A stretch of 64,000 nt of DNA, taken from assembly GCA_963518965.1 (NCBI GenBank), contig CAUQMF010000001.1, positions 1,141-65,140 on the forward strand. Reading direction: 5' to 3'. The notes beneath the pieces are model-generated. The model saw only the letters and a program-made list of their open reading frames with translations, was not told the DNA's origin and ran no database searches. Within the stretch, counting starts at the first letter, position 1. The number at the start of each line of letters is the position of its first letter. This document shows, piece by piece, positions 1 through 64,000 of this stretch. The stretch is from an uncultured Campylobacter sp. Its GTDB lineage: Bacteria; Campylobacterota; Campylobacteria; Campylobacterales; Campylobacteraceae. The position numbers and the translations under genes were made by a program.

Positions 1-102
1 TCAAATCCGCCTTTTATGCCTGCGCCAAAGCTATGCGGCAAGAGATTTTGTTTATTTTGGCTTTAAATTTCATGCGCTACCAAGACGCTTTGCGGGCTAA
101 AT

Positions 103-993
103 TTATCTTTTTTTGACTACTATTATCCCGCTAAAAATAACCAAAAATATCCCGAAAAACGCTGCCGCGTTAGGCAACGCATCGCCCATAGCGGTACCGA
201 TGGCGATAGTGAAAATAACGTCGGCGTAACCGACCGTAGCTATGACGCCCGCTTTTTTACCCGCTGCGTAGGCCTTCGTCATAAACACCTGAAAATAAAG
301 TCCCGCAACGCCCATCAGCAAGATAAACACCCACTCTATGCCGCTTGGCGCGACGAATTTAGAAAACAAAAAATCAAAGTCCGCAAAGCTAACAAACTCC
401 GCCGCGCCCATAAAAATAAGCGGCAAAATAGAGCCGAAAAACATAAAGGAAAGCACGATCGTGCGCGTGTCGTAACTCTTTTTTAGCTCCTTTACGCTCG
501 TATACGCCATAGCCGCTCCAAGACCACTCCAGATGCCCAGTAGATCGGTTTTGCTGATACCTAAACTCGGCTGCACTATAAAAAGTATGCCGCCAAAGCC
601 TAAAAAAACCGCAAACCAGCCGCGAGAGCCGAGTTTTTCGCCGAAAAATATCGTAGCCAAAACTGCCGTAAATATCGGACTGGTTTTTGAAAAAGTAAAC
701 GCCGCGCCTAAATTTATATGAGCGATATTATAAAAAAAAGCAAATAGCGCAAGCGTACCGACTACGCCGCGAAATACGAGCAGCCATGGATGTCCGCCTT
801 TTTGATGAAGCGGTTTTTTGTAGATGGCGTAGCAGATGATGAGCAGGCCTATGAAATTTCTAAAAAATACGATCTCGATTGAAGGCAGATACGCACCTAA
901 AGCCTTTGCAAACGCTCCGGTAACCGAGAAAAACAGGCAAGCTACCAGCATATAATAAACGCCTAAATGGCGCATCAAAAATCTATGAATCAT
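103..993 (-). CDS. EamA/DMT-family permease (drug/metabolite transporter)
   Basis: 296-aa polytopic membrane ORF with two similar hydrophobic halves and Gly/Ala-rich helices, typical of EamA (RhaT) proteins. Confidence 0.75.
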   Translation of the reverse strand: MIHRFLMRHLGVYYMLVACLFFSVTGAFAKALGAYLPSIEIVFFRNFIGLLIICYAIYKKPLHQKGGHPWLLVFRGVVGTLALFAFFYNIAHINLGAAFTFSKTSPIFTAVLATIFFGEKLGSRGWFAVFLGFGGILFIVQPSLGISKTDLLGIWSGLGAAMAYTSVKELKKSYDTRTIVLSFMFFGSILPLIFMGAAEFVSFADFDFLFSKFVAPSGIEWVFILLMGVAGLYFQVFMTKAYAAGKKAGVIATVGYADVIFTIAIGTAMGDALPNAAAFFGIFLVIFSGIIVVKKR

Positions 994-1143
994 AAATTTA
1001 ACTTCTCTTTTTTAAAAAATCGGCTTTTATTGTAGTGCAAAACGGCTTAAATTTATAAACAATGTAAGCAAAAAATTTGTATAATTGGGATTTAACGCGG
1101 CGAACTTCGCCGTAAATATAACGGGATTTTTAAGGGAAAATTT

Positions 1144-2547
1144 TTGCAAAAGATAATTTTAGTCGGCAAGCCAAACGTCGGCAAAAGCTCGCTTTTTAAC
1201 CGCCTAGCCGGCAGACGAATAGCCATCACCAGCGACGTTAGCGGTACGACGCGAGATACGAACAAAACAATCATAGAAATTTACGACAGAAGCTGCGTTT
1301 TGATCGACAGCGGCGGCCTTGACGACAGTAGCGAGCTCTTTAAAAACGTCAAGGCAAAAACCCTAGCCGAAGCTAGAAGCTCGGACGCGATCATCTTTAT
1401 GGTCGACGGCAAAATGATGCCTAGCGACGAGGACAAGGCCCTATACTACGCGCTTTTAAAGCTAAATTTACCGACCGCGCTCGTAATCAACAAGGTAGAT
1501 AGCAAAAAAGACGAGCTGCGAAGCTACGAGTTTGCAAATTTCGGCGCGAAAACGAGCTTTGCTATCTCAGTTAGCCACAACGCCGGCATCGACGAGCTAG
1601 CAGACTGGATCTATAAGCAGCTAAAAGACGAGATCAGGCCTGACGCAGGCGAGGATCTAGACGAGTTTTTGGAAAATTTCGGCGACGACGGCGAGGTGGT
1701 TAGGGAGATATCGGCTCGCGAGGACTATGAACGCAAAAATATCCAAGTGGGCATCATCGGACGCGTAAACGTCGGCAAAAGCTCGCTGCTAAACGCGCTA
1801 GTAAAAGAATCTCGCGCTGTCGTGAGCGACGTAGCCGGCACGACGATAGACCCGGTAAACGAGACTTTCGTCTATGAGGATAGGATTTTTGAGTTCGTAG
1901 ATACCGCAGGCATCAGAAAACGCGGCAAAATAGAAGGCATCGAAAGATACGCGCTAAACCGCACCGAGTCTGCGCTCGAGCTCGCCGACATCGCGCTTTT
2001 GGTGCTTGATAGCTCCGAACCGCTAACCGAGCTTGACGAGCGTATAGCAGGCCTTGCGGCTAAATTTGAGCTCGGCGTCATCATCGTGCTAAACAAATGG
2101 GACAAAAGCGAGGAAGATTTTGATAAATTTAGCCGCGAGATCAGGGATAAATTTAAATTTCTCGCCTACGCGCCGATCATCAGCGTTTCGGCTCTAGGCG
2201 GCAAAAGAGTGCATAAAATTTACCCGCTGATTTTAGAAGTTTACAAAAACTACACGCAAAAAATCCAAACCGCAAGGCTAAACGAAGCTATCGAAGAGGC
2301 GGTAAAAGCGCATCCTATACCGCGCGAAAAGGGAAAAAGCGTGAAAATTTACTACGCGGTGCAGTTTGGTTTCGCACCGCCGAAAATCGCGCTCGTGATG
2401 AACCGTCCGCGCGCCCTGCACTTTAGCTACAAACGCTACCTAACGAACAAGCTACGCGAGAAATTCGAGCTATCAGGCACTCCAATCGTGCTGATCCCGA
2501 AAAATCGCAGCGGCTCGGACGAGGAAAACGAGGGAAAAAGTGAGTAA
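1144..2547 (+). CDS. der: ribosome-associated GTPase Der (EngA)
   Basis: Two tandem GTPase domains with P-loops GKPNVGKSS and [12 protein letters not shown] start preceded by AAGGGA. der-aroK-trpS-serS order matches C. jejuni Cj0386-Cj0389. Confidence 0.95.
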
Positions 2548-3058
2548 AAATTTAGTTTTCATCGGCTTTATGGGTGTTGGCAAAGGCACGGTAGCAAGGT
2601 ATATCGCGAAAAAAACGGGCAAGCTGTTTTTAGACACCGACGAGCTGATCGAAAGCGAGCAAAATTTAAAAGTCCGAGAAATTTTCGAGACTAAGGGCGA
2701 GGAGTATTTTAGAAAATGCGAGGCAAAACTCGCTAAAAAGCTTGCCAAAAACGTAAAATCTTCGGTGATCGCGGCGGGCGGCGGCTTTGCAAAGGTTAAA
2801 GGCCTTAAAAAAATCGGCAAAATCATCTATCTAAAATCGAGTTTCGAGGCGATTTTAAAGCGGATAGACGAGAGCGGCGAAGCACAGATGCACTACACCA
2901 AGCGCCCGCTTTTGCGCGATCTAAACGCGGCTAAAAAGCTTTTTAACGAGAGAAAAAAGATGTATAAAAACGTCGCCGATCTCATAATCGACGTCGAAGG
3001 CAAGGAGCTGGAGCAAGTCGCGAAAGAGATTTTAGAAAAAATAAAAAGGATTAAGTAA
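2540..3058 (+). CDS. aroK: shikimate kinase
   Basis: 172 aa, P-loop [12 protein letters not shown] start after GAGGGAAAAA overlaps the der stop. Confidence 0.9.
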
Positions 3059-3235
3059 AATTTAGGTTGAAATTTGAGCGGTAAACGTCAAATCTTAAGC
3101 GATCTAAAATTTAAGTTCAAATTTGATGGATTTCAAAAGTTTAATGCAACAAAAATAAGCGGCAATATTGTCAAATAGCCGTGCAAATTTTATAAAAACA
3201 AAAATAAGGCGCGATATTTTTTCGCTAGACGCGGC

Positions 3236-3296
3236 AGATTTTGCTTTGCGAATGAGGCGCACTTGTCGTGCGTCGCAGTGAAGCGAAGCAAAATCT
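3236..3296 (+). other. structured element upstream of trpS (11-bp stem enclosing a second small hairpin)
   Basis: AGATTTTGCTT (3236-3246) pairs with AAGCAAAATCT (3286-3296). Inner CGCAC-TTGTC-GTGCG hairpin. Lies 45 nt upstream of the trpS start. Confidence 0.4.
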
Positions 3297-3340
3297 AACA
3301 AAGTAAAGCGGAAAAAGATAAGCCGCAAAAAGGATAAAAT

Positions 3341-4306
3341 TTGAGAGTACTAACAGGTTTGCAACCAAGCGGCAAACTACACCTAGGCAACTACTTCGCC
3401 TCGATCAAACAAATGGTTGAGGCGCAAGGGCAAAGCGAGATGTTTATGTTTATCGCAAACTACCACGCCATGACCTCGGTCGCCGACGCGGGGAAGCTAA
3501 AACAAAACACCTATGAGGCCGCAAGCGCGTTTTTGTCGCTAGGTATCGATCCGCAAAAGAGCGTATTTTGGGTGCAAAGCGACGTAAAAGAGGTTTTAGA
3601 GCTCTACTGGATACTGAGCCAATACACGCCTATGGGCCTGCTCGAGCGCGCACACAGCTACAAGGACAAGGTCGCAAAGGGCTTAACCTCGCATCACGGG
3701 CTTTTTAGCTACCCGGTTTTGATGGCGGCCGATATCCTGCTATACGGCGCGCAGGTCGTGCCCGTGGGCAAGGATCAGATCCAGCACGTCGAGATCGCGC
3801 GCGATATCGCGATCAAATTTAACAACGAGCACGGCGATATCTTCGTTCTGCCGGAGTACAAGGTCGATGAAAACGTCGCAACCGTACCCGGCACAGACGG
3901 CGCGAAAATGAGCAAAAGCTACGGCAATACGATAGATATTTTCGCCGGCGCCAAAGAGCTAAAAAAGCAAATTTCAAGCATCGTGACGACCTCGGAGCCG
4001 CTTGAATCGCCTAAGCAGTGGCAAAACTGTAATGTCTATAATATCGCTAAATTATTCCTGGACGAGGACGGACAAAAAGCGCTACAAGCGCGGTACGAGC
4101 GCGGCGGCGAAGGACACGGACACTTTAAGGCGTATCTAAACGAGCTGGTTTGGGACTATTTTGCGGACGCGAGAGGCAAATTTGATTATTATCTAAATCA
4201 CGCGGGCGAAGTGGATGAAATTTTAAACGAAGGCGCGAAAAAAGCGCGAGCCGTCGCAGCGCCGATAATGGAAAAAATACGCGCCGCAACAGGCATATAC
4301 AAATAA
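3341..4306 (+). CDS. trpS: tryptophan--tRNA ligase
   Basis: Class I aaRS signatures GKLHLGNY (HIGH-type) and KMSKS. 321 aa. TTG start after AAAGGA. Confidence 0.95.
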   Translation: MRVLTGLQPSGKLHLGNYFASIKQMVEAQGQSEMFMFIANYHAMTSVADAGKLKQNTYEAASAFLSLGIDPQKSVFWVQSDVKEVLELYWILSQYTPMGLLERAHSYKDKVAKGLTSHHGLFSYPVLMAADILLYGAQVVPVGKDQIQHVEIARDIAIKFNNEHGDIFVLPEYKVDENVATVPGTDGAKMSKSYGNTIDIFAGAKELKKQISSIVTTSEPLESPKQWQNCNVYNIAKLFLDEDGQKALQARYERGGEGHGHFKAYLNELVWDYFADARGKFDYYLNHAGEVDEILNEGAKKARAVAAPIMEKIRAATGIYK

Positions 4307-4322
4307 ATTTTAAAGGAAAAAA

Positions 4323-4763
4323 ATGCAAGCAATCTACCCTTACGCGCAGCTTATTCACCTAATCTGCGCTATCATTTTCGTCGGATTTTTATTTTTCGAC
4401 GTGATTATTTTTTCAAGAGCCAAGGCCAAACTGCCCGCGGAAATAGCGCAAAAAGCGCAGCAAGCCATCTCAAGCGTCGCGATAAAAATCATGCCGCTTT
4501 GCGTGCTGATTTTGATTTTAACGGGCGGAATGATGATGAGTAGCTGGGTCGGCTCAAAAGCGGGCGGATATTTCGCGTCAAATTTACAAACCGCCTTGAT
4601 GATAAAGGTTATTTTGGCGATGCTGATATTTGCGGCCGTAGCGACCAATCTCACGTGCAAATTTATACTAAAACGCCCTAGCCCGCTAGGCAACATCCAC
4701 CCGTTTGCGTTTGCGGCTGCGGCGATCATCGTGATACTTGCTAAAGTTATGTTTATGGTTTAA
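4323..4763 (+). CDS. small integral membrane protein, four predicted TM helices, unknown function
   Basis: 146-aa hydrophobic ORF with AAAGGAAAAAA SD, packed tightly between trpS and serS. Confidence 0.6.
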   Translation: MQAIYPYAQLIHLICAIIFVGFLFFDVIIFSRAKAKLPAEIAQKAQQAISSVAIKIMPLCVLILILTGGMMMSSWVGSKAGGYFASNLQTALMIKVILAMLIFAAVATNLTCKFILKRPSPLGNIHPFAFAAAAIIVILAKVMFMV

Positions 4764-4772
4764 GGAGAGGAC

Positions 4773-6017
4773 ATGATAAATTTAAAACTACTAGACACTC
4801 GCTACGACGAGTTCGTAAAAAAACTACAAGGCAAAAACGTAAAGCCCGAGGTTTTAAACGAGCTTTTGACGACGTTTAACGAGCTAAAAGCCAAGCGTCA
4901 AGCGCTAGAAAATTTCCAAGCGATCCAAAACGCTAAGAGCAAAGAGCTAGGCATAAAGGCTAGAAACGGCGAGAACACCGACGAGCTAAAAAACGAGCTA
5001 AATTTAAACAAAGCAGCGATGGGAGATGCCGCAGAAATCGTGCGCGCATACGAGGAAAAGCTCGAAAACATCGCAAGCTGCGTGCCTAATATCACCGACG
5101 ACGACGTGCCATTTGGTAAGGACGAGGACGATAACATCTGCGTAAAAACGGTACTAGAGCCGACCAAATTTGACTTCACGCCAAAGGAGCACTGGGAGCT
5201 TGGAGAGAGCTTAGGCTGGCTTGATTTCGAGCGCGGCGTTAAGCTCTCTGGCTCGCGCTTTTGCGTGCTAAAGGGCATGGGAGCGCGCCTATCAAGAGCT
5301 CTAGTTAACTACATGATCGACTTTAACAACGCGCGCGGCTTTGAGCTGGTTAACGTGCCGTTTTTGGTTAGCTCAAATACGCTCTACGGCACAGGACAAC
5401 TGCCTAAATTTGAAGAAGATCTCTATAAAGTGCGCGACGAGGATTTGTATCTGATACCCACTAGCGAAGTACCGGTGACGAATCTTTACAACGATGAAAT
5501 TTTGCCCGTAGAGAGCTTGCCGATAAAGATGACTTGCTACTCGGCGTGCTTCCGCAAAGAAGCAGGCTCCGCCGGACGCGATACGCGCGGCATGATACGC
5601 CAACATCAGTTTGAAAAGGTCGAGCTGGTATCCATCACGACTCCAGAGCTTAGCGCAGCGATGCTAGACGAGATGGTAGCGTGCGCTAGCGACTTGCTAA
5701 CTAGCCTTGGGCTGCCGCACCGCCACATGCTGCTTTGCAGCGGAGATCTGGGCTTTAGCGCGGCAAAGACGATAGACCTCGAGGTCTGGCTACCGGGACA
5801 AAACAAATACCGCGAGATAAGCTCGGTATCAAACACGCGCGATTTCCAAGCGCGCAGGGCTAAAATTCGCTACAAAGACGGCAAGAAAAACGCTCTGGTA
5901 AACACCCTAAACGGCTCAAGCCTAGCCGTAGGCAGGACGCTAATAGCGATAATGGAAAACTACCAAAAAGCAGACGGCAGCATCGAGATCCCCGAAGTTC
6001 TTAAAAGGTATATGTAG
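4773..6017 (+). CDS. serS: serine--tRNA ligase
   Basis: 414 aa. N-terminal coiled-coil arm and class II core ([30 protein letters not shown]). Confidence 0.95.
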
Positions 6018-8410
6018 TGGCGCAAAACGACGACGAAAACGTAGTAATCCTTGAAGATATAGACGAAGAGCAAAGTCCCGAGACAAGCTCCTTAGACGAA
6101 CCGGATAATAGCCAAGAAGAAGGCCTTGTCTCGCTTGACGAGCTAGAACCCGTCGTCCAAGAAGAGCCGCCGCAAGAGGCGCAAGAAGAGACTAAAAAAA
6201 GTAAGAAAAAGCTTTTTATCATCGGCGGGGCGGTAGGTGCGTTCGTCATCGTCCTAGCCGTAGTTTTGTTTTTCGTTTTTAGAGGCGAGAAAAAGCCGCC
6301 GATAGACGAAAAACAGATCGTAAAAGATATCGAGGAGCGCTACGAGTCGCAAAAATTCGGCAGCTCAAAGATCGACGACATGATCGCTAAGGCAAATTTA
6401 CTCTACGAAAAGGGCAATAAATTTGAAGCACTGAAAATCTACGAAAACATCGCCGTCTACAACCAAAGCCTCTCAAACTACAATCTAGGCGTCTCGCAGA
6501 TGAGGCAAGGTAAATTTGAAGACGCGCTAGAGAGCTTTAAAAAAGCGATCGCAAACGACGAAAACGTCGCCGTTAGCGCCATAAACGCCGCGGTTAGCTC
6601 GCTGGAGCTAAAAAACGAGCAAAATTTTAACTATTATATAAATCTCGCTAATTCGTTTTTGTACAAGGAAGCAGACTCTCCGCTATACAACTACTACTAC
6701 GCGCTAATAAACTACTACAAAGGTCAATACGTCGAAGCTCTAGCGGCTCTCTCGCACGCCGAAAACGGATACTATAAAGACCGCTACGACTACCTCGCGG
6801 CTAAAATTTTAAGCTTTATCGGCGACGATGTCGAAGCGATAAAAAAGCTAGAAGCGCAAAAAGAATTTGACGCAGACCTGGCGCTTGGCATGCTTTACGC
6901 AAGACTCGGGCAGTATGAAAAGGCCAGAAATAGGCTAAATTTAGCACTCAACAAGGGCGGCGACTCAAATAAAATTAACTCAATGATAGCCATCATAAAC
7001 CTAAAAGACGGCAAATTTGAGGCCGCAACAAACGAAGTAAAGGCCGTATTTCACGAGGATCCGCTGTTTTTAAACGCAAATTTCCCTATAAAAACGATAC
7101 TAAAACCCGAGCTTTTTGACGTAAATTTGGCTCAAGCGCACTTTAGAAACGACCTGTTTTTTGATAAAACCAAGCGCTACGAGACGCTGTTTTACTTCGC
7201 GCCTTATAAGGTTTTTGACCCGAATCAAACGATAAACTACATAAGAAAAGGCGGAGTGAGCCTATTTTTAGACGATGCAAGCGCAGCGGGCAACTACCTA
7301 AACGCTAGCGGCGCGCTCTCAAAGGTAAATTTAGAGCTATCATCCGCCATCGCAAACGCCCTAAACTACAAGCTAAAGCAGGCCAACGCGCAGTTTGCTT
7401 CGCTCATCTCGCTCTATCCCGAACACTCGGTTTTACACTACGACCTAGCTCTTAGCTATGCACAGCTTGGCAACTTTAGCATGGCGGCAAAGCACTTTAT
7501 CATGAGCTATCACCTAGACCCGACAAATCACCTAGCGGGCGTACTGGGCGCTATCGCAAACGATATAAACGCAGTGGATAATACCAAACTACTACAAGAA
7601 ATTTCAGAAAATCTCGACCACGACGCGAGCTCGAAAGACGCGCCCGTTAGCCAGGCTCTGATGGCGCTCATAGCAAATAATAGCGGCGCTTTAATGCGCT
7701 GGCTGGAGGAAGAAAAGGAAGAGACCGCGCTAAATTTGGCCTTTGACGCGATAATCGCAAAAATGACCGACAAGGGCGCAGAGTTTGCTAAAAAGACGCA
7801 AATTTTAAAGGCTAAGCTACCTGAAGATATCGTAGCGAACATCCTTGATTTTATCGCAAACTACAAGGATGAAGGCATCAAAAAATATGTCGAGCAGATT
7901 CAAATTTACTTCCACGACAAACGGCTAAACGACGCGGCGTTTTATCACGGCGCAAACATCATCAAAGAGCAATACATCAAGCTTTTGCAAATCTCGGGCC
8001 TACTAAACTACGAACGCCAGAAGCTAAAAGCGCTACTAAAACAAGACGCTAATAACGCCGACTTGCTCCAGACGCTAGCTTATATCGACATTTTCACTAA
8101 TGATTTTGAGGAGAGCTATCAGATCTACAACCGCATAATCGACGAGTTTAAGATAAACGACGCGGGCACGCTGTTTTTAGCAGCCGTGGCTGCCATCGGC
8201 TCAAACCACCCGCAAAACGCAACCGCGCTTTTAGAGCTATCTAAGCTCACCGATCCAAACGCGATGGAAAGCCGCGTAGCGCTCGGGTACCTATACCAAG
8301 AGATCGATAATATCGAAGCCGCAACGATACAATACGGGCTGATAAAAGATCCGAATTTTAAAAGCAAATTCGTTGATTTTACGATTGATTACGAGAAGCT
8401 GAAAAAGTAG
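6017..8410 (+). CDS. pflB: TPR-repeat inner-membrane protein, PflB-like flagellar motor scaffold
   Basis: 797 aa with acidic N-terminus, one TM (FIIGGAVGAFVIVLAVVLFFVF) and a long TPR-like periplasmic region. Sits directly after serS, as Cj0390 (PflB) does in C. jejuni. GTG start overlaps the serS stop by 1 nt. Confidence 0.6.
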   Translation: MAQNDDENVVILEDIDEEQSPETSSLDEPDNSQEEGLVSLDELEPVVQEEPPQEAQEETKKSKKKLFIIGGAVGAFVIVLAVVLFFVFRGEKKPPIDEKQIVKDIEERYESQKFGSSKIDDMIAKANLLYEKGNKFEALKIYENIAVYNQSLSNYNLGVSQMRQGKFEDALESFKKAIANDENVAVSAINAAVSSLELKNEQNFNYYINLANSFLYKEADSPLYNYYYALINYYKGQYVEALAALSHAENGYYKDRYDYLAAKILSFIGDDVEAIKKLEAQKEFDADLALGMLYARLGQYEKARNRLNLALNKGGDSNKINSMIAIINLKDGKFEAATNEVKAVFHEDPLFLNANFPIKTILKPELFDVNLAQAHFRNDLFFDKTKRYETLFYFAPYKVFDPNQTINYIRKGGVSLFLDDASAAGNYLNASGALSKVNLELSSAIANALNYKLKQANAQFASLISLYPEHSVLHYDLALSYAQLGNFSMAAKHFIMSYHLDPTNHLAGVLGAIANDINAVDNTKLLQEISENLDHDASSKDAPVSQALMALIANNSGALMRWLEEEKEETALNLAFDAIIAKMTDKGAEFAKKTQILKAKLPEDIVANILDFIANYKDEGIKKYVEQIQIYFHDKRLNDAAFYHGANIIKEQYIKLLQISGLLNYERQKLKALLKQDANNADLLQTLAYIDIFTNDFEESYQIYNRIIDEFKINDAGTLFLAAVAAIGSNHPQNATALLELSKLTDPNAMESRVALGYLYQEIDNIEAATIQYGLIKDPNFKSKFVDFTIDYEKLKK

Positions 8411-8590
8411 TTTTATGTGGGCGATATGGCGATAAATTCGTCGCAAAGTCGCCCAAATAATTTTTATCGGCTTTGTCAAATCTGACGAGAAACAAAAATA
8501 ACTCGCCTCGTCAAATTTGCTCGACCTGCTCCGCTTTAAACCGCCGCAAATTTACAAAAGCACAGCACTAAGCCGCGCCCAGGTCAAATT

Positions 8591-9289
8591 TTACTTATCC
8601 TCAAGCACCTTTTCGCGCCACTTCGAGTTTGATTTTTTATCCATCGCCATATCTTTAGACATCTCGGCCGCAGCCTCAAAGTTTTTCTGCACGCCTTCGC
8701 TATTATTTTGATATTTAACGGCATTTGAACGCTGTATGCCGATGCTCTCGGCCTCGCTAGCCGCATCGATATTCGCTCCCAAAAATATAAACTCCCAGTC
8801 GTATTTTTCCTGCTTATCGCTTATCATTTTTTTGATCTGCGCCTTTGAGTACTCCTTGCTCGAGTTTTCTTGACCGTCGGTGATGATGACGAAAAGCACG
8901 GCCCTGTTTTTAGCGTAGATATCCTCGACTTTTGAGATTTTATTTATCGTTTCGCCGACTGCGTCTAGCAGCGCGGTATTGCCGCTAGCGACATAGTCCT
9001 TGCTCGTTAGCTTCTCGACCTTTTTGATATCGGCTCTATCGTGCAGGGTCTTAAAATGCGTATCAAAAAGCACCGTAGTTACCTTTGCGTCCACGCCGGC
9101 TTCTTTTTGTTTGTCGATCATGGAGTTAAAGCCGCCGATCGTATCACTCTCAAGCCCGCTCATAGAGCCTGATTTATCTAAGATAAGCACCATCTCAAGC
9201 TGTTTTGGTTCTGATTTTTGCGGCGCTTCCTCGCTTTTAGCAAACGCAAACGCCCCGATAATCATCAACAAAAACGCGATTTTTTTCAT
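8591..9289 (-). CDS. secreted von Willebrand factor A (vWA) domain protein
   Basis: MIDAS motif DKSGSMSG. Signal peptide MKKIAFLLMIIGAFAFA begins at the internal ATG 9289, which has an AAGGAGAAAA SD, so the start is trimmed from the 9403 track start. Confidence 0.75.
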   Translation of the reverse strand: MKKIAFLLMIIGAFAFAKSEEAPQKSEPKQLEMVLILDKSGSMSGLESDTIGGFNSMIDKQKEAGVDAKVTTVLFDTHFKTLHDRADIKKVEKLTSKDYVASGNTALLDAVGETINKISKVEDIYAKNRAVLFVIITDGQENSSKEYSKAQIKKMISDKQEKYDWEFIFLGANIDAASEAESIGIQRSNAVKYQNNSEGVQKNFEAAAEMSKDMAMDKKSNSKWREKVLEDK

Positions 9290-9446
9290 ATTTTCTCCTT
9301 TGAAAAATTTGGCTTGATTATAGCAAATTTTAAAGGCGTGACGGTAAATGCGAGGGAGCTTAAATTTGAGTTTTGTATTTTTGTTTACCCAAAACCCGGT
9401 CAAATTTACTTCAAAATTTACGGCCGAATTTAAAGGCTAAATTTAG

Positions 9447-9478
9447 AAATTTAAGGCCCGAATCCGAGCCTTAAATTT
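9447..9478 (-). terminator. putative terminator hairpin downstream of leuA
   Basis: Perfect 11-bp inverted repeat AAATTTAAGGC (9447-9457) / GCCTTAAATTT (9468-9478) with a 10-nt loop, 30 nt after the leuA stop. The stem is AT-rich and there is no clean U-tail. Confidence 0.35.
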
Positions 9479-9508
9479 GCCAAGCGGCGCGGTCAAACCG
9501 CTCAAATT

Positions 9509-11026
9509 TTACTTTGTAGCGGTGATTTTTACGTAGCTGTTTAGCGCGCCTACGTACGCTTTGGCGCTCGCCGTCATCGTATCGATATCAAGGCCGTGTC
9601 CGATGACGGTTTTGCCGTCAAATTCGACCTTCACTACTACGTTTGCCAGCGCGTCCTTGCCTTGCGAAACGGCGTTTACCTTATAGTCTTTTAGTACGCC
9701 GTTTATGCCGCTTAGACGGTCGATGACTTTAAATATGGCATCCGCCGTACCGTTGCCAAGCGCCGCATCGCTCTTGATCTCGTCTGCGTGACGAAGCGTG
9801 ATAGCAGCGCTGCTTAGGCCTTTGTTGCAGCTGCTTTGCGTTAACGTCAAAAACTCGAAAACTTCGGGGATCTTGATGATCTCGCTAGTTACCAGCGCGC
9901 GCAAATCGTCGTCAAAGATCTCTTTTTTCTTATCCGCTAGCGCCTTAAATTTCTCAAACGCCTCGTTTAGCGCGCTATCTTCTAGCTCAAAGCCAAGGCT
10001 GATTAATTTATCTTTAAAGGCGTGGCGACCCGAGTGCTTGCCTAGTATCAGCGAGTTTTTATCCAGCCCGATGCTCTCGGCGCTGATGATTTCGTAGGTT
10101 TCTTTGTGTTTTAGCACGCCGTCTTGGTGGATGCCGCTTTCATGAGCGAAGGCGTTTTTACCGACGATGGCTTTGTTTGGCTGCGGCTCGATGCCGATGA
10201 TACCAGCTAGCAGGCGCGAACTAGGATAAATTTCTTTATAAACTATGTCCGTGTAAAGCGGCGCAAATACGTCGCTACGCGTCTTTATCGCCATCACGAT
10301 CTCTTCAAGCGCGGCATTTCCGGCACGCTCGCCGATACCGTTTAGCGTACACTCGACCTGCCTGGCGCCCGCTTTTATCGCGGCTAGCGAGTTTGCCGTA
10401 GCTAGGCCTAAGTCGTTGTGATTATGCACGGAGACGACTGCGCGACCATTTATAAATTTAACCATTTCTCCTATGCGAGCGGTAATCTCCTCGGGATATA
10501 GATACCCCACGGTGTCTGGGATGTTGATCGTTTTTGCTCCGGCGTTTATAGCGGCGTCGCAAATTTCTTTTAAAAAGCTCATCTCGCTCCTGCATGCGTC
10601 CTCGCAGCTAAACTCGACGTCCTCGCAGAATGTCTTAGCGTATTCCACGGCTCGCACGGCACGCCTAATCACTTCATCTGGAGACATTTTTAGCTTAAAC
10701 TCCATATGGATCGGGCTTGTGGCGATAAAGGTGTGGATGCGCCTATTTTTTGCCGGAGCGATAGCCTCTCCCGCAGCCTTTATATCGCCGTCTACGGCGC
10801 GGGCGAGCGAACAGATAGAGGCGTTTGAGGCTTGCTTAGCGATCTGATGTATCGCGTCGAAATCGCCCCTGCTAGCCGCGGCAAAACCGACCTCCATGAC
10901 GTCTACGTTTAGGCGCTCTAGCTGGCGCGCGATACGGATTTTCTCCTCGGTATTCATTGATGCGCCGGGGCTTTGCTCGCCGTCGCGAAGCGTAGTGTCA
11001 AATATTATAATTTTATTTTCGTTCAT
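9509..11026 (-). CDS. leuA: 2-isopropylmalate synthase
   Basis: 505 aa. N-terminal TIM-barrel motif [14 protein letters not shown], HxH site ([10 protein letters not shown]), C-terminal LeuA dimerisation/regulatory domain. Confidence 0.95.
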
Positions 11027-11096
11027 TTCTTATCCTTTTTTATAGTTTTAGTTTGTGCGGTTAAATTTGATTATTAGGGTGTGAAAGAGTCGCTGC

Positions 11097-11153
11097 CTAA
11101 CGCAGCAGCAGAAGTAGGGAGAAAAATGCGTTAAATTTGACGTTGCCGTTCAT
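11097..11153 (-). CDS. candidate leucine leader peptide MNGNVKFNAFFSLLLLLR
   Basis: Hand translation of the reverse strand gives ATG..CTA CTT CTG CTG CTG CGT TAG. SD is AAGGAGAGCGA-ATG. The ATG overlaps the pssA TGA (ATGA) and the stop lies 70 nt upstream of the leuA ATG. Too short for the ORF track. Confidence 0.5.
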   Translation of the reverse strand: MNGNVKFNAFFSLLLLLR

Positions 11154-11941
11154 TCGCTCTCCTTTTGAATTTTTTTGTTTTTAAATCTCATAAAAACGTA
11201 TCTGATTATACCGTAAGAAACATAAACGCTCATTAAAGTCGTAACAGCTTCTATAGGGCAAACGTAAATAGCCGAAAACGCAACCGTAAGTCCGACCAAG
11301 ATGCGCAAAAAATCGGCCCTTTTAAGATCTACTTTTTTAAAGCTCGGGTAGCGGATATTGCTCACCATCAAGACCGAAAGCAAAATTTGCAAAAACATCA
11401 AAAACCACTCGGCGCTTCTTGTAAAGTCGTATTCTAAGCTTAGCCCGACCCAAAATGCCGAAACGATCGCAGCCGTAGGTATCGGAAGGCCGATAAAAAC
11501 GGACGGCTCGTAAGTGCCCGTCATTACGTTAAACCGTGCAAGTCTAATAGCGCCAAAAACCACGAACAGCGCGGCTACTAGCGAACCCAAACGCCCAAAA
11601 CTATGTCCGACCGTAAAATAAAAAAGCATCGCCGGCGCAACGCCAAAGGCTATGACGTCTGCAAGACTGTCGAATTCTACGCCAAATTTTGACGTAGTTT
11701 TAGTTAGTCTCGCTACGCGTCCGTCAAGTCCGTCCAAAAATAGCGATAAAACTATGTAAATAATAGCCTTAAAAAAATAGCCGTTAGCTTCATCGTCTAG
11801 CCCTGCGCTAGCCGCGATATAGCCGCGCACGGAAGCGATAATGCTGATAATACCCAAAAAAGCCGAAGCAGCCGTGAATAAATTTGGCAAAATGTACATT
11901 AACTGAAGTTTATGCTGATTGTCTTGCATCTTTTTCCTCAT
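11150..11941 (-). CDS. pssA: CDP-diacylglycerol--serine O-phosphatidyltransferase
   Basis: CDP-alcohol phosphotransferase motif DGLDGRVAR...FDSLADV. The alternative ATG at 11929 has a better SD (GAGGAAAAAG). Confidence 0.9.
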   Translation of the reverse strand: MRKKMQDNQHKLQLMYILPNLFTAASAFLGIISIIASVRGYIAASAGLDDEANGYFFKAIIYIVLSLFLDGLDGRVARLTKTTSKFGVEFDSLADVIAFGVAPAMLFYFTVGHSFGRLGSLVAALFVVFGAIRLARFNVMTGTYEPSVFIGLPIPTAAIVSAFWVGLSLEYDFTRSAEWFLMFLQILLSVLMVSNIRYPSFKKVDLKRADFLRILVGLTVAFSAIYVCPIEAVTTLMSVYVSYGIIRYVFMRFKNKKIQKESE

Positions 11942-12554
11942 AGCTAAAAAACCCTAAAATGCCCGCACTCGCGACATTTTCGCCTACGCTGACGCTTATT
12001 CGAGTATTTGCGGGTAGTATCAAAATCACCTCGCCGCTACTTAAAAAGCCAAATCTCCTGCCCGCTTTTAGTCGGCTAAAATTTTCAAAAGAAATGCCTT
12101 TGCTAAGAGGCCCTGCGATGACGCGGATCGCAAATTTATTATTTGAGTTTTTACAGACAAACAAGGCTCGCTCGTTTAAATTTTTAGAAGCTTCCACAGC
12201 ATTACACAAAAACAGACCATGCCTTTGTTTGGCCTCTAAAAGCTCCATATCGCAAGGAGCTCTGAGTGCACCCGGGTCAAACACGCCCTTACGGATAGTT
12301 ATGGCTACGCACTGCGTGTCAAAATAGTAAATTTTATCTATACTTTTTATCTTACCGTCGATCGGACTAAGTACGGCGTATGCATCGTCGCTGCCTAGCG
12401 CTCTCTCGGGATTTCTGAACCAAAATACGCAAAGCGCAAAAAGCGCGAAAAATAAAATTTGACATACACCCAAAACCAGCGCAAGTAAAAGCAAAAGCCC
12501 TAAAACGAAAACGTATTTGTAGCCCTGTTTTGCGATTAGCCCGACGTTCTGCAT
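11910..12554 (-). CDS. psd: phosphatidylserine decarboxylase family protein (short form)
   Basis: 214 aa with N-terminal TM segments. Adjacent to pssA as Cj1115c/Cj1114c. C-terminal region FGFLSSGEV is compatible with the self-cleavage region. Confidence 0.75.
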   Translation of the reverse strand: MQNVGLIAKQGYKYVFVLGLLLLLALVLGVCQILFFALFALCVFWFRNPERALGSDDAYAVLSPIDGKIKSIDKIYYFDTQCVAITIRKGVFDPGALRAPCDMELLEAKQRHGLFLCNAVEASKNLNERALFVCKNSNNKFAIRVIAGPLSKGISFENFSRLKAGRRFGFLSSGEVILILPANTRISVSVGENVASAGILGFFSYEEKDARQSA

Positions 12555-12558
12555 ATCT

Positions 12559-14484
12559 TTACGCTTGTTCCTCTTTGTCTTCTAAATTTACGAGCCTACT
12601 AGGCAGACCGCGCTCTTTTTCGTAGTTTGCGATGATATCTCTAACTTTCGCGCCCTCGATAGTTTCCTCTTCGTAAAGCGCCTCAACCATCTTTTCTATC
12701 GCATCGCCGTAAGTTCTTAGCGTCTCAAGCACGTGTTTATAGCGCTCATCAAGCGTTGTTTTGATAAATTCATCCACTTTTTCCGCCGTCTTGTCGCTAT
12801 AGTCCCTATCGGCCTGACCGCCCGAGAGGAAGGTACTGCGGCGTTTTTCAAGCACCATAAGCCCAGCGATATCGCTCATGCCGTATATCGAGATCATCGA
12901 GCGAAGTATATCGGTAGCACGCTCTAGGTCGTTGCCCGCACCGGTTGAAATCTCTTTTATAAAGACCTCTTCCGCCGCGCGTCCAGCCAGAAGCACGTCC
13001 ACTTCGGCCATCAGCTCGTGACGCTGCATCATAAATTTATTCTCTTCAGGCGTGTGAAGCGTGTAGCCAAGTGCCGCAAGTCCGCGCGGTATGATTGATA
13101 CCTTGGTGACTCTGTTTGCGCCCTTGGTAGTCTCTGCTATGAGCGCGTGTCCGCTCTCGTGATAGGCCACGATGCGCTTTTCTTTAGGATTTATGCGGCG
13201 AGATTTTTTCTCAAGACCCGCGATCGCTCGCTCGACGGCCTCGAGTAAATCAGCCTGCTCGACTTTGCCTTTTTCTTTTCTGCCCGCTAGTAGCGCGGCC
13301 TCGTTTATGATGTTTGCCAGATCCGCACCCGCAAGGCCCGCCGTCATGCGCGCGATATCCTCGATACTGACGCTATGGTCAAGCTTGATGTCTTTCATAT
13401 GTACGCGTAAAATTTCGATCCTGCCTTTAAAATCAGGCTTATCGACGAGCACCTGCCTGTCAAATCTACCCGGCCTTAAAAGCGCGGCGTCAAGCACCTC
13501 GGGACGGTTCGTTGCGGCAAGCACGATAACGGGCGATGCATCCGAGCTAAAGCCGTCCATTTCGGCCAAAAGCTGGTTTAGCGTCTGCTCGCGCTCGTCG
13601 TTTCCGCCGATCATGCCGCTAGCTGCGCGGCTCTTGCCGATGGCGTCGATCTCGTCTATAAAGACGATCGCCGGAGCTTCTTTTTTTGCATTTTCAAAAA
13701 GATCCCTCACGCGGCTAGCGCCCACGCCGACGAACATCTCTATAAAGCTCGATCCCGAAACCGAGAAAAACGGAACGTCCGCTTCGCCCGCGACGGCTTT
13801 TGCCAGCAAGGTCTTACCGGTACCAGGAGGCCCCACCAAAAGCACGCCTTTTGGGATTTTAGCGCCCAAATTTATATACCTATCCGGATGCTTTAGAAAA
13901 TCCACAATCTCTTTAACTTCTTCTTTTGCTTCCTGCACGCCAGCCACGTCGGCAAATTTAACCTTCGGTTTTTCCGAGTTTACGAGCTTTTTAGAGCTTC
14001 CCATTCCAAGGATACCGCCGCCCATATTTCGCTGCATACGGCTAGCCAAAAACATCCAAATTCCAAAGAAAATAAAAATAGGAAGCACCCACGAGAAAAT
14101 CATCTCGGTAAACCAATTCGTCTCGCTATAGGCTCCGTAAGGAATCTTTTGCTCCTCTAAAAGAGGAACCAAAGTAGGGTCGCCCACCCTCTTTGCCGTA
14201 TAGACCGCACCGCCGTTATCCACGGCTTTTATCGAGGTTTCAGAGATGCCGACCTTTGCGACTTGTTTATTTTTTATCATCTCCTTTATATCAGAATACG
14301 ATAAATTTTTAGCAGTTACCGCGCTTTGTCCGGTTATCGGCATACCGTCTACGTCGCCGTTTAGCCCCTTAAACACTAGCACGACGACTACTGCGAAAAT
14401 CGCGAAAATCATAATCGGATTTTTATTAAAAAAGCCGTTTCCGCCGCTATTTAAATTTTTATCATCGTTTTTTCTGTTATCCAT
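12559..14484 (-). CDS. ftsH: ATP-dependent zinc metalloprotease FtsH
   Basis: Two N-terminal TMs, AAA+ Walker A GPPGTGKT, zinc site HESGH. 641 aa. Confidence 0.97.
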
Positions 14485-14502
14485 TATGTTCCTTAAATTA
14501 TT

Positions 14503-15333
14503 TTACGCTTTTTGAAATACAAAGCTTTTCCACTCGTTTTTGGTTTGGCTCTCTACCAGCTTAAGCGACGAAAAAGCCTCTAAAATTCGCGTTTCGTATT
14601 TATCCAAAACGCCTGCTAAAACGAGATATGAGCCCTCTTTTAGCAAATTTGTTAAATCATTTTTTAGCATTAGTATCACGTCGGCGATGATGTTTGCGAC
14701 GACGACATCGTATTTTTTATCTAAATTCGCTACAGAACCGATCCAAATTTGGTTAAATTTAACCCCGTTTAGCTCGGCGTTTTTCTGCGAGCTTTGCACG
14801 GCCTGCTCGTCGGTATCGCAAGCATCCGTGACGCAGCCTAGCCTTGCTAGAGCGATGCTTAGTATCCCGCTTCCGCAGCCTACGTCAAGCGCGCTAATGC
14901 CGTTTGCGGCATATTTTTGCAGATACTCTATGCAAGCGCTCGTACTCTCGTGGTGACCCGAGCCAAAGGCAAGCGCGGGATCGATGATGATGTTTTCAAA
15001 CCCGTCTTTAGACTCTTCCCAGCTTGGGTGGATGTAAAATTTACCGATCTCTATCGGTCTAACGTTTTTTTTGTATTCGTTTAGCCAGTCTTTATTTTCT
15101 TTTTGGCTTTTTGTTATCTTAAATTCGATCTCGCGGCCGAGCACATCTTGTAGAGATTTTGCGTATTCTCGTAGGCCAAATTCCACTTCGTCTAGCTCGT
15201 CTTCGTCTCGGATGATAAACCCGCCGGCAGTCTCCTGCGTACAAGTAACGCCCAAAGAAAAAACAAGATCTTCAAAAAGTTCGCGAAGCTCCTGCGAACA
15301 AAGAACTTCAAGCTCGTAAAATTTATCTTTCAA
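14503..15333 (-). CDS. prmA: ribosomal protein L11 methyltransferase
   Basis: 276 aa, SAM-binding motif LDVGCGSGILS. ftsH-prmA-cheY order as Cj1116c-Cj1118c. Confidence 0.9.
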   Translation of the reverse strand: MKDKFYELEVLCSQELRELFEDLVFSLGVTCTQETAGGFIIRDEDELDEVEFGLREYAKSLQDVLGREIEFKITKSQKENKDWLNEYKKNVRPIEIGKFYIHPSWEESKDGFENIIIDPALAFGSGHHESTSACIEYLQKYAANGISALDVGCGSGILSIALARLGCVTDACDTDEQAVQSSQKNAELNGVKFNQIWIGSVANLDKKYDVVVANIIADVILMLKNDLTNLLKEGSYLVLAGVLDKYETRILEAFSSLKLVESQTKNEWKSFVFQKA

Positions 15334-15345
15334 ATTTACGCTCTT

Positions 15346-15711
15346 TTAGCCTAAGACGTCTTCAAGTTTTTCTTTTAAAACTTGCGGCGTAAACGGCTTT
15401 ACGATGTAGTTATTGACGCCTGCTTTTAGCGCGGTGATGACCTCGGCTTTACCGCCCTCGGTCGTTACCATGATGATAGGCATATCGACGTATTTTGCCT
15501 CGGCGCGGACCTTTTTTACGAGCTCAAGGCCGTTCATCTCAGGCATATTCCAGTCGGTGATAAGCACGTTTATATCGCTGTGCTGACCCAAAATTTGCCA
15601 TGCTTCGACTCCGTGCTCGGCCTCCAAAATTTCTTGATGTCCGAGCCTTTGTAGGGTGTTTTTTATAATTCTTCTCATAGTAGAGCTGTCGTCGACTACT
15701 AGTATTTTCAC
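15346..15711 (-). CDS. cheY: chemotaxis response regulator CheY
   Basis: 121-aa receiver domain (VVDDSSTMRR, ITDWNMPEMNG, KPF). Near-identical N-terminus to the remembered C. jejuni CheY. GTG start after AAGGA. Confidence 0.95.
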   Translation of the reverse strand: MKILVVDDSSTMRRIIKNTLQRLGHQEILEAEHGVEAWQILGQHSDINVLITDWNMPEMNGLELVKKVRAEAKYVDMPIIMVTTEGGKAEVITALKAGVNNYIVKPFTPQVLKEKLEDVLG

Positions 15712-15739
15712 AATCGCATCCTTTTTTAAAAAATGTCCA

Positions 15740-15748
15740 ATTCTAGCA
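15740..15748 (-). promoter_or_regulatory. putative extended -10 promoter element for cheY
   Basis: The reverse strand reads TGCTAGAAT (TGnTAnAAT) about 29 nt upstream of the cheY GTG, with an AT-rich upstream tract. Confidence 0.35.
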
Positions 15749-15777
15749 AATTTTATATTTAAATTTACTTTAAAAAT

Positions 15778-16488
15778 TTATCGGCCCAGTTTAAAGGCCC
15801 CTTTTAGATCGAGCGTCCCTTCGTAGTACGCCTTACCCACGATCGCTCCGTAAACGTCTCCCGCGCGCATTAACGCCTCGATATCGGAGATATCTTTTAC
15901 GCCGCCGCTTGCGATCGTATTTATACCGCTTGCCTTTGCGATTTGCGATGTAAACTCCACATTCACGCCGCTAAGGGTGCCGTCTTTTGAGATGTCGGTG
16001 CAGATTATCGCTTCGACTCCGGCTCCGGCAAATTTAGTCGCCAGCTCGGTCGCCCTCATCTGCGATACCTCCGCCCAGCCCTGCACGGCAACGAAACCGT
16101 CTTTTGCGTCTATGCCGACGGCGACGCGGTATTTTTGCGCCATTTCTTTAGTAAAATTCGGATCTTTTAGCGCTACCGAGCCCAAGATAACGCGCGTTAT
16201 GCCGCTATCAAGATAGCTTTTTATTCGCGCTTCGTCGCGTATCCCGCCGCCGATTTGGATTTGTAAATTTACGGCTTTTGCGATCTTTTCTACGGTTTTT
16301 AGATTTACCGCTTCGCCCGCAAACGCCCCGTCAAGATCGACGACGTGAAGCCACTTTGCGCCCATATCTTCAAATCTTTTGGCTAGCTCCCAAGGCGCAT
16401 CCGAGTAGATTTTGGCGCTACTCATTTCGCCTTTAAAAAGCCGAACCGCCTTGCCCTCTTTTAAATCTATCGCAGGGAAAATTTCCAT
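15778..16488 (-). CDS. hisA: HisA, 1-(5-phosphoribosyl)-5-[(5-phosphoribosylamino)methylideneamino]imidazole-4-carboxamide isomerase
   Basis: [15 protein letters not shown]-terminus and (beta/alpha)8 phosphate-binding GGGIR / SGGV motifs. ATG 16488 overlaps the hisH TGA; a GTG at 16491 is also possible. Confidence 0.92.
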
Positions 16489-17099
16489 CACATCTCTCCG
16501 AAATTTCGTAAAATTTTAAGTCCCGTCTCATGGCTCTTTTCGGGGTGCGGCTGAAAACCGAAAATATTATCTTTATGCACCGCGCTCACGAATTTATAGC
16601 CGTACTCTGTAAAGCCAAGCGCCGCATCTTCCTCGCAAACTACGTGATAAGAGTGCACGAAATACAAATACTCGCTAACAGCCAAGCCCTTATTTATCGG
16701 CATTTGTTTGGTAAAATTTATCGTATTCCACCCCGTGTGAGGCACCTTTAGCGGCGCGTCAAATTTGGACGGGTCAAATTTAACCACTCGTCCTTTTACG
16801 AGCCCAAGACCATCGTTTACACCAAACTCCTCGCTTTGCTCAAAAAGCAACTGCATACCAAGACAAATGCCCAAAAACGGCTTTCCGCCGGCTACGGCCT
16901 CTTTTATCGCTGGGATAAAATCTCTATCTTTTAGCTTATCCATCGCTTCGCCAAAAGCTCCGACACCTGGCAAAATAATCTTATCAAATTTACCTAGCTC
17001 CTCGCCGCGACCGACGAGTTTCGCCTTTAAATTTAAACTCTCAAACGCGTTTAAAACGCTCCTTAAATTTCCCGCGCCGTAGTCGATGATACCGATCAA
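16488..17099 (-). CDS. hisH: imidazole glycerol phosphate synthase, glutamine amidotransferase subunit HisH
   Basis: Class I GATase with nucleophile elbow GICLGMQ and the C-terminal His/Glu pair in QPHPEKS. 203 aa. Start overlaps the upstream gene's stop by 4 nt. Confidence 0.92.
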
Positions 17100-17992
17100 T
17101 GCGAGCTCCTTTGCTTTGTAGCAAAAAGATAAACGCTAAGCGCGACCATCAGCATCGCAACGCCGCCGATGAGATAAATCGCGTTTATGATGTGATCGGG
17201 CGCCGTGATGGCAAATTTAAACACGAGCATCAGCGCCTCGATCGCAAGCGCGATGATGATCGATCCGATAAATCTAATCATCGTCTTGTTTTCCATATCT
17301 TCGCCGCGTTTACTTTTACCCAGCACCTCTTCTTCAAATATCGCTTTAACCAGATCAAAGATCGCAAGCGCCAGCGTCAGCACGATCGTATGCTCAAACA
17401 TCTTTTCTACTTCGATATTTAAAAGATCGTTAGCCAAAAGCCCCTTGAGCGCGTCGGCGAACAAAAACAAGGCTATAATAAAAAGCGCGACCGAAAACGC
17501 GGCGTAAACAGTTTTTAAAAATTTGCCGAAGTAGCTCTCTAATCTGCCGTGGGAGATGATGGCTAGGATATTTTCTAGCGAAACGTCGATACAAGCGACG
17601 AATTTTAACTCCCCTTTGTCGTCATATATCGGTGTGGACGCCGTCACGCACAGCTCGCCCGTTAGCGAGGACGGATACGGGTCGCTTAGCACGCAGCGCT
17701 TCTCGCGCACCGCGGTGTAATAATAAGACTTATTGCTGCAGTTTTCGCCGCCGCCGGCTTTATATTTTTCGTTTAGGCTCACTGCGTCGCCTATCTGCAC
17801 GCCGTTTGCGTCAAGTACGTAAAACGCGTCAAAGCCCTCTATCTCGTGCGCCATTTTATCAAAGCCGCTTTTTATCGACTCGGCGTTTACCCCCGGTAGC
17901 CTGTTTGGCAAATTTTTACTAAAAAGATAGCATATATAGGCTCTAGCCTTGTATCTTAACTCTGAAAACCTCTGTATATCTTGTAACGTCAA
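17096..17992 (-). CDS. pglG: PglG-position membrane protein (N-terminal sensor-like domain plus C-terminal TM helices)
   Basis: 298 aa, the size and position (just after pglF) of C. jejuni Cj1119c PglG (297 aa). Soluble N-terminal half followed by about 4 TM helices. The call rests mainly on synteny. Confidence 0.55.
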   Translation of the reverse strand: MTLQDIQRFSELRYKARAYICYLFSKNLPNRLPGVNAESIKSGFDKMAHEIEGFDAFYVLDANGVQIGDAVSLNEKYKAGGGENCSNKSYYYTAVREKRCVLSDPYPSSLTGELCVTASTPIYDDKGELKFVACIDVSLENILAIISHGRLESYFGKFLKTVYAAFSVALFIIALFLFADALKGLLANDLLNIEVEKMFEHTIVLTLALAIFDLVKAIFEEEVLGKSKRGEDMENKTMIRFIGSIIIALAIEALMLVFKFAITAPDHIINAIYLIGGVAMLMVALSVYLFATKQRSSH

Positions 17993-17994
17993 AT

Positions 17995-19773
17995 TTATTC
18001 CTTATTTAGCGCGTGATTAAACTCCGGCACGATCTCTTTGAGCGCCGCCGCGACATCGTCCGCGTGCGTTAAATTTTCGATTTGCTCGTTTAGTTTAGCC
18101 ACGTCGTATTCGCCCGAGTGCGTCACGAAAATAGACTGAAACTCGGTTTTTACGTCGTCTTTGTTTATTAAAAGCTCCTCGTAAAGCTTCTCTCCAGGGC
18201 GAAGGCCGACGAATTCGACGCCTAGGTGCTCCTTGTTTGATAAAATCAGCATCTTTTTAGCTAGATCTGCGATCTTTATCGGCTCGCCCATATCAAGCAC
18301 GAAGAGCTCGCCGCCCTTTGCGATCGAGGCGGCCTGAAGCACGAGCTGACAGGCCTCGGAGACCAGCATAAAATACCTCGTGATATCCGGATGCGTGACG
18401 GTTAGCGGTTTATTATTTTCGATTTGTTCTTTAAATTTCGGTATTACGCTGCCGCTTGATCCTAGAACGTTACCGAAGCGTACCGCGACGATCTCGGTTT
18501 TGGCAGGCAAATTCGAGTTTAGCGCGTAAAGCTCGCACACGCGTTTAGTCGCACCCATGATATTTGTCGGGCGCACGGCCTTATCGGACGAGATCATCAC
18601 GACCTTGCTAACGCCGTATTCTATGGACAAATCAATCAAAATTTTAGTGCCGATTATGTTATTTACGACCGCGGCTTTAGGGTTTGCTTCGCAAAGCGGC
18701 ACGTGCTTATAGGCTGCGGCGTGGATCGCGATCTGCGGTTTAAACTCCTCAAACACCGCGCGCAAGTCCGCTTCGTTTACGATATTTATCATCTTGCTCA
18801 CGGTTTTGTCGCTGTGAGTTATCTCGCCGATTTTATAGAGATTAAACTCGCTGTGATCGATCATGATTAGCTTGCTAACGCCAAATTTTAGGCACTGCTT
18901 GCAAATTTCGCTACCGATACTGCCGCCGGCTCCCGTGACCAAAACGACCTTACCGCCTAAAAATTTCTCCACCGCGCTACTATCTAGGTCTTTTGGCTTT
19001 CTAGCTAGCAGATCCTCGATCGAGATATCTTTGATAGCGTCCTTGCCGGTGCCAAACATAGAAAAAATCTTGATATCGCGGATACCGTAAGCCGTAAGCT
19101 CGTCAAAAAGCTCCGCTAGCTCGTCTTGACCCAGCGCTAGCGCGATGATAGCGGTTTTTACGTTGTACTCTTTGATCAAATTTGCGATTTCGCTCTTTGG
19201 CTGCACTAAAAATCCGTCGCAGTAAGTGCCGACTAGATCGCTCCTGCCGTCTACCACGCCCACGGCATATAGATCGATATAGCCCTGCCTAAGCCCCTTT
19301 AAAACGTGAAGCGCCTTTGACGTGGCGCCGATAACGACGCAAGGCTCGCCCGTGTGCGGCTTTTTAGAAAAGTCTAAAAACATGCGCTTGGCGATCCTTA
19401 AATTTCCGATTAGCAGGCACGAGATAACGGCGTCGATAAAAATCACGCTTCGCGGAAACGGGTTAAAAAGACTAGGCGCCGCAAAATAAACGATCCAAAA
19501 GCAAACGATCGCGCAAAGATGAACGAGGAAAATTTTCCTCGCCTCATTTAGTCCAAAAAATCTCCACGGCACCTTGTAAATTTTAAAAAGCCACATGAAA
19601 AATAGCTTTAAAACCACCATCGTAGCGCAGCCAGCGACCAGTCCGCCTCTAAAATAATCAGGCAGCACGCCGCTAAATCTAAGCAGATACGCCAGATAAA
19701 ACGACGCGACGAATATCGCGACGTCAAAACCCAGGAAAAACGCAAGCCGCTTTAGCTTCGTCGCCTTAAACAT
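17995..19773 (-). CDS. pglF: UDP-GlcNAc C6 (4,6-) dehydratase PglF
   Basis: 592 aa, four N-terminal TMs, SDR Rossmann [11 protein letters not shown], polysaccharide-biosynthesis CapD-type core. Synteny with pglE. Confidence 0.9.
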
Positions 19774-20871
<1,098 letters not shown>

Positions 20872-20887
20872 TTAAAGAAATTTACGC

Positions 20888-20896
20888 ATTGTAGCA
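20888..20896 (-). promoter_or_regulatory. putative internal promoter (extended -10) for pglE-pglF-pglG-hisHA
   Basis: The reverse strand reads TGCTACAAT about 26 nt upstream of the pglE ATG, inside a 229-nt AT-rich gap (20863-21091). This is the position occupied by wlaJ in C. jejuni NCTC 11168. Confidence 0.35.
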
Positions 20897-21091
20897 CTTA
20901 AAATCTAAATATTTTTATAAAAACTCGTTTAAAGTCGCTTTTAGAGTGTAGAAAATGGGGATTTTGTTAAGTTTTGCGTCAAAATATATTTTAAAACGGT
21001 AAATTTGACGCTTCGCGGGATACTTTATCTATTTTGCCTGCGCCGTCCTTTGTAGCTACGAGCGCAAATTTGACAAACGATATTTTGGCTC

Positions 21092-21703
21092 TCAAATTTC
21101 GCTCAAATTTCGCCTAACTTTAGCGGGATTACCGTAGGCGACGCTACAGTCTGCGATATCTCTTACTACGGCGCTACCCGCTCCTATGACGCAGTTTGCG
21201 CCGATTTTTACGCACTGCACTACGCATGAACCTATGCCTACGTGGGTATTTTGCCCAACTATCACGCCGCCTGCTAGCGCAGCGTTTGGGCTAACGTGGG
21301 CAAAATCGCCGATCTCGCAGTCATGCTCTATGATCGCGCCCGTGTTTATTATGGCGCCCTCGCCCACCACCGCGTGCGCGTTTATGACGGCGTGCGGCAT
21401 TACGACCGCGCCCTCGCCTATTTGCGCGCTCTTGCTTACCACCGCACTTGGATGGATCAAGTGTGCAACGCCAAAGCCCGCGTTTTTTACTCTTTCTTGC
21501 AGGATGCGTCTGATTTTATTATCTCCGATAGCTACGATCACGTCCGCTTTTTCCAGGCTCGGGTCAAATTTGAGCACGTTTTTGCCGTCAAATTTAGCGT
21601 CGTCCAAAAACACGACCTCGCGGTATCCGCAGGCTCTTGCCACGTCCGCTACTACCGCCCCATGCCCGCTAAAGCCGTAAACGTAAATTTTAGTTGCGGC
21701 CAT
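21092..21703 (-). CDS. pglD: UDP-4-amino-4,6-dideoxy-GlcNAc N-acetyltransferase PglD
   Basis: 203 aa. N-terminal [11 protein letters not shown] Rossmann-like domain plus C-terminal hexapeptide (left-handed beta-helix) repeats. Synteny. Confidence 0.88.
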
Positions 21704-22295
21704 TAAATTTCTCCGTCGTGGCCATGCCTTCTTTACTTACACCGCTTCGTTTTAACACCTTTTGCACCGTTAAAATCGCGATTTTCACGTCCAGCGTAAA
21801 GCTAAGCTCGCGGACGTATCTCGCGTCAAATTTAAACTTCTCCGCCCAGCTGATCGCGTTGCGGCCGTTTACCTGCGCTAGTCCCGTGATACCCGGTCTC
21901 ACGTCATGGCGGGTTGCCTGCTCGGCGTCGTAAAGAGGCAGGTACTCAACCAAAAGCGGACGCGGCCCGATGAAGCTCATATCGCCTTTTAGCACGTTAA
22001 AAAGCTGCGGCAACTCATCAAGGCTCAGGCTTCGGATGGTCTTGCCGACGCCGCTTAGGCGCAGCTCGTCGGGCAGCAGTTCGCCGTCCGCACCGCGCTC
22101 GTCGCTCATCGTTTTAAATTTGTAAATTTTAAAAATTTTAGCGTGCAAACCCGGGCGCGCCTGCGTAAAAATGACGTCCTTGCTAACCTTAAAATATATC
22201 AAAACTGCAACAACCGCCATAATCGGCAGCGTCAGTACGATTAAAAAAATCGCACCGCAAATATCCAGTAATCTCTTAAAAAACGCTCTATACAT
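21690..22295 (-). CDS. pglC: undecaprenyl-phosphate diNAcBac-1-phosphate transferase PglC (small phosphoglycosyl transferase)
   Basis: 201 aa with a single N-terminal re-entrant helix. [24 protein letters not shown] matches the remembered C. jejuni PglC. Confidence 0.92.
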
Positions 22296-23415
22296 CGATA
22301 AATTTCCTATAAATTTCTATATATTTTCGCGCGACCGCTCGCTCGTCAAACTCGCGCAGGGCGAGCTCCCGTCCGTTTCGGCCCATTTGCGAGGCCAAAT
22401 TTTCGTCGTTTAGTAAAATTTCTATCTTTGCGGCTAGGTCGGCGGAGCTTTTTACCTCGCAAAGCAGGCCGTTAAAGCCATTCGTCACGGCCTCGTTACA
22501 TCCTGCCACATCGCTAGCTACGACTGGCCTACCCATACTCATCGCCTCTAAAACCGTGCGCGGAAAGCCCTCTTTGTAGCTTGGAAGCGCAAGCAGATAG
22601 CTAGTCTTTAAAAGCTCTGGCACGTCGTCTCTAGCGCCCAGATACCGCACGGCGCCGCCCTTTAAAAACTTCACGTCTGCCGTGCTTTTGTTCCCTTCAA
22701 ATCCTTCGCCCGCAAATACAAACGCGCAGTCCTCGCGCCCGCGCAAAAGCTCTGCCGCCTCGTAAAACTCTCGCACGCCCTTGTGCCACATCGCGCGCGC
22801 TATCATCAGCACTATCTTTTTGCCGCGCAGATCCTCGCCCAAATTTGCGGCCGACACGCTGTTTTCGTCAAATTTGAGTGTATCCACGCCCACACTTTTT
22901 ATCTTAAAAATTTTCTCCTCGGCTATCAAACCGCGGCTCAAAAAATACGCCGGATCGGCCTCGTTTACGAACACGCAGCCGTCGCTCATATTTAGCGCTT
23001 TTTTATAAAGCGTCTCGATCGCAGCACGTACTAGACGGGTTTTTAAGTCGTTATCGATATAAAAGCTGCCAAGCCCCTCGACCAAATTTATCACGCGCTT
23101 TATGCCCGCTTTTTTAGCCGCAAAGGTGCCAAATACGTTTGACTTGTGCGCCGAGGTTTGCAGCAGATCCAAATTTAACCCGCGTAAAATCTCGGCGAGC
23201 TTTTTTGAGTTTTCAAGCACGGTTAGAGGATTTAAGCTCGCGCGGTCAAGCTCGTACGTCACGCAGTTAAACTCGCTTTTTAGCCTATCCGTGTAGTCGC
23301 CCTTTGGCGCGATAGCAAACACCTCATGCCCGAGCCGCTTTAGCTCGCGCATGATCGGCGCGCGGAAAAAGTAAATGCTCATATCGGCGTGACTCAAAAA
23401 TCCAAATTTAGCCAT
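22288..23415 (-). CDS. pglA: GT4 glycosyltransferase PglA
   Basis: 375 aa. The N-terminus [23 protein letters not shown] resembles C. jejuni PglA. EX7E-type C-terminal domain. Synteny between pglC and pglB. Confidence 0.85.
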
Positions 23416-23474
23416 TTAAAAAACCTCTATCGCAAATTTAGCGGACACCTGTGCCTTGATCAAATTTACCGCCC

Positions 23475-25841
23475 TCATCTTAGCAACCTATAAATTTTAA
23501 CCGCGCCGTTTAAAACGACCGGCTCAAACAGCTCTTTGTCGTAGTTTTCGAGCACGAAAAGCTGTATATACGCCGAGTTTAGCACCGCTTCGTCAAGCAC
23601 CAAAAACCGCCTGTAATCCTTCATAAAAATGAGGTAAATTTTACTGTCCGCGTCCATCTCGTGCTTTTTAACGACTAGCTTGTCTTTCTCGTCGTAGCTT
23701 GTTTCAAAGTACGTATTTACGGGTATTTCGCGCTCGCCGATATAGACTTTAGATGCGTCGCCAGATACGCTAAAACCTCCACCGATATTTATCGTATCCT
23801 CGTCTATGGAGTAAGGTTTGCCCGGATAAAATATCGCCCCGTACTCCTCGCCGCTGTTTAGATCAAGGTTTGAAAAGCGCAAAACGGTGCTAAAAATATC
23901 AAGCATGGAGTCCGGTAAATAATAGTAAATCTCGCGCGTTTTTTGCGGCGGGCGAAAATCCTTGTCGTTTAGCGAATATAAAAACGAATTTACGTTAGTC
24001 GCGTTATAGTCCTTCATCATCTGCGCCAAATTTAGCCCGAATCTCTCGCTAAAATTTCGCTCTGTGTACTCGACCTCTAGACGCGCCATATTTGCCGACA
24101 TGCGTTGATTAGCCGCTAGCGCGAAGCTCACGGCGAAGTTATCTCTGCCCAGGTGCTTGCCGCCGTCGATGAGAGTCTTGACGTCCGCGTAGTAGCGGAT
24201 CGGATAGCCGTAGTCCCACCAGGCCAGCACGTAGTCCTCGCGCCCTGCTGTCTTGCGTAGTTTATCTAGACTCTCAACCTCGCTTTTGGCAAAGACCGTG
24301 CCGACTTTGTAGCCGTAAATATGCTCAAGACACGGCATCAAAGAAAGCGCGGCGATACAAAAGATGCAAATTTTTTCTAAAAGCGCGTGCTTTTTGAGCG
24401 AGCTTAGGCCTGAGGCCATAAAATAAGCCGCCCCGCAAACAAGCGCCGCCGCCGCAAACGTGGCTAGATATACGCCAAAGCTCGCCTCGCCGTCAAAATT
24501 TGGCGCAAAAACGGGAGATTTGCCGTGCAAAAGACTGTAATATTTATCAAAATACAAAAAGAAAAACGCAAAAAACGCCGCTAGGCAAACGGTACAAAAT
24601 TTGTCTAAAATTTTATCTTTTTTGAAAAAATTCACGCAAAGCGCCGCAAAATATCCAAATCCTATCGCCATCACGGGCACGGAGTAGATCGTAAACCTAA
24701 GCCCGCCTTTTAGCGCCAAAAACCCAAGCAGCAGCATCGGAAGCGCGAGCAAAAAGGAGCGAAATTTAAGACAAAGCGCCGCGACTCCTACGAGCGATAA
24801 AGCAAAAGTAACGATATGCCCGCTGATACGCTTAGCAAAGGCGTTTATCGACTCAAACTCAAACGAATAATCGCTCATTTCCATTATCGTTTTATTTACG
24901 TTGTAAAAATGAAAAACCGGCTCACTACTCTCGGAACCCCCGCGAAATATGTAAAATTTAAGCTGAAATAAAATTTGATTTAGCCCGCCGCTATAACCTA
25001 GAAGCGCGACGACTAAAGCAAGACAAGCCGCGACAGAGCGCTTATCCCAGATCTGCGGACGAAATCTCATCGCTAGATAAAGCGCGACCGCAAGCGCGCT
25101 TTTAGCGTAAAAATCAATATACGTAAGCGCCACTATCATCAAAATAACGGCCTCGTAATTTAGCGCGTTTTTCCTATCAAAAATCAAAGTATAGAGCAAA
25201 AATGCGCCCAGCATCGCAAAATTTAGCGAATACGAGCTGGGATACCACCAGTCGTTTATAAGGATAAAAATCGGGATAAAAATGAGGTCGCTTGCGTTTT
25301 TTTTCTGCGCGAGGCGTATCATCGCCCAGACGCTAAACGCAGGCAGCACGATCGTGAGCATATCGGTGTCGTAGTAGCCCGCCATCGTGCGGTTGTAGTA
25401 GCTGTTTGCGATGCTAGCTAGCAGCGCCGCCGCAAAGCCCGCGCCTGGCATCTCGTACTCTTTGGCTATCAAAATCACGGGAATAACGATAAGCGAGCTA
25501 AAAAACACGCTCATATAAAGCAAAATGCTCTCGAAGCTAAAAGGCAAAATTTGATACAAAAAATACGTAAGCGTCGGCATCGAACGGCCGTAGTAGCTAA
25601 GGTCGTTTGGCTGATGAAAGCCCGCTATCATATCGCGCGCACCCTCGGCGAAGGCGTAGCCGTCGTTTGTGCTGATCATGAGCTGATCGTTCCAGAAAAA
25701 GTGCTGGTATTCGCCCGCCCAGTACACCCAGTACAGCCTGCAAACCACGCTAAAAATAAACGCCGCAAGCATCAAAAAGCAAGTTTGCTTTGAAAATTTA
25801 AATTTGCCGGGGAATTCTAAAATTTTACTCGCCATTTTCAC
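23475..25841 (-). CDS. pglB: N-oligosaccharyltransferase PglB (STT3 family), long variant
   Basis: WWDYGY motif, NDGYAFAEGARD and YYDTDML acidic motifs, SMLDIF (MxxI-type). 788 aa, versus 713 aa remembered for C. jejuni. Confidence 0.95.
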   Translation of the reverse strand: MKMASKILEFPGKFKFSKQTCFLMLAAFIFSVVCRLYWVYWAGEYQHFFWNDQLMISTNDGYAFAEGARDMIAGFHQPNDLSYYGRSMPTLTYFLYQILPFSFESILLYMSVFFSSLIVIPVILIAKEYEMPGAGFAAALLASIANSYYNRTMAGYYDTDMLTIVLPAFSVWAMIRLAQKKNASDLIFIPIFILINDWWYPSSYSLNFAMLGAFLLYTLIFDRKNALNYEAVILMIVALTYIDFYAKSALAVALYLAMRFRPQIWDKRSVAACLALVVALLGYSGGLNQILFQLKFYIFRGGSESSEPVFHFYNVNKTIMEMSDYSFEFESINAFAKRISGHIVTFALSLVGVAALCLKFRSFLLALPMLLLGFLALKGGLRFTIYSVPVMAIGFGYFAALCVNFFKKDKILDKFCTVCLAAFFAFFFLYFDKYYSLLHGKSPVFAPNFDGEASFGVYLATFAAAALVCGAAYFMASGLSSLKKHALLEKICIFCIAALSLMPCLEHIYGYKVGTVFAKSEVESLDKLRKTAGREDYVLAWWDYGYPIRYYADVKTLIDGGKHLGRDNFAVSFALAANQRMSANMARLEVEYTERNFSERFGLNLAQMMKDYNATNVNSFLYSLNDKDFRPPQKTREIYYYLPDSMLDIFSTVLRFSNLDLNSGEEYGAIFYPGKPYSIDEDTINIGGGFSVSGDASKVYIGEREIPVNTYFETSYDEKDKLVVKKHEMDADSKIYLIFMKDYRRFLVLDEAVLNSAYIQLFVLENYDKELFEPVVLNGAVKIYRLLR

Positions 25842-26952
25842 CCTCTAAATATCCTATGAGCTGCGCCGCGACGGCGTTTTTATCAAATTTTGCCACGCGG
25901 CCGTAAGCTTTTTTTTCATAATCTCGCCTTAAATTTTCATCCTCAAGCGCTCGCTTCATCGCCGCCTCCATAGCTTTTTCGTCGTCAACTGGCGTTAAAA
26001 TGCCGTATTCATCGTCGCCAAGAAGCTCCCTAGCGCCGCTTTTATGATCGGTGGAGACGATAAATCTCTCGCAAGCAAGCGCCTCTAAAAGTACGTTTGA
26101 AAAGCCCTCAAACCGCGAAGCGCAGACGAAACACTGCGCGTTTTTGATAAATTTAAACGGATTTTTATCCGTGCCTAGCAGTTTTACGCGCGAGCTTACG
26201 CCAAGCTCGTCGATCAAATTTTGAAGCTCGCCTTGCAAAGGGCCTTTGCCGAGAATCCCAAGCGTCGCGCGCTCGTCGTTTAAATTTGCGATTATTCTTA
26301 TTAGCATCGCTTGATTTTTACCGCTATCAAGCCGGCCGATATTTAGAAAAAACGGCTTAAATTTATCCTCTAGCGGCTCGTTTGCGAGAGTTTTTATCGC
26401 CGCTAAATCGACCGCGTTATATAGCACCTTAGTTTTTGCGGCGTCGCAGCCAAAATTTCGCACGAGATCATCGGCGTTTCCCTGCGCGTTAGCAAGGATA
26501 AGATCGGCCCTAGGATACAGCGCCTTAACCAAAATTCTATTGGCAAGCCCGCTAATGCCGCTTTTATAGATGACCGACGGACAGCTGCGCTCGCTTATTA
26601 CCATACGTCCTTTTACTCCGGCGATCCTTGCTAAAAGTGCGATATAACAAGGCCGGTTCATTAAGACAAAATGCAGGTCGATAGCCAAATCGTCGCAAAG
26701 TTTTTTATAATTTAAGGCTAGAAACGGAAACAAAAGCCCCAAACGAAAAAGCTTTTTTACGCCGCTCTCATAGGGGTCTGAGCGCTCAAGGAAGTGGATT
26801 TTTACCGCGCTTGGTATCTCGTAGGCTACGACCTCGCTCATCAAAACGAGATGAACTTCGTATTTTTCGCAAAGAGCCGGGAGCAAATTTGAAACCACGC
26901 GCTCCGCGCCGCCAGGCCCCATTGAGTAGAGAAAAACGGCTAATTTTTTCAT
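25825..26952 (-). CDS. GT4 glycosyltransferase at the PglJ position
   Basis: Start trimmed to ATG 26952 (ATGA overlap with the upstream stop). MKKLAVFLYSMGPGGAERV N-terminus and EGFSNVLLEA motif of GT4 enzymes. Confidence 0.75.
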   Translation of the reverse strand: MKKLAVFLYSMGPGGAERVVSNLLPALCEKYEVHLVLMSEVVAYEIPSAVKIHFLERSDPYESGVKKLFRLGLLFPFLALNYKKLCDDLAIDLHFVLMNRPCYIALLARIAGVKGRMVISERSCPSVIYKSGISGLANRILVKALYPRADLILANAQGNADDLVRNFGCDAAKTKVLYNAVDLAAIKTLANEPLEDKFKPFFLNIGRLDSGKNQAMLIRIIANLNDERATLGILGKGPLQGELQNLIDELGVSSRVKLLGTDKNPFKFIKNAQCFVCASRFEGFSNVLLEALACERFIVSTDHKSGARELLGDDEYGILTPVDDEKAMEAAMKRALEDENLRRDYEKKAYGRVAKFDKNAVAAQLIGYLEGENGE

Positions 26953-27923
26953 TCGCCGTGCGTTTTTTTGTATATCCAAACGCGAATTTTAGTTAAAAAC
27001 AAAATCATCGACTTTGGAAACGGGCTTAAAATCAGCATCGCAAGCGCTTCTTTTGTAAATTTAAATTTGAGACTTTTAAAAAGATACTCGTACATTTTTT
27101 TGTATTCGCCGCCAAATTTCGCATAGTACGCCGCCATTTTATATAGGATCGCGATATGAGCGTCGTTTACGCGGAATTTCGGCTCGGCCGAATTTGCGCT
27201 AGCTTGAGCGTTTTTCTCGGCGATCTTTTGCAAAATGAGCTCCGCAGTCATCGCGTAGCCTTTCATTATGCAAAGCGGGCGTTTAAACGAGTTTATCGTG
27301 ACGCTGTCGCTGCGGTGAAAGCGGTAAATACGCACTGCATCGTGCAGATAGTAAGCAGGAAGGTCAAAAAGATAGATCCAAAGCGTATTTTCGCTACCGT
27401 AAAGCCCCTTTTCAAAGCGCCTCTGACCGATCGCATCTCGGCGAAACATTATCAAAAACTCGCCCGTTATCTTGCCGTCATAGTAGTCCTGCGGCGAAAT
27501 TTCCCCGCTTTTACTCAGTCCAAATCCCGAAAATTTCGTCGTCGGCTCACCGTCGATCTCAAAATAACAGTTCGCCCATACGCTAGCATACCCCTGCTCT
27601 AGCACGGCCGCCATCTTGCTTATGGCGCCTTCTATCAGCAAGTCATCGTCGTCTAGTATCACGAAAGCATCGCCGCTAGCATGATCAAAGCCGTTGTTTT
27701 TATTGCCGTTTGGGCCGCGGTCGTAGGTTTGATTTAAGACGTATTTTACGTTGTCAAATTTAGCGACGTAACTTTGCGCGAGCTCGCGCGTGCCGTCGTT
27801 TGAGTTATCGTCGCTGATTATGATTTCTTTATTTTCATAGTCTTGAGCCAGCGCGCTTTTTAGGGCGGCTTCAAAAAGCTCTTTGCGGTTGTAGGTCGGG
27901 ATTATTATGCTTACTTTTAGCAT
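26949..27923 (-). CDS. GT2 glycosyltransferase at the PglI position
   Basis: VSIIIPTYNR...DDNSNDGT...DDDD, the GT-A fold signature of family 2. Confidence 0.8.
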   Translation of the reverse strand: MLKVSIIIPTYNRKELFEAALKSALAQDYENKEIIISDDNSNDGTRELAQSYVAKFDNVKYVLNQTYDRGPNGNKNNGFDHASGDAFVILDDDDLLIEGAISKMAAVLEQGYASVWANCYFEIDGEPTTKFSGFGLSKSGEISPQDYYDGKITGEFLIMFRRDAIGQRRFEKGLYGSENTLWIYLFDLPAYYLHDAVRIYRFHRSDSVTINSFKRPLCIMKGYAMTAELILQKIAEKNAQASANSAEPKFRVNDAHIAILYKMAAYYAKFGGEYKKMYEYLFKSLKFKFTKEALAMLILSPFPKSMILFLTKIRVWIYKKTHGE

Positions 27924-27924
27924 T

Positions 27925-28989
27925 TTAGCTCTTTATATTTTGCGTGATAAAATCCATCCACTTTTGATAAATTTGATCGGTTTTAAAGGCGTTTTTGCGC
28001 TCGTTGGCGTTTTTTACCAGCTCTTGCCTCAGCTCCTCGTCGCGCATTAAAAGTTCGATTTTACTTCCGAGCGCTTTTACGTCGTCTATCGGCACTAAAA
28101 ACCCGTCCTTGCCGTCCTCGATAAGCTCTTTTGCGCCGCTTGTAGCAGTCGCCACCCTGGCGCAGTTAAAAAATACGCTCTCGATTAAAACGTTTGGCAA
28201 GCCCTCGGTTTTGGAGCTTGAGACTAAAATTTTAGACCTTTCGTAAAGTGAGGCGACGTCGCTCGTTTGCCCGATAAATTCGGCATTTAGATGCAGTTGC
28301 TCGTGCGCGATGAGCTCTAGTCTTTGCCTCTCTTCGCCAGCGCCAGCTATCACGATTTTCCAGTCTTTTAAAAGCTCTTTATCGACCAAACTCATTGCCT
28401 TTAAAAATACGTCGCAGCCTTTAAGCGAGATGAGGCGACCGACGAAAAGGATGATATTTTCCTTCGGCAAGCCCTGTTTTTTGGCTTCAAACATCGGATT
28501 ATACATAACTGTTTTATTTTTTACGAAGCTATAGTACTCGTAGTCTTCTTTCGTAAGTACCGTGAGTCCGCTAGCTAGCGGATAGAGCATACGGCGCAAA
28601 AACAACCAGCCACGCCCTTTGAAAAAATCGGCACTTGAATGCTCGCTGATAAAAAGCGGCTTACCGATAAATAAATTCGACAAAATCACGTTGATATTGG
28701 TACTATCCATCGAGGAGATAACGACGTCAAACCCGCCGTTTTTGATCAAATTTCGCTGATAAAAAAACTTTTTCACGCGCCTTATTAAATTTGCGAAAAA
28801 GCCCTTTTTCACCATCGGAAAAGGCAGATCGATCAGCTTTATCCTCTCGTCTAGCTCGTAAAACGGCGGTTTGGTGTCAAATTTTAAAAGTGTCACGTCG
28901 TGAAATTTCGCAAAATAGCTCGCCAGCAAGCTCATCACGCGCTCGGCGCCGCCTGCTTGCAGGGTCGAAATTATAAATAAAACCTTCAT
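27925..28989 (-). CDS. GT4 glycosyltransferase at the PglH position
   Basis: 354 aa. N-terminal FIISTLQAGGAERV and SKTEGLPNVLIES motif. Confidence 0.75.
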   Translation of the reverse strand: MKVLFIISTLQAGGAERVMSLLASYFAKFHDVTLLKFDTKPPFYELDERIKLIDLPFPMVKKGFFANLIRRVKKFFYQRNLIKNGGFDVVISSMDSTNINVILSNLFIGKPLFISEHSSADFFKGRGWLFLRRMLYPLASGLTVLTKEDYEYYSFVKNKTVMYNPMFEAKKQGLPKENIILFVGRLISLKGCDVFLKAMSLVDKELLKDWKIVIAGAGEERQRLELIAHEQLHLNAEFIGQTSDVASLYERSKILVSSSKTEGLPNVLIESVFFNCARVATATSGAKELIEDGKDGFLVPIDDVKALGSKIELLMRDEELRQELVKNANERKNAFKTDQIYQKWMDFITQNIKS

Positions 28990-29082
28990 TCTCTCTCCAA
29001 ATTTTAATCGATGCGCGAAAATTTAATAAATCTTCAAAATTATTGATTTTATAAATTTTGAGCTTTATAATCGCTTAGTTTC

Positions 29083-29838
29083 TTATCTTTTAAATATCCG
29101 CTCATAGCCTAAAATTGCCGCTTCAAAGCGCGTTGCGACGACATATTTTAAGCTATTTAGACGGGCTAGCGGCGAGACTTTTGCCTGCGCTCTTTGCACC
29201 CGCTCGGCTTGGATATTTGAGTCCGCTAAATCGATCGGATGCGCGAAAATATCGCTAAAATACATCTTTAAGCCGTTTTGTAAAAGCAAAATCCGCCAAA
29301 AATCAGCCACGCAAAGCGCCTTTTTGTGCGTTTGCAGGAGCTTTTCTGCCACGCGCCTATCAAGCACGTAGGCAGCCGCTCGGTAAATCGTTCCGTAAGA
29401 TCGCTTTGAGACTAGCCAAAAATCATCTTCTAGTTTTTTACCAAAGGCGCTAAACCGACCCTCTAACCCGTCTTGCGCGCCGCAAATAAGCGCCGAGCCC
29501 GCCTTCATCTTAGCAGCCGTTTCAAACGCCTTTTTCACGCCGTTTTCGTCTCCGATAACGTCGTCTTCTAAGATGAGCGCAAATTTGGCGTCGCTTTTTA
29601 AAAACTCCTCGTAAGCGCGCACGTGAGAGAGCGAGCAGCCGACCTCGGACGGGCTTAACAGCCTGCCGTAGGCCTCGAGGCTAGCTAGCGCATAGCCATA
29701 GTACTCCTTTGCACTCATTGTTCTACCGTCGATTGCATCGACGAGCCTAAATTCGCCGTAGTTTTTAAACCGCTCTTTTAGCTTTTGCCTGCGCGCCTCG
29801 TCGCTTTTTAGCGAAATAACGAATACTAAATTTTTCAT
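29083..29838 (-). CDS. glycosyltransferase family 25 (LPS/LOS-type)
   Basis: FVISLKSDEARRQ...LSPSEVGCSLSH...LILEDD pattern characteristic of GT25. Confidence 0.75.
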   Translation of the reverse strand: MKNLVFVISLKSDEARRQKLKERFKNYGEFRLVDAIDGRTMSAKEYYGYALASLEAYGRLLSPSEVGCSLSHVRAYEEFLKSDAKFALILEDDVIGDENGVKKAFETAAKMKAGSALICGAQDGLEGRFSAFGKKLEDDFWLVSKRSYGTIYRAAAYVLDRRVAEKLLQTHKKALCVADFWRILLLQNGLKMYFSDIFAHPIDLADSNIQAERVQRAQAKVSPLARLNSLKYVVATRFEAAILGYERIFKR

Positions 29839-31349
29839 CTTTTAAACTTCGATTTGATTTTATTTATCACGATTAGTTGTTCTCTTTTGTCAAATATCAA
29901 AAACAAGCTCGCGGCGTATCCCACTGCAAGTAAAACCGCCGAATATGCGGCAAATTCGCCCCAGTTTGAAATCTGCACGAAATTTCGCAGCCAAAAAAAC
30001 AACCCGCAAACGGCCGCAAAAACGGCTAAATTTTTAAAATAAACGCCGTAAAAAGTAGTAAGCGGCAGGCTCAAATTTAAGGCAGCATTTATGAGATCAA
30101 ACCCCAAAATGCGCACCGAATAAAGCGCGGCGCCGACGATCACCATACCGTAAATGCCGTAAGGCGTAAATTTAAGCACGGCAATCTGCGCCAAAATCGT
30201 GCCGGCACCCAAAATCGTGTTTGCTATCGCGGGGCGTTTTAGTTTATTTGTCGCGCTGTCGAGATTAAAAAGCGAAAAAACATAGCTAATAAATATAATC
30301 GGCACTAGAGTTATCATCGAAAGATTATAGATTAGGCTTATCTCGTCCGCGCTTTTAAACGGCAACCAAAGCGTGTAAAATTCGCGCCCGAAAGCCACGA
30401 AAATAGCCGCCGGCACGCTCATGACAAATGCCGTAACTCGCATCGAAAATTTAGCCTCCGCAACAAGCGCGGTCAAATTTGATTTAGAATAGTGCTCGAC
30501 GAATTTGGGTGCAAATATCGCGCTAAGCTGCGCCACGAAGCTCTCTAAAATGATCGGAGCCGCCTTTGAAACGGCTAAAATTCCCGTCGCGTTCGCGTTT
30601 AAAAAGATATTGCAGATAAACAGATCCATACCACTCATAAGCACGCGGTTTAGGGCGTTAAAGCTATTATAGACGCCTGATTTTAGTAGCTCTTTTATCC
30701 GAGCAAAGTCAAATTCTCGCGGGTTAAATTTAAGCTCCGGAGTGATACGGCGCGAAACCCAAACGCTCGTAAAAAAAACAAAGAGCGACGCGACTAGAGC
30801 AGAGATCGCGATATAGGCGATCATCGGTCTAAAAAAATAAAAAAGCGCCACGATGAGAGCAGCCAAAATAGCGCTAGACGCGGCGTTGCGAACGGAGATG
30901 ATGTAGAGCTTGTTTTTAATAAACATAGATACGCTGATGACGCCGTTAAAAAGCCCGACGCAAAAATTTATAAAATAAAACGCAAAAGTAAGCCGCACGT
31001 CGCCTAGTAGCGCGTCGCTCACGTTTAGTACGCTTTGTAAATTTAAGATAAAAATGCCCGCACCAAACAAAATAAGAACGCAAAAAAAGATATTTACGAC
31101 TAGAACCGACGAGTAGTAGGCGTTAGCCGCGCGGGTACCCCCTCTGTGCCACTCGTACGCGACGAAACGGCCGCTAACCGAGTTTATCGCCGCGGTTACG
31201 ACTAGGGCGTAGGCCACGATAGCGTTGGACAGCCCGACAAAGCCGTAGGCTTCGTTGCCTAGGCTCTTTAAAATGTAGGGCGTGAGGAAAAAATTTATCC
31301 CCATCGAGACGATAAAAACGACGATGGAGCTGATCAAATTTACGAGCAT
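29835..31349 (-). CDS. Wzx-like oligosaccharide flippase (MOP superfamily polysaccharide biosynthesis protein)
   Basis: 504 aa, about 12-14 TM helices, no ATPase motifs. Embedded in the glycosyltransferase operon with 1-4 nt overlaps. Confidence 0.7.
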   Translation of the reverse strand: MLVNLISSIVVFIVSMGINFFLTPYILKSLGNEAYGFVGLSNAIVAYALVVTAAINSVSGRFVAYEWHRGGTRAANAYYSSVLVVNIFFCVLILFGAGIFILNLQSVLNVSDALLGDVRLTFAFYFINFCVGLFNGVISVSMFIKNKLYIISVRNAASSAILAALIVALFYFFRPMIAYIAISALVASLFVFFTSVWVSRRITPELKFNPREFDFARIKELLKSGVYNSFNALNRVLMSGMDLFICNIFLNANATGILAVSKAAPIILESFVAQLSAIFAPKFVEHYSKSNLTALVAEAKFSMRVTAFVMSVPAAIFVAFGREFYTLWLPFKSADEISLIYNLSMITLVPIIFISYVFSLFNLDSATNKLKRPAIANTILGAGTILAQIAVLKFTPYGIYGMVIVGAALYSVRILGFDLINAALNLSLPLTTFYGVYFKNLAVFAAVCGLFFWLRNFVQISNWGEFAAYSAVLLAVGYAASLFLIFDKREQLIVINKIKSKFKR

Positions 31350-32581
31350 TACAGCCTTGCGTCGGCGTTTTCGTAAACGTTTTTGATATCGTAAACGAGC
31401 GCTTTGCTAAATTTTAACCCTTTAAATTTATCGTGTGCGACGGCGATCACGACGCAGTCGTAGTCCGCCTCGTCAAAGCTTTTTAGCGGTGTGATACCGT
31501 ATTCGCGCTTCACCTCGGCTTCGTCCGCCCACGGATCGTAGACGTCCACGCTGCAACCAAAATCCCTAAGCTCCTCGATCACGTCTATCACGCGCGAGTT
31601 GCGGATGTCGGGGCAGTTTTCCTTAAACGTAAGACCAAGCACCAAAACGCGAGCCGAATTTATCAAAACACCCCTTTTTATCATTAGTTTTACGACCTGA
31701 TCTGCAGCGTATTTGCCCATATTGTCGTTGATACGGCGACCTGCTAGGATCATTTCCGGATGAAAGCCAAGCTCCTGCGCCTTGTGCGTGAGGTAATAAG
31801 GATCCACGCCGATGCAGTGGCCGCCGACTAGGCCTGGGCGGAAATTTAAGAAATTCCACTTCGTGCCCGCCGCCTGCAAAACGGCGTTCGTGTCGATGTT
31901 CATTTTGTTAAATATCATCGCAAGCTCGTTCATAAAAGCGATATTTATGTCGCGCTGAGTATTTTCGATAACCTTGGCAGCCTCGGCGACCTTGATAGTA
32001 GGCGCTTTATGCGTGCCCGCCGTTATGATCGAGCGGTAGACCTCGTCGACCTTTTCGGCGATTTCAGGCGTCGAGCCGCTAGTGATTTTTTTGATTTTAG
32101 TTACGGTGTGCTCTTTGTCGCCCGGATTTATGCGCTCCGGCGAGTATCCGCAGAAAAAGTCCTCGTTAAATTTAAGCCCGCTTTGCTCCAGCAGCGGCAC
32201 GCAGATTTCCTCCGTAACGCCCGGATACACCGTGCTTTCATACACGACGATATCGCCCTTTTTTAGCACCTTTGCGACGCTTTGCGTGGCTTTTACCACT
32301 GGCGTCAAATCAGGGCGCTTGTTTTTGTCTATCGGCGTCGGAACGGTAACGATAAAGAAATTACAATCCTTTATATCGTCTAAATTTAGGCTAAATTTCA
32401 TACCGTTTTCTATCGCTTTTTTCATCTGCTCGGCGCTTAGCTCTAGCGTGCGATCATACCCGCTTTTAAGCTCCTCGATGCGGGCAGCGTTTACATCAAA
32501 GCCCGTAACTTCGTATTTCTCGCTAAACGCTGCCGCCAAAGGCAGTCCGACGTATCCTAGTCCGATAACGGCTATTTTCAT
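31349..32581 (-). CDS. UDP-N-acetylhexosamine 6-dehydrogenase (TviB/WbpO-like nucleotide-sugar dehydrogenase)
   Basis: N-terminus [46 protein letters not shown] and catalytic [11 protein letters not shown], typical of the TviB/WbpO/VipA subgroup. Confidence 0.78.
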
Positions 32582-33021
32582 TTATTTTTCCTTTTTAATT
32601 TTTTTGATTCTATCGTTTTTACGCGTTCATACATTCTTATTTCCGCACCTACGCCTTGCGGAGTTATGATTTTAACGGGGCTAACGCCTGGTAAAATTTG
32701 AGTGAGCTCATAATAAACCCGCCTCTTTTTCTTTCCGTCCTTGCAAAGCATCATCGTTTGCGCCAGCTCGTCACCGCCGCTAAATTCGTAATAAATCCCG
32801 CGCGCGTCCTCTTTTTCCTCGAGTTTTCCGCCGAGTAAAAAGGCGAAGTTGCAGTCGATTTGCATATCTTTAAAAAACGCGACTTCGTATTTAAAATAAT
32901 CAGGCGGCATCTTTGAGATAGGTAGCTCAAAAATATTTTCCTCGGTTTTAGCTGCGTTTTCGCCCGCCAAAAGCGCAAACGGCAACGCGCAAGCCGCGAT
33001 AAAAAGTAAAATTTTCCTCAT
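32578..33021 (-). CDS. small secreted protein of unknown function
   Basis: 147 aa with signal peptide [24 protein letters not shown] overlaps at both ends with the flanking dehydrogenase genes. Confidence 0.6.
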
Positions 33022-34340
33022 GATTTCACTCCTATTTGGAAATACTTAAAGCCCAAATTTGCCAGATTTTTCGCGTCGTATTGATTGCGCCCGTCAAAGA
33101 TCACGGCGTTTTTTAGGCGTTGCTTCATCTCCATAAAATCAGGCGACCTAAACTCGCTCCACTCGGTAACCAGCGCGAGCGCGTCAGCGCCGTTTAGCGC
33201 GTCGTATTTATTTGGGGCAAATTTTAAATTTGAGTTTGGTAGATATTTTTTTGCTTCGTTTGCGGCCTTTGGATCGTAAGCGACGACGTTTGCGCCCGCA
33301 TTTTCTAGCGATTTTATGAGCACGAGCGAGCTAGCTTCGCGCATATCGTCGGTGTTTGGTTTAAACGCTAGCCCCCAAATCGCCACCGTTTTGCCGCTCA
33401 AATTTCCGCCGAAAAATGCTGAAATTTTTTCAAAAAGCACCGTTTTTTGCGCCGCGTTTCTGGCCTCTACCGCGCTTAAAACCTGCGGCTCAAAGCCGTT
33501 TTGCCTAGCGGTATAGATGAGCGCCTCGACGTCCTTTGGAAAGCAACTGCCGCCGTATCCGCAGCCAGGATAGATGAAGCTATAGCCGATGCGAGAGTCG
33601 CTGCCGATGCCTTTTCGCACCAAATTTACGTCCGCTCCCACGCGCTCGCAGATACCCGCGATCTCGTTTATAAAGCTGATTTTAGTCGCTAGCATCGCGT
33701 TTGCGGCGTATTTTGTCATCTCGGCAGATTTTACGTCCATAGCGATAAAGCGGTCGTGATTTTTCATAAAGGGCGCGTAAAGCTCGCGCATGACGCCTTG
33801 CCCCCACTCGCTACTAGCGCCTACTACGACACGATCGGGCTTTAAAAAGTCCTCGACCGCCGCGCCCTCCTTTAAAAACTCGGGGTTTGAGACGACTTCG
33901 AATTTGACGTCCAGGTTTCTTTTTTTTAGCTCGCCTGCGATCACTTCGGTTACCTTTTCCGCCGTGCCGACGGGGACGGTTGATTTATCCACGACGATTA
34001 GCGGCGAGGTTAAATTTTGCCCGATGCTTTTTGCGACCTCTAGCACGTAGCGCAGATCGGCCTGTCCGTCCGCGCCCATAGGCGTTCCGACCGCGATAAA
34101 TAGCACGCTGGCGTGCGCCAAGGCTTCTTTTATATCGACGCTAAATTTAAGCGCGCCGTTTGCCCTGCACTCGGCCACGATTTCAGAAAGTCCGGGCTCA
34201 TAGATCGGTATGACGCCGTTATTTAGGGCGTTTATCTTTGCTTCGTCCACGTCCACGCATATGACGTCGTTGCCCATTTTAGCTAGGCACGCGCCGCTAA
34301 CTAGCCCCACGTAGCCCGTGCCTACGACTGCGATCCTCAC
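33018..34340 (-). CDS. ugd: UDP-glucose 6-dehydrogenase
   Basis: IAVVGTGYVGLVSGACLA Rossmann, catalytic GYGGSCFPKD. Start set to GTG 34340 (GGAGAA SD, GTGA overlap with the galE stop); the track ATG is at 34355. Confidence 0.9.
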   Translation of the reverse strand: MRIAVVGTGYVGLVSGACLAKMGNDVICVDVDEAKINALNNGVIPIYEPGLSEIVAECRANGALKFSVDIKEALAHASVLFIAVGTPMGADGQADLRYVLEVAKSIGQNLTSPLIVVDKSTVPVGTAEKVTEVIAGELKKRNLDVKFEVVSNPEFLKEGAAVEDFLKPDRVVVGASSEWGQGVMRELYAPFMKNHDRFIAMDVKSAEMTKYAANAMLATKISFINEIAGICERVGADVNLVRKGIGSDSRIGYSFIYPGCGYGGSCFPKDVEALIYTARQNGFEPQVLSAVEARNAAQKTVLFEKISAFFGGNLSGKTVAIWGLAFKPNTDDMREASSLVLIKSLENAGANVVAYDPKAANEAKKYLPNSNLKFAPNKYDALNGADALALVTEWSEFRSPDFMEMKQRLKNAVIFDGRNQYDAKNLANLGFKYFQIGVKS

Positions 34341-35323
34341 AGCCGTTTCTCCCACTCAAGCGCGGTTTTTATGATGAGCGCGAGATCCTCTCTCTTGGGC
34401 CGCCAGTTAGTTAATTTTCTTATCTTTCCCGGCTTTGCGATGAGGCACGCTGGATCGCCATGCCTGCGAGGAGCGCTAATTACTTTAAAATCAACCCCGC
34501 TTACTTTTTTAGCCGTTTCTATAACCTCTTTTACGCTAAAGCCGCGGCCGTAGCCGACGTTAAAGGTCTCGCTTTTTTCGTGTTCGCTTAGATACTCTAG
34601 AGCGCTTAGATGCGCGTCTGCTAGGTCGCTCACGTGGATGTAGTCTCTCACGCAGGTGCCGTCTGCGGTTGGATAGTCGCTGCCGAAAATTCCCATACTC
34701 TCGCGCTTGCCCAGAGCCGTCTGCGTCGCGACTTTGATTAGGTGCGTGGCGTTTGGATAGTTTTGCCCGATGAGCCCCTCTTCGTCGGCGCCAGCGACGT
34801 TAAAGTACCGCAGAATCGCAAATTTGAAATTTTCATTTGAAGCGGCGTAGTCTTTGATGATCCACTCGCTCATTAGCTTGCTTCGGCCGTACGGATTTAT
34901 CGGATTTGCCGCGGTTTGCTCATCGACCTCGCCGATCTCGGGCTCGCCGTAAACGGCAGCAGTGGAGCTAAATATAAATTTATTTACGCCGTACTGCTTG
35001 CAATAGGTCAAAATTTTGGCCACGTTTGCGGTGTTGTTTAGGTAGTATTTTAGCGGCTCTTGCGTGCTTTCAAATACCTCGATAAATGCGGCAAAATGGA
35101 TAATCGCGTCAAATTTGCCCTCCGCAAAAATCCCGCTTAAATCATCCTCCAAATTTGCCTTTACGAACTTAAATTTACCGATTTTTTCTAGCGCGTCAAG
35201 CGCCTTTGTTGCGCCTTTGCAGAGATTATCTACGACCGTTATCTCGTGTCCGCCTTGCTTTAAAAGCGCCTTTAGCACGTGAGAGCCGATGTAGCCCGCT
35301 CCGCCTGTTATTAAAATTTTCAT
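34337..35323 (-). CDS. galE: UDP-glucose/UDP-GlcNAc 4-epimerase (GalE/Gne)
   Basis: 328 aa. TGGAGYIGSH Rossmann and YxxxK SDR core (YGRSK). First gene of the pgl block, as gne is in C. jejuni. Confidence 0.9.
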   Translation of the reverse strand: MKILITGGAGYIGSHVLKALLKQGGHEITVVDNLCKGATKALDALEKIGKFKFVKANLEDDLSGIFAEGKFDAIIHFAAFIEVFESTQEPLKYYLNNTANVAKILTYCKQYGVNKFIFSSTAAVYGEPEIGEVDEQTAANPINPYGRSKLMSEWIIKDYAASNENFKFAILRYFNVAGADEEGLIGQNYPNATHLIKVATQTALGKRESMGIFGSDYPTADGTCVRDYIHVSDLADAHLSALEYLSEHEKSETFNVGYGRGFSVKEVIETAKKVSGVDFKVISAPRRHGDPACLIAKPGKIRKLTNWRPKREDLALIIKTALEWEKRL

Positions 35324-35505
35324 AAATTTACCTTTTGAAATTTAGATTTTCCGATTTTATCATAAAAGATAAAAAGGTAAAATAAAAAATGCGGCGTTGC
35401 TAAACCCGCACGTTAAATTTAGCCGCCCTATCGCGCGCTTAGCGTAAATTTACGGCACCGACCCCAAAGCGACCAAGCGGGTAAATTTGACCGAAACGGC
35501 CGAAT

Positions 35506-36417
35506 TTAATCCTCTCTAACCCGCAAAAATACCGGAAATCTCGGCACCCCTTTTGCGGTTAAATTTTGATATTTGTAGGTTATTATAGAGCCGATTTTAG
35601 GCGGGTTTGCGCGGTCGCGGTCGCTAAAGCCCGAGCCAATCTTAAATTTTACTCCGCCAGCGATTTGCTCGTCCGAGTTTGAGCCCGCAGCGCTAAGCAC
35701 CTTGCAAGTTACCGAGCCCATTAGTCCGGCATATTTGCCCGTGCCCGCGTTTATCGCCGTCACCTCGCACTCGGCATCTTTAAATTTTTTATATTTCAGC
35801 GCGTTTTTGCTTCGTTTTCGCTCATAGGGCGCGTTTGGTTCTCGCGCAACCGCACCCTCGCCGCCTTTTGCGACGATATGCTCGGCAAACGCCTCAAATT
35901 CGGAGTTATCTTTTACTTTTACCTGCTTGATTATCTTTAAATTTTGCCCGGCTTGCGGGTTCTTTGCGATAAATTTTTCAAGCTCACTAAGCCGCTCTAA
36001 AAGTCCGCCGCTAGCCTCAGGCACGTCGAAAACATAAAATTTGATCTCGCTCCACGCCGTGGCGCTGGGCGTTTTATCCATCACGATCGATTGTATTTTT
36101 TCAAATTCGCCCCGCGCCGTGTAAAGCTCACCGTCAAGCGCAAATGGCGGAAAATGCGCGCTCCAGCCCTCAGGCACGGCTAAAATTTTACCGTTTCGTG
36201 AACGCAAATTTCGCCCGTCCCAGTAGGCGCGCACGCCGTCAAGCTTCTCGCTAGCTAGCCAGCCGCCGACGTTTTGGCCTTTGTATTCGCTAAGTTTTAA
36301 AAGCTCGAATTTAGCTTTTTTAGCGGCATCTGCGCTCACCGCGCTGCTTATATTTTCGCTCTGCGCCGCTAGAGCTAAATTTAAAAAGGCGGCCAGCAAG
36401 AGCGCGAAAAATCTCAA
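35506..36417 (-). CDS. periplasmic minimal ATP-dependent DNA ligase (Lig E class)
   Basis: Signal peptide [18 protein letters not shown]. Adenylation motif [14 protein letters not shown]. About 280-aa mature size. TTG start overlaps the stop of the upstream epimerase gene. Confidence 0.85.
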
Positions 36418-37472
36418 ATTTTAACCCCGTAAAACTCGCAGTACCACTCGATAAACCTCGCCACCCCATCATTTACGCTAGTTGCTGGCTTATACTCAAA
36501 GTCCGCGACCAGATCGCTCACGTCCGCAAAGGTCGCAGGCACGTCGCCGGCTTGCAGCGGAAGGAAGTTTTTCTCTATCTCGCGGCCGATTTTTATCTCG
36601 ACGGCCTTGATGTAGTCCATGAGCTCGACGGGGCTGTTGTTGCCGATATTATAGACCTTAAACGGCGCACTAGAGGTGGCTGGATCAGGGTGCTTCGCGT
36701 CCCACACGGGATTTGGCTTGGCTGGGTTATCGACGCATTTTATGATGCCCTTTACGATGTCGTCCACGTAGGTAAAGTCGCGCTTCATCTTGCCGTAGTT
36801 AAAGACGTCGATTTTCTTGCCCTTTAGCGCGGCGTCTACGAACAAAAACAGCGCCATATCAGGGCGTCCCCACGGGCCGTAAACCGTGAAAAATCGCAGT
36901 CCCGTAGTCGGTACGCCAAATAGATGCGAATACGTATGCGCCATCATTTCGTTGCTTTTTTTGGTTGCGGCGTAGAGGCTGATCGGGTGATTTACGCCCT
37001 CGTGCGTAGAAAACGGCATATTTTCGTTTAGGCCGTAAACCGAGCTCGAGCTTGCGTAGACTAGATTTTTAGTTTGGTTGTGGCGGCAGCACTCTAGGAT
37101 ATTCATAAAGCCCGTGACGTTGCTGTCGATGTAGGCTTGCGGATTGATGAGCGAATATCTCACGCCCGCCTGCGCGGCCAAATTTACGACGCAGTCAAAT
37201 TTCTCGCTCTCAAAAAGCCTCTTCATCGTCTCGCCGTCGGCCAGGTCGGCTTTTATAAATTTTAAATTAGGCTGCGTTTTTGAGGTGATAAGCTTGCCAT
37301 AGTCTATCTCGCTTACGTCAAAGCCCGCCGTTTTTAGGCGCGCGAGCTTTAAATTTACGTCGTAGTAGTCGTTTATCACGTCGTATCCGACGACCTCGTC
37401 GCCTCTTTTTACGAGGGCGTTTGCCAAGTGAAACCCGATAAATCCCGCCGTTCCGGTTACTAAAATTTTCAT
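36414..37472 (-). CDS. UDP-glucuronate 4-epimerase (NAD-dependent SDR, Cap1J/LpsL-like)
   Basis: [14 protein letters not shown]...[14 protein letters not shown]-terminus and YAATKKSNE catalytic YxxxK, typical of UDP-GlcA/GalA epimerases. Confidence 0.82.
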
Positions 37473-37547
37473 GTTTTTCCTTTGTGATTTGACGCTATTT
37501 TAGCGTATTTTAAAAATCAAAGCTCGTAAATAAAATTAGCGCCAACT

Positions 37548-38276
37548 CTACGAACAACGCGCTAAGCCGAGCAAACATCCAAGTCCCCAACCTACAAAAA
37601 AAGTACCGTAAAAAGCCGCCCCTACTACAAATACGGCGGGAAAAGCCACTATCATCCCCGCGCTAGCGACGGGCAAACCAACGATCATCGCGGCACCGCC
37701 GAGATCTATCCCCGCACCGCCGCTGCTTGCGCCTATTTTTTCGCAATCTACATTCGTATATACTTTGATTGGATTTTGAAATTTACCCGAGGTTAAAATT
37801 TCTTTTCTTTTAGCGTCGCTTATGTTTGCCGTACTTCCGCTCAGATAGTAATAACCGGTTATATATCCGGACTCCAAAAAGCTTTTTATAGTCTGAGACC
37901 CTTGCATATTTTTGCTTGGATCAAACATCTCAAAAGACGCTTTTAGCGCAGCATATCTCTCATCCGAAAATAGCTTTTTATCAAGAAAAATGACGTATGT
38001 TCCGACCATCTTTTCATCGTTGCCGTATATGCAAATAGACGCAAAATCGTCTTTTATGTCATTTCCAAACTCGCTAGCGTAAAAGTGTTTGGCTTCGTTT
38101 ATTTTTGCCGTTTCGTTTAGCCTAAAGCTATATTTGTCGCCGACGACGTAGTATCCGTCGTTATACGCATAAAGTCCTTGTATCTCGTCTATTTTTTTGA
38201 CGCCGGCGCTTTTTTCTGCGCAACCGGAAAATAGCAATGCAAATATCGCCGAAAAAGCTACGATCTTTTTATACAT
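37548..38276 (-). CDS. lipoprotein with Gly-rich hydrophobic C-terminal tail, unknown function
   Basis: Lipobox LLFSGC. C-terminal 60 aa are Gly/Ala/Val-rich hydrophobic. The gene looks more AT-rich than its neighbours by eye. Confidence 0.6.
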   Translation of the reverse strand: MYKKIVAFSAIFALLFSGCAEKSAGVKKIDEIQGLYAYNDGYYVVGDKYSFRLNETAKINEAKHFYASEFGNDIKDDFASICIYGNDEKMVGTYVIFLDKKLFSDERYAALKASFEMFDPSKNMQGSQTIKSFLESGYITGYYYLSGSTANISDAKRKEILTSGKFQNPIKVYTNVDCEKIGASSGGAGIDLGGAAMIVGLPVASAGMIVAFPAVFVVGAAFYGTFFVGWGLGCLLGLARCS

Positions 38277-38401
38277 AGATTATCCTTTTATTTTATAAAT
38301 ATTAAACTATCTGTACCTGCTGAAATTAAATTACGCTTTAACAAAAGCAAGCCGTTTAAATTTAGCCAAACTAGCAAAATACGCTAAATTTGCGCCCGTC
38401 C

Positions 38402-39319
38402 TTACTGCTCGTCTAAATTTATCTCAGGCATATTTTCTTCGGTGTAGTACTCCTCTGCTCCGGCTTGCTCGTCGTCATCTCCGAGTTCGGGCTCGTCCTC
38501 GTAGTTTTGCGTTTCAAGGCGCGCGAGTTCGCGATCGACCGCCTCGCAAAAAACCGGCGTATAGCCCATCTGAGCGCAGTTTGCCGCGAGCCACTCGCTC
38601 ATCACCGAGATATCGTCTGCGTAATCGTCCAGCGTCAAATTTCCGCGCAAAAGCTCGTATTTTAGGAAAAGCCAGTATGTGTTTAGCACGTCGCTTTCGC
38701 AGTATTCGTTGATCTTGTCAATCTTGCCGTCAAAAAATAGCTCCATCACCTGATCGCCGTGGACGTCGTATTTGCCGGGCAAATTTAAGCTAGCGCAGAG
38801 CGTATCGAGCTTTAGCCCGCGCACGGAGCCAAACTCGCTCACGTGATCGAGCAGATCGAAGTGAAATTTACCGCTATATCTGTCGCGGTAGTTGCCGTCC
38901 CATTTGCCTTTACCGAGCTCCTTGTTTTCGACCTCGTAAAAGCTCGGAAACGAGACGTTGTACCTCATCGCGCGAGTTAAAATCATCGGCAGATCAAAGC
39001 CTCGCCCGTTAAAGCTCACCAGGCGCGGGTTGTGCGAGTTTACGAAACCGATAAATTTATTTAGGATTTCGCGCTCGTTTGCGCCCTTCATCGTGCTTAC
39101 GCGCAAAAATTTACCGTACTCGTCCGCCATCACCGCAGAGATCGCCACGACGCGGTGAAACATTACGGGTAAAAACTCGCTTCCGCTTGCTGCCTTTTGC
39201 GCGGCAAACGCCTGCCTCGCCACCTCCGCGTCGCTTCCCTCATAGCCGTAAATTTTACGCAAAAGCGCGACGTCCGGCACCGTCTCGCAGTCAAAAACGC
39301 AGATATAATTTTTAGCCAT
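38402..39319 (-). CDS. PolB-like 3'-5' exonuclease domain protein (Cj1132c/WlaX-position)
   Basis: N-terminal CVFDCETVPD (ExoI DxE), later exonuclease aspartates, acidic C-terminal tail. Divergent from waaC, as Cj1132c/Cj1133 are in C. jejuni. Confidence 0.7.
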   Translation of the reverse strand: MAKNYICVFDCETVPDVALLRKIYGYEGSDAEVARQAFAAQKAASGSEFLPVMFHRVVAISAVMADEYGKFLRVSTMKGANEREILNKFIGFVNSHNPRLVSFNGRGFDLPMILTRAMRYNVSFPSFYEVENKELGKGKWDGNYRDRYSGKFHFDLLDHVSEFGSVRGLKLDTLCASLNLPGKYDVHGDQVMELFFDGKIDKINEYCESDVLNTYWLFLKYELLRGNLTLDDYADDISVMSEWLAANCAQMGYTPVFCEAVDRELARLETQNYEDEPELGDDDEQAGAEEYYTEENMPEINLDEQ

Positions 39320-39382
39320 TTCAAACCTTTTTTAGCTATTTTTGCCTAAAATGATAGCTAAAAATCTTTATAAAAGCGGTAA

Positions 39383-40369
39383 ATGAGTAAAAATTTAAGC
39401 CCAAACATCGCCGTTATCAAGCTCTCCGCCCTGGGCGATATCGTCCATGCGGCGACCGTGCTACAGTTTATCAAAAAGCACTTGCCGCAAGCTAAAATTA
39501 CATGGTTTGCCGACGCTAAATTTAGCAAGATTTTGTTCCTTTGCCCGCAAATTTCGCGCGTCGTATCGCTACCGCTAAAAAACGGCGAATACAAAAAGAG
39601 CTTGGAGCTGATCGCGTCTGCTAAGCAAGAGGGCGAATTTGACTACGTCATCGACCTGCAAGGGCTGATCAAATCCGCCGCGGTTGCGAAGCTTCTTGGC
39701 AAAAACAGTTACGGATTTGATAAATTTAGCGCTAAAGAACCGCTTGCGGCGCTGTTTTACAGACATAAATTTAGCTGCGACTACGGCGAAAATATCATCT
39801 TGCGAAATTTAAAACTTACGGCTTTTGCCTTAGGCTTTAGTTTTAGCGAGGATGAAATTTTAGCCAAACAGCCTTGTTTTAGCGCCCGGCAAAGTAAATC
39901 GCAAAGCCAAAAAAAGAAAATTTTGATAGCGCCTTTTGCTAGCGAGCCGAGTAAAATTTATGATAAATTTGGAGACGTTATCGCCCAGCTAGACGAGCCG
40001 CAAAATGAAATTTTCGTCTGCTTTAACGGCGAAAACGAGGAGAAAAAAGCACTAAATTTGATCAAAAACTCAAACGCAAAACCGCTAAATTTGGGCCTAA
40101 AAGAGCTCGTAAATTTTATCTCGTCCTGTGACCTTGTTATCGGCAACGATAGCGGCGTGACGCATATCGCTTGGGCGCAAAATCGACCCTCTATCACGCT
40201 TTTTGGTAACCGCCCCGCAGAGCGAAACGCCTTTGCGAGCCCCATAAATTTAACGCTGGACGCGGGCAAAAAAATAGACGCGAAAAAGATAGACAAAAGC
40301 GACTTTTGCGTGCGAGATATCGCGCCGCAGGCTATCGCAAGCGCGGCAAAAAGGCTACTTGATGCGTGA
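39383..40369 (+). CDS. waaC: LPS/LOS heptosyltransferase I (GT9)
   Basis: IAVIKLSALGDIVHA N-terminus and GNDSGVTHIAWA C-terminal motif. Followed by lpxL, as waaC-htrB are in C. jejuni. Confidence 0.85.
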   Translation: MSKNLSPNIAVIKLSALGDIVHAATVLQFIKKHLPQAKITWFADAKFSKILFLCPQISRVVSLPLKNGEYKKSLELIASAKQEGEFDYVIDLQGLIKSAAVAKLLGKNSYGFDKFSAKEPLAALFYRHKFSCDYGENIILRNLKLTAFALGFSFSEDEILAKQPCFSARQSKSQSQKKKILIAPFASEPSKIYDKFGDVIAQLDEPQNEIFVCFNGENEEKKALNLIKNSNAKPLNLGLKELVNFISSCDLVIGNDSGVTHIAWAQNRPSITLFGNRPAERNAFASPINLTLDAGKKIDAKKIDKSDFCVRDIAPQAIASAAKRLLDA

Positions 40370-41255
40370 TTTATTTTACCTTTGGCTTTATAGATTTTTT
40401 AAATTTATCTTTACCGTTACGCCCGCGTTTTTGCTGGATCCTTTTTTAAATTTCATCGCGTTTTTGTTTTATAAATTTGACGCTAAGCACACAAAAATCA
40501 TCAGAGCAAATCTAAATTTTGCCTACGCGGGCGAGCTCACGGCCGAGCAAAAAGAGCAAATCATAAAAGACACGTACCAAAACTTCGCCAAATTTGCGGT
40601 AAATTTTATAAAAAATCAAAACGCGAGCAAGGAAAAAATCCTAGAAAAAGTCGAATTTAAAAACGAGCAAATCTTTCAAAACGCGCTTGCTTCGGGTCGT
40701 CCGATCATCGTGCAAACGGCGCACTACGGGCAGTGGGAGCTCTTTTCGCTGGCGATGGCGGCAAAATTCGGCGGCGTTAGCATCGTCGGACGCGCTCTTG
40801 ATAGCGCGGTCATGCAGCGCATTTTGGCGGCAAATCGCACCCGCTTTGATATCGAGCTAATCGATAAAATGGGCGGCGCCAAGCAAATCCTAAAAGCGGT
40901 TAAGGCGCGCCGATTGGTCGGCATCCTAGTCGATCAAAACACCGCAAAAGACGAGGGCGTAGAGGTCAAATTTTTCGGGCGAAAAGTCCTACATACGCCC
41001 GCAGTTAGCATTTTCGCGCAAAAAACGGACGCTCTCATCGTGCCCGCATTTATCCGCGAAAAAGGGCCAAACCTCAGCGAAATTTGCTTTTTCCCGCCGA
41101 TTGACGTTAGGGATTTTGATAAAGACGAAGCCGTACTAAAGGCCACGCAAGCGCAAGCTGACGCCACCGAGGCCGCCGTACGCGAGAAGCCGGACGAGTA
41201 TTTTTGGTTTCACAAACGATTTAAGCATTTTAACGAGGAAATTTATAAATGCTAA
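40362..41255 (+). CDS. lpxL: lipid A secondary (lauroyl/myristoyl) acyltransferase (HtrB/WaaM/LpxL)
   Basis: N-terminal TM and catalytic HX4E motif HYGQWE. ATG 40362 preferred over TTG 40359. Confidence 0.85.
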   Translation: MRDLFYLWLYRFFKFIFTVTPAFLLDPFLNFIAFLFYKFDAKHTKIIRANLNFAYAGELTAEQKEQIIKDTYQNFAKFAVNFIKNQNASKEKILEKVEFKNEQIFQNALASGRPIIVQTAHYGQWELFSLAMAAKFGGVSIVGRALDSAVMQRILAANRTRFDIELIDKMGGAKQILKAVKARRLVGILVDQNTAKDEGVEVKFFGRKVLHTPAVSIFAQKTDALIVPAFIREKGPNLSEICFFPPIDVRDFDKDEAVLKATQAQADATEAAVREKPDEYFWFHKRFKHFNEEIYKC

Positions 41256-42022
41256 GCGTCGTAATCCTCACGCTTAACAGTGAAAAATACCTCGCCGAGG
41301 TGCTAAAAAGCTGCGAATTCGCAGACGAAGTCGTCGTGGTCGATAGCGGCTCGCAGGACGCTACGGAGCAAATTTGCGCCGGGTTTAAAAACGTCAAATT
41401 TCACAAGCAAAAATGGCTGGGATTTAGCGCGCAAAAGCAGCTGGGCGTGGATCTAGCGCGTAATCGCTGGATTTTCGTGCTAGATAGCGACGAGGTGATT
41501 TTAGAGCCGCTGAGGGAGGAAATTTTGCAGGTTTTACAGCGACCCGAGTTTTGCGCGTACGAGGTGGCGCGCGCAAATATATTTTTCGGCAAAGAAGTGC
41601 GCACTATGGGGCTTTACCCGGACTGCACCGTTAGGCTTTTTGACAAGACGCGGGCGGAGTTTGACGGGCGCGAGATACACGAAAAGGTCGTTTTAAAAAG
41701 CGCGGCAAAAACGGGCGACCAAATCCGTACAGACGCTGCAAACGGCGCAAATTTAACCGCCGCCAAAAATCAAATCGGTAGGTTAAAAAACCACTTCAAA
41801 CACTATGCCTACGACAGCATCGAGCAGTTTATCGCCAAGCAAAATCGCTACTCGAGCCTTGGCGCAAAGGGCGCAAAATCAAGCAAATTTAAGGCCGTTT
41901 TAAATCCCGCGTGGACGTTTTTTAAGCTATTTTTCCTAAAAGGCGGCTGGCGCGAAGGCTGGCGCGGCTACGTGATAGCAAGGCTTTACGCGCAATACAC
42001 ATTTTGGAAGTACATAAAATGA
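41249..42022 (+). CDS. GT2 glycosyltransferase (core-oligosaccharide WaaE/KdtX-like)
   Basis: LSVVILTLNSEKYL...VVDSGSQD...LDSDE GT-A motifs. 257 aa. Confidence 0.78.
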   Translation: MLSVVILTLNSEKYLAEVLKSCEFADEVVVVDSGSQDATEQICAGFKNVKFHKQKWLGFSAQKQLGVDLARNRWIFVLDSDEVILEPLREEILQVLQRPEFCAYEVARANIFFGKEVRTMGLYPDCTVRLFDKTRAEFDGREIHEKVVLKSAAKTGDQIRTDAANGANLTAAKNQIGRLKNHFKHYAYDSIEQFIAKQNRYSSLGAKGAKSSKFKAVLNPAWTFFKLFFLKGGWREGWRGYVIARLYAQYTFWKYIK

Positions 42023-43107
42023 AAGATAAAAAAATCAAAATCCTAGTTATGAAATTTAGAAACATCGGCGACGTGTTACTCACGACTCCGCTCGTCGAAA
42101 ACCTGCGCCGCATCTACCCTGACGCGCAGATAGATTTCGCGCTAAACAAGGGCACCGAGGCGATGATCGAGGGCAACCCGAACATCCAAAACATCCACAT
42201 CTACGACCGTGCAAATATAAAAGAGGTCGGCTTTTTCAAACGGCTTTGGCGCGAGCTAAAGTTTATCCGCGCGATCAAAAAGCAAAAATACGACATCGCC
42301 GTGCAGACCACGACGGGCGACCGCGGCATCATCGTCGCCAAATACGCCAAGATAAAAACCATCGTGGGCTTTGAGGGTAAAAACAAGGCCGTAAATAAAA
42401 TAATCACGCATAAAGCCCCAAAAATAGGCGGTCTGCGCCACACCGTGGATCGCAATCTAGACGCCCTGGCCGCGCTCGGGCTTGAGCCTAGCGGCAAAAG
42501 AGTTAGCGTGTATTTTGATCCAGAGTGCATCAATCATCTAAATTTGCCGCCTAAATTTATCCACGTGCACCTAACTAGCCGATGGATGTTTAAGTGCGCG
42601 GACGACGAAACTATGGCCGCGATAATCGACTTTTGCGAAGGCCTTGGCGCACGGGTCGTGCTAACGGCCGACAACAACGACGCCGAGCTAAAAAAGCTAG
42701 ACGACGTGCTGGCGCTGTGCTCCTCTAGCCCCGTAAATCTAGGCGGCAAACTCACCCTAAAGCAGACTGCCGCGCTCTCGAAGCGCTCCGCGATGTTTAT
42801 CGGCGTGGATACGGCGATCATGCATCTAGCCGCAGCCAACGACGTGCCCGTGATCGCGCTGTTTGGGCCTAGCGGGGCGTTTGAGTGGGGGCCGTGGGAT
42901 AACGATCTAGACGCAAACGGCTACACGCAGCGCAACGGCAACCAAACTATGGGCAAGCACGCGATATTTCAAAAGGACTGGGACTTCGTGCCGTGCGACA
43001 AAGAGGGGATGATAAAGCACGGCGTGGAGCGGACGCTGATGAGATTTGAGGGCGAGGAGCTGGAGGCGATAAAGAGCAAAATCAGGGAAAATTTGAGCCA
43101 GAGCTAA
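42019..43107 (+). CDS. GT9 heptosyltransferase-family protein (RfaQ/heptosyltransferase III-like)
   Basis: Start set to ATG 42019 (ATGA overlap). KILVMKFRNIGDVLLTTP and GVDTAIMHLAAA motifs. Confidence 0.8.
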   Translation: MKDKKIKILVMKFRNIGDVLLTTPLVENLRRIYPDAQIDFALNKGTEAMIEGNPNIQNIHIYDRANIKEVGFFKRLWRELKFIRAIKKQKYDIAVQTTTGDRGIIVAKYAKIKTIVGFEGKNKAVNKIITHKAPKIGGLRHTVDRNLDALAALGLEPSGKRVSVYFDPECINHLNLPPKFIHVHLTSRWMFKCADDETMAAIIDFCEGLGARVVLTADNNDAELKKLDDVLALCSSSPVNLGGKLTLKQTAALSKRSAMFIGVDTAIMHLAAANDVPVIALFGPSGAFEWGPWDNDLDANGYTQRNGNQTMGKHAIFQKDWDFVPCDKEGMIKHGVERTLMRFEGEELEAIKSKIRENLSQS

Positions 43108-43187
43108 GCGCGCTTTGTAAAATTCGGCTGTTTTGGCTAAATTTTACGGACAAATTTGAGCCGCGAGAGGTAAGCTTGGCTGCTTTG

Positions 43188-43267
43188 GTCAAATTTGACG
43201 ATCAAATTTATCGGCCGGGCTTGTCATAAAGTCGAATTTGATTTGAACGCCGGCCGTCAAATTTGAC
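43188..43267. repeat. two perfect 12-bp palindromes GTCAAATTTGAC flanking a 7-bp GC stem
   Basis: GTCAAATTTGAC at 43188-43199 and 43256-43267. CGGCCGG (43212-43218) pairs with CCGGCCG (43250-43256). Lies in the convergent intergenic region. Confidence 0.7.
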
Positions 43268-43322
43268 CTTCTTGATTTTATAAATTTGGGCGCTTAAATT
43301 TGACGCCTAAGCCTTCTTTTCG

Positions 43323-43742
43323 TTAAACATGTATGAGATCACGAAAACGAGCAAACAAACGGGCGCGAACGCAAATGCAAAGGCCGCGCTCCGGCCGCTC
43401 GTATTGTTGCTCCGAATATCCCGCCGCCAAATACGCCCAAAACCCGCAGCCAAAAGCGCCGAGCGATAAATTTTCTACCGCAAAAAGCAGTAAACTAAGA
43501 TTTGGATTTTTAACAAAAAGCTTGCTTAGCTTAAAATTTTTATACCTTTTGAACAAATACCAAAACAGCGCGCAAGCCATAATCGCAAATATTGCGATAA
43601 AAACGGCAATCCTTAGCGCACCATCCAAAGGCAAAACCTCTAAAATCAATGCCGCCGTCCACCAAGCAAGTAAAAAAACTATCGGCACCGCTAGCAAATA
43701 CCTCGCCGCCCTGTGAAATTTATACCTTTGTTCTGTGTTCAT
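43323..43742 (-). CDS. hypothetical small membrane protein
   Basis: 139 aa with 3-4 hydrophobic helices, co-directional with the waaL-like operon. Preferred over the overlapping + strand ORF, which is low-complexity and basic. Confidence 0.45.
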   Translation of the reverse strand: MNTEQRYKFHRAARYLLAVPIVFLLAWWTAALILEVLPLDGALRIAVFIAIFAIMACALFWYLFKRYKNFKLSKLFVKNPNLSLLLFAVENLSLGAFGCGFWAYLAAGYSEQQYERPERGLCICVRARLFARFRDLIHV

Positions 43743-43789
43743 CGGTCTTAAGTCCCTTAAATTTTTTAATGAAATTAATATTAGAGAAT

Positions 43790-44548
43790 TTAGCGCCTCT
43801 CTATATCTCTACCGCCCAAATAATATTTTTCCAGCGGATAATTTAAATTCCCGCAGTTATCAAATTTAAAACCTTTTCCTATTCCCGCTACAGCATTTTT
43901 TCTCTCTTTATAGTATTTCTTGATAATATTAAAATTTTTTATTGTATCGCACAGATACTCCGAATGGTTAAATTGCATATAATTGCCGTTAAATATAGCA
44001 AATTTATCAAGGAACAAAGTGCCTGTAGTGTCTTTATCACCACCACCGATCCTAATTATCGGCCTATCAAGCCCCAGACTTACGCCATCCGGAGATATTT
44101 TTAGATATTTTTTAGGATCGGTTTTTTTAGCCTTTAGCTCTTTCATCAGTATCTCCTCGGTCGTTTTTCCCTCTTGATAATATTTTTCTAATACTTCAAA
44201 ACAATTCGATAAGTTTATATTTTCTAGTTCGTAGTATGCAACTTCGTATTTGCTAGACCAAAGGCTACCATAGGTTTTCAACCTATAAGCATCGATCATT
44301 TGGTATAATTTCACATTATTATCTAAATATGCTCCTCCCACTTTTTTATACAGCTCCTCTTTGGGTAAAATTCTATCCTCTTTTAGGCAGTATCCTTGCT
44401 TGTATTTGTTGTAGCCAAAAATAGTAACTAAAGCGAAGCCTCGCGAGGTGGAATAATCGGGCACGATGCGGATAAATGCAGCGCCAAGTATCGCCGCCAG
44501 AAGTAGCGCCGCGGCTAGGCTTTTAAATTTATGTTTAAGAAATTTCAT
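43790..44548 (-). CDS. hypothetical membrane-anchored/secreted protein
   Basis: 252 aa with N-terminal anchor KSLAAALLLAAILGAAFI. No motif I recognise. Visibly AT-rich compared with its flanks. Confidence 0.55.
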   Translation of the reverse strand: MKFLKHKFKSLAAALLLAAILGAAFIRIVPDYSTSRGFALVTIFGYNKYKQGYCLKEDRILPKEELYKKVGGAYLDNNVKLYQMIDAYRLKTYGSLWSSKYEVAYYELENINLSNCFEVLEKYYQEGKTTEEILMKELKAKKTDPKKYLKISPDGVSLGLDRPIIRIGGGDKDTTGTLFLDKFAIFNGNYMQFNHSEYLCDTIKNFNIIKKYYKERKNAVAGIGKGFKFDNCGNLNYPLEKYYLGGRDIERR

Positions 44549-44705
44549 AATGGGTCCTTTAAATGTCGCCAGCGAAGCAAACGCACGACCCGCCGCCGTG
44601 CGAAATTACGCCCGCTACTTCACGCCTTTTAAATTTGAGCCGAATGTACGCAGACCGAACCAAATCCGCCAAAATACCGAATTTTACTCAAATTTAGAGC
44701 AAATT

Positions 44706-45494
44706 TTACTTCTTTATCTTCGAGTATATCCCGCCCAAAAAATCGTTTTGATAGATAAAAAGCGTGCGTTTTAGCCACGCGGCGTCCTTTTTAGCGGCGA
44801 TGCGCTTGATAGCCGATAGGTCGCCGTCTGGTATGTTTATACCTCGCTGCGTCGTGAAAAACGCCTCGTATCCCGCCTGTCTAGCTAGACGCATCAAATT
44901 TTCGTCGTATTTGCCGCGCGGCCAGCATAAAAGCCCATCCTCGATGCCCAGATTTGCGCGCATAAACTCGCGGCACCGCACGAAATTTTCCTCAGGCGGG
45001 AGCGCGCCGAAATACTCGTCAAAATGCGTGTGCGTATGCGAGTGAAAGTCAAAAACGTCCCGCATCGCAACCATCTCGTCAAGGTTTAAAAACACGTCCT
45101 GCGGGCGCTGGGGCGCTGCTTTTTTGTATTCGGAGTGAGTTAGCTCGATAAACTCGCCTCGTCGCTCGCTCGCGCGCTCTATCCACTGCGTCACTAAAAA
45201 TATCGTCGCCCGCAGCCCAAACTCGCGCAAGACCTGGTAGGCATAGACGTAGTTATCCTTCCAGCCGTCGTCAAAGGTGATGAGGACGCTTTTTTTAGGC
45301 ACGGCTAGCTCGCCCCTTTTATAGGCGATAAATTCGCTCATCGTGAGCGTTTTGTAGCCCGCCTCGGCAAGAAATCTCATCTGCGAGGCAAAATCCTCTA
45401 CGCTAGAGGCGATAAATCCGCCCTTTTTTAAAACGTGATGATACATCAAAACGCTAACGCTCAACGCCGCCTCCTTTAGCTCCCGTCCGCGCAA
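44706..45494 (-). CDS. polysaccharide deacetylase (NodB homology domain, CE4)
   Basis: VLMYHHV, ITFDDGWKDNY and HSHTHTH metal/catalytic motifs. Start may be at M17 (45446). Confidence 0.85.
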   Translation of the reverse strand: MRGRELKEAALSVSVLMYHHVLKKGGFIASSVEDFASQMRFLAEAGYKTLTMSEFIAYKRGELAVPKKSVLITFDDGWKDNYVYAYQVLREFGLRATIFLVTQWIERASERRGEFIELTHSEYKKAAPQRPQDVFLNLDEMVAMRDVFDFHSHTHTHFDEYFGALPPEENFVRCREFMRANLGIEDGLLCWPRGKYDENLMRLARQAGYEAFFTTQRGINIPDGDLSAIKRIAAKKDAAWLKRTLFIYQNDFLGGIYSKIKK

Positions 45495-46818
45495 CTAGCA
45501 AGACGAAAAATCCAAGCATATAAAACATATAAAGTATGCGTAAATTTATCGCTTCAAACAGCCCGCGCACGCCGAAATAACACGCTAGCGAGATAAAAAT
45601 CGCCGCAAAAAGCAGCTCGCGCGAGCGCAAAAAATGCCTAAACGAATACGCTAAAAGCGAGATAAAACCGCCAAGTAGCAGCACCGTACCGACCGCGCCG
45701 TAGTAGTAGTAGTGCCCGATAAAAAACGGCTCGTCGTTAAACCAGTACCGCTCGCCGCCCGGCCGCGTCTGCATCATCGAGATATGTGCGCCTTTGTCCG
45801 CCTCGTCGCGCAAAAATGCGTCGTACTGCTCCTTGCCGTATCCAAGCCCGGTTAGCGCGCGCGGACTCGCAAAAAGTAGCGGCAAGCGCTCCTTTAAAAT
45901 CAAATCGCGCCCCGAGCTAAAGCCCGCACCCGCGATACGCTCTCTCATACTCTCGTTTTCGAGGTTTGCCTCGCTCACTAGCCCGATCTGGAAAAATTTA
46001 TACAACGCCGTGGGCGAACTCAAAACCGCCGCCGACGCGCCCGCGACGCAAACGGCAAAGATAACGGCAAAGAGTTTAAATTTACGCTTCGCCTCGCCGC
46101 CTAAGATATACAAACAAAAACCAAACATAATAAAACAAGCCAGCATCGCCCCCCAGCTGCCCCTAACGCCGCTCAAAATATCAAGCCCTACGGCCGCCAG
46201 ACAAAGCACGCCGCACGCGACTCGCGCCCAAAGCCGCCTAAAGATAAAAACTCCCGCCAGCACAAAAGGCAAAAATCTATCCACGTAGTCCGCGTACGCT
46301 CGGCGCACGACTCGCGAGTCAAATTCGCCCGCGCTACCAAGCCTCTCAAACTCGCTAAAAAGCGGCGCGGCGTAATAAATGCTAATAACCGCAAAGGCCG
46401 CTATCAGCGCGTAAAAAAATAATTTTGCTTGAGCGGTCTCGCCGTTTGCCGCGACGTAGACGATGAGCAAAAAAGCAAATCCGCGCCCAAACTCGCCCGC
46501 AGCGTTGCCCAGCGAATCAAACTGCGGCGCGTAGGGAAAGGCGGAGATCAAAAACGCGTAAAAGGTGAATGCGATAAGGCAAAACGCGGGCGAGCGAGAA
46601 AGGCTGAAATTTACGCCGACCCTTGCGGCAAATCGCGTCCTGTCCGTGAAATAAAGCCAGATCGCGCAAACAAGCGCAAGATAAAGCGAGATGTTTTTCG
46701 CCGCCGTCATACGCGGAACATGCTCGCAAGCGATAAAAACGCAAACGAGGTATAAAGCGGCGTTTTGTAGGCGGTTTTGCAGTTTCGTCATTTTCTCCCT
46801 TAAATTTAAAGCGCCCAT
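45454..46818 (-). CDS. O-antigen ligase family protein (Wzy_C domain; WaaL- or PglL-type)
   Basis: 454 aa, about 10-12 TMs. SGVRGSWGAML motif and a large loop with GRDLILKERLPLL...GLGYG, typical of Wzy_C proteins. Confidence 0.7.
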   Translation of the reverse strand: MGALNLREKMTKLQNRLQNAALYLVCVFIACEHVPRMTAAKNISLYLALVCAIWLYFTDRTRFAARVGVNFSLSRSPAFCLIAFTFYAFLISAFPYAPQFDSLGNAAGEFGRGFAFLLIVYVAANGETAQAKLFFYALIAAFAVISIYYAAPLFSEFERLGSAGEFDSRVVRRAYADYVDRFLPFVLAGVFIFRRLWARVACGVLCLAAVGLDILSGVRGSWGAMLACFIMFGFCLYILGGEAKRKFKLFAVIFAVCVAGASAAVLSSPTALYKFFQIGLVSEANLENESMRERIAGAGFSSGRDLILKERLPLLFASPRALTGLGYGKEQYDAFLRDEADKGAHISMMQTRPGGERYWFNDEPFFIGHYYYYGAVGTVLLLGGFISLLAYSFRHFLRSRELLFAAIFISLACYFGVRGLFEAINLRILYMFYMLGFFVLLVARTGAKGGGVER

Positions 46819-47001
46819 TATAACGATAAAATCATTAAAATCCAGTAAGCGATTTTTAGTCGAATTTTAGCCCGCGCTCGCTCAAAAATGTCCGTAAATT
46901 TATAAATTTATGCTAAATTTAGGCTAAATTTTTACAGAATAAAGGCCTAAATTTTGATATATTTTCTCATATATTTGCTGATTTACCCATATCTTTTCGC
47001 G

Positions 47002-48243
47002 ATGAAAAAGCTAAAATTTAAAGGCGAAAAAGGCAAAATTTTACTCATACAAACCGCTAAAATCGGCGACTACGCAAACTCGACCGTGATCTTTGAAAAG
47101 CTGGGCAAATTTGACGCGCTAATCGACGAGATAAACCTAGCCTTCGCAAAACGCGACAGCCGAATAGAAAAAATATTTACGATAAACGGCGTAAAACGCA
47201 AAAAAACCTCAAAAATAGGGCTCGCGCTCGAGCTTTTTTCGCGCAACTACGAGAGCGTCTACGTGCTGATGCCAAACAGCCTAAATCTCTTTTTAGCGCG
47301 CTGCACGTTAGCCAAAAATATCGTCGCCGTGCACCACTACGCGGCATCTAGCGACTTTGCCCTGCTGGCGCTCGGTATGAAAAAAGTGCCGCATACTTTG
47401 CAAGACCTCACGCTGCTAACCTACCTAAAAACGGCCGGCGTTACCGAGCTAAAATATGAAAAATGCTTACAAAAACCGCTCTTTATCCCGCAAGAAAACT
47501 TCGTAAAAAGCGGCAAATTTAAGATCGGCGTGAGCCTAAGCGCAGGCAATAAAATGAAAACTCCGCCAAAACATACTTGGGAAAAAATCTTTGAAATTTT
47601 CGCTAAATTTGACTGCGAGGTTTACATTTTCGGCGTCGGCGAAGAGGCTGCGCTGCTACAAAACCTGCTCGCGGAAAATGCGGACGAAAAGCGTACGGAG
47701 AATTTAAACGAACGGCAAATTTACGCGAATTTGGCCGCTATCGATACGAGCGAAATTTACGGCGGTCTTGAAAATACAAACGAAAAGCAGACAAAAGCTC
47801 AAATTTGTAGCGAAAACAGTACTGGCGGCGAGTCAAATTTAAGCTCGCAAATTTGCGATACTTACGTAAAAAAATTCGCCCAAAACGAGCTAAAAATCAT
47901 CTCCTTAATCGATAAAATCAAGCTTGAGGAGTTGCCGTTTTACCTCTCGCAGATGCAGCTTTACGCGAGCTCGGATACCGGCAACTACTACGTCGCGGAC
48001 AGCGTTCGCACGCCCACGATCTGCCTTATGGGGCCTTGTTTTGCCAGCGAGCAAAGGGGCGTCGCCGACTCGCTCGTGATAACCTCGCATTTGCCGCCAG
48101 TTAGCTCCGTGTTTAAAACCGTGCGTGACATCGACGCGAGCGCGTTTTTCGAGCTGGGCGAACAAAACCTCGCAGACATCGAGGCCTTCGTCAAAGTTCG
48201 CTATATATCCTATCTATCCCGCGAAGATAATTTTCTATGCTAA
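47002..48243 (+). CDS. GT9 heptosyltransferase-family protein with an internal insertion
   Basis: ILLIQTAKIGDYANS N-terminal motif and SSDTGNYYVAD C-terminal motif. Start trimmed to ATG 47002. Confidence 0.7.
   Translation: MKKLKFKGEKGKILLIQTAKIGDYANSTVIFEKLGKFDALIDEINLAFAKRDSRIEKIFTINGVKRKKTSKIGLALELFSRNYESVYVLMPNSLNLFLARCTLAKNIVAVHHYAASSDFALLALGMKKVPHTLQDLTLLTYLKTAGVTELKYEKCLQKPLFIPQENFVKSGKFKIGVSLSAGNKMKTPPKHTWEKIFEIFAKFDCEVYIFGVGEEAALLQNLLAENADEKRTENLNERQIYANLAAIDTSEIYGGLENTNEKQTKAQICSENSTGGESNLSSQICDTYVKKFAQNELKIISLIDKIKLEELPFYLSQMQLYASSDTGNYYVADSVRTPTICLMGPCFASEQRGVADSLVITSHLPPVSSVFKTVRDIDASAFFELGEQNLADIEAFVKVRYISYLSREDNFLC
47674..47890 (+). repeat. in-frame AAATTT-rich insertion inside the GT9 gene
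   Basis: About 72 codons of hydrophilic low-complexity sequence between GVGEEAALLQNLL and IISLIDKIKLEELP. At least 7 AAATTT/GAATTT/AAATTC sites in about 216 nt. Confidence 0.45.
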
Positions 48244-49378
48244 AGGCCTCTATAACGGCATCGTCGGGGCTTTTTGAGGCTGGCTTGCGCAAGCTCTCAA
48301 AGCAGGCTAAAAGCGCGTCAGAGCTTCTTTGAACTATAAAAAAATCTTGCTTTTTCGAGGATATTTCATAAATCTCCCTTATGACGGCGATGTCTGAATA
48401 CACCACGCCAAGCCCGCAGCCAAGCGCCTCGATGACGACTCTAGGCAGCCCCTCGTCGCTGGAAAATCCAAGCACGTAGTCGCACGCTGCATAAATCTCG
48501 TCCATCTTGGAAACAAAGCCCAGATACTCGACCTTGCCCGATTTTATCAGCGCGTCAAATTTGGCTTTCGCGCCCGCTTTTAGCTCGCCTCCGCCCGCGA
48601 AATAAACCTTTACATCGCTTCTTTTTAGTCCCGCAAGCGCGTCAAAAACAAGCTCGTGCCCCTTTAGCGTCAAGAAATTTGCGGGCATTACGATATTTAT
48701 TTTTTCAGCGTCAAATTTGGCTTTTAGGGCGGCGCTTTTATCGTCGCCGCTATCTTTTAAATTTGTCTGCGAGAGGCTTAAATTTTCGCTCGCTTCAGAC
48801 TTTTCCCGCCTTAAAATAGGCGCCTCCACGGGATTATAAACCACGTTTTTAGGCATTTTTATCTGCGCGGCATAAAATTCGTAAGTAGCGTTTGAAACGC
48901 AAACGGGCGTAAATTTTAGCCGCTTTAAAATTTCAAGCTTAAAGGGCTCGACGGCCGAGTTTTTACGCAGGTGCTGTACTACCGCGATATTTAGGGCATT
49001 TGCGGCGGCGATATAAGAGAGATTGGTTGAAAAGTGATTATTTAGATGAAGGATATCTGGCCGCACTTGCCGCAGCAAGCAAAGCGCGTAGTCGTAGTCT
49101 TTTTTATAAAGGTATTTTGCTAAAATTTGACCGCCCAGCGCGCGCAAAAGCTCTTTTTTTAGCTTTGAGGGCTGCTTTTTTGGCTCAAAATTTATAAATT
49201 TAGCCCCGGCTTCTTCGATGATTTGCGAGATTTTGCGTCCGCCCGCCTCGTAATCAGTCTCAAAAAACGCGCAAAGCTCGCACTTTTGCTGCGCGGTAAG
49301 CCCACGCAAAAGATACAAAAAACTCTTCGTTCCGCCGCCGTATTCGCGCCCCGTATCGACGAACAAAATCTTTTTCAT
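48191..49378 (-). CDS. GT4 glycosyltransferase
   Basis: ILFVDTGREYGGGTKS N-terminus and SSDEGLPRVVIEA (EX7E region). 395 aa. Confidence 0.8.
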   Translation of the reverse strand: MKKILFVDTGREYGGGTKSFLYLLRGLTAQQKCELCAFFETDYEAGGRKISQIIEEAGAKFINFEPKKQPSKLKKELLRALGGQILAKYLYKKDYDYALCLLRQVRPDILHLNNHFSTNLSYIAAANALNIAVVQHLRKNSAVEPFKLEILKRLKFTPVCVSNATYEFYAAQIKMPKNVVYNPVEAPILRREKSEASENLSLSQTNLKDSGDDKSAALKAKFDAEKINIVMPANFLTLKGHELVFDALAGLKRSDVKVYFAGGGELKAGAKAKFDALIKSGKVEYLGFVSKMDEIYAACDYVLGFSSDEGLPRVVIEALGCGLGVVYSDIAVIREIYEISSKKQDFFIVQRSSDALLACFESLRKPASKSPDDAVIEAFSIENYLRGIDRIYSEL

Positions 49379-50448
49379 ATCATTTCCTTTAGCATCTCCC
49401 AGACTTCATCCGCCCCTATTTGCAGCATGCACTCCTGAAATTTGCAGTTTTTACCGACGCAAGGAGAACAGGTGCGCGGCTTTTTGATAAATTTATGGAT
49501 ATTTTCGTCAAAATCCGGATTTGAGTTCACGGGCGAAGCGACGGCAAAAAGCCCGATCGTAGGCGTTTTTAGCGCGGCTGCGACGTGCAGCGGGCCGGTA
49601 TCGGGCGTGACAAGCACGTCAAGCCTAGCTACCAGCGCGGCGGCCTCCCTCAGACTAAATTTACCCGCCGCATCTATCACGTGCGCGCTTCTTAACTCCT
49701 CGTCTAACTGCGCGGTCATCGCTCGCTCGGCGGGGCTGCCCGTTAGCACGATGACGGCGTCCGTGCGCTCCAAAATAATTCCCGCCAGCTCCCGCCAACG
49801 CTGCCAAAACCACTGCCTGGAAACCGTGCTAGCCCCCATCTGAAAGCCGATAAATTTGCGTTTGCCGTCTTTTTTTAGCATTTCATCGACGCGGGCGAAA
49901 TCCTCATCGCGCAGATACAAATTTAGCCTCGTGTCGCGACTTTTGATGCCTACGAATTTAAGCTGCTCGAGGCGGTTTAGCACTACGTACCTCTCATCTC
50001 CGTAAGGCTCGGGCGCGTTTGAGTGAAAGGGGCTAAATTTACTGCCGGCATTTGGCAGCTTAAAAACGTATTTCGCTCCGCTTAAAACTGCTAGCGGAGT
50101 GGCCTCCGGTTCGTTTGAGTGCAGGATAAAAACTATGTCGGGTTTTACTTTTTTCAAAGCAAACAAGGCGCGCAAAAAGCCGCCTTTTTTGCCGTCATAA
50201 AGCAAAATTTCGTCGATATTCGGATCTGTTTTAAAAAGCGGCGCGGTAGATGGATTTAGTAGCGCGACGGTGCGTACGTGCGGGAAATTTTGCCGAAAGA
50301 CGCGAAAAACAGGCGTATTAAAAATCGTATCGCCAAGCGCGGTGTTGCTAAAAAAACAGACCGTTTGTAGGGGCTGCGTAACCAGCTGCGTTTTGCGCAC
50401 GCTTTTAAAGCGCAAAATGAGCCGCGCCGCGCTCTCAAAGAGCTTCAT
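49375..50448 (-). CDS. GT9 heptosyltransferase-family protein
   Basis: FFSNTALGDTIFNTP and TPDTGPLHVAAA motifs. 357 aa. Confidence 0.8.
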   Translation of the reverse strand: MKLFESAARLILRFKSVRKTQLVTQPLQTVCFFSNTALGDTIFNTPVFRVFRQNFPHVRTVALLNPSTAPLFKTDPNIDEILLYDGKKGGFLRALFALKKVKPDIVFILHSNEPEATPLAVLSGAKYVFKLPNAGSKFSPFHSNAPEPYGDERYVVLNRLEQLKFVGIKSRDTRLNLYLRDEDFARVDEMLKKDGKRKFIGFQMGASTVSRQWFWQRWRELAGIILERTDAVIVLTGSPAERAMTAQLDEELRSAHVIDAAGKFSLREAAALVARLDVLVTPDTGPLHVAAALKTPTIGLFAVASPVNSNPDFDENIHKFIKKPRTCSPCVGKNCKFQECMLQIGADEVWEMLKEMI

Positions 50449-51487
50449 ACATCGCTTCCGTCTGCGCGACCATCGTCTCTATCGAGAAGTTTCGCACGAT
50501 AAATTCCCTCGCGTTCGCGCTAAATTTCGCCCGAAGCGCCGCGTCTTCTATCAGCGTTTTTAGAGCCGCTTTGAGCGATTCTTTGTCGCCGTTTTTAAAC
50601 AAAAGTCCCGTTTCGCCGCTACTTATCGCCTCGCCGATGCCGCCCGCGTCGCTACCGATGCAGGGCACTCCGCAAGACTGCGCTTCAAGCAGCGCCGTGC
50701 CTAGCGCCTCCATCTTTGAGGGCAGCACGAAAACGTCAAAACTACCCAAAAACTCGCTCACGTCGGCGCGGGGGCCTAGCATGTAGATGTTTGGAGTCTT
50801 TATTTTTTTTAGATTTTCCTCCTGCGGACCGTCGCCGACCACGACTAAAGCGGCGTTTGGTAGATTTAGCTCACTAAAAGCTTCAAACAAAAGCTTATGA
50901 TTTTTCGCTGCGCGCAATACCGCTACGATACCCACTACGACGCAGTCTGCACTCAAATTTAGCTCCGCTTTTATATCTTTTGTAAAATTTGGATTAAACC
51001 GCGCCGTATCCACGCCAGTATAGATAACGTCTATCAAATTTCCCCGCACGCCCTGCGAAACGAGCTGGGCTTTTACGGCATTTGAGACGGCTACGATTTT
51101 ATCGTTTACGTTGTAGCTAAATGCCGATCTGATCGGCGTTTGCAGGTGTCTGGCGCGCACGACCTTAGCGCCCGTTAGCTTTGCTACGATCGCGCCGATG
51201 TTGCCGTCCTTGCCCGAGTGCGTGGCGATGACGGAGATATTTTTTTTGCGCACGAAACGGCAAATTTTAAAAATTTCAAAAATATTATAGACCTTACTTA
51301 GGTTAAATTCTACAAACTCACAATCAATCGGCTTTTCAAAGCTTTTTGAGCCTGGATTTAGCGCGTAAAATACCTTAAATTTATCCTTATTTAGCCCGTT
51401 TATGACGCGCTGCGTGCGGTGCTCCTGGCCGCCGAAACCCAGCGAGCTTTCAAGCTCTAAGATATTTATTTTATCTGTTTTTTTCAT
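50435..51487 (-). CDS. GT4 glycosyltransferase
   Basis: SSLGFGGQEHR N-terminus and PSKMEALGTALLEAQSCGVP motif. 350 aa. Confidence 0.85.
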   Translation of the reverse strand: MKKTDKINILELESSLGFGGQEHRTQRVINGLNKDKFKVFYALNPGSKSFEKPIDCEFVEFNLSKVYNIFEIFKICRFVRKKNISVIATHSGKDGNIGAIVAKLTGAKVVRARHLQTPIRSAFSYNVNDKIVAVSNAVKAQLVSQGVRGNLIDVIYTGVDTARFNPNFTKDIKAELNLSADCVVVGIVAVLRAAKNHKLLFEAFSELNLPNAALVVVGDGPQEENLKKIKTPNIYMLGPRADVSEFLGSFDVFVLPSKMEALGTALLEAQSCGVPCIGSDAGGIGEAISSGETGLLFKNGDKESLKAALKTLIEDAALRAKFSANAREFIVRNFSIETMVAQTEAMYEAL

Positions 51488-52416
51488 ATATTTTTGACCG
51501 CCTCGTAGATTTCCTCGTCCGCGACGTCCTGCGCCATTTTGCTAGCGCTTTGCAGCACGGCACACTCCGCGCCGCCGTAAATCGGAGCCCAGCGAGAGGC
51601 GTCCGTTTTGCCAAGCACCAGCACCGTTTTTACGCCAAGTGCGGGAACTAGATGCGCAACGCCGCCGTCAAGCGTGAGGACAAATTTGGCCGCCCAGATA
51701 TAGCCGGCTAGCTCGTCTAAATTTTTAGTCGCGGCAAACTCTATGCCCGCTTCTTGCGCTACTTTTTCGCCCAGTTTCGCGTCCTCGGCACTAACGGCGA
51801 CGCGTCCGAAATTTTGCTTTAAAAACGCCAAAATCCGCAAAATTTTAGCCTCGTCCATGCGGTTTTGCTCCACCCTAGAGGAGACGTGAAAAAATACGAA
51901 ATCCTTAAATTTCTCGCTTTTAAAGCTCGGTACGTAAAGCGTCTTTTCTCCGTCGAATTTAGCTCCCAGAGGAGCCACTAGCTCACAGCAAAGCAGCACC
52001 TCGTGAGGCGGAGGATTAAAGTTTAGTTTATGCGTTATTAGTGGCCCGCCCTCGTTTTGCTTTGCCGCTCCTATCGTCGTTTTAGCTCCGGCTGCTCTGG
52101 CAAATATGGCGGCAGAGGGCGAATAGGCGCTTCTAAAAATCACGGTCGCATCGTATTTTTCACGGCGAATTTGAAGGAAAATTTTACATTTTCCCCAAAA
52201 CGCCCACACCTTTGCCGCCAATCCTTTTACGTGCTTTGGTTTGGTGTAGATATATATTTTATTTAAAAATGGATTGCCGCTAACGACGCATGCGTTTAGG
52301 CTATTTACGACGATATCGATCTGTGCGTTCGGATGAGCTTTTCGCAGCGCTTCAATCGCTGGCGTCGTGCAGATGAGATCGCCGATATTATCGTTTCTAA
52401 CGAGCAAAATTTTCAC
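51484..52416 (-). CDS. GT9 heptosyltransferase-family protein
   Basis: ILLVRNDNIGDLICTTP N-terminus and LDGGVAHLVPA C-terminal motif. 310 aa. Confidence 0.8.
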   Translation of the reverse strand: MKILLVRNDNIGDLICTTPAIEALRKAHPNAQIDIVVNSLNACVVSGNPFLNKIYIYTKPKHVKGLAAKVWAFWGKCKIFLQIRREKYDATVIFRSAYSPSAAIFARAAGAKTTIGAAKQNEGGPLITHKLNFNPPPHEVLLCCELVAPLGAKFDGEKTLYVPSFKSEKFKDFVFFHVSSRVEQNRMDEAKILRILAFLKQNFGRVAVSAEDAKLGEKVAQEAGIEFAATKNLDELAGYIWAAKFVLTLDGGVAHLVPALGVKTVLVLGKTDASRWAPIYGGAECAVLQSASKMAQDVADEEIYEAVKNI

Positions 52417-52548
52417 GATTTTCCTTTTTTGCGCGATTATACCTATTTTACGCTTATACTTATTTACGCTCTCATCCCTCGCACGCCGGGCATAACCTAA
52501 AATTCATCAAAAAACTTATAAAATACCGCTAAATTTTAAAAGGCGAAC

Positions 52549-53580
52549 ATGAAAAAAATAGTATTTTTAAGGCTCGATCTGGACGCTATCGGCGGGGCGC
52601 AGAGGTATCTCTCAAGGCTCGTTAAAGCCCTAAAAGACTCGGGCGTTGCGTGCGAGACGCGCGGATTTAACAGCAGCAAAAAACTAAGCTCGTGGATCAA
52701 AGCCCTGCTTTTTAACTCGCAAGCTAAGCGGCAAAAGGGCGCGGACGAGATTTATTTTAGCTTAGAGCGCATCACCTGCGCCGACATCTACCGAGCGGGC
52801 GACGGCGTACACAAAGTCTATATGAAAACCAAGCCTTTTTGGTTCACAAACCCCCTAAATTTCGTCATTCCCTACCTTGAAAAGCGCACTTTTAAAAACG
52901 CTAAAAAAATCATCGCCAACTCAAATTTCATAAAGCGCCAAATTTGCGAGACCTACGGCATCGCCGAGGAAAAGATCGCAGTCGTCTATAACGGCGTAAA
53001 TTTGCCTACTCGCGTGCAAAAAGGCGCGGCAAAGCTCGCTCTTTGCGAGGAATTCGGGCTTGATTTTAACTTGCCGACGCTGCTGTTTGTGGGAAGCGGC
53101 TTTAAACGCAAAGGCGCGGAGGAGTTCTTGCGCATCGCGGCTCGCCTAAAAACCCGCGTAAACTGCCTGATCGTGGGTCGCGACAAAAACACCGCCCGCT
53201 ACAAAAATCTAGCCAAGGAACTCGGCCTAAACGCCGTATTTACGGGCGCGCAAAAAAGCACGGCGAGATTTTACGAAGGCAGCGAGCTGTTTTTGTTTCC
53301 GACGGCGTACGAGCCGTTTTCAAACGTCGTTTTGGAAGCGCTTAGCTACGGCTGCGTCGCTATCACTACCGCTCAAAACGGCGCGGCGGAGATACTACCG
53401 GGGGAGTTTGTGATGAGTTCGCCGCAAGACTACGACATCTGCGCTCTGATTGATGAAATCCTAAACGACGACGAGCGGCTGGCAATGCTACAAGAGCGAA
53501 ATTTGGCACTTGCTAGCGAGTTTAGTATCGAAAAAAACGCGAACGCGACGCTGGAGATAGTGCGTGCGAATCTTGATTGA
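52549..53580 (+). CDS. GT4 glycosyltransferase (WaaG/RfaG-like core glycosyltransferase)
   Basis: LDLDAIGGAQRY N-terminus and PTAYEPFSNVVLEALSYG motif. 343 aa. Confidence 0.85.
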   Translation: MKKIVFLRLDLDAIGGAQRYLSRLVKALKDSGVACETRGFNSSKKLSSWIKALLFNSQAKRQKGADEIYFSLERITCADIYRAGDGVHKVYMKTKPFWFTNPLNFVIPYLEKRTFKNAKKIIANSNFIKRQICETYGIAEEKIAVVYNGVNLPTRVQKGAAKLALCEEFGLDFNLPTLLFVGSGFKRKGAEEFLRIAARLKTRVNCLIVGRDKNTARYKNLAKELGLNAVFTGAQKSTARFYEGSELFLFPTAYEPFSNVVLEALSYGCVAITTAQNGAAEILPGEFVMSSPQDYDICALIDEILNDDERLAMLQERNLALASEFSIEKNANATLEIVRANLD

Positions 53581-54751
53581 GCTGCCGACCTGGCTGGGCG
53601 ACGCCGTGATGGCAAGCGCCGCGGTGGAGGCCATCGCAAAGCACGCGGCGGCGTTTGACGCGGGGAATTTGACGGGCGAATTTGAAAATGAGCGAGATTT
53701 TAGCTTTTCGTCGCAAAATTTCGGTCCCGTAACGCAGGAAATTCAAATTTTTAAAAGCGATACGCCAAATTTGGACGGTAAATTTGAAGCTGACCGCGGC
53801 GCAAATTTGACGGCAAATGCTCAAAAAAATCAAAATCCGCAAAATTTAAAAAAAAAAGAGGCACGAGAGCCAGTTAAAATCGTATTTTTCGGTTCGTTTG
53901 CGGCGTGCGAGCTTTTTAAGGCTCATCCAAACTGCGAACGCGTCATCGTGGACGGCAGTAAAAAGGCTAAATTTAGGCTTTGGCGGCTGTTTTGGCAAGC
54001 AAGAAATCTTGGTAAATTCGACGCGGCGTTTAGCTTTAGAAGCTCGTTTGCGAGTAAGGTTTTACTTTACGGGGCGCGGGCGGGGCAAAAATTTATTTTT
54101 CAAAAGAGCAATGACGGCGCGCATCAGGTGCAAAAATACCTAAAATTCGTCAAATCGGCGTTAAATTTAAAACGCGCAGACGACGAGCTGAAGCTTTACT
54201 TTGAGCCGCGTAAATTTGACGCGCCCGTACTCGGGCTAAATCCTGGCGCTAGCTACGGAAGCGCCAAACGCTGGTATCCGGCCTATTTCGCGCAGGTGGC
54301 GCTGCATTTTAAAGACGAGTTTAAGATTATGATTTTCGGCGGCGCGGGCGAGCGCGATATGTGCGAGCAGATCGAGCGAATTTTACGCGAAAACGGCGCG
54401 GCCTGCGAAAATCTAGCGGGTAAAACGAGCGTGCGGGAGCTTTGCGAAAATATCGGCGGCATCGGACAAAGCGGCGGGATATTTATCACGAACGACAGCG
54501 GTCCGATGCATATCGCAGCAGCCTACAAGACGCCTACGATCGCGCTTTTTGGGCCGACGAGATTTACGCAAACCTGTCCGTGGCGCAACGAAAACGCCCG
54601 CATCCTACACCTAAATCTAGAGTGCATGCCGTGTATGAAGCGCGTCTGTCCGCTAAAAACCCACGCCTGCATGAAAGACCTCTCGCCGCAAGCCGTCATC
54701 CAAACGATCGAGCGAGAGTTTATTAAAAAACGCGAAAAAATAAATTTTTAA
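53564..54751 (+). CDS. waaF: LPS/LOS heptosyltransferase II (GT9) with an internal insertion
   Basis: The N-terminus RILIELPTWLGDAVMAS and the C-terminus FITNDSGPMHIAAA..LNLECMPCMKRVCPLKTHACMKDL closely match the remembered C. jejuni WaaF. GTG start after GGAG. 395 aa versus about 319 aa. Confidence 0.85.
   Translation: MRILIELPTWLGDAVMASAAVEAIAKHAAAFDAGNLTGEFENERDFSFSSQNFGPVTQEIQIFKSDTPNLDGKFEADRGANLTANAQKNQNPQNLKKKEAREPVKIVFFGSFAACELFKAHPNCERVIVDGSKKAKFRLWRLFWQARNLGKFDAAFSFRSSFASKVLLYGARAGQKFIFQKSNDGAHQVQKYLKFVKSALNLKRADDELKLYFEPRKFDAPVLGLNPGASYGSAKRWYPAYFAQVALHFKDEFKIMIFGGAGERDMCEQIERILRENGAACENLAGKTSVRELCENIGGIGQSGGIFITNDSGPMHIAAAYKTPTIALFGPTRFTQTCPWRNENARILHLNLECMPCMKRVCPLKTHACMKDLSPQAVIQTIEREFIKKREKINF
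53645..53872 (+). repeat. in-frame AAATTT-rich insertion inside waaF
   Basis: About 76 codons between AIAKH and VKIVFFGS that are absent from the remembered C. jejuni WaaF. Nine RAATTY sites between 53665 and 53847, including AAATTTGAC-type motifs. Contains an A10 run. Confidence 0.5.
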
Positions 54752-55470
54752 AAATAGAAAATTGCGTTTTAACTCTACTTTTAATCGGCGCTTCGTTATT
54801 TTAGCGCTAAAGCATAGCGATATTTATATGAGAACGGTTCTGCGTAGCTAAAACGTCAAAAGCAAGCACCCAAATTAATAAAATTCTCAAGAACATGCAT
54901 TAATTTATAAACAACAAAAAATAAAGCTATCGCTAACGGACTCGGTTGTTTTCTTTGATATTTAAACAGTAGATACTTGAATATTTTTAAAACGACCGCG
55001 TAAATTCGAGTTTTAAAATGAAAAATTCGTATCGGTATATTCATGGATTTAATTAATTACTTTTAAATGCGTATAGAGTAACCTTAGCAAAAGCGGAATG
55101 CCCACACACGGTTTTATGGCGCAATTAAGCGCCTCGCGCATGCCGTTTGTCGTCTCTGGCCCGTCGTGACGCGCTTTACGCAAATCTTAATTTTACTCAA
55201 AATTTATCGGTTTATGGGCCGATTTCGCATCCGTAGCTAGCCTATCGCTTATTTTTTTAGACCATTTTGAAGCTAACCCCAGATCATAACCGACTAGTTT
55301 GATTTACGTCCATTTTTGCCGCATTCGCAAGGTCGGCTTATCGTAAACGCTGCGGCGGATTTTGCGATTTTTCTAAAATTAGCCGAAAAAAGCTGACTTA
55401 GAGCCGCAATTTAATTAATCGCCGTAAAAATTACGAAGTTTATTAAGATTACGCTAAGCTATAGTTAATC

Positions 55471-56859
55471 CTACCGCCTCATCTTTCTGCCGATCAGCGC
55501 AAAAATCACGATCACGCCGGCGATCATCGCTCCCGCCTTCACGTAAAACGCCCTCCTTTCGCGCACGGTCTCGGGCGAGCTGGTCTTGAGCCGCACCTTG
55601 ACGCTAGTGCTGCCCGCCGTTATGCTTAGCGTATCGCCCGCTAGGCCTTTTAGCTTCACGCTTAGCGTGTTTGTGCCGCTTTGTTTTATTTGCGCTTCGG
55701 CAAAACCGGAGACCTTATAAACATAGCGCGTCATGAGGTCGTTGCAGTCTTTGGGGCGGAAAAATATCTCGTAGGTCTTACCTGCATCCACACCTAGCAT
55801 GTCGCCGTCACGCGCGTCAAAATACGGATTTTGCGGAGTTTTGGTTTTAAAGCTCCACTTTATCTGCTTTACCTGCGCGCCAGTGCTTTGGGCGTTTGCT
55901 TGCTCGTAGCTAAAAACAGCCTCGTACTGCGCGCCGAAGTCAAAAACTTCCCGCGCAAAAGCCGCAAACTGCCCTTTGCTAAATTTAGAATTTACGTCGT
56001 TTTTACTCGTGATGACGTGCAAATTTTGAAGCTTTTTGCCGTCTTTAAATATCTCAAAATCCTTAAATTTTATCTCGCCCGCATTTACGTTAAACTCGAT
56101 GCTGACGGGATTTGCCGTGATCTTGCACTCGGGGAAGGGGTCTGGGATCTCGCCGCTAAAATAGGGCGTCACGGCAGTAGAGCCGGGAAATTTGACGAAA
56201 GGCTTGCTAGAGCCGGTGAAATTATCGAATTTGTCGTCTTTTATTTTTAAATTTTTATCGGCGCAGACGTTGGTATAAAACCGTCCAGCGCCCGTATCGC
56301 TCGCACCCCTAGCGCAAAAGGCGTTAAGCCTAGAGTTACCCATTTCAAAGACGAAGGCGTTAAATTTATCCTTGGACGCAAGCGCGTAGCCGACCTCGTC
56401 GACGCTTAGATTTAAAAACGCAAATCGGTGATAAATCGCCGAAAATAGCCCGTCCACCGCCTCTTTGAAGTCATTTTTATAAGCGATGTTTTCAAGAATA
56501 TGTCGCGACTTATATCCGGCTGCGATAGCTCTACTAACGGGGTCCGCGCCGCTAAATTTAGCCCGTCCGGCCGTCTCATCGTGCCCCATGTATTCGTTTT
56601 GGGCGCTATAGTCGGCATGATTTTTGGCGGCTTGGCTTAAAATTTGATTTTGTTTTAGGCTAGAGAGTCCGGAGCCTCGGCGGTACTCGTTTAGATACGA
56701 GACCGCGTCGGAGTCAGGAACAAAAGAAAACTCGGGCTGCTTGGCGGACTTTAGCGCAGAGTCTTTACCCTGCCCGCCCAAGATATCGCAACCCGCAAGA
56801 AAAAAGGCGCAGGCTAAAAGGCTAAATTTAAGCCCGCGTTTTACAAAGTAAAATTTCAA
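55471..56859 (-). CDS. CAP/SCP (PR-1-like) domain lipoprotein with C-terminal TM anchor
   Basis: Lipobox FFLAGC. CAP-like region YLNEYRRGSGLSSLKQNQILSQAAKNHADY...GHDE. C-terminal AGAMIAGVIVIFALIGRKMRR. Confidence 0.65.
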   Translation of the reverse strand: MKFYFVKRGLKFSLLACAFFLAGCDILGGQGKDSALKSAKQPEFSFVPDSDAVSYLNEYRRGSGLSSLKQNQILSQAAKNHADYSAQNEYMGHDETAGRAKFSGADPVSRAIAAGYKSRHILENIAYKNDFKEAVDGLFSAIYHRFAFLNLSVDEVGYALASKDKFNAFVFEMGNSRLNAFCARGASDTGAGRFYTNVCADKNLKIKDDKFDNFTGSSKPFVKFPGSTAVTPYFSGEIPDPFPECKITANPVSIEFNVNAGEIKFKDFEIFKDGKKLQNLHVITSKNDVNSKFSKGQFAAFAREVFDFGAQYEAVFSYEQANAQSTGAQVKQIKWSFKTKTPQNPYFDARDGDMLGVDAGKTYEIFFRPKDCNDLMTRYVYKVSGFAEAQIKQSGTNTLSVKLKGLAGDTLSITAGSTSVKVRLKTSSPETVRERRAFYVKAGAMIAGVIVIFALIGRKMRR

Positions 56860-56876
56860 GCCCGCGCCCTTTAAAT

Positions 56877-58454
56877 TTAAGCCTTAGGGCCCGCTTTTGC
56901 GTATTCTACGCCCTCTTTTACGTCCTCGTATCGTTTAAAATTCACCTCAAACATACCTGCTAGCTTATCTCTAGTAGCGACGTATTCGTCCTTGTTCTCC
57001 CACGTGTTGATCGGATTTAGCAGCTTCGTCTCAACGCCTGCGAGCTCTTTTGGGATCGCGAGGTTAAAAATACCAAAATTTTCAAATTCGCACTTTTTGA
57101 TACTGCCGTCAAGGATCGCGTTTATGCATGCGCGTGTGGCTTTGATGCTCATTCGCTTGCCCACGCCGTATGCGCCGCCGCTCCAGCCTGTGTTTACGAG
57201 ATAGACGCTGACATTATGCTTGTCGATCTTTTCGCCCAGTAGCTTAGCGTAAACGGTTGGATGTAGCGGCATAAACGGCTCGCCAAAGCACGCGCTAAAG
57301 GTCGCTACGGGCTCGGTGATACCGCGCTCGGTGCCTGCGACTTTGGCCGTGTAGCCGCTTAGGAAATAATACATCGCCTGCTCTTTAGTTAGTTTTGCAA
57401 CCGGAGGCAAAACGCCAAATGCGTCGGCTGTTAGGAAGATGATATTTTTCGGATGGCCGCCCGCGGAGCTTGGCTCGTAGTTATCGATATGATAGATCGG
57501 GTAGCTAACGCGGGTGTTTTCGGTCTTGCTGCCGTCCTTGTAGTCCACGACGCCCGCCTCGTCCGCGACCACGTTTTCAAGTAGCGCGTCGCGTTTGATC
57601 GCGGCGTAAATTTCAGGCTCGCTACTCGGGTCTAAATTTATGCACTTCGCGTAGCAGCCGCCCTCGAAGTTAAATATCCCCTCGTCGTCCCAGCCGTGCT
57701 CGTCGTCGCCTATTAGCTTGCGGTTTGGATCGGTTGATAGCGTCGTTTTGCCCGTGCCGCTTAGGCCGAAAAATAGCGCTGTGTCGCCGTCCTTGCCCAC
57801 GTTTGCCGAGCAGTGCATGCTTAGCTTGCCCTCGAGCGGCAGCCAGTAGTTCATCATAGAAAAAATTCCTTTTTTCATCTCGCCGCCGTACCACGTGCCG
57901 CCGATAACCGCGACGTTTTCCTCGACGTTAAAGATAACGAAAACGTCGGAGTTTAGCCCCTGCTCTTTGCACTCTTCGTTTTTGCATTTGCACGCGTTGT
58001 AAACGACGAAATCGGGATGAAATTCCGCGAGCTCGCTCTCGCTTGGACGGATGAACATATTTTTAACAAAATGCGCCTGCCACGCGACTTCGGTTACGAA
58101 ACGAACCGATTTTTTGCTCTTTTCGCTCGCGCCGCAAAATGCGTCTTGGATAAAGATTTCCTTGCCGCTTAATTGGGCTTTTGCCTTAGCTAAAAGCTTA
58201 TCGAAAAGCTCTTTTGAGATAGGCTGATTTACCTTACCCCAAGCGATGTATTTTTGGCTCGGGTCTTGCTTTACGAAGTACTTATCTTTTGGGCTGCGAC
58301 CCGTAAAGATGCCCGTATCGACCATAAAAGTGCCGTTACTTGACACGCGTCCCTCGCCCATCGCCTTTTCAAGCTCAAAAAGCTCGTCGTAGCTTAGGTT
58401 GTGGTTGATTTTTTTTATATCTTTAAGACCTAATTTTTCTATTTCGTTTACCAT
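56877..58454 (-). CDS. pckA: phosphoenolpyruvate carboxykinase (ATP)
   Basis: 525 aa with kinase-1a motif [11 protein letters not shown]. pckA-pycB adjacency as Cj0932c/Cj0933c. Confidence 0.97.
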
Positions 58455-58472
58455 TTTTCTTCCTTTTTTAGA

Positions 58473-60293
58473 TTAAATTTTCGCTAAAATTTGACCGTTT
58501 GCTACGGTTTGTCCCTGCTGTACCTCGATAGAGGTCACGAGCCCGTCTTTTGGGGCGTTTACGTCTATTTCCATCTTCATGGCCTCTAGCACGAACATCC
58601 TTTGTCCCTTTTTCACGCTATCGCCCACTGCGACCAGGATTTTAAACACGTTTCCGGGAAGCGTGCTTTTCACCGGCTCGCCGCTACCGCCGGTCGTTTT
58701 GGCCGGAGAGAGTTCAGGAGGCGGCATGTGCGCTACGCTTGCGGGTTTTACGCTTTTTATCTCGGCTTTGCCCTCAGCGTCCGCGACCTCGACGTCAAAT
58801 TTCTTGCCGTTTACGGTGACGCTATATTTTTCGTTTATCGGAGTTTTCGCGCGAGGGGTCGGCGCGCTAGTTTCACACGCATTTGCGGATTTTTTTCGGA
58901 TATTTACTTTGCCTTCGCCTTTTAAAAACGCGATGCCTTTTTCCTTGCACGCCGCAGCGATAAAGATATTTTCCTCGCTAGGCTCGATACCCTCTTTTTT
59001 AAGTAGCTCGCGCGTAAATTTAAGCGACTTGCTCTCGTCTTTGTCCGCGATATCCATGGCGTGTTCTTTAGTCGGTTTTAAGCTTAACTGCTCGCTAGCT
59101 AGCTTAACCACGCTCTTATCTGGCTCTACGGGCGTCTTGCCGAAGTAGCCTAGCACCATTTTACCGTAACCCTCGGCGATCTTTTTCCACGGGCCAAACA
59201 TTACGTTATTAAACGCCTGCTGGAAATAAAACTGACTCACAGGCGTCACGCTCGTGCCGTAGCCGCCCTTTTGCACGACTTCGCGCATAGCAAGGATAAC
59301 TTCTGGAAATTTATCCAAGATATTATTATCGCGCATCATTTGGGTATTTGCCGTTAGCGCGCCGCCTGGCATCGGGCTAAACGGTATGAGCGGGCTAACC
59401 TGCACAGCCTCTGGCGGCAAGAAATAATCCTTCAAACACTCATTTAGTACGCTTTCGTATTTTAAGATTTTCTCCACGTCAAGCCCGCCCAGATCGTAGT
59501 TTTTGCCCTTAACGGCATGCAGCATCGTTAGGATATCTGGCTGACTGGTACCGCCGCTAACCGGGCTTGCGGCTAGATCGATGCCGTCTGCGCCGGCTTC
59601 TAGAGCAGCCATATAGCACGCGACGCTAACGCCTGCGGTTTCGTGAGTGTGGAGTCTGATGTGGGTATTTTGCGGGAGGAGTTTGCGAGCCATTTTGATG
59701 GTCTCATATACTTTTTGCGGGCTAGAGGTGCCGCTGGCGTCTTTGAAACAAACGCTGTGATACGGGATGCCCGCGTCTAAAATTTCGCGCAAAATCCGCT
59801 CGTAAAACGCCACGTCGTGCGCGCCCGAACAGCCCGCAGGCAGATCCATCATCGTGACGACCACTTCGTGCTTTAAGCCGTGATGAGCGATACGCTCGCC
59901 GGAAAATTTTAAATTTTCCACGTCGTTTAGCGCGTCGAAGTTTCGTATCGTGGTCGTGCCGTGCTTTTTAAAGAGCTTCGCGTGCAGATCGACTAGCTCG
60001 CGGCTGCCCGTATCTAGCGTCACGGTATTTACGCCGCGGCTTAGAGTTTGCAGGTTTGCCTCGGGCCCGACGGTTTCGCGAAATTTATCCATCATCGCAA
60101 ACGCGTCTTCGTTTAGGTAAAAATAAAGGCTCTGAAACCGCGCCCCGCCGCCAAACTCAAAGTGCGTTATACCAGCCTCTTTAGCCGCGCTAACCGCGGG
60201 CAGAAAATCAGCCATCGCCACGCGCGCGCCGAAAACCGACTGAAAGCCGTCTCTAAAGGTAGTATCCATAACGTCTATAAATTTTTTCGCCAT
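58473..60293 (-). CDS. pycB: pyruvate carboxylase subunit B (carboxyltransferase plus biotinyl domain; OadA-like)
   Basis: N-terminal TIM carboxyltransferase DTTFRDGFQS and C-terminal biotinylation motif EAMKME. 606 aa. Confidence 0.93.
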   Translation of the reverse strand: MAKKFIDVMDTTFRDGFQSVFGARVAMADFLPAVSAAKEAGITHFEFGGGARFQSLYFYLNEDAFAMMDKFRETVGPEANLQTLSRGVNTVTLDTGSRELVDLHAKLFKKHGTTTIRNFDALNDVENLKFSGERIAHHGLKHEVVVTMMDLPAGCSGAHDVAFYERILREILDAGIPYHSVCFKDASGTSSPQKVYETIKMARKLLPQNTHIRLHTHETAGVSVACYMAALEAGADGIDLAASPVSGGTSQPDILTMLHAVKGKNYDLGGLDVEKILKYESVLNECLKDYFLPPEAVQVSPLIPFSPMPGGALTANTQMMRDNNILDKFPEVILAMREVVQKGGYGTSVTPVSQFYFQQAFNNVMFGPWKKIAEGYGKMVLGYFGKTPVEPDKSVVKLASEQLSLKPTKEHAMDIADKDESKSLKFTRELLKKEGIEPSEENIFIAAACKEKGIAFLKGEGKVNIRKKSANACETSAPTPRAKTPINEKYSVTVNGKKFDVEVADAEGKAEIKSVKPASVAHMPPPELSPAKTTGGSGEPVKSTLPGNVFKILVAVGDSVKKGQRMFVLEAMKMEIDVNAPKDGLVTSIEVQQGQTVANGQILAKI

Positions 60294-60401
60294 TTTGCCG
60301 CCTTATAAAATTTCAAAATCGTGCTAATTTTACCTTGTTTTAGATTAAGTGGATATAATAAATCAAAGCATTATCACAAAAATGTTTAGCAAGGGGAGTA
60401 A

Positions 60402-61403
60402 ATGCAAGAGCGCACGCTAGAAGAGCTTTATAAAAAGCTAAAAGAATTTGATAGGCTGATGGATAAAGAGGAGTATCTACTTGACGAGATAAGAGACGCC
60501 GTAGAGTCGCAGGATTTGGCGTTTGCCGCGCAAATTTGCGACTTTGTGCTAAACGACGAATTTGAAAAATTCGGCGCGTTTTTAAGAACAAAAGCACTAA
60601 TGTGGCTCACGGGCTACATCGCGCAAAATTTAAAAGAAAGCGAATACCCGAATTTTAACGACTTTACGGACTGCCTGTGGAAATTTAAATGGATCGTCTC
60701 GGGCATCGCCAAAAGCTCCGTGATCGAAAAAAAGCTCATAGATAAGGTGAACGATGCGATGCTGTTTTACTACGAGCGCATGGAGCTCTCGCTGGCTGCG
60801 TACTACAAGGCCTTGATGAATCAAAACATTGACATGGGCGATACTAGAGAGGCGAAGGCAAACTATGAGCTGTGGAAAAAGCTCGCCAAGGACGATATGG
60901 GTGATTGCGAGGCGTGCGAAGCAAGCGATGAGATCGCGTATTTAAATTTTGCAGGCGAGCACGAAGCGGCGCTAAGCCTAGCCGCGCCGATACTATCAGG
61001 CGAGCTAACCTGTGCCGAAGTACCTCACGCGACCTACGCGCCGATACTTTTTAGCATGATTAAAACAGGCAAGATCGAAGAGGCAAAAGCCCTTTTACCA
61101 AAGGCCGCGGCGACGATCGAGTCAAATCCTCGCGTCATAAACGAGATCGCGCCGCTAATCGAGATCGCCGTTAGGCTGGGCGAGCGCGAGACGGCGCTAA
61201 ATTTAGCGCGCAAGCACTCCGCGGCGATCTTAGATGGCAACGACGATCTAAACGACCTGCGATTTTTCATCGCAGTTAGCTCGTTTGGCGACGAGAACGA
61301 CTACAAAACGGCTCTGGAGCTGGCGGGCAAATTTGACGCTAGAAACGGCAACACATACTACTCGGACTACCTGAACGAATTTTACGCGGAGTTTGGTTTT
61401 TAG
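60402..61403 (+). CDS. hypothetical all-helical (TPR-like) cytoplasmic protein
   Basis: 333-aa ORF with no TM or signal peptide. Helical repeat-like composition. No motif recognised. Confidence 0.55.
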   Translation: MQERTLEELYKKLKEFDRLMDKEEYLLDEIRDAVESQDLAFAAQICDFVLNDEFEKFGAFLRTKALMWLTGYIAQNLKESEYPNFNDFTDCLWKFKWIVSGIAKSSVIEKKLIDKVNDAMLFYYERMELSLAAYYKALMNQNIDMGDTREAKANYELWKKLAKDDMGDCEACEASDEIAYLNFAGEHEAALSLAAPILSGELTCAEVPHATYAPILFSMIKTGKIEEAKALLPKAAATIESNPRVINEIAPLIEIAVRLGERETALNLARKHSAAILDGNDDLNDLRFFIAVSSFGDENDYKTALELAGKFDARNGNTYYSDYLNEFYAEFGF

Positions 61404-61567
61404 CTGTTGCGGATTAAATTTTATGGATAAATTCGGAGTTAAATTTATAAAATTTGACGCACTGAGACCAGCATCTTTAAGGTGCTAAATTTGGTTTTGT
61501 CAAATTTGGCGTCGCACTCTTAAATTTTTTAAACAAACATGATTGCTTGAAGTCGTCTTGCTTCTTT

Positions 61568-61617
61568 GTTAAGGGGGAAGGGGCTTGAATTACGAAGTCG
61601 CTCCCTTCCCCCTTAAC
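61568..61617. repeat. perfect 15-bp G/C-rich inverted repeat (hairpin)
   Basis: GTTAAGGGGGAAGGG (61568-61582) pairs with CCCTTCCCCCTTAAC (61603-61617), with a 20-nt loop. Lies in a 554-nt ORF-free region. Confidence 0.75.
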
Positions 61618-61957
61618 GATCCCCTATCCCCTACGACGTGAGAAGTTGCTGCGCTATGCGCAGATTTATATTTGACGCTATCGCGTCGCAGGTTTAAATT
61701 CACATTTTCAGGGTGCGGGTCTCGGCGGCTCAAATTTACAAATTTAACCAAATTTGAGCGTAAAGCGATAAGGCGAAGTATCTTGCGATGAATTTAAATG
61801 TTTTGCTTCCCTTGCGGTCGCAACTGCAAGCAGAAGCGACGAAATTTCCAACCGAAGATAGAACATGTAGTTCATCGAGGGAGGAAATTTTTAGCTCATT
61901 TAAAGGCGCGCAAGAGACGAGCCCTTACAAAGCAAATTTAAGCTAGACTTTGTGCCA

Positions 61958-63397
61958 TTATTTCCCAGGCCTAGTAAGCTCATAGGCGAAATTTATCTCC
62001 TTGCTCTCGTTTGGCTTAAGCGCGAATTTCCACGTCACCTTGCCCTCTTTATCCAGTTCGCTCTCTTTGGGGTCATTTTTCATGTTTACGCTTACGCTCT
62101 CGTGCGCGCTAACTGGCGCTCGCTCCTGCAAGATCACGTCCCACGCGAGTTTAGAGCCGTTTTTTACGGTAAATTTATAGCCCTGCGAGATTTTATTTTT
62201 CGAGCCGAAAAACGACTCTTTCGTAAATTCGCCGTTATTTTCCTTTTTTACGGACACAAGCTCGTTTTTACCGAAAAACTCCTCGGCCTCCTCGCCTGCA
62301 GCGTAGCCTACGTATCTTTTGCCGATATTTACGTCGCCGATTTTAAACTCCGCGTCCGAGCTCTCTACGCTTCGTTCGGGCTTAAATTTAGCTCTAACGT
62401 ATGTGTTTGCTCCGCCGTATCCGTCTATAACTAGGTCAAATTTCGCGTCGAGGCTTTGCTTGTCGTAGCTAAAGCTCTTTTCCTCGCCCGCTTTTAGACT
62501 TACGTTATCGATGCGCCAAGTATTTGCAAGCTCGTTTTGGACGTTGCTAGCCTCCGTCTCTTTAGCGTAATTACGGGATACTTGCTCTGCCTTTTTCATC
62601 GGCGCGACTGCGGCTCTATCGTAGGCCTCCATCGCTACCGGAGCCGCGGCTAGCAGGGGCTCTGCCTTGCCCTCGTACCACGGATAAAAAGGCTCAGGCG
62701 TCAAATTTGACGAGTAGTAAAATGGATAAAGCGCGATCGTGAGATTTGATAAATCCGTATCGAGAGGATTTTTTAGGGTCAAATTTTGCGAGATTTCGAC
62801 CTTGCCTTTTTCGACATGGGCGGAAATTTTATTTTTTAAATTTACGCTAACGCCCACGGGATAGGAGATTTTGACCTGTTTTGGATCGCATTCGAATTTA
62901 AGGTCAAGCTTTTGAAAATTTACGACCTCTCTTTCTAGTTCTTGCATTTTTAGATTCGCGTCGTTAAGCAGCTTTTTAGCCTGCGAGGCTTCGGCTAGCG
63001 CTTTTAGCGTTATATCGTAAAATTTATCCGCATCGGCGCTCAAATTCTCGACGCTTTGCTCTTTGAAAGCCGAGAAATTATTTAAAAATTTATTTTTCGC
63101 GTTTAGCGCGCCTACCTTATTTCCCAGCTCCTCAAACTCGTTTTGAGCTTTTTTAAATTTATCATATCTTTCGTCTTCTAACGGTTTTGGTTCGTTTAAA
63201 TTTAGGCTGATTAGCTCGCAAGACGCGCTCACGTCGATATCCTCAAGCGCTACGAACTCGGGCAAATTTAGGCTAAATTCGCTTTTTTGATCGACGAAGC
63301 TTTGATGGATGAAGGACTTGTTTTTGTAGATTTCCAGTAGATTGCTCTGCGCGCTAGCCAGCGCGGCAAGCGTCGAGATCAGGGCTATTTTTTTCAT
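61958..63397 (-). CDS. secreted protein with central coiled coil (possibly DUF4139-like)
   Basis: Signal peptide MKKIALISTLAALASA, coiled-coil segment (KFKKAQNEFEELGNKVGALNAKNK...LKMQELEREV), beta-rich C-terminal half. The family assignment is tentative. Confidence 0.55.
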   Translation of the reverse strand: MKKIALISTLAALASAQSNLLEIYKNKSFIHQSFVDQKSEFSLNLPEFVALEDIDVSASCELISLNLNEPKPLEDERYDKFKKAQNEFEELGNKVGALNAKNKFLNNFSAFKEQSVENLSADADKFYDITLKALAEASQAKKLLNDANLKMQELEREVVNFQKLDLKFECDPKQVKISYPVGVSVNLKNKISAHVEKGKVEISQNLTLKNPLDTDLSNLTIALYPFYYSSNLTPEPFYPWYEGKAEPLLAAAPVAMEAYDRAAVAPMKKAEQVSRNYAKETEASNVQNELANTWRIDNVSLKAGEEKSFSYDKQSLDAKFDLVIDGYGGANTYVRAKFKPERSVESSDAEFKIGDVNIGKRYVGYAAGEEAEEFFGKNELVSVKKENNGEFTKESFFGSKNKISQGYKFTVKNGSKLAWDVILQERAPVSAHESVSVNMKNDPKESELDKEGKVTWKFALKPNESKEINFAYELTRPGK

Positions 63398-63451
63398 TTT
63401 TTTCCTTTGGATAAATTTGAAAGATTATAGCCCAAAACGTTAAATTTAAAT

Positions 63452-64000
63452 CTAGCTCAACAAAATAACGGCAAAAATCGCTAAGACCAAAATTTGCAGT
63501 CCGATAAAAGGCACGACGCCTTTGTAGATATCAGAAGTCTTAATCTCCGCGGGCGCCACGCCTTTTAGATAAAAGAGGCTAAAGCCAAACGGCGGCGTGA
63601 GAAACGAAGTCTGCAAATTCATCGCGATAACGATAGCAAAATATAGCGGATTTATGCCTAAATTTACGGCTATCGGCGCTAAGATCGGTAGCACGATATA
63701 CGAAATCTCGACGAAATCTATAAAAAATCCGAGCGCAAAAATCGTAATCATAGATAAGACGATAAAGCCCCATTTTTCGCCAGGCAAACTAGACATCACT
63801 TCTTCGACGATCTCGTCGCCGCCGGTGTAGCTAAACACCATCGAAAACGCCGTCGCGCCGATAAGGATAGTAAAGACGACGGCCGTGGTTTTTACGCTCT
63901 CTTCGAGCGCTTCTTTTAGCATCTTAAACGAAAAAGTTTTATAAAAAACCGAAAGCAAGATCGCGCCCACGCAGCCAAACGCCGAGCTCTCGGTCGGCGT
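63452..64000 (-). CDS. dctM: TRAP transporter large permease DctM, C-terminal part (truncated by the window edge)
   Basis: The frame stays open to nt 64000 (..TPTESSAFGCVGAILL..). NLQTSFLTPPFGFSLFYLKGVAP is typical of DctM C-termini. Confidence 0.85.
   Translation of the reverse strand, partial: TPTESSAFGCVGAILLSVFYKTFSFKMLKEALEESVKTTAVVFTILIGATAFSMVFSYTGGDEIVEEVMSSLPGEKWGFIVLSMITIFALGFFIDFVEISYIVLPILAPIAVNLGINPLYFAIVIAMNLQTSFLTPPFGFSLFYLKGVAPAEIKTSDIYKGVVPFIGLQILVLAIFAVILLS

Follow-up and report, generated by a model that had tools for sequence, protein, structure and literature searches.

Does the small reading frame that directly precedes leuA in this uncultured Campylobacter sense leucine through its five consecutive Leu codons and, if so, how would its translation be relayed to leuA? 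An earlier note, based on the letters of the window (the whole stretch of 64,000 nucleotides analysed here), had proposed a leucine leader peptide controlling leuA. We have therefore considered the reading frame and its neighbours, its occurrence in relatives and in published work, the RNA that separates it from leuA and, finally, the mechanisms by which it might operate.

The reading frame between pssA and leuA

The elements that define the locus are the following.

9509 to 11026, minus strand: leuA, 2-isopropylmalate synthase, the putatively regulated gene (NCBIfam NF002086, 752.9 bits against a cutoff of 532)
11033 to 11037, minus strand: leuA Shine-Dalgarno sequence AAGGA, largely unpaired according to predictions for the free leader
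11097 to 11153, minus strand: leuL, 18-codon leader ORF plus TAG stop, MNGNVKFNAFFSLLLLLR, read directly from the sequence
11103 to 11117, minus strand: five consecutive Leu codons CUA CUU CUG CUG CUG, the putative regulatory codons of leuL
11150 to 11941, minus strand: pssA, CDP-diacylglycerol-serine O-phosphatidyltransferase (TIGR00473, 151.7 bits against a cutoff of 107)
11159 to 11164, minus strand: leuL Shine-Dalgarno sequence AAGGAG, within the last pssA codons (K-E of ...KESE*)
11205 to 11210, minus strand: candidate -10 box TATAAT of a leuL-leuA promoter, in the pssA codons GGT ATA ATC

Direct reading of the sequence bears out the geometry that had been described before, that is, a minus-strand ORF from 11153 to 11097 with five Leu codons, a strong Shine-Dalgarno sequence (SD) in the last pssA codons accompanied by an ATGA overlap, and 70 nt between the ORF stop and the leuA ATG (11026). 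The codons of leuL are ATG AAC GGC AAC GTC AAA TTT AAC GCA TTT TTC TCC CTA CTT CTG CTG CTG CGT TAG, with the start at 11151 to 11153 and the stop at 11097 to 11099, and the Leu run is followed by one Arg codon and then by the stop. The C-terminus of the pssA product, ...KESE* (AAG GAG AGC GAA TGA), encodes both the SD (11164 to 11159), placed 5 nt from the leuL ATG, and the overlap of this ATG (11153 to 11151) with the pssA TGA (11152 to 11150). The SD of leuL, its start overlap and its candidate promoter are thus all located within the 3′ end of pssA. The names given earlier to the neighbouring genes agree with the profile matches listed above, and a psd-like gene and ftsH are found further along.

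Runs of at least five Leu occur only three times in the six frames of the 64-kb window. One of them belongs to the hydrophobic N-terminal portion of the psd-like protein and another to a non-coding frame antisense to ftsH, while the third is that of leuL, on the leuA strand and in the 123-nt gap upstream of leuA. With only three such runs in the window, one of them in the gap before leuA, the Leu run of leuL is very unlikely to be a product of chance. Rare Leu codons have been stressed for the LeuL peptide of C. jejuni (see below); by contrast, those used here are not rare, as CUA, CUU and CUG represent 25%, 21.5% and 14% of the Leu codons of this genome, and an explanation based on codon rarity is consequently ruled out for this locus.

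Judging from the sequences of its relatives (described in the next section), the pssA-leuL-leuA order is old. The leuL SD and the ATGA overlap are kept in the showae, L019, L020, L026 and C. concisus lineages, the leuL start lies 20-30 nt past the end of pssA in L068, L071 and L072, and in Sulfurovum leuL sits after ftsH. The overlap with pssA had been taken to imply translational coupling of the leader to this gene. This is not forced by the data, as in each lineage the leuL ATG is preceded, at a distance of 30-57 nt, by a -10-like box or a full promoter, which makes a dedicated promoter plausible and coupling to pssA dispensable. For instance, TTGACA-17-TATACT precedes leuL in Sulfurovum, an intergenic promoter-like AAGTATAAT is found upstream of leuL in L068, L071 and L072, and the C. 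concisus sequences have a -10-like box at -39 that reads TATAAT, GATAAT or CATAAT.

The TATAAT of the window (11210 to 11205) precedes the leuL ATG by 57 nt and is unchanged throughout 20 showae-group sequences. As statistical support, this invariance within the group is too weak to be used, since about 44% of third positions are variable and the box contains just two such positions. Given this weakness and the variable first base of the C. concisus box, the TATAAT within pssA stays a candidate only; that leuL possesses a promoter of its own within pssA is, in our view, probable. As an alternative or in addition, transcripts may come by read-through from pssA; because the genes overlap, transcription arriving from an ftsH-psd-pssA operon could not be terminated before leuL.

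LeuL in relatives and in published work

Relatives were collected through a LeuA search of species-representative genomes, from which the best 80 of 552 confirmed matches were used. Among these 80, identity was 96-100% for uncultured Campylobacter and C. showae, about 83% for C. concisus, about 76% for a clade comprising L043-L067 and about 69% for Sulfurovum and Wolinella. The earlier note had suggested aligning the leuA upstream regions of relatives, and in most of the best 80 of 552 loci this returned an SD-preceded mini-ORF that ends in a Leu run. It is present in the showae group, L019, L020, L026, C. concisus, L068, L070-L072, L078, Sulfurovum and Wolinella, and examples of the encoded peptides are given below.

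Showae/rectus group LeuL, 20 loci: MNGNVKFNAFFSLLLLLR, with a few N-terminal variants
L019 LeuL: MNADILKFAPRYVKSLLLLR
L020 LeuL: MSKIEIVKSIIVLLSTHSKSSLLLR
C. concisus LeuL: MSENGIIKSRKFLPKIEIKNSLLLLLR
L078 LeuL: MSKDGVVKSIKFLPKIEIKNLLLTR
L072 LeuL: MQGTITGTVKAIKYLPKIETKNSLLLLQF
L068 LeuL: MNGVTVGIAKYIKILPKIEIKNALLLRLPLL
Sulfurovum (L077) LeuL: MKHFMQTHTIFTPKTTLLLLSL

More variants were found in further lineages. Of the 20 showae/rectus-group loci, 12 encode the very peptide of the window, and in the remaining 8 one or two N-terminal residues are changed. In all LeuL leaders the Leu run lies within a few codons of the stop. In other lineages, LeuL peptides of the ancestral type carry a K..K.LPKIE.KN motif just upstream of the Leu run, conserved through selection on the peptide, which suggests that in the ancestral LeuL the nascent chain may help to stall the ribosome; this motif has been lost from the showae-type peptide of the window. 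The ~76% clade (L043-L067, C. gracilis-like) has no leuL upstream of leuA. Its members instead present a hairpin and a U-run after pssA, followed by a TATAAT about 30 nt before leuA, an arrangement that fits the idea of leuL and its hairpin as a conditional terminator between pssA and leuA.

The earlier note was not aware of any leu attenuator in Epsilonproteobacteria, but one was described in 2013. Porcelli et al. (BMC Genomics 14:616; PMC3847290) found LeuL by dRNA-seq upstream of leuABCD in C. jejuni, as a peptide of 28 aa with five rare Leu codons at its C-terminus, and mapped the start site of its transcription as well as a short RNA whose end lies a little past the stop codon. They put forward a model in which termination takes place without stalling and antitermination with it, and observed LeuL orthologues in most Epsilonproteobacteria possessing leu genes (PMC3847290). 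Additionally, MNGNVKFNAFFSLLLLLR stands in their Table S12 as the LeuL proposed for both C. showae (upstream of CAMSH0001_1342) and C. rectus (upstream of CAMRE0001_2267); the table also gives for C. concisus the same peptide that we recovered, and states “none” for C. gracilis (PMC3847290), which fits the leuL-less clade found here. More recently, Froschauer et al. (2025) observed strong Ribo-seq/TIS initiation peaks on C. jejuni LeuL, named CJsORF41 (PMC11955535), so that its translation is now also documented.

By sequence, then, the ORF of the window is the published epsilonproteobacterial LeuL, known since 2013: the 18-aa peptide is identical, and the ribosome-binding site (RBS), the downstream leuA and the C-terminal Leu run are the same. 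The text of that study gives a range of 20-35 aa, whereas its own table lists the 18-aa peptide (PMC3847290). The C. jejuni leader differs from that of the window in having no hairpin, a U-rich spacer of 109 nt and another upstream context, while the window presents a GC hairpin across the stop and the overlap with pssA. In any case, conservation in Campylobacterales and the listing of the peptide in PMC3847290 both support the proposal of a leucine leader peptide controlling leuA.

As the peptide already appears in that supplementary table, finding it here adds nothing as a discovery. What is added is the constraint map, the pairing of the hairpin across lineages, the lack of terminator and antiterminator in the leader, the composition of the spacer and the candidate promoter. 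Our search of the literature returned no paper testing how any LeuL works.

In the databases, the description of the ORF as unannotated holds. Rfam gave no match at E up to 10 over 10500-11700, RF00512 included. Likewise, Pfam and NCBIfam gave none at E up to 10, either for the LeuL of C. concisus, C. jejuni and Sulfurospirillum or for that of the window, which was lengthened by 4 in-frame residues from upstream because at least 20 aa were required. The peptide of C. jejuni has been deposited under no name other than “hypothetical protein”, and those of C. concisus and Sulfurospirillum are absent from the protein collection. As no curated protein or RNA family recognises it, leuL stays unannotated in genomes; annotation pipelines could label it by means of a family model derived from the peptides and leaders that we have collected.

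Hairpin, spacer and constraint on the leader RNA

Three further elements lie between the Leu codons and leuA.

11091 to 11110, minus strand: hairpin UGCUGCU / GCGUUA / GGCAGCG, minimum free energy (MFE) -10.5 kcal/mol
11038 to 11090, minus strand: C-rich, G-poor spacer between the hairpin and the leuA SD, predicted to be unstructured, a candidate Rho loading region
11070 to 11075, minus strand: weak -10-like AATAAT in the spacer, with TAGGCA upstream

The distribution of variable columns in an alignment of 20 distinct showae-group sequences indicates where selection has acted. Only 4 of the 33 columns of leuL codons 9-18 and the stop are variable (12%), all of them synonymous or stop-codon positions, and none of the 6 columns of the GCAGCG just past the stop, which belongs to the 3′ arm of the hairpin, varies at all. 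The flanking coding parts of pssA and leuA have 21-23% variable columns, mostly third positions, leuL codons 1-8 have 38%, and the remaining spacer, the most variable part of the locus, has 52%. Within leuL it is mainly third codon positions that vary, and no change affects the last 10 residues, which would be an indirect sign that the ORF is translated in this lineage. The Leu-run half of leuL and the 3′ arm of the hairpin are thus the most conserved part of the region, which points to selection on both.

The hairpin had been described as GCUGC-GUUAG-GCAGC at 11092-11106, and this 5-bp form (11106 to 11092) is indeed found; the MFE form is a 7-bp register in which 11110 to 11104 pairs with 11097 to 11091. 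In this register Leu codons 3-5 form the 5′ arm, the Arg codon and the UA of the stop form the loop, and the 3′ arm begins with the G of the stop codon. In ten distinct sequences from the showae, L019, L020, L026 and C. concisus lineages, pairing is observed in 95.7% of cells, against 13-61% in slid controls. One compensatory pair, from G-C to A-U, is present in C. concisus, although, as a single evolutionary event, it makes the covariation evidence modest. The three CUG codons are invariant even though CUG represents only 14% of Leu codons, which suggests that these codons were chosen for pairing and not for rarity.

This hairpin cannot be a mechanism of the whole family, as folding predicted no stable stop-codon hairpin in C. 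jejuni, L071, L072, L078 and L080; in L068 and Sulfurovum a hairpin with a U-run is found farther downstream. Neither is there much else in the predicted folds of the leader, which as a whole is no more stable than shuffled sequence (z = -0.27) and shows a single stable hairpin, with no alternative antiterminator and terminator stems and no pause hairpin.

It had been noted earlier that no canonical GC stem with a U-tail precedes leuA, and a consensus terminator scan of 11027-11153 likewise found no hairpin followed by a U-tract; the RNA after the hairpin is ACUCUUUCAC, not a U-tract. Consensus terminator matches occur at chance level throughout the window, and a missing U-tract is consequently not decisive. 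What follows the hairpin has the composition of a Rho loading site: the 70-nt segment upstream of leuA (C 0.29, G 0.07) has the highest C and the highest C:G of the 23 upstream regions of the window, with nearly the lowest G, and the 49 nt past the hairpin contain 1 G against 15 C. A G-poor, unstructured spacer follows the stop in all LeuL leaders. For instance, that of C. jejuni (two metagenome contigs) is 109 nt long and 56% U, and its first 50 nt have no G. In AT-rich lineages C is scarce as well, with 3 C in 49 nt in L078 and 4 C in 45 nt in L071.

How leuL might control leuA

With moderate confidence, we favour the reading of leuL as a leucine leader ORF in which a ribosome held on the Leu codons would block hairpin-dependent termination, probably with the participation of Rho. 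In this model, transcripts would enter from the promoter in the 3′ end of pssA, by read-through from pssA or both, and a ribosome would translate the 18 codons of leuL. When charged tRNA-Leu is plentiful, the ribosome would pass the five Leu codons, terminate and leave, and the UGCUGCU of the last three Leu codons could then pair with the GGCAGCG just past the stop. The resulting hairpin would make the polymerase pause or terminate prematurely within the C-rich, G-poor spacer, probably with Rho assisting, and few polymerases would reach leuA. When tRNA-Leu charging is low, we infer that the ribosome stalls on the Leu codons, where it would occupy both the hairpin's 5′ arm and the pyrimidine-rich sequence surrounding the stop, so that termination would be blocked and leuA transcribed. 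No separate antiterminator would be needed, as the regulatory codons themselves are one arm of the hairpin. Translation of LeuL (PMC11955535) and short RNAs ending just after the stop (PMC3847290) have been demonstrated for C. jejuni alone.

The timing of these events deserves attention. A ribosome placed at the stop codon would also cover the hairpin, and termination would therefore have to await its release, which makes the outcome dependent on polymerase pausing too. Additionally, the Methods of one study (PMC13323073) class the Campylobacterota, at phylum level, among the bacteria with runaway transcription. In such a case the hairpin could form before any ribosome arrives, unless the polymerase pauses, and a classical co-transcriptional attenuation fits poorly with this classification. 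A more specific version of the favoured reading, which we propose tentatively and with clearly less confidence than the general one, is that of a minimal attenuator without antiterminator, in which the Leu codons are the 5′ arm of the only hairpin and termination on the spacer would be the work of Rho and not of a U-tract terminator. If true, leuL in this clade would switch leuA through ribosome occlusion, and this in a phylum for which runaway transcription is predicted.

A purely Rho-dependent attenuation is the rival that survives best, although we consider it somewhat doubtful. In it, the stalled ribosome would mask a Rho site extending from the 3′ half of leuL through the spacer, or would block the translocation of Rho, in the manner of tnaC or speFL. 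The hairpin, in an equally doubtful addition, would cause no termination and merely protect the 3′ end of the terminated short RNA. The earlier note had mentioned a Rho-dependent mechanism among its options, and the spacer composition (C 0.29, G 0.07, extreme among the 23 upstream regions, with 1 G against 15 C past the hairpin) agrees with it. So do the G-poor sequences past the stop in LeuL leaders, that of C. jejuni included, which has no hairpin and yet yields short RNAs ending just after the stop, and the constant position of the Leu run a few codons from the stop, through which a stalled ribosome would cover the RNA around it. Furthermore, canonical terminators are at chance level in this genome, and the target preferred by Rho in a species with runaway transcription is pyrimidine-rich RNA. 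All of this is, however, an argument from composition, and the AT-rich lineages with very few spacer C (3 in 49 nt in L078, 4 in 45 in L071) do not follow it. A mechanism of this type would also leave unexplained the 3′ arm of the hairpin, which is the most conserved non-coding element, and the fixed CUG codons.

Far less probable is that leucine is not sensed at all, the hairpin being the 3′ end or terminator of the ftsH-psd-pssA operon and the promoter of leuA lying in the spacer, where the -10-like AATAAT with its upstream TAGGCA could be a source of leuL-independent leuA transcripts. The ORF would then be, with the same low probability, a by-product or a small hydrophobic peptide with a function of its own. 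It is true that pssA needs some 3′ end signal, and that in the C. gracilis-like clade, which has no leuL, a terminator occupies the corresponding position. By contrast, the AATAAT of the spacer is not maintained as a proper -10 (CAATAAT and ACTAAT are found among its variants), the Leu run recurs before leuA in leaders that are otherwise unalignable and have different contexts (after ftsH in Sulfurovum), the variable sites of leuL are mostly third positions with the C-terminal 10 residues invariant, and LeuL is translated in C. jejuni (PMC11955535).

Least probable of all, and rejected here on duplex energies and RBS accessibility with and without a simulated stall in 17 lineages, is the ermC-like translational attenuation also raised in the earlier note, in which leuL RNA would hide the leuA RBS until a stalled ribosome frees it: although the MFE fold of the window pairs CAUUUUU..CCU of leuL with AGG..AGAAAUG of the leuA RBS, and a simulated stall on the window sequence lifts the probability that the RBS is unpaired from a mean of 0.62 to one of 0.82, this duplex is no better than those of shuffles (z = 0.08; -2.07 to +1.53 across the 17 lineages, mostly positive), the leader as a whole folds with z = -0.27, prediction leaves the RBS mostly unpaired even before a stall, and the stall alters accessibility little in most lineages, including the close relatives L001 and L018.

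Among known systems, the enterobacterial leu leader (RF00512, PF08054) resembles leuL in being a short SD-preceded ORF with a Leu run upstream of leuA and in its presumed logic, in which stalling relieves premature termination. There is, however, no sequence or structure match between them, the Leu run is in the middle of the enterobacterial peptide and at the extreme C-terminus of that of the window, and the window leader has one hairpin made of Leu codons, with neither a U-tract nor the alternative 1:2, 2:3 and 3:4 stems of enterobacteria. The leuL of the window would work by the logic of that leader, yet it is not a member of its family.

Rho-dependent leader-peptide switches are represented by tnaC-tnaA and speFL-speF in E. 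coli and by mgtL-mgtA in Salmonella. These have a stall site at or next to the stop, as is proposed for leuL, and share with it, directly downstream, an unstructured RNA with more C than G, where a parked ribosome could deny access to Rho; a C-rich, G-poor, unstructured RNA adjacent to the leader stop is what we find in the window. In its anatomy, the window leuL comes closest to switches of this class, such as tnaC and speFL, although a role of Rho is here no more than probable. The signal is different, as tnaC, speFL and mgtL rely on ligand-dependent arrest by the nascent peptide, while tRNA-Leu charging at hungry codons is proposed here.

With one Leu-codon hairpin, a Rho-like spacer and no U-tract or antiterminator, the showae lineage is the simplest test case for LeuL, and it offers a tractable system for amino-acid control sensed by ribosomes where transcription and translation are thought to be uncoupled. 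The parts most worth following are the mechanism of leuL and the conservation of K..K.LPKIE.KN in other lineages. A precedent exists in Listeria monocytogenes, where Rli60 is a ribosome-mediated attenuator of branched-chain amino acid biosynthesis (PMC5864092). It uses a classical overlapping antiterminator/terminator pair (PMC5864092), of which none was seen in the window leader. The phylum of Listeria is also on the list of runaway transcription in the study mentioned above (PMC13323073); consequently, as Rli60 demonstrates, ribosome-mediated attenuation is possible in a phylum classed in this way.

Possible peptide-level and coding constraints around leuL

A motif, K..K.LPKIE.KN, directly precedes the Leu run in the LeuL peptides of distant lineages, namely C. 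concisus (L021) and three other related loci (L078, L072 and L068), the compared ORFs all lying upstream of leuA, which starts at position 3001 in each locus. The same motif is found in the Sulfurospirillum LeuL of Table S12 of Porcelli et al. (2013; PMC3847290), and it has been lost from the showae-type LeuL of the window. Its codon changes are often synonymous (five synonymous and one nonsynonymous between L021 and L078), while the leuL-leuA spacers of the motif-bearing lineages can be aligned at only 41-62%. This suggests that the motif is under selection at the peptide level, and it is possible that the LeuL nascent chain bearing it has a role in ribosome stalling.

The beginning of leuL is also shared with the end of the preceding gene:

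11150-11164, minus strand: C-terminus of the pssA product (...KESE*), which is also the leuL Shine-Dalgarno and start overlap, AAG GAG AGC GAA TGA

At the same position in the related loci L001-L040, the ...KESE* end of pssA likewise provides the Shine-Dalgarno and start overlap of leuL. As this dual-use end is kept in the showae, L019, L020, L026 and C. concisus lineages, the downstream regulatory ORF appears, judging from sequence conservation, to constrain the C-terminus of the pssA product.

Other arrangements upstream of leuA

In the two Sulfurovum loci (L077 and L079), leuL is located 120-200 nt upstream of leuA and follows ftsH, not pssA; the peptides are MKHFMQTHTIFTPKTTLLLLSL (L077) and MKHVMQQHTIFAQETTLLLLSL (L079). 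In both, it has a complete promoter (TTGACA-17-TATACT), and the 122-124-nt spacer downstream of it holds a long hairpin bearing a UUUUU run, an arrangement that resembles a classical attenuator more closely than the Campylobacter one does.

In the C. gracilis-like loci (L043-L067; LeuA about 76% identical), leuL is absent upstream of leuA, in agreement with the entry of C. gracilis as "none" for LeuL in Table S12 of Porcelli et al. (PMC3847290). There, a hairpin carrying a U-run, GGCGAAAUAAUCUC...UAUCGCC GCGAUUGUUUU, comes after pssA, about 85 nt upstream of leuA, and a TATAAT lies about 30 nt 5′ of leuA. These loci offer a natural comparison for attenuator loss.

Genes and signals flanking leuA in the window

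8591-9403, minus strand: ORF after leuA, 270-aa protein with a sub-threshold vWA-TerF-like Pfam match
Within 9404-9508, minus strand: GC-rich 6-bp hairpin, GGCUCG-GAUU-CGGGCC, then UUAAAUUUCUAAAUUU, right after the leuA stop
11910-12554, minus strand: psd-like ORF between ftsH and pssA, Pfam PS_Dcarbxylase

In the window, leuBCD do not come next after leuA, so the proposed LeuL control would act on a solitary leuA in this lineage. The following ORF begins 105 nt downstream; its product scores 27.2 bits against the vWA-TerF-like family, below the cutoff of 29.4, and an NCBIfam search gave no match. The hairpin after the leuA stop is a likely terminator of leuA; its U-tract is interrupted, and it points to the form that terminators take in this genome. 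Elsewhere in the window, two gaps between convergent genes, 54752-55470 (719 nt) and 61404-61957 (554 nt), contain no ORFs of at least 110 aa.

On the other side, the psd-like ORF passes the Pfam PS_Dcarbxylase threshold (64.8 bits) and is far under the NCBIfam phosphatidylserine decarboxylase cutoffs (89.5 vs 225 bits). Its overlap with pssA is 32 nt long, and one of the three LLLLL runs in the window lies near its N-terminus.
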